Positions 1 through 15,745 of a stretch of 15,745 nucleotides of DNA are shown here, one piece after another. This DNA is from Candidatus Thorarchaeota archaeon (lineage in GTDB: Archaea > Asgardarchaeota > Thorarchaeia > Thorarchaeales > Thorarchaeaceae): NCBI GenBank assembly GCA_016839445.1, contig JAEOUG010000174.1, forward strand, positions 1 to 15,745. Reading direction: 5' to 3'. Made by a program: the position numbers and the translations under genes. The notes under the pieces were generated by a model. That model was given only the letters and a program-made list of their open reading frames with translations, ran no database searches and was not told where the DNA came from. The first letter of the stretch is position 1; the number at the start of each line of letters is the position of its first letter.

Positions 1-207
1 AACAGGCTCTATGAGGCGGTCAACATGCTTGATAACTTCGGAGCAGTCCTGCGCTTCCTGGCGAAGAACATCCTACGACTGAAGCCGGGATACTTCAGAA
101 TCCACTCTGACTTCGTCCTAAACGTCAACCATGAAGGTTCTTCGTACAAGGAAACAGGAACTACTCTCCACGAGGTTGTCACGTTCAAGCAGCTGGGCCC
201 GTCTTGA
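1..207 (+). CDS. 3' end of a hypothetical protein (5'-truncated by the window); tail weakly resembles CrtC/AttH-like (lipocalin-like) beta-barrel proteins
   Basis: Frame 1 is open from base 1 (NRLYEAVNMLDNFG...) to TGA at 205-207. The tail KPGYFRIHSDFVLNV...GTTLHEVVTFK has an alternating beta-strand pattern. The family guess is by eye only. Confidence 0.6.
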   Translation, partial: NRLYEAVNMLDNFGAVLRFLAKNILRLKPGYFRIHSDFVLNVNHEGSSYKETGTTLHEVVTFKQLGPS

Positions 208-311
208 ATTCACAAGATAGATATCCTCTCTTGTGTAACGTTCCGACTACCAAGAAGGGCAGACGCTTGCCTTCCTAAGAGGAGAAGCGGAGCCCCTCTG
301 GAGGGAGCCTC

Positions 312-2453
312 TTGAGATACACAAGATTGAGAATTCTGTTGAGCACGCTTCTCCTGTTGTCTATGGTTGCGAGCCCTGTGCTTCCAGCCTTCGCACTACA
401 GGGTGACAGCGCACTTGCTTCCCCTGGAAGCATAGAGAACACGAGAATCGGTGTCCTTGAAGAAGAAAGCGTAGCTTCAGGCCATCCTGATACGAACTAT
501 GACGGAAGCACGACACAAGGCGGCGTCTGGGTTGGTTATGATGGAGGTGGTGCGGCATACGCACGTGCCTGGCTCAAATACGACCTGAGGAGCATTCCCA
601 AGGAAATCGGGATTCTGAGCGTTCACCTGAATCTGTACTGCAATGCTGAGTGGATGACCACGACTGACCTTCCTGTTGGTATCTTCTACTCTGAGGACAA
701 TACCTGGACGGAAACAGCAATCACATGGAATAATCAGCCGTCCTTTGACGCGGCTCCAGCAGATACAATCGACTCACCAGCAAGCCCAGACATGTTCGTT
801 CCATACAGCTGGTATAGCTGGGACGTAACCGCCTCATTCTCAGATGCTCTTGCCAAGGAGAAGATACTGACTCTGGTCTTGAAGCAGATTGACGAGGCAA
901 GTGCTGAAACGACGTGGAAGTACTTCATTGAGAAAGAATACAACCCTGCCCTTGCATCCTATCTCAGTGTTGAGTACCAAACACCAGACACGACTAATCT
1001 CGCTGTGGATGGGAAGACAACCACGCCTGCATTAGAACAGATTCGAGACTCCACTCCAGAGCTCAGCTGGCTCATGACGGACTCTGGAACAGGTGAGTAT
1101 CAGAGGGACTTCCAGCTTGAGGTGAACTCTGATGCAGCTTTCGCAGGCGCCTCACTCTGGGACATCAGCCACACCTATCTGTCCACGATTCACGATTCGG
1201 ATGGTGCCACAAACACGCGGCCATTCGCAACAGATGACGAGATGAGGTTCCAAATGAAGTTTGAGACCGCACTCCTCAGTGAGTCTGGTATGGTTGACAA
1301 GCTTCTTTTCGAGGTCAATGAGGCAAGCGGCACCATGGTGTTCGAGAACTTCACCATTGCCATGGTCAATACTCCCCTTGCGGGAGATCTGACAGCAGAC
1401 TTCCAGGCCAACTACAATGTTTCCAGACCGACAACTGTGCTGAAACGAACAGTTTTCAGCGCCCCGATTGTGGACCACTGGTTCACTGTGGATATCGAGA
1501 ACACATTCTTCCTGAATGCTAGGTACAATCTAATCATCGAACTCTGGTTCACAAACAGCACAGGTACGCTCTCCGTCACCAACCAAACGGGTAGCATAGG
1601 AGGGTCAGTAGCATACAACTACGGTGCGGGAGCTATTGCCTCCACTACGGCACCCTATGTATACCCGCGCGGACACAGCGTCAAGGTTGAGTTCATGTCT
1701 ACAAAGCTCTTCGAGAACGACGATTTTCTAAGCAACTCCTATCCCTTCAATACCAACAATGGCTATCCTGGGATCTTCCAGCTGAAGTACAACAAGTCAA
1801 TGATTGGTGATACCGGCGTAGTTGACAGCATCATATTCCCTGCCACTAGTATGTTGGGAGACGTGGTCTACGAGGGATTTGAGGTCTTTCTTGCAGAGAG
1901 CCCACTCCTTGGAGAGCTATCGCACACCAACTTTGCCCAGAACTACGGAGGTACCACTCCAACCAAGGTACTCGATGAGTCCACATATGTGATTAGGAAC
2001 CTTGACGGGGCAATCGTCATAGATGTTGACAACGTGTTCGAATACACGGGAGAGCATGATCTCCTGATCGAAATCGTTTGGGACAACAAAGTGTCTGGAG
2101 GCATCAGTGTTTACCGCACTCTTGATGCAGGGGGATACAGAGCCTACAACCTGACTGCAATGTCCACCAACGTTGCTGCCAACGACACGAGGACGTACGA
2201 TGCGTTCCTTACGATGGTCCACAGTGAGAATCTCATCGAGTATGCTGGAACTGACTTGGTGAACGGCACAACCTACTACTGGCGCGTGAGAACGTGCGAC
2301 AGCACTGGAATCTGGTCCGACTGGGTCAGTGGGAGCTTCAAGTGGGAGCCGCTCACAGGCGGCATCAACCCGGTTCTCATTCTTGCAGTGGCCGGTGTCG
2401 GACTGGTCGTGGTTGTTATCGTAGTGCTTATGCAGCGCCGCAAGAAAGAGTAG
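312..2453 (+). CDS. Secreted, membrane-anchored surface glycoprotein: signal peptide, DNRLRE/CBM96-like domain, split FN3-like domain with two inserted repeats, C-terminal TM anchor
   Basis: 713-aa ORF with TTG start. Basic plus hydrophobic N-terminus. DNRLRE-like motifs (PDTNY, RAWLKYDL, WTETAITWNNQP, WYSWDVT). FN3-like motifs TPELSW...YQRDFQLEV...LWD and YAGTDL..GTTYYWRVRTCDSTGIWSDW. C-terminal hydrophobic helix followed by RRKKE. Eight N-X-S/T sequons. Confidence 0.9.
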   Translation: MRYTRLRILLSTLLLLSMVASPVLPAFALQGDSALASPGSIENTRIGVLEEESVASGHPDTNYDGSTTQGGVWVGYDGGGAAYARAWLKYDLRSIPKEIGILSVHLNLYCNAEWMTTTDLPVGIFYSEDNTWTETAITWNNQPSFDAAPADTIDSPASPDMFVPYSWYSWDVTASFSDALAKEKILTLVLKQIDEASAETTWKYFIEKEYNPALASYLSVEYQTPDTTNLAVDGKTTTPALEQIRDSTPELSWLMTDSGTGEYQRDFQLEVNSDAAFAGASLWDISHTYLSTIHDSDGATNTRPFATDDEMRFQMKFETALLSESGMVDKLLFEVNEASGTMVFENFTIAMVNTPLAGDLTADFQANYNVSRPTTVLKRTVFSAPIVDHWFTVDIENTFFLNARYNLIIELWFTNSTGTLSVTNQTGSIGGSVAYNYGAGAIASTTAPYVYPRGHSVKVEFMSTKLFENDDFLSNSYPFNTNNGYPGIFQLKYNKSMIGDTGVVDSIIFPATSMLGDVVYEGFEVFLAESPLLGELSHTNFAQNYGGTTPTKVLDESTYVIRNLDGAIVIDVDNVFEYTGEHDLLIEIVWDNKVSGGISVYRTLDAGGYRAYNLTAMSTNVAANDTRTYDAFLTMVHSENLIEYAGTDLVNGTTYYWRVRTCDSTGIWSDWVSGSFKWEPLTGGINPVLILAVAGVGLVVVVIVVLMQRRKKE

Positions 2454-2461
2454 AAATCTCA

Positions 2462-2503
2462 TGGCCTGCTGGGATTCCGGCAGGCCACTTGCTTTCTTTT
2501 TCT
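2462..2503 (+). terminator. Hairpin plus T-tract terminator-like element after the surface-protein gene
   Basis: TGGCCTGC-TGG-GATT-CCG-GCAGGCCA stem at 2462-2487, 8 nt after the stop, followed by TTTCTTTTTCT. Confidence 0.65.
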
Positions 2504-2642
2504 GAAACCCGAGTCGTGAAGCTGGCTCAACTCTGTATGGAAGCGAGACAAACGATGCAGGGTCACGTATCTCCATTCTGCCACCAATGAACAGACCTCA
2601 CTCCACGTATACAGGGCATTGCGGTTCACATCACTCGATGGT

Positions 2643-3131
2643 TCAGGACAGCCGGGACTCCTCTAACGCGCTCCTCATCTTCTCAATGAAGCCTGTGAAC
2701 TCACCTTCCTGATAGGCAGGTGGATCCACAAGACGCGGATTGATTGGGCCATCTCTGAACCGATCGCCATCAAGATACCTCGGGAAGAGGTGAATGTGAA
2801 GATGCGGAACGGTGTTGCCATGGATTTCGATGTTGATCTTCGCTGCGCCAGTAACTTCTTTCAAAGCCCTCGTGACTCTCATGAGGTAGGTGACGATAAT
2901 CGAAGCTTCCTGCTCGGTCAGATCGAAGAGCTCCACCGCATGTTTCTTTGGCAGAATGTAACAGGTGCCCTTGAGCGCCACCCTCGGATGAGCTTCAAGC
3001 CAGCAGTTCTGGGTCTCGTCGATTGTCACCAGATCTTTTGGGGGAGTGTATTCCAGGCAGACAGGGCAGTGCTCTGTCTTGCACATGCCTTTCCACTTCT
3101 TATGGTCTGTCCACAAGAGGCTCATGGACAC
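2643..3131 (-). CDS. HIT (histidine triad) family nucleotide hydrolase
   Basis: Histidine triad PHLHIHLFPRY preceded by GNTV; N-terminal CPVC; LPKKHAVELFDL motif. The start could instead be the ATG at 3125. Confidence 0.92.
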   Translation of the reverse strand: MSMSLLWTDHKKWKGMCKTEHCPVCLEYTPPKDLVTIDETQNCWLEAHPRVALKGTCYILPKKHAVELFDLTEQEASIIVTYLMRVTRALKEVTGAAKINIEIHGNTVPHLHIHLFPRYLDGDRFRDGPINPRLVDPPAYQEGEFTGFIEKMRSALEESRLS

Positions 3132-3283
3132 ACGAAGCAGCCTTCCGTTTTGAGCCTTTCAGTGGAGTAATAGAGCCACACCTTGTGGTCTCGTGCACGA
3201 GGATGTTGCTAGAGATGAACATAGATTCTTATTGAAGATAGGACAGTCCAAAGCTCACTGACTGCTGACCAGTCAGACAGCGC

Positions 3284-3742
3284 GTGGAGGAGATTACAGT
3301 CACAGAGAAGACCCTCAAGATAGGTACGACTCTAATGTTCTGCATGGGTTTCTTCGCCCTTGTAGTGTCCATACTCTGGATCTTTGTCACTGAGATCATG
3401 TTTGTGAGCGACTTCCTGTTCTATACAGGTGAGGAGTTCTCAGACTACCTGGCTGCGAGCCCTGCGTATGGAGAGATATACATAATCACGAAGAAGCTGA
3501 TTGGATTCGTGATGCTCATAGCCTCTCTTCAATTCCTGTTCATCACCAAGAAGGGGTATGAACCGGGTGAGAAGTGGGCCTGGTGGGCGTTGCTGCTTAC
3601 TGGCGGCATGTTCTGGGGCCTGTTTCTAGGGTACAGGGTCTACATAGGCTATGTTGCGATAAGCATGATGACTTTCTTGGTAGGTCTAGTCATCTGGTTA
3701 GTCGCACTTCTCATCCCAATCAAGGACTTCTTTGGCAAATAG
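3284..3742 (+). CDS. Hypothetical integral membrane protein (about 4 TM helices)
   Basis: 152-aa ORF with GTG start and four hydrophobic segments; GEKWAWW motif between helices 2 and 3. Confidence 0.8.
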   Translation: MEEITVTEKTLKIGTTLMFCMGFFALVVSILWIFVTEIMFVSDFLFYTGEEFSDYLAASPAYGEIYIITKKLIGFVMLIASLQFLFITKKGYEPGEKWAWWALLLTGGMFWGLFLGYRVYIGYVAISMMTFLVGLVIWLVALLIPIKDFFGK

Positions 3743-3883
3743 ACAAGCATCAGACGAGGCACCCTAGTGAGCAGTGGGTTACAGCAGGTCAGGCAAAGCG
3801 AACCTGTGGTTTCTTCCACTGCTCTTCGGGTTTTTCTCAGGCAATCAAGGCCAATCAGTAGCTGTGAGCAAGGGCGCACTCCT

Positions 3884-3955
3884 TCAGGCTTTGGCCACAA
3901 GTCCAGCTATCTTGTCTATGGCAATGAGGCTCACATGTGATTCATGCGGAAACAT
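3884..3955 (-). pseudogene. Remnant 3' end of a paralog or duplicate of the 5175-5801 hypothetical gene
   Basis: 3901-3927 matches 5192-5218 at 25/27 nt. The minus strand reads MFPHESHVSLIAIDKIAGLVAKA*, versus LLPREAVTAIDKIARQIDKS* in the intact gene. An in-frame stop lies just upstream. Confidence 0.5.
3905..3923. repeat. 19-bp exact direct repeat AGCTATCTTGTCTATGGCA (second copy at 5196-5214)
   Basis: Direct comparison of the two segments. Confidence 0.9.
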
Positions 3956-4064
3956 GTTTTGAGCCTTTCACTCTGATGATGAACCGCATCAACAGACCGG
4001 AATAGCTGCGAAGGTGTTCATTCTGGCGAGGGAGCCACGTCTGAACGCCAATCCAGTGTAGGGC

Positions 4065-4835
4065 CTACCTGATTCTTCTGACAACAGCACGTGAGAAAGT
4101 GATGTGTCTGCCTTGATCGTCTTCAGCTATCTTCTGGGGATATCCGATGACTCTTTCCCAATCAAGATAGGTCTGATAGCCCTCTCTTCCGGGAAAATCG
4201 TCTGCCAGCTCGACCTCCACTAGCTGTGTCTTCAACCAGTGTTTTCGCCACCATTCTGCAGAGTGCCATGTGTACAGCATACATGACTCCCAGTACTGCT
4301 TGAGGTGGTCTGGGAGTGCCTCAGGAAGGTCGCCGCTGAATTCCTCGTAGAAACCTGGTGTAACGCTCCCTATCTGGCATCCAACCCTTACACGAGGGAT
4401 TAGATGATGTCGAAGGTAGACGTCGTCAGTTGCGAAGAAGAAGAGCGAGTTGACACATACGATTGCATCAAAGAAGTCACGGGGAAAGGGCAGTTCCCGA
4501 GCGTCTGACCTGAGAGGGAAGACGCTATCCTCAAGCCCCATATCTTGGATGCGCGCCCAGTTCTCGCTCTGACTGACTCCAAGATCAACAGCCCACACTT
4601 GGACTCCGAACTCCTTTGCCATGAAGATCGACCCTCCAGCCTTGCCACACCCCAAATCCAGAACACGCATTCCTGACGCCAAGTCCATCTCCTCGCACAG
4701 CCGCTCTAGCAGCCAGAGCGTGGGACATCCAAGATCCAGAGATATGGCCCAATCGGGGTCATAGGTGGCCGTACGCGGATAGCTATTGTTCTTCAGGAGC
4801 TTGCGCCCTAGCTCAAGATTGACCTCGTTCGACAT
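4065..4835 (-). CDS. Class I SAM-dependent methyltransferase
   Basis: Motif I MRVLDLGCGKAG, post-I VWAVDL, motif II DARELPF..DFFDAIVC. Substrate unknown. Confidence 0.92.
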   Translation of the reverse strand: MSNEVNLELGRKLLKNNSYPRTATYDPDWAISLDLGCPTLWLLERLCEEMDLASGMRVLDLGCGKAGGSIFMAKEFGVQVWAVDLGVSQSENWARIQDMGLEDSVFPLRSDARELPFPRDFFDAIVCVNSLFFFATDDVYLRHHLIPRVRVGCQIGSVTPGFYEEFSGDLPEALPDHLKQYWESCMLYTWHSAEWWRKHWLKTQLVEVELADDFPGREGYQTYLDWERVIGYPQKIAEDDQGRHITFSRAVVRRIR

Positions 4836-5174
4836 CTGAGAACCTTCCTTCTGATTTCGCCACGTGTAGGTATCTGGCGGTTATAGGCAACAAGGACAGC
4901 GCAAGATTCCTGCACATTAGCCACTTGGATCTATGATTGGCAGGGACTTGCCTTGACCAGACCCCAATTCTCTTGTGATTGCGGCGAGGAGCGTACAGAA
5001 ACCTACTTCATGTCAGCTTAGTAGCCACTCTTGCCATGCTTGGGACTCATCTCTAGGGGTTGCCATATCTGCCACTGCCCTTCACGTTCTTCTCAGGGAA
5101 TTGATGTTCGACTTGCCAGTTCTGGCCGCACGCATGGATAGCAGACATGCCAGAGTGAACAAGATCTCACGCTC

Positions 5175-5801
5175 TCACGATTTGTCAATCTGTCGAGCTA
5201 TCTTGTCTATGGCAGTGACTGCCTCCCTGGGAAGCAGTCTTCGGTCGAACTTGAACCCGTACACCAGGCCATGCTTTACCTCAGATGGCCGCGAGAACAC
5301 AATCCTAACTATCTTGTTCTTCTTGTCAGGCTCGATCTTCATGCTATCCTGAGGCTCCATGAACCGCAATATGGATGCGGTTAGCTCAGAATCTGAGTTC
5401 AGCCGGTCTGCAAGCTTCCCGCCCTCCCAGGATACGGAAGTGATCTGCTTGTCGACCAATCCCTTCGTCTTCTTGGTGAGCTGCGCCTTGGTGCCCTTCT
5501 CGTCAACTGAGCTGACCCGGACAATGTGATGGTACTCGAAAGGTATCTTCTTACTCGATGCAATCTCCACGCCACGGTAGGTACCCATGCTGTACGAACC
5601 AGATGTCGTGCCCTTCATCCGTATCGTCACAAGGTCGAAGTTGCGCCCAGCCACCTTGATGTAGCCCATGTCCTGTTTCACGTGTCCCTTCTCAACAGCC
5701 TCTGTGCTCTTTTCTGGAAGCAGAGTGGCCTTGATGCCGAGTTCTTGATAGTACTTGCAGAGGGCGTCTATGCCCACAAACTTCTGTGTAACCCCAACCA
5801 T
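5175..5801 (-). CDS. Hypothetical soluble protein (about 208 aa)
   Basis: Lys-rich alpha/beta-looking ORF. The ATG at 5801 is preferred over 5828 because a minus-strand TTTATT box at 5842-5847 would put the transcription start near 5820. Confidence 0.75.
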   Translation of the reverse strand: MVGVTQKFVGIDALCKYYQELGIKATLLPEKSTEAVEKGHVKQDMGYIKVAGRNFDLVTIRMKGTTSGSYSMGTYRGVEIASSKKIPFEYHHIVRVSSVDEKGTKAQLTKKTKGLVDKQITSVSWEGGKLADRLNSDSELTASILRFMEPQDSMKIEPDKKNKIVRIVFSRPSEVKHGLVYGFKFDRRLLPREAVTAIDKIARQIDKS

Positions 5802-6007
5802 AGGAATCCTATTCTCACGCACATCCATCTATGCAATAATGAATAAAGCTGCGTATGTGTACGAGAGCCTCAGGAAGGCCATAGAGTGTGCTAGCAGGCT
5901 TTCTCTGTTTCATCCTTTGCAGGCACCGTCAGATATCGAGCCAGCAATGGTTGGCCCCACAGCAAACAATATACGTTGGAGGGTATGCCGAGGTGGCAGG
6001 GGTAAGC

Positions 6008-7207
6008 ATGAAGCTAGACATCACTCCACGCGCAGCCAACCTCAAGTATGCTATACGCGACATTGTTGTTGCAGCCAGGAAGTACCAGAAGAGAACGGGC
6101 GAGAAAGCCCTGTATCTCAACATTGGCGACCCAATTGCGTACGACTGGAAGACTCCTCAGTACATGGTGGATGCCATGTGCAAGGCCGCCCAAGATGGGT
6201 GGCACGGCTACTCGCCTTCTGAGGGCGAGGAGCAGCTACGAGTTGCCGCCGCCGAGAAGGAGAAGCGAGTCAATGGGATCGATGTCGACCCTGAGAGAAT
6301 GATTGTGACCGCAGGAGTCTCCGAGGCGATACAATTTCTTGCGGGAGCGTTGGTTGATGCGGGTTCCGAATTCCTGTTGCCGGGCCCGAGCTATCCGCCG
6401 TACATCTCGTACGTGAAATTCTTCGGCGGGAGGCCTGTTGCGTATCGAACGGATGAGGAGGACGACTGGAATCCGGACACCGATGATCTCAGGAGCAAGA
6501 TAACAGACAAGACTGTGGCAATCCTTGTCATCAACCCCAACAACCCCACTGGTTCAGTCTACAATGAGAAGACGCTCAAAGAGATAGTGAACATCGCGGG
6601 CGAGTATGGTCTGCCCCTAATATCAGACGAGATATACGACCAGCTCACCTATGACGAGAAGCAGATATCGATGGCCAAGATCTCCGGAGATGTACCTGTC
6701 GTAGGCTTCAATGGTGTGAGCAAGGTGTATCTAGCCCCCGGCTGGAGGGTGGGCTATGCCTACTTCCATGACACTAACGGAGAACTCGAACCCCTCCATG
6801 ACGCCATGATCAGACAGGCAAGAGTGAGAATCTGCCTGAATGCCACCGCCCAGATTGCCTCAGCTACCGCTCTGCGAGGGGACTGCGACTACCTCGGAGA
6901 GACAATGCGAAAGATGAGAGAGCGTCGAGACCTGATCTACAAGCGGCTGAACGAAGTTGACTCAGTTTCAACCAAGCTTCCAGAGGCAGCCTTCTATATC
7001 ATGCCGAAGATAGAGCTTGGAGGCAGGTGGAAAGACGATACAGAGTACGTTCTCGACGTTCTGAACAACACGGGCGTTGTGTTTGTGCCGGGCTCTGGCT
7101 TCGGCGTCGAATATGGATCAGGGCACTTCCGAAGTGTCTTCCTTCCCCCGCCAGACATGATCACAGAGGCAATGGACAGACTGGAGCAGTTCATGGCAAA
7201 GAAGTGA
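6008..7207 (+). CDS. PLP-dependent class I/II aminotransferase, alanine aminotransferase (AlaA/AlaAT)-like
   Basis: YAIRD and LNIGDP N-terminal motifs typical of AlaA-type enzymes; NPNNPTG, SDEIYD, and the PLP lysine motif GVSKVYLAPGWRVG. The ATG at 6008 gives 399 aa; the 40 upstream codons look non-coding. Confidence 0.93.
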   Translation: MKLDITPRAANLKYAIRDIVVAARKYQKRTGEKALYLNIGDPIAYDWKTPQYMVDAMCKAAQDGWHGYSPSEGEEQLRVAAAEKEKRVNGIDVDPERMIVTAGVSEAIQFLAGALVDAGSEFLLPGPSYPPYISYVKFFGGRPVAYRTDEEDDWNPDTDDLRSKITDKTVAILVINPNNPTGSVYNEKTLKEIVNIAGEYGLPLISDEIYDQLTYDEKQISMAKISGDVPVVGFNGVSKVYLAPGWRVGYAYFHDTNGELEPLHDAMIRQARVRICLNATAQIASATALRGDCDYLGETMRKMRERRDLIYKRLNEVDSVSTKLPEAAFYIMPKIELGGRWKDDTEYVLDVLNNTGVVFVPGSGFGVEYGSGHFRSVFLPPPDMITEAMDRLEQFMAKK

Positions 7208-8705
7208 CGAACTCCCGCTTCTCCCTCTTACACAGTATCTGAATCACGTTTCTGCCTGTGTAGACGCAGCCAGGCACTCCGCCACCCGGGAGGACCCATT
7301 GGCCTGCCATGAAGAAGTTATCTAGACCAGGCAGCGTTCTTGGAATCTGCGTCATCAGGGAGTCCCTGCTGAGCATCCATCCCATTGGAGACCCTTGGTC
7401 GTTGAGTGTGTATCGCCAAGTGGTGTAGGGTGTAGCCACGTCGACAACTTCCACTTGCGTCGATACACCGGGGAATACGTCCTCAAGCCGCTCGATGAAT
7501 TCCTGTGCTAGACGGTCTTTCTCTTCGTTGTACGCATTAGCGTCCTTATCTCTCAAGAGCTTCCAGTAGTCCCACTCGGTCTCAAGCATTATCTGGATGA
7601 CAGCCTTGCCCGGCGGAGAGAAATCCTCACTCCAATTGAATATCCGAAGGGGAAGACTCGTGATGTCCCTGTTTCCTACATGGACTGCTTCCTTCATCAT
7701 GTGGATAGAGAGAGGAGGCATGTCATCAAACGTCCGGTTGACTCCCAGGCTAATCATGATAGTCGGATCGTATCTTCTCCAGTTCTCATATCTCGCAAGG
7801 GTCTTCTCATCGACATATCTGCCTTCGAGGAGCTTGAATATCGTGGAATACCCATCAGCGGCGGACACAACGAAGTCAGCCCGATGCTCTGACCCGTCGG
7901 CCAGTTCTACGCCCACGGCTCGATTCTCTTCGACGATAACCCTCTTGACCTCCGACCGATACTTGATTCGACCTCCTAAGGACTCGTATCGCGCGACAAT
8001 CGGGTCAATGAAGTCAGGACACCCACCCTTCAGAAGACCTAGAAAGCCACCGGCGACACAGGCAAGAATCATGATGACAAACCAGACTGGTCCGTCAGGT
8101 CCGAACAGACTCTCAATGGCCATCTTCAGGAACGGATTCTTCAGATGCTTCGCGTACCCACGAGCCGACTTGGAATACTTGCCCATGAAGTACTTCATGA
8201 AGCTCCGCATCTGCCACATTTCCTTCAGTGAATCCAGACGACCCCTCAGCTCAGGAGGTAGTGCACTCATGCCAAGATCGGTTAGCAGTGGAGAGTCCCT
8301 CATCCAGCGTATCTCTTTCATGAGGTCTCTAATCTCATCCTCGTCTTCTGGGGCGATGGTCAGAAGGTCAGCCTCCACCTTGTCGAGGTCAGAAGTGAAG
8401 TCAATCGACTGAGTTCCAGTCGCGTCAACGAAACGTAGGTACGTCGTCATGTCAACCGAGGTCTCAGGGTCGCCTGTGCCAATCTCTTGGTAGACATCGT
8501 GAATTGGGTTTCCTGGCTGGTGACCGATTAGGAAATGAATCCCTCCGTCTATCAGGTAGTCCTTCCGTCTCCACCATGCAGCCAGACCACCTGGCTTGGT
8601 GTGGTGCTCGAAGATTACGCTCTCGAAGCCGTTCATCTGAGCATAGCAGCCTGTCGAAAGGCCGGCGATTCCGGCACCAATGATGATGATTGACCTCTTG
8701 CCCAT
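7191..8705 (-). CDS. Phytoene desaturase-like (COG1233) FAD-dependent oxidoreductase
   Basis: Rossmann motif IIIIGAGIAGL...FEHHTKPGG directly after the ATG at 8705; DGGIH; ATPYT..RYT.N..GS..G; LPGLDNFFMAGQW..PGGGVP. Overlaps the convergent aminotransferase by 17 nt. Confidence 0.92.
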   Translation of the reverse strand: MGKRSIIIIGAGIAGLSTGCYAQMNGFESVIFEHHTKPGGLAAWWRRKDYLIDGGIHFLIGHQPGNPIHDVYQEIGTGDPETSVDMTTYLRFVDATGTQSIDFTSDLDKVEADLLTIAPEDEDEIRDLMKEIRWMRDSPLLTDLGMSALPPELRGRLDSLKEMWQMRSFMKYFMGKYSKSARGYAKHLKNPFLKMAIESLFGPDGPVWFVIMILACVAGGFLGLLKGGCPDFIDPIVARYESLGGRIKYRSEVKRVIVEENRAVGVELADGSEHRADFVVSAADGYSTIFKLLEGRYVDEKTLARYENWRRYDPTIMISLGVNRTFDDMPPLSIHMMKEAVHVGNRDITSLPLRIFNWSEDFSPPGKAVIQIMLETEWDYWKLLRDKDANAYNEEKDRLAQEFIERLEDVFPGVSTQVEVVDVATPYTTWRYTLNDQGSPMGWMLSRDSLMTQIPRTLPGLDNFFMAGQWVLPGGGVPGCVYTGRNVIQILCKREKREFVTSLP

Positions 8706-8710
8706 TTCTC

Positions 8711-9196
8711 TCACTCTTCCCCAACATTTGATTCTAGCATTCGGGACAGAAGCCCGTCCCACAGCTTGGCCATACGCATCTCCTCTCCAATGGCTCTTGC
8801 AAGGTCCTTGTCGCTCTTCTTGTTCTTTTTCGAAATCTCCTCAAGACGCTCTACGAAGCGCCTGCTCATGAATGACATTTGCTGTAGCATCGAGAGGGCC
8901 GCATTGGCTGAGTCCACCAGCCTATACTTGTAGCCTGTCTTACGTGACCCGGTTCGACTCACGATGCCATAGGTCTTGAGGAGCTTCAGGGCTCTGTTTA
9001 CAGAGGGCACCGATGTCGCGTACTTCGGGTCATCCAGGACTTGAGAGAGCCGATCTGAGATGCCTTGCTGCGTCCACTCATCTGGCTCGAGAAGAAGAAG
9101 TGCCTCCACCCACCCGCAATACGCAGGATACCCAAACTGCACATACGCATCTCCTATCGTGAGGATGAACTCCCTTCGCAGGTCAGTGGACGCCAA
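8711..9196 (-). CDS. GbsR/MarR-type winged-helix transcriptional regulator
   Basis: FGYPAYCGWVEALLLL...WTQQGIS...SVPSVNRALKLLKTYGIVSR.GSRK..Y follows the GbsR pattern (G-x-P...G....LL, S...VS..L..L...G.V, wing G.RK..Y); helical C-terminus. TTG start; ends 5 nt before the oxidoreductase start, so probably co-transcribed. Confidence 0.82.
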   Translation of the reverse strand: MASTDLRREFILTIGDAYVQFGYPAYCGWVEALLLLEPDEWTQQGISDRLSQVLDDPKYATSVPSVNRALKLLKTYGIVSRTGSRKTGYKYRLVDSANAALSMLQQMSFMSRRFVERLEEISKKNKKSDKDLARAIGEEMRMAKLWDGLLSRMLESNVGEE

Positions 9197-9210
9197 GACA
9201 CAGCCTCAGT

Positions 9211-9255
9211 ATTTCATATTACTGAAATCCATATAAATTTCACGATTCTGAAATT
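9211..9255 (-). promoter_or_regulatory. Archaeal promoter (TATA box) flanked by two palindromic operators ATTTCA-N6-TGAAAT
   Basis: ATTTCA-TATTAC-TGAAAT at 9211-9228 and AATTTCA-CGATTC-TGAAATT at 9236-9255. Minus-strand TTTATATG at 9237-9230 is preceded by GTGAAA (BRE position) and ends 33 nt upstream of the regulator start. Confidence 0.8.
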
Positions 9256-9317
9256 CATCCGGGCACATCTTCGCCAGCTTTATAGCCCCTCAGAAGAAGG
9301 GCATGTTGGAGTGAGCG

Positions 9318-9839
9318 GTGAGCCGGAAATCGACCTCAGAACCCATCAGAGTCTTAGTGGATGCCTCAAAGGCCTCCAAGTGTGACTGGTGTGGTACGTT
9401 TGAGAGCTACAGCTGGCAGAGGACAAACTACGGGGGGTCTTTCTGCAGTTGGCAATGCAAGACCGCCTTCGAAAGAGACAGGGGAAAGAACCTGGGTGCG
9501 TGTCTGCTTTTCATTGGGCTGCCTCTTGCCTTGGTCCTGATGACGAATCCAGAAACATTCGCCGGAGGGGTCGGACTTGCCTGGATCGCTGCTGCAGGTG
9601 GGCTACCCCTCGCATATGTCTACATCGCTGGGGGAAGAGCCCGCAAGAAGGTACCCAAGGGATCCCAGAGACCAGGGCAGCAGTCCGAATACGCTCTCAT
9701 GAGATCAATGTCTGGCCCAATGAAGTGTCCTAACTGCGACGGCAACATTGACCTCTCTGCGGTCAGCCCTGACATGGTCTATCACTGTGGCTACTGCGGC
9801 GCTTCGGGCCGGGTCCAAATGATCTATCGAGGGACCTAG
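9318..9839 (+). CDS. Membrane protein with two zinc-binding domains (N-terminal CxxC...FCSxxC, two TM helices, C-terminal CxxC...CxxC ribbon)
   Basis: CDWC...FCSWQC; two hydrophobic helices; CPNC...CGYC. TTTATA at 9279-9284 upstream. Its stop shares CTAG (9836-9839) with the convergent gene. Confidence 0.82.
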   Translation: MSRKSTSEPIRVLVDASKASKCDWCGTFESYSWQRTNYGGSFCSWQCKTAFERDRGKNLGACLLFIGLPLALVLMTNPETFAGGVGLAWIAAAGGLPLAYVYIAGGRARKKVPKGSQRPGQQSEYALMRSMSGPMKCPNCDGNIDLSAVSPDMVYHCGYCGASGRVQMIYRGT

Positions 9840-11527
9840 TCAAGCTCTGCCTTCTTGGACTCCAGAATCTGCGTAATCTCGCTTCGGATAGACCGACACA
9901 GGACTTGGGCCAATTCGACTTTCTCAGGAGTTGCGGGCCTGCTTGTGACCTCAAGGAACTTGCTGGCCAAGACCTGACTGAGCTCTGCTTCAATGGGCCC
10001 TATCTGGGATGGTGGTGCAATGCCGGGCCCAATCTGACGCTTGAGCTGCATCATAAGGTCCTGAATCTTCAGCAGGGAGGATCGTACCTCTCTCTTGTTG
10101 TGTGCCTCAGTATCCCATTCGTCAAGGGCATGACCAACCTCGTCTTCGAGCTTCGACTCTTGACTGGCAACGGCCTTCATGGTCGCTTCAATAGCCGGAG
10201 ATATCAGCTCACGTGCATACTCCTTCTTGTCTGACTCTCTCTTGCGCTTGATAGTCTCAGCCAAGGTGTCATCTCCTAGGATACGATCGATGGCATCAAT
10301 CAAGTCGTTTACAGCCTTGATTCGGGCCTTGGCGGCCTCAAGCTCTCCAGCCTCGACCTCATGTCGGCTCTTCTTTACCGAGTCAGATAGACCGTCGACC
10401 ACGCGAATGAGTGGCTCGGGCTCCAACGGGGTGTCTTCGATTGAGGACTTCAGGAGGCCAAAGCGTCCATCTGTCACATCTGCGTCATGCAGGAGCTTCT
10501 CTCCCTCCTTGTAGTCCTTCAGTAGAATCGCTGCCGGACCAGCCTGGAGGCTGTACTCCGTCTTCAACTTGTCAGAGTAGGAACCTCTGACGACAACGGC
10601 GTACTCCTTCTTCCCCACAAGCTCCTCGGTTGCTTTGACCACGACTGCAATGTCCAGTGAATCGCCACCAGCTAGCATAGGGATGGACTTGGCTCGTTCA
10701 CCAGAGGAGAAGCCGAGGCCTTCGTCAAAGCTCCATTCGAATCGTAGATTCAGTGCTTCACCCTCACCTGTATTCTTGACGATCAATCGAACAGGGAACT
10801 CCTCGCTGAAAGTGAGGTCGACCGGAATCATGAGCTGAGTGTTGATCTTCGGAACCTTGAGCTTACCACGGAGTATCTCGCGAACCATATCGAGACCGCG
10901 GTCTACATACCTGCTGAACTCTTGGCTACCTGCGCTGGCGAGAGACGCCTTCAACTCTGTGACTACTGCGTTCTCTGCAGCAGCGAAGGAGTCGAGGCTC
11001 ATGGACTGAATCGAGGTCTCCAGCATCTGGGGGATCTGACTCAAGCGTACAGTGGCAGGAAGTCTGATTTTGGAAGCATGCTCCGCGTTGAAGCCCCTCG
11101 CGCGGTAGAAGCCATCTGCCTCCTTGCCGACCATGATGTAGATCATGCTGGCTGCGACTGCAATAGCAATGCCCTTGCTCGTCTCGGCGTCCTCGCCCCA
11201 CATGAGGTGCTCGGCAGCGGCAGAGAATAGGTCATCTGCAGCAGACTGATAGGCCTGGACTGCTCGCGATGCATCTGCCATATCGGAGTAGACGTCACCA
11301 GCCTTGCACATGAACAGAGCCGACTTCTTGTAGCTCTTCGAACTACGGTACTCGAAAGCAGAGTTGACGAAAGCCTCAGCAGCGAGATCGTACTCTCGTT
11401 CCGCAGTGGTCATGTCCCCATTCTGTTCAGCGGTTGCAGCGGCTTCAATGTGTTTCCTACCCGCCGACTGGCGAATGGCGTCTCTCTGTGACTCCTCAAT
11501 CCATCTCTTGGCTCTCTCATCCGACAT
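9836..11527 (-). CDS. Hypothetical multidomain protein: TPR/SNAP-like helical N-terminus, CARDB/Ig-like domain, C-terminal coiled coil
   Basis: 563-aa ORF with GGAG 9 nt upstream of the ATG. Ala/Tyr-rich helical repeats in aa 20-150; V.L.VKNTGEGEALNL...L.GG.S...V...Y.D beta-sandwich pattern in aa about 225-338; E/K/A-rich helical tail. No signal peptide or clear TM anchor. Confidence 0.88.
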   Translation of the reverse strand: MSDERAKRWIEESQRDAIRQSAGRKHIEAAATAEQNGDMTTAEREYDLAAEAFVNSAFEYRSSKSYKKSALFMCKAGDVYSDMADASRAVQAYQSAADDLFSAAAEHLMWGEDAETSKGIAIAVAASMIYIMVGKEADGFYRARGFNAEHASKIRLPATVRLSQIPQMLETSIQSMSLDSFAAAENAVVTELKASLASAGSQEFSRYVDRGLDMVREILRGKLKVPKINTQLMIPVDLTFSEEFPVRLIVKNTGEGEALNLRFEWSFDEGLGFSSGERAKSIPMLAGGDSLDIAVVVKATEELVGKKEYAVVVRGSYSDKLKTEYSLQAGPAAILLKDYKEGEKLLHDADVTDGRFGLLKSSIEDTPLEPEPLIRVVDGLSDSVKKSRHEVEAGELEAAKARIKAVNDLIDAIDRILGDDTLAETIKRKRESDKKEYARELISPAIEATMKAVASQESKLEDEVGHALDEWDTEAHNKREVRSSLLKIQDLMMQLKRQIGPGIAPPSQIGPIEAELSQVLASKFLEVTSRPATPEKVELAQVLCRSIRSEITQILESKKAELD

Positions 11528-11607
11528 CTGAATAGACTCCTACACGGACTTCTCTTGGCTGGTAGCTCGTCCTTATCGTGTTTTCGGCAAGCGAATCTCA
11601 AATCAAC

Positions 11608-11901
11608 TCAATAGACTTCTCTTGGCGAGTGCTTCAGACGATCCGGGAGGCCTCCACCGTGACCTTCAATCACTAGCTCGAAGCCTCTGCCGATCCGAGG
11701 CCCGGCGGATGTCTGAAAGCCCACCTTCTCAATCCCACGAGCATTGCGCTCAGCCGCACGACGCTCAATCATGCTGGTTCCCGTAGGAACCGTAAGTATC
11801 AGACGCTTCTGAGCCTCATCGACAGTCAAAGTGATGCTTGTCTGAGGCGTCCCAGAAACCTCATGGAACTGGCTGTTCCTATACTCAAGTGTCTTCTTCA
11901 T
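11608..11901 (-). CDS. Small hypothetical protein, possibly a divergent single gelsolin-like domain
   Basis: 97-aa ORF with ATG start and GGTG upstream, co-oriented with and 80 nt upstream of the 563-aa gene. Strand-strand-helix pattern ITLTVDEAQKRLILTVPTGTSMIERRAAERNARGI. Confidence 0.72.
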   Translation of the reverse strand: MKKTLEYRNSQFHEVSGTPQTSITLTVDEAQKRLILTVPTGTSMIERRAAERNARGIEKVGFQTSAGPRIGRGFELVIEGHGGGLPDRLKHSPREVY

Positions 11902-12125
11902 CGAACTGTTACACCATCCCTACGTCAGTTCTGGATTCACCCTAGCTCGGGCACATATTAGGATTAGTGCGACGAAAGGTTCCATGACAGAACCTAGGAG
12001 ATTGTGAATCCGAGAGGCATATATGAACCTGTGAACACAGAGGGTCCTGCTCAAGGGAGCCCGTCCAGACTGCATCTAGGGACCCACCTAGGTAGTCGGA
12101 TGAGACCATTCGCGTGGTTCGCAAG

Positions 12126-13538
12126 ATGCACGAATACGACATTGTCATAGTCGGTGCTGGGCCAGGAGGCTCTACCGCTGCAAAAGAGGCCGCAGAGAAG
12201 GGGCTGAAGACTGTCTTCTTCGAGCGGGGTAGGAAGCCAGGAGAGAAGAACTCCTCAGGAAGCGGGCTTGGACCCCGGCTTTGGAGAGAGTTCGATTTCA
12301 TGAGGGATCTCACGCCCGAAGTATGCCCCTCAATGAGGGCGGGGGCTGCTGCACGGAACTACTTCGTTGACAGCGACGGCGAGGTCTCTGGCTACATCAT
12401 GACGAAGCCCACTGACTCTGTAACCTATGAACCTGCTAGGAGCTGGATCACAATGAACTGCTATCGCAGCGAGTTTGATCCTTGGCTTGCTGGACTTGCT
12501 GTCGACGCAGGAGCAGAACTCAGAACCTCCACGCTCGTCACTGGTCTGCTGAAGGAAGACGGGAAGATTGTTGGAGTCATCGACGAGAGGGGAGAGAAAT
12601 ACAAGGGCTTTGTCATTGGGGCGGATGGAGTAGTTTCGATGGTTGCACGACAGTCGGGACTAAGACACAGATGGGAGCAGCGACAAGTGACCATTGTCCC
12701 GCAGTATGACTTCGAGTGTTCCCCCTCCAAGATTGACGACATAATGGGTGATGAGGCCCTGGCAGTCTGGTGGTCTGCGACGTTTCCTGCCGCGTATCAG
12801 GCCTTCTTCAACGACGGATTTCATATCGGGCTGGGCAACTGGATGACCTGGTGGGACAAGAATCCAGTCCACTATCTCAACAAGGTAGTCAATCTGAAGT
12901 ACTTCCAGCGTCTGGTGAGAGTACTGGACGCAAAGCCCAGGGAGTTCCAAGCACACCTCTTGCCATGGCAAGGTTCTCCTCACGATACTCACACTGACAA
13001 CGTCATCCTGATTGGTGACGCAGGTGGATTCCCATGCCCGCTTGAGGCCGAGGGAATGTACCCCGCCATGGTGACTGCAAGGGCCGCAGTCGAGACAGCT
13101 GCAGAAGCGCTTGCTGAAGGCGACACATCGAAGGAATCCCTATCGATATATGACGAGAAATGGATGGCCACTTCTGTTGGCGAAGACTTCAAGGCAGGAC
13201 CCGAGCTAGAGCACATTTGGCGAGCGCTTCCTTTCAGTCCAAGGAAGACAATGTCATGGTTCGTACCCATGTTCACGGAAATAACTGGAGGAATCATGGA
13301 TTGGTCCGAGGCCCATCCAGTCAGAGTCAGGCAGGTTGCTCGTCGAATCAAGCAGTATCTCCCCCAGGCGGTTCCGTTCATCATGAAAGAGGTCCTTCCG
13401 CTGCTGAACGCGATTCTGGGAGAGGAGAAGATGGATCTCCTCACGAATCCTGAACGATTGCTCACCGAGCTGCCAGAGCTTGAGGAGGCAATCACCAATG
13501 CCTTCATGGATGACGACGAAGAGGAGGGAACAGAATGA
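12126..13538 (+). CDS. FAD-dependent oxidoreductase, FixC / geranylgeranyl reductase family (COG0644)
   Basis: YDIVIVGAGPGG; ERGRKPGEKNSSG (FixC-like); R.EFDPWLA..A..AGA; IGADG; EFQAHLLP; LIGDAGG..P..AEGM..AM. The ATG at 12126 is preferred over the GTG at 12114. Confidence 0.92.
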   Translation: MHEYDIVIVGAGPGGSTAAKEAAEKGLKTVFFERGRKPGEKNSSGSGLGPRLWREFDFMRDLTPEVCPSMRAGAAARNYFVDSDGEVSGYIMTKPTDSVTYEPARSWITMNCYRSEFDPWLAGLAVDAGAELRTSTLVTGLLKEDGKIVGVIDERGEKYKGFVIGADGVVSMVARQSGLRHRWEQRQVTIVPQYDFECSPSKIDDIMGDEALAVWWSATFPAAYQAFFNDGFHIGLGNWMTWWDKNPVHYLNKVVNLKYFQRLVRVLDAKPREFQAHLLPWQGSPHDTHTDNVILIGDAGGFPCPLEAEGMYPAMVTARAAVETAAEALAEGDTSKESLSIYDEKWMATSVGEDFKAGPELEHIWRALPFSPRKTMSWFVPMFTEITGGIMDWSEAHPVRVRQVARRIKQYLPQAVPFIMKEVLPLLNAILGEEKMDLLTNPERLLTELPELEEAITNAFMDDDEEEGTE

Positions 13539-13804
13539 AGATAGACCACAAGCAGCTCGTGACTAGAGTTGGGGACACCGGCGACTTCATCACCATTGAC
13601 CAAAGCAAGTGCACAGCCTGTGGGCGTTGTCTCGTCATCTGTGTGATGAATCTCTGGAAGAAGCGGGAAAACAGCGTATACATTGTGAGTGACTACAAGT
13701 CACACTGCATAGAGTGTGGGGCCTGCGCCCAAGTGTGTGAAAGCGACGCCATTCAGTTCTCTTATCCTGCGGGTGGAACTGGTGTAGTCTACGAGAAGGG
13801 CTAA
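13535..13804 (+). CDS. 2[4Fe-4S] ferredoxin, FixX-like
   Basis: CTACGRCLVIC and CIECGACAQVC; C-terminal YPAGGTGVVYEKG is the FixX-type tail. ATGA overlap with the upstream gene. Confidence 0.92.
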   Translation: MKIDHKQLVTRVGDTGDFITIDQSKCTACGRCLVICVMNLWKKRENSVYIVSDYKSHCIECGACAQVCESDAIQFSYPAGGTGVVYEKG

Positions 13805-13807
13805 TCT

Positions 13808-13850
13808 GAAAAGAAATAGGAGGGAGCCCCGGGACCGAAGTCCCGAGCTC
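13808..13850 (-). terminator. cUUCGg-capped hairpin followed by a U-rich tract, between convergent genes
   Basis: The minus strand reads GAGCTCGGGAC-TTCG-GTCCCGGGGCTC-CCTCC-TATTTCTTTT, starting 26 nt after the stop of 13877-14158. Confidence 0.7.
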
Positions 13851-13876
13851 GCTATTAGGTTGCAGTCTTGTAGGGA

Positions 13877-14158
13877 CTAGTCTGGTGGCGGTGGTGGAGG
13901 AGGAACATCATCCTGCCTCGTATCGACCTTGGTCAGGACCGAGTCGCGCTTCTTCTTAGTTAGGACGAAGCCCATTATGATGAAGATTAATCCCACTACG
14001 GCAACGACGGCGCCGATCAGGACAGTGTACCCGGGTATGAAATCATAAGCGGGATCGTACCCAGGGAGCAAAGCCAGAATGGCTCCGGCAATAACCATCA
14101 GTGCACCAAGACAGACAGGTCCTGAGCGCACGTATTCTCGCCAAGTTAAGTAGCTCAA
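13877..14158 (-). CDS. Small 2-TM membrane protein with a C-terminal polyproline tail
   Basis: 93 aa, TTG start with GGAG upstream; two hydrophobic helices, a KKKR stop-transfer segment, and the ending DDVPPPPPPPD. Confidence 0.8.
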   Translation of the reverse strand: MSYLTWREYVRSGPVCLGALMVIAGAILALLPGYDPAYDFIPGYTVLIGAVVAVVGLIFIIMGFVLTKKKRDSVLTKVDTRQDDVPPPPPPPD

Positions 14159-14253
14159 TTCGCTAGGCTCCTAATCGAGACTTTACCACGCTGTCTCGTC
14201 TGGTTGAAGAGGTTCGGCCCAAGCGATTTAAGATTATTGGGAATCTTGTGCCA

Positions 14254-15120
14254 TCAGATTTCAAATGACACAATACACCCCGTCGACGATGTATTGACCG
14301 AAATCTTGAGACCGGTTAGCTCAGACAGCTTCTTGGCGATAATCTCATGGAGGGCACAAGGATAGGCCGCTGGCACTCGGGAGAGCTTTGGGTCAATCTC
14401 TCTGCAAATGCGGAGAACGTCACAATTCTGCGTTTCGACGGTTGCTCTGTCGGTGCCGGTCTTTGGTAGTTGACTCTCGGCAGCGCAAGACTGAATGAGA
14501 GATCCGAATCCCCTTACTGCTGCGTACGGGTCAGTGGGGTCAGACCACCTCCGGATGAATTCGTCAGCAATCCGACCAAATATCGCCTCAAGATGACCTG
14601 AAGGTAGGGATGCGCCATAGGCCGATGCTTCTGCAATCATGATGGCATGGGCTTCCGCACTGGCTTTCCATGCATCTTCACCCACAACTCTGAGAAGTGG
14701 CGGAACCTCACCCAGCCTCATGTCGGGGAAGTCCTCAGATGATTCACCCGCAGGAAGTGCAACTCCAGAGTCCTCGCCAGTAGCCACACTGGCAGACACT
14801 GCCGGAGTTCCGTCATCATAGACGAGGTCGGGAACCTCGAAGTTGGGACAGACGCCAGAGGTCTGATAGCGCCTCGCAAACTGCATCAGTCGGCCCGCCA
14901 TCTGAGCCACAGCGTGTCTGCTGAGTCCCTCTACTCTGATATGGCCGTAGGCAACTCCAACCATGTTGTCAATCTCAAGACTTGGAATGGGCTTCTCTGC
15001 GATGATCTTCTTGCCCCTGACCACTCGCACTGCCCACTTCTCATTCAGTACGCCAGCCTGAGCGGCGTAGCTTGTGTTGGTAATCCCAACAAGAGGAGAG
15101 ATTGGATAGAAGTCCGACAT
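14254..15120 (-). CDS. Two-domain hypothetical protein with a Cys-containing V4R/MetOD1-like C-terminal domain
   Basis: 288-aa ORF with GGAG upstream. N-terminal domain of about 100 aa, acidic linker, then C-terminal VETQNC..L.IC...PCALHE.I...L...G..I.V.....GC.V.F. Confidence 0.8.
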   Translation of the reverse strand: MSDFYPISPLVGITNTSYAAQAGVLNEKWAVRVVRGKKIIAEKPIPSLEIDNMVGVAYGHIRVEGLSRHAVAQMAGRLMQFARRYQTSGVCPNFEVPDLVYDDGTPAVSASVATGEDSGVALPAGESSEDFPDMRLGEVPPLLRVVGEDAWKASAEAHAIMIAEASAYGASLPSGHLEAIFGRIADEFIRRWSDPTDPYAAVRGFGSLIQSCAAESQLPKTGTDRATVETQNCDVLRICREIDPKLSRVPAAYPCALHEIIAKKLSELTGLKISVNTSSTGCIVSFEI

Positions 15121-15200
15121 CGTCTGATCTCCGGTTCGCCAGTCTAGAGTCGACCTGAGCTGTCGGCATTCAAAAGAGTATCGTGGTTGTACTTTGCAGC

Positions 15201-15745
15201 CTAGAGGGTACCTTCTGATGTCCCGAAAGTCACTCTCAGGGTGATTATGGAATGGGCGTCGACAGGGACTTCAACAGAATTGCTGTCTGATTTGATCTCA
15301 CCGATATCTCTGTCGAGCAGGTCAGTTAGCTCTACCCGTTCTACTCGACGAGCGAACCGGAGCGAGGAAGTGCCTGATGCACCTTTTGGCTCGAATAGCC
15401 GAACCATGATCTGTTCGGCTCTGTCTGTCGGCCTCACAGACGAGAGGACCAAGTCAACACCTTCAATCTCAATCGAGGGACTCTCGGGGCTGAGCGTCCC
15501 TCCTTGGCCGTCGAGCGGATAGGAAATCAGCGGGAGCCTGTGCTCCATTGAGACACGCCACACATTTGCATCACTCCACGAGCCGCTGTGCGAGTGAAGC
15601 GTGTACCTGTAGTGATGCGGCCCCGTGTCTCGTGCAGTTCGAGTTTCCAGAATGTCGTCATCCAGTCCATGTGAAAGGTACTCCACACTCCTCAGGATTG
15701 TGGCTGAGAGGTTGCCGTCCTGGAATCCGAACTCATGGAGTCCTG
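15201..15745 (-). CDS. C-terminal part of a GH38 alpha-mannosidase (5'-truncated by the window)
   Basis: The frame is open to the window edge: GLHEF...LSATILRSVEYLS...G.HHYRYTL..H...VLSSVR...IMVRLFE..G...VELTDLLD...SIITLRV matches GH38 C-terminal beta domains. Confidence 0.88.
   Translation of the reverse strand, partial: GLHEFGFQDGNLSATILRSVEYLSHGLDDDILETRTARDTGPHHYRYTLHSHSGSWSDANVWRVSMEHRLPLISYPLDGQGGTLSPESPSIEIEGVDLVLSSVRPTDRAEQIMVRLFEPKGASGTSSLRFARRVERVELTDLLDRDIGEIKSDSNSVEVPVDAHSIITLRVTFGTSEGTL

Follow-up and report, generated by a model that had tools for sequence, protein, structure and literature searches.

Introduction

The SNAP proteins (alpha-SNAP/Sec17, Pfam PF14938) are about 290 residues long and consist of a twisted nine-helix sheet and a globular C-terminal bundle. 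The presence of such a protein in an Asgard archaeon would, if true, imply NSF/SNARE-type fusion machinery before the eukaryotes. As far as the titles and the opening lines of abstracts in the literature searched tell, no Asgard SNAP has been reported. One Asgard paper uses the phrase "NSF attachment protein" for SNAREs, and section 11 of Eme et al. 2023 (PMC10307638), a paper whose supplementary table may list further families, does not name SNAP. Helical hairpins are also found in the TPR, which has been described as a promiscuous domain (Liu et al. 2020, preprint), and the large TRAPP subunits TRAPPC8 and TRAPPC11, like the adaptins, are built as a helical solenoid with a beta-sandwich behind it. 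On the cytoskeletal side, the Asgard gelsolins ProGel, 1DGelX and 2DGel regulate actin in vitro (Akil et al. 2020, PMC7444086).

In this study, a window of 15,745 nucleotides from Candidatus Thorarchaeota archaeon, the whole stretch of DNA that was analysed, was investigated. The original prediction for its gene P0001 was that of a SNAP/Sec17-like protein fused to an Ig-like domain and a coiled coil, a candidate proto-trafficking adaptor. Unlike a SNAP, the P0001 protein has 563 residues and carries an Ig domain and a long tail. The features of the locus are collected in Table 1.

Table 1. Features of the P0001 locus, with positions in the window, strand and basis of assignment
Feature	Position	Strand	Basis
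P0001, 563-aa protein, predicted cytoplasmic, Asgard-wide family	9836..11527	-	open reading frame and translation
P0001, TPR-like helical N-domain, aa 1-228	10844..11527	-	PDB profile matches, sub-threshold Pfam matches in relatives
P0001, Ig-like beta-sandwich, aa 229-335, CARDB/DUF11/TRAP-beta type	10523..10843	-	family alignment, Pfam matches in relatives
P0001, helical C-terminal region, aa 336-563 and stop	9836..10522	-	alignments, composition
AGGAG Shine-Dalgarno-like box	11537..11541	-	sequence
P0002, 97-aa single-domain protein, putatively divergent gelsolin/cofilin-like	11608..11901	-	directly upstream of P0001; profile-profile comparison
P0291, 93-aa 2-TM protein with poly-proline tail	13877..14158	-	upstream in 53 of 59 loci; alignment A5
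P0290, 288-aa Cys-rich protein, first gene of the conserved string	14254..15120	-	50 of 59 loci

Results

The P0001 family

The open reading frame of P0001 proved genuine. It starts with ATG on the minus strand, the open frame continues for only four codons 5' of this position (567 aa), and the homologs share the start methionine. The peptides on which the original prediction had been based were found at residues 46-99 and about 123-184, and the layout that it had described, with a helical N-domain, an Ig-like beta-sandwich and a helical tail, was borne out. The N terminus is hydrophilic, in agreement with the predicted lack of a signal peptide, and no transmembrane segment was found in the protein, in which the maximum 19-residue hydropathy is 1.53. 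A hydrophobic helix at about residues 116-134 was considered as a transmembrane segment and rejected, the threshold of 1.6 being reached in three of 25 members and missed in the other 22. From these features P0001 is predicted to be a cytoplasmic, soluble protein.

Database searches yielded 218 full-length homologs of 556-592 residues at E ≤1e-3, and the family forms 60 representative clusters among 1.84 billion proteins. Mean column identity in an alignment of 20 members (A1) is 64%. Of the 301 Asgard genomes in the sample, 210 gave a match to the family, as did 70 of the 90 high-quality ones. Its named members come from Thor, Loki, Hermod, Baldr, Odin, Wukong, Hodarchaeales and Kariarchaeaceae; all are Asgard and all are annotated as hypothetical. 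The named homologs, from Thorarchaeota and other Asgard classes, confirm the Asgard host that had been proposed from the sequence, and among the named members the survey showed no bacterial spread of full-length homologs. The domain signals obtained for the family in Pfam and PDB searches are TPR-like and Ig-like, with no catalytic family among them.

The N-terminal domain compared with SNAP and TPR proteins

The predicted SNAP hairpin pattern is present in weak form. Two TPR-like hairpins at about residues 40-97 align to positions 25-82 of the 282 in the PF14938 profile, at E 0.34 and with 10.8 bits where the cut-off is 25, and this is the sole Pfam match of P0001. The same model matches nine of 20 relatives at E ≤1 and ranks first in three of the six scanned members of the 592-aa clade, and one relative of the 20, P0108, passes the cut-off with 33 bits. 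The PDB matches of P0108 include alpha-SNAP chains at E 0.5-1.5, and in the Atlas, with the homolog P0046 as query, the named clusters closest to the N-domain bear the SNAP Pfam label, with scores of 0.85-0.89 that lie under the 0.9 line. These matches would favour a true SNAP/Sec17 homolog with extra domains that recruits a Cdc48/NSF-like ATPase to SNARE-like complexes.

The extent of the alignments argues against such a homolog. In the relatives, the SNAP matches cover profile positions such as 22-105 or 30-86, always about 80 residues of 282, and the PDB alignments to SNAP chains span 67-80 residues. Alignments of close relatives extend no further than profile position 105, and that of a single distant relative ends at 183, its match covering positions 77-183 in a shifted register. 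Since the C-terminal bundle of SNAP corresponds to positions beyond about 190, no family member's SNAP alignment gets there, and the likeness to this bundle that had been suggested for residues further downstream was not upheld. The part of the protein that is best conserved across Asgard archaea begins at about residue 96, C-terminal to the SNAP-like stretch, and distant relatives align to profile positions of about 96-410.

The PF14938 model is also unspecific. It found matches in 10 of 14 control prokaryotes, and within its own genome P0001 is the last of 11 PF14938 matches, four other places exceeding the cut-off. Every one of the SNAP-labelled Atlas clusters comes from archaea, with Methanobacteriota, Bathyarchaeota and Nitrososphaerota among them, and there is no eukaryotic SNAP cluster in the set. 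The N-domain of P0001 has no detectable kinship with that of the archaeal SNAP-labelled TPR proteins (BLASTP E 0.13) and, unlike them, P0001 has a conserved core of its own (about residues 96-228) and a helical tail. A 416-residue TPR-Ig-Ig protein and a 245-residue helical protein, encoded on contig C138 of this genome, have helical repeats like those of P0001 together with the SNAP label, and the former also resembles it in domain order, the repeats being followed by a CARDB-type Ig domain.

When family profiles instead of single sequences were compared with the PDB, the SNAP signal weakened, to E 4.7 for Sec17 and E 4.8 over 67 residues for alpha-SNAP, against 0.031 for a consensus TPR. SNAP is absent from the three PDB matches of the A1 profile and from the best 60 of the 72 matches of the A4 profile. 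The family profiles find their closest PDB sequences among TPR proteins, both designed and natural (CTPR3Y3, CTPR-rv4, the PH0952 sensor and MamA), led by designed consensus TPRs with E values of 4.4e-4 (A4 profile, CTPR3Y3), 0.045 and 0.031; compared with these consensus proteins, P0001 is repeat-like over its first 100 residues or so only. In Pfam, the models TPR_12, TPR_7, TPR_8 and MIT match relatives, all below threshold. TPR_12 is found in eight of 20 (best 25.1 bits against a cut-off of 30.1), no curated TPR model exceeds its cut-off in any member scanned, and none matches P0001 itself at E ≤1.

As to possible partners, SNARE or synaptobrevin domains over cut-off were not found in the genome, which is 89.8% complete; the best matches to PF05739 (E 0.33) and PF00957 (E 0.13) are at the level of the control prokaryotes. 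Because of the partial coverage, the unspecific model, the ranking of TPR above SNAP and the lack of SNARE-domain genes, the SNAP reading is largely refuted, and the true SNAP/Sec17 homolog outlined above is very improbable. SNAP neither ranks above generic TPR matches nor is aligned through its bundle, which had been proposed as the decisive comparison, and what was found are essentially only generic TPR hits. Judged from these comparisons, P0001 is not a SNAP/Sec17 orthologue, and its likeness to one would be that of helical repeats in general. An adaptor or scaffold role, as far as it was part of the original prediction, is reasonable; the SNAP-type, NSF-recruiting role in proto-trafficking is unsupported by Pfam scores, coverage, specificity and partners.

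The Ig-like domain and the helical tail

The Ig-like domain lies where it had been predicted, at nucleotides 10855-10513 or residues 225-339. Among the 20 members of A1, matches at E ≤1 were obtained with CARDB in 15, with TRAP_beta in 10 and with DUF11 in eight, and the distant member P0140 exceeds the curated cut-offs of both CARDB (27.8 bits against 22.7) and DUF11 (28.4 against 24.6). P0001 itself gives no match to CARDB/DUF11-type models at E ≤1, and its membership in this type is therefore taken from the family alignment. In a broad alignment of 25 members P226, just before the domain, and N252, G254 and D319 are invariant. The domain aligns with the Ig domain of the 416-residue paralog-like protein with an hhalign probability of 92.5 (E 4.7e-7).

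The TRAP_beta matches, the best of which has an E value of 4.1e-4, lead to the question whether P0001 is a homolog of TRAP-beta, the beta subunit of the translocon-associated protein. TRAP-beta PDB chains match the family profile at E 0.006, and Asgard TRAP homologs have been reported (Eme et al. 2023, PMC10307638). However, the match takes in only some 55 residues within the Ig domain, a stretch that CARDB, DUF11 and NPCBM_assoc fit equally well, and P0001 is three times the length of TRAP-beta (chains of 183-186 residues) and lacks both a signal peptide and a transmembrane anchor. TRAP-beta homology was rejected on this topology and is barely conceivable.

P0001 could also be a relative or analogue of TRAPPC8 and TRAPPC11, in which a solenoid precedes Ig-like domains, and act as a tethering adaptor. 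The likeness in architecture, which extends to the adaptins, is accompanied by an Atlas feature search with the homolog P0046 as query that returned eukaryotic TRAPPC11 (0.76) and Foie-gras/TRAPPC8 (0.75) clusters, scores that are far below the 0.9 line on a scale where one in three shuffled proteins attains 0.8. Compared with TRAPPC8, TRAPPC11 and the adaptins, P0001 is much smaller, has a helical tail and lacks support from sequence models: the Foie-gras_1 and Ig_TPPC8 models do not match its reading frame at E ≤10. A TRAPP-type neighbour gene was not found either, and the kinship to TRAPP is improbable.

The length of the tail differs between family members, and certain lineages have a long, E/K-rich one. 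Its composition is 53% A/E/L/K/R/Q/M, and Pro or Gly residues at 367-372, 444, 500-511 and 531-534 split it into segments. In the 592-aa clade the tail gave weak PDB matches to the helical-bundle proteins 3hiu (E 3.6e-4) and TIP47 (E 0.007).

The conserved gene string

The conserved neighbours are all encoded on the strand of P0001, which lies directly downstream of the 97-residue gene P0002. Among 59 Thor-type loci, this adjacency is kept in 58, though the identity of the P0001 homologs drops to 41%; the 2-TM gene and the 288-residue gene are retained in slightly fewer (Table 1). The AGGAG box is situated 9 nt upstream of the P0001 start codon, within the 80-nt gap that follows P0002, and an AGGAG-like box occurs at the matching place in seven of nine aligned loci. 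We infer that its role is in translation from a common transcript.

P0291 comprises two hydrophobic helices with hydropathy peaks of 2.4-3.0 and an invariant C-terminal poly-proline tail that ends in Asp. At a locus of the sister family (L098), the 2-TM gene is directly upstream of the P0001 homolog. P0290 has the invariant residues C212, C233, C255, H258, E259 and C282 and no Pfam or PDB match. Its named homologs, out of 209 in total, are all from Thorarchaeota-type genomes, and none of the 120 that were listed carries a Pfam domain. The Cys pattern, which we took to be V4R/Bet3-like, did not lead to an assignment: 18 members gave no Pfam match at E ≤10 and no PDB match, and the V4R model is silent there. 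At 19 distant loci, the 288-residue family is absent throughout and the 2-TM family occurs once. The gene neighbourhood is conserved only in Thorarchaeia and the sister family.

The 97-residue protein and gelsolin

P0002 is 66-84% identical across loci, with an invariant C-terminal tail, and no Pfam or PDB match was obtained for it. The Pfam Gelsolin model PF00626 finds genes on contigs C182, C21, C98 and C5 of the genome, neither P0002 nor its paralog being among them, and P0002 was rejected as a plain Pfam gelsolin. A connection to gelsolin appeared through a bridging family of 250-310 residues. This family aligns by hhalign with the 97-residue family (probability 98.4, E 4.9e-15) and with gelsolin domains (probability 93.7, E 1.8e-7), whereas the direct comparison of the 97-residue family with gelsolin domains gives a probability of 20.8 (E 0.0011), and the A3 HMM scores -0.8 bits against canonical gelsolin repeats. 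Searched against the whole genome, the HMM of the bridging family retrieved P0002 (4.3e-14), its paralog (6.8e-14), a ProGel (1.5e-5) and a 1DGelX-type ORF (1.3e-4), and three of the seven bridging proteins scanned have sub-threshold Pfam Gelsolin matches (E 0.0011-0.15). Six of seven genomes of another Asgard family, f22, encode fusions of 386-411 residues in which a domain of the 97-residue type follows two gelsolin repeats, and Pfam confirms the repeats in the four fusions scanned.

P0002 thus appears to be a remote homolog of Asgard gelsolin domains, an assignment that is transitive, through the bridging family, and for which the direct evidence is weak. ProGel, 1DGelX and 2DGel would be its closest known relatives, and it has the size of a single gelsolin domain. 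Unlike these gelsolins it has an invariant C-terminal tail of its own, and it lacks the Trp-x-Gly that the bridging family shows in its gelsolin-type motif. Actin binding is putative. P0001 itself has no such kinship, all hhalign probabilities with the 1DGelX-type, bridging, 288-residue and 97-residue families being below 1.

Gelsolin-like genes were also found within 4 kb of P0001 homologs elsewhere, namely genes of 252 and 269 residues in f22 (L108 and L109) and one of 342 residues in f2 (L098). In all, they occur near the P0001 homolog in three of the 14 families sampled (rough Poisson P 0.017 for three or more by chance, post hoc; f1 and f2 are sister families). On the other hand, family f12 has the 97-residue family in 19 of 19 genomes and a P0001 homolog in none of the 19, and Thor genomes contain a second 97-residue copy that is not beside any TPR-Ig gene, so the 97-residue family is not an obligate partner.

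Discussion

P0001 is probably a scaffold and not a SNAP. In its fuller form, that of a soluble, non-enzymatic scaffold that possibly acts between membrane and actin cytoskeleton, this is the best explanation of the data and is held tentatively, at a little less than an even chance. The helical-repeat domain would bind a protein or peptide ligand, and the tail may bundle or oligomerise. In Thorarchaeia, P0001 and the putative gelsolin-like protein P0002 would be made from one transcript, and P0001 may cooperate with the 2-TM protein, which would have a cytoplasmic tail ending in the proline run. Proline runs are a classic ligand of profilin and recruit it. The assembly might then sit where the membrane meets the actin cytoskeleton. 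Taken separately, a specific link of actin and membrane is somewhat unlikely.

A generic TPR-Ig scaffold unrelated to actin, such as a co-chaperone, an assembly factor or an adaptor associated with ESCRT, is a real possibility, though short of an even chance. The gelsolin-like neighbour would then be a lineage-specific accident of gene order. This would fit a gene cluster that is common to Thorarchaeia and the sister family only, and a distribution of the 97-residue family that is uncoupled from that of P0001. In other lineages the P0001 homolog stands beside housekeeping genes, with LSm-like and ribosomal-protein-like ORFs recognised by eye (L101 and L102), and weak MIT matches were seen in eight of 20 members (best E 0.013), with the SKD1 MIT domain at E 0.46. 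Against an accident of gene order stand the recurrence of gelsolin-like genes near the P0001 homolog, at the rough, post hoc significance given above, and the adjacency of the 97-residue gene, which has outlasted considerable divergence of its neighbour.

The scaffold between membrane and actin can be made more specific for Thorarchaeia, where P0001, the gelsolin-like P0002 and the 2-TM poly-proline protein would form a module connecting the membrane with actin. In it, the hairpin in the membrane would display its proline run, and the TPR-Ig scaffold would bridge the hairpin to the mini-gelsolin. The family, which most Asgard classes possess, Hodarchaeales among them, would then be an unrecognised Asgard cytoskeleton adaptor with no SNAP or trafficking role. 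Such a module is a doubtful, minority reading.

For the question of trafficking, a tempting false positive has been removed: the P0001 gene is no evidence for an Asgard SNAP, and the Pfam SNAP model is not to be taken at face value in archaea. What the locus offers is a conserved, uncharacterised protein family that is confined to Asgard archaea in everything searched. The 97-residue family may add a further Asgard gelsolin-like branch that standard models miss, and the gene cluster is a concrete candidate for a link from a membrane protein to actin regulators in the closest archaeal relatives of the eukaryotes.

Distribution and domain architecture of the target family

The target gene is real: its ATG, taken from the translated sequence, is preceded by an open frame of four codons only (567-aa open frame), and the start methionine is common to the homologs in the alignment. 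A word-indexed search returned 218 homologous proteins at E≤1e-3, most of the 120 listed being full length (556-592 aa), and at the same threshold HMMER, run exhaustively over 1.84 billion representatives, gave 60 clusters. All named homologs belong to Asgard archaea (Thorarchaeota, Promethearchaeota, Hermod-, Loki-, Baldr-, Odin- and Wukongarchaeota, Hodarchaeales and Kariarchaeaceae), and their annotation is hypothetical throughout except for two JGI entries, TPR repeat protein. When the phylum was sampled at E≤1e-3, the target was matched in 210 of 301 genomes and in 70 of the 90 high-quality genomes. None of the 19 genomes of family f12 gave a match at this threshold, and some other families likewise gave none. 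In family f9, matches in 54 of 68 genomes were weak (E 1e-5 to 1e-9), and those listed span little beyond the Ig domain.

The anatomy first read from the sequence, a helical N-domain followed by an Ig-like sandwich and a helical tail, is borne out. The best-conserved part across Asgard starts at about residue 96, and distant relatives align to profile positions of about 96-410. A Lys-x-Pro-Lys linker is conserved ahead of the Ig-like domain, with P226 invariant in 25 diverse members. Among 20 close members the sandwich was matched by the Pfam models CARDB (15), TRAP_beta (10) and DUF11 (8), and in one distant member it exceeds curated cut-offs. Other lineages carry much longer E/K-rich tails in place of the C-terminal 228 residues in the alignment. 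Hydropathy gave no signal peptide or transmembrane segment in the target; its most hydrophobic stretch is a nearly invariant helix, 116-134, which reaches the usual transmembrane threshold in only three of 25 members.

In a clade of 592-aa homologs, the C-terminal region (profile A7 positions 429-585, about window 9836-10200 in the target) gave weak helical-bundle matches to 3hiu (E 3.6e-4) and to TIP47/PLIN3 (E 0.007), the latter being also the top PDB match of clade member P0108. These matches may be compositional; if real, they hint at an amphipathic bundle.

Specificity of the SNAP/Sec17 signal

The target's sole Pfam match is SNAP (PF14938) over residues 40-97, with E 0.34 and a score of 10.8 bits where the cut-off is 25; nine of 20 relatives match the model at E≤1. 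Only one of six members of the 592-aa clade scanned singly exceeds the cut-off (P0108, 33 bits), and the matches in this clade are all limited to profile positions 22-105 of 282, a stretch that generic TPR models match as well. In one distant relative, residues 9-121 align to positions 77-183, a shifted register of a kind that repeats give. In a control, PF14938 matched proteins in 10 of 14 well-known prokaryotes without SNAP, above the cut-off in two, and among the 11 places matched in the window's own genome the target is the weakest (12.6 bits).

Family profiles were searched against all PDB sequences. The 20-member profile A1 matched the designed consensus TPR CTPR-rv4 (E 0.045), SNAP being absent among its three matches, and the broader 25-member profile A4 matched CTPR3Y3 (E 4.4e-4), SNAP likewise being missing from the best 60 of its 72 matches. 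Profile A7, from the clade scoring best on the SNAP model, matched a CTPR at E 0.031, whereas Sec17 (E 4.7) and alpha-SNAP (E 4.8) followed over 67 residues. P0108 as a single sequence matched alpha-SNAP at E 0.5-1.5, so the SNAP signal is weakened by the profile. The window's genome yielded no SNARE or synaptobrevin domain above the cut-off. Because control prokaryotes match, the profiles favour consensus TPRs and the genome lacks a SNARE domain over the cut-off, a specific SNAP relationship is unlikely.

An Atlas feature search with the N-domain of the homolog P0046 returned only archaeal clusters with a SNAP Pfam label, among them clusters from Methanobacteriota, Bathyarchaeota and Nitrososphaerota; all scored <0.9, and none was a eukaryotic SNAP cluster. 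We conclude that the SNAP signal belongs to a class of TPR-like repeats widespread in archaea. The original prediction is confirmed in part for its observations and supported as regards an adaptor in an Asgard archaeon, every named homolog being Asgard, whereas its SNAP/NSF interpretation is unsupported: the Pfam match is sub-threshold and unspecific, SNAPs do not rank above TPRs, and no alignment supports the proposed likeness of residues 120-190 to the SNAP C-terminal bundle.

On contig C138 of this genome lies the gene of a 416-aa protein in which two CARDB-type Ig domains come after SNAP-labelled TPR repeats (25.2 bits, profile 34-184); the adjacent, convergent gene encodes a 245-aa helical protein that also matches the SNAP model. 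As SNAP-like candidates both surpass the target, yet they still resemble generic TPR proteins. The Ig domain of the 416-aa protein aligns with that of the target, but the N-domains do not.

Two other trafficking readings were rejected. TRAPPC11 and TRAPPC8/Foie-gras clusters scored 0.75-0.76 in an Atlas search, far under the tool's own line, and the corresponding Pfam models have no match at the target ORF. TRAP-beta matches extend over no more than about 55 residues within the Ig domain, and the target does not have the membrane topology that this reading requires.

A conserved gene string in Thorarchaeota-type genomes

Fifty-nine loci from Thorarchaeota-type genomes were compared, and a string of genes was found to recur on one strand.

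Coordinates and recurrence of the features discussed
Feature	Coordinates	Strand	Remarks
Target, 563 aa	9836-11527	-	ATG start; 59/59 loci
Target N-domain	aa 1-228		helical, alanine-rich
Target Ig-like beta-sandwich	about aa 229-335		Pfam matches in relatives
Target C-terminal tail	last 228 residues		helical by composition, with Pro/Gly breaks
97-aa protein	11608-11901	-	in string, 58/59 loci; 59th begins at contig edge
93-aa protein	13877-14158	-	in string, 53/59 loci
288-aa protein	14254-15120	-	in string, 50/59 loci
Convergent aminotransferase	after target		47/59 loci
FAD-dependent oxidoreductase and 2x[4Fe-4S] ferredoxin	12114-13804	+	0/59 related loci
713-aa protein	312-2453	+	CBM96 plus Rha78A-type Ig
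GH38-type mannosidase C-terminal beta-sandwich	15201-15743	-	runs off window end
Unlinked 97-aa paralog	G000:C114:33827-34129	+	window's own genome
416-aa protein	L002:1408-2658	+	contig C138
245-aa protein	L002:2660-3397	-	contig C138
f22 fusions, 386-411 aa	L128:2922-4157, L130:1774-3009, L131:1002-2165, L132:2055-3263, L133:873-2051, L134:914-2074	+, -, +, -, +, +	6/7 genomes
f27 small protein	L110:7338-7679, L111:8837-9214	+, -	upstream of target homolog

A gap of 80 nt separates the 97-aa gene from the target; in it an AGGAG box, present in seven of nine aligned loci, lies 9 nt upstream of the target ATG. From this gap and box, co-transcription of the two genes is inferred. The 97-aa protein is more conserved than the target across these loci (66-84% versus 41-62% identity). 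In the window, the string is interrupted between the 93-aa and 97-aa genes by an insertion of the oxidoreductase and ferredoxin genes. Most other genes of the window have metabolic functions (aminotransferase, amine oxidase, methyltransferase, HIT, CBM96 protein), and a GH38-type mannosidase gene precedes the string in 23 of the 59 loci.

Alignment and hydropathy give the 93-aa protein a pair of strongly hydrophobic helices and a basic juxtamembrane motif, and its C-terminus is an invariant tail of seven to eight prolines followed by Asp; runs of at least six prolines occur in only three ORFs of at least 60 aa genome-wide. We take this tail to be a possible, putative profilin-type ligand. The 288-aa protein is restricted to Thorarchaeia and has no Pfam or PDB match and no detectable family. 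Its invariant residues, four cysteines and a His-Glu pair (C212, C233, C255, H258, E259, C282), look like a metal site; no support was found for a V4R-like pattern.

The 97-aa protein as a candidate gelsolin-like domain

The most informative neighbour of the target is the 97-aa protein, which has no match in Pfam, its Gelsolin model included, or in the PDB. Members of its family were found in 81 of the 151 phylum genomes sampled, including all 19 genomes of f12, which lack the target; Thorarchaeia carry a second, unlinked copy. Both copies end in the invariant tail Leu-Pro-Asp/Glu-Arg-Leu-x-His-Ser-Pro-Arg-Glu-Val-Tyr. Because f12 and f13, both without the target, retain a related tail, the target is probably not the only ligand of this tail.

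In family f22 the 97-aa domain forms the C-terminal part of longer ORFs (profile A3 of the 97-aa family: 43 bits, E 2e-11), and in the four fusions scanned Pfam recognises two gelsolin repeats (E 1e-21 to 1e-24) as the N-terminal half, which a Pro-rich linker joins to this third domain. Since the 97-aa family is itself remotely gelsolin-like, these fusions may be three-domain gelsolin-like proteins; the Asgard gelsolins described in the literature consulted are one- and two-domain forms only.

A second connection is provided by a bridging family of 250-310-aa proteins across Asgard, whose N-domain aligns with the 97-aa family (hhalign probability 98.4, E 4.9e-15) and which aligns with six verified gelsolin domains (probability 93.7, E 1.8e-7). 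Three of seven bridging proteins scanned gave sub-threshold Pfam Gelsolin matches, and the bridging HMM, used in one genome-wide search, recovered a ProGel and a 1DGelX-type ORF along with the 97-aa protein and its paralog. With moderate confidence, the 97-aa protein is predicted to be a divergent gelsolin/cofilin-like domain; confidence is only moderate because direct comparisons with gelsolin are weak (HMMER -0.8 bits; hhalign probability 20.8). The Thorarchaeal gelsolins ProGel, 1DGelX and 2DGel were shown to regulate actin in vitro (Akil et al. 2020, PMC7444086).

Gene neighbourhood beyond Thorarchaeia

Nineteen loci from 13 further families all have a target homolog, but the gene cluster is not kept in them and the 288-aa family is absent. 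The family of the 93-aa protein was found once, directly upstream of the target homolog in a sister family (L098), where a 342-aa 1DGelX-type gene lies 3.6 kb downstream. The 97-aa profile matches only the 252-aa and 269-aa bridging genes of two f22 loci (L108, L109), which lie on the strand opposite to the target homolog and 2.3-3 kb upstream of it. A gelsolin-like gene thus lies within 4 kb in three of 14 families, Thorarchaeia counted. With seven such genes in 2.9 Mb, the chance of at least three within 8 kb on either side is 0.017 by a rough Poisson estimate. This figure is suggestive at most, since it was obtained once the pattern had been seen and since two of the families are sisters. 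In family f27, a small protein encoded directly upstream of the target homolog has by eye a PRC-barrel-like N-terminus followed by a helix.

A putative role of the target

On sequence comparison, the target is best read as a candidate TPR-Ig-helical scaffold without enzymatic activity, which in the data searched is confined to Asgard. Thorarchaeia would probably co-express it with the mini-gelsolin-like 97-aa protein, and there it is clustered with a membrane hairpin bearing a proline tail. On these grounds a putative role of the target between the membrane and the actin cytoskeleton may be put forward, as a possible but rather doubtful assignment.
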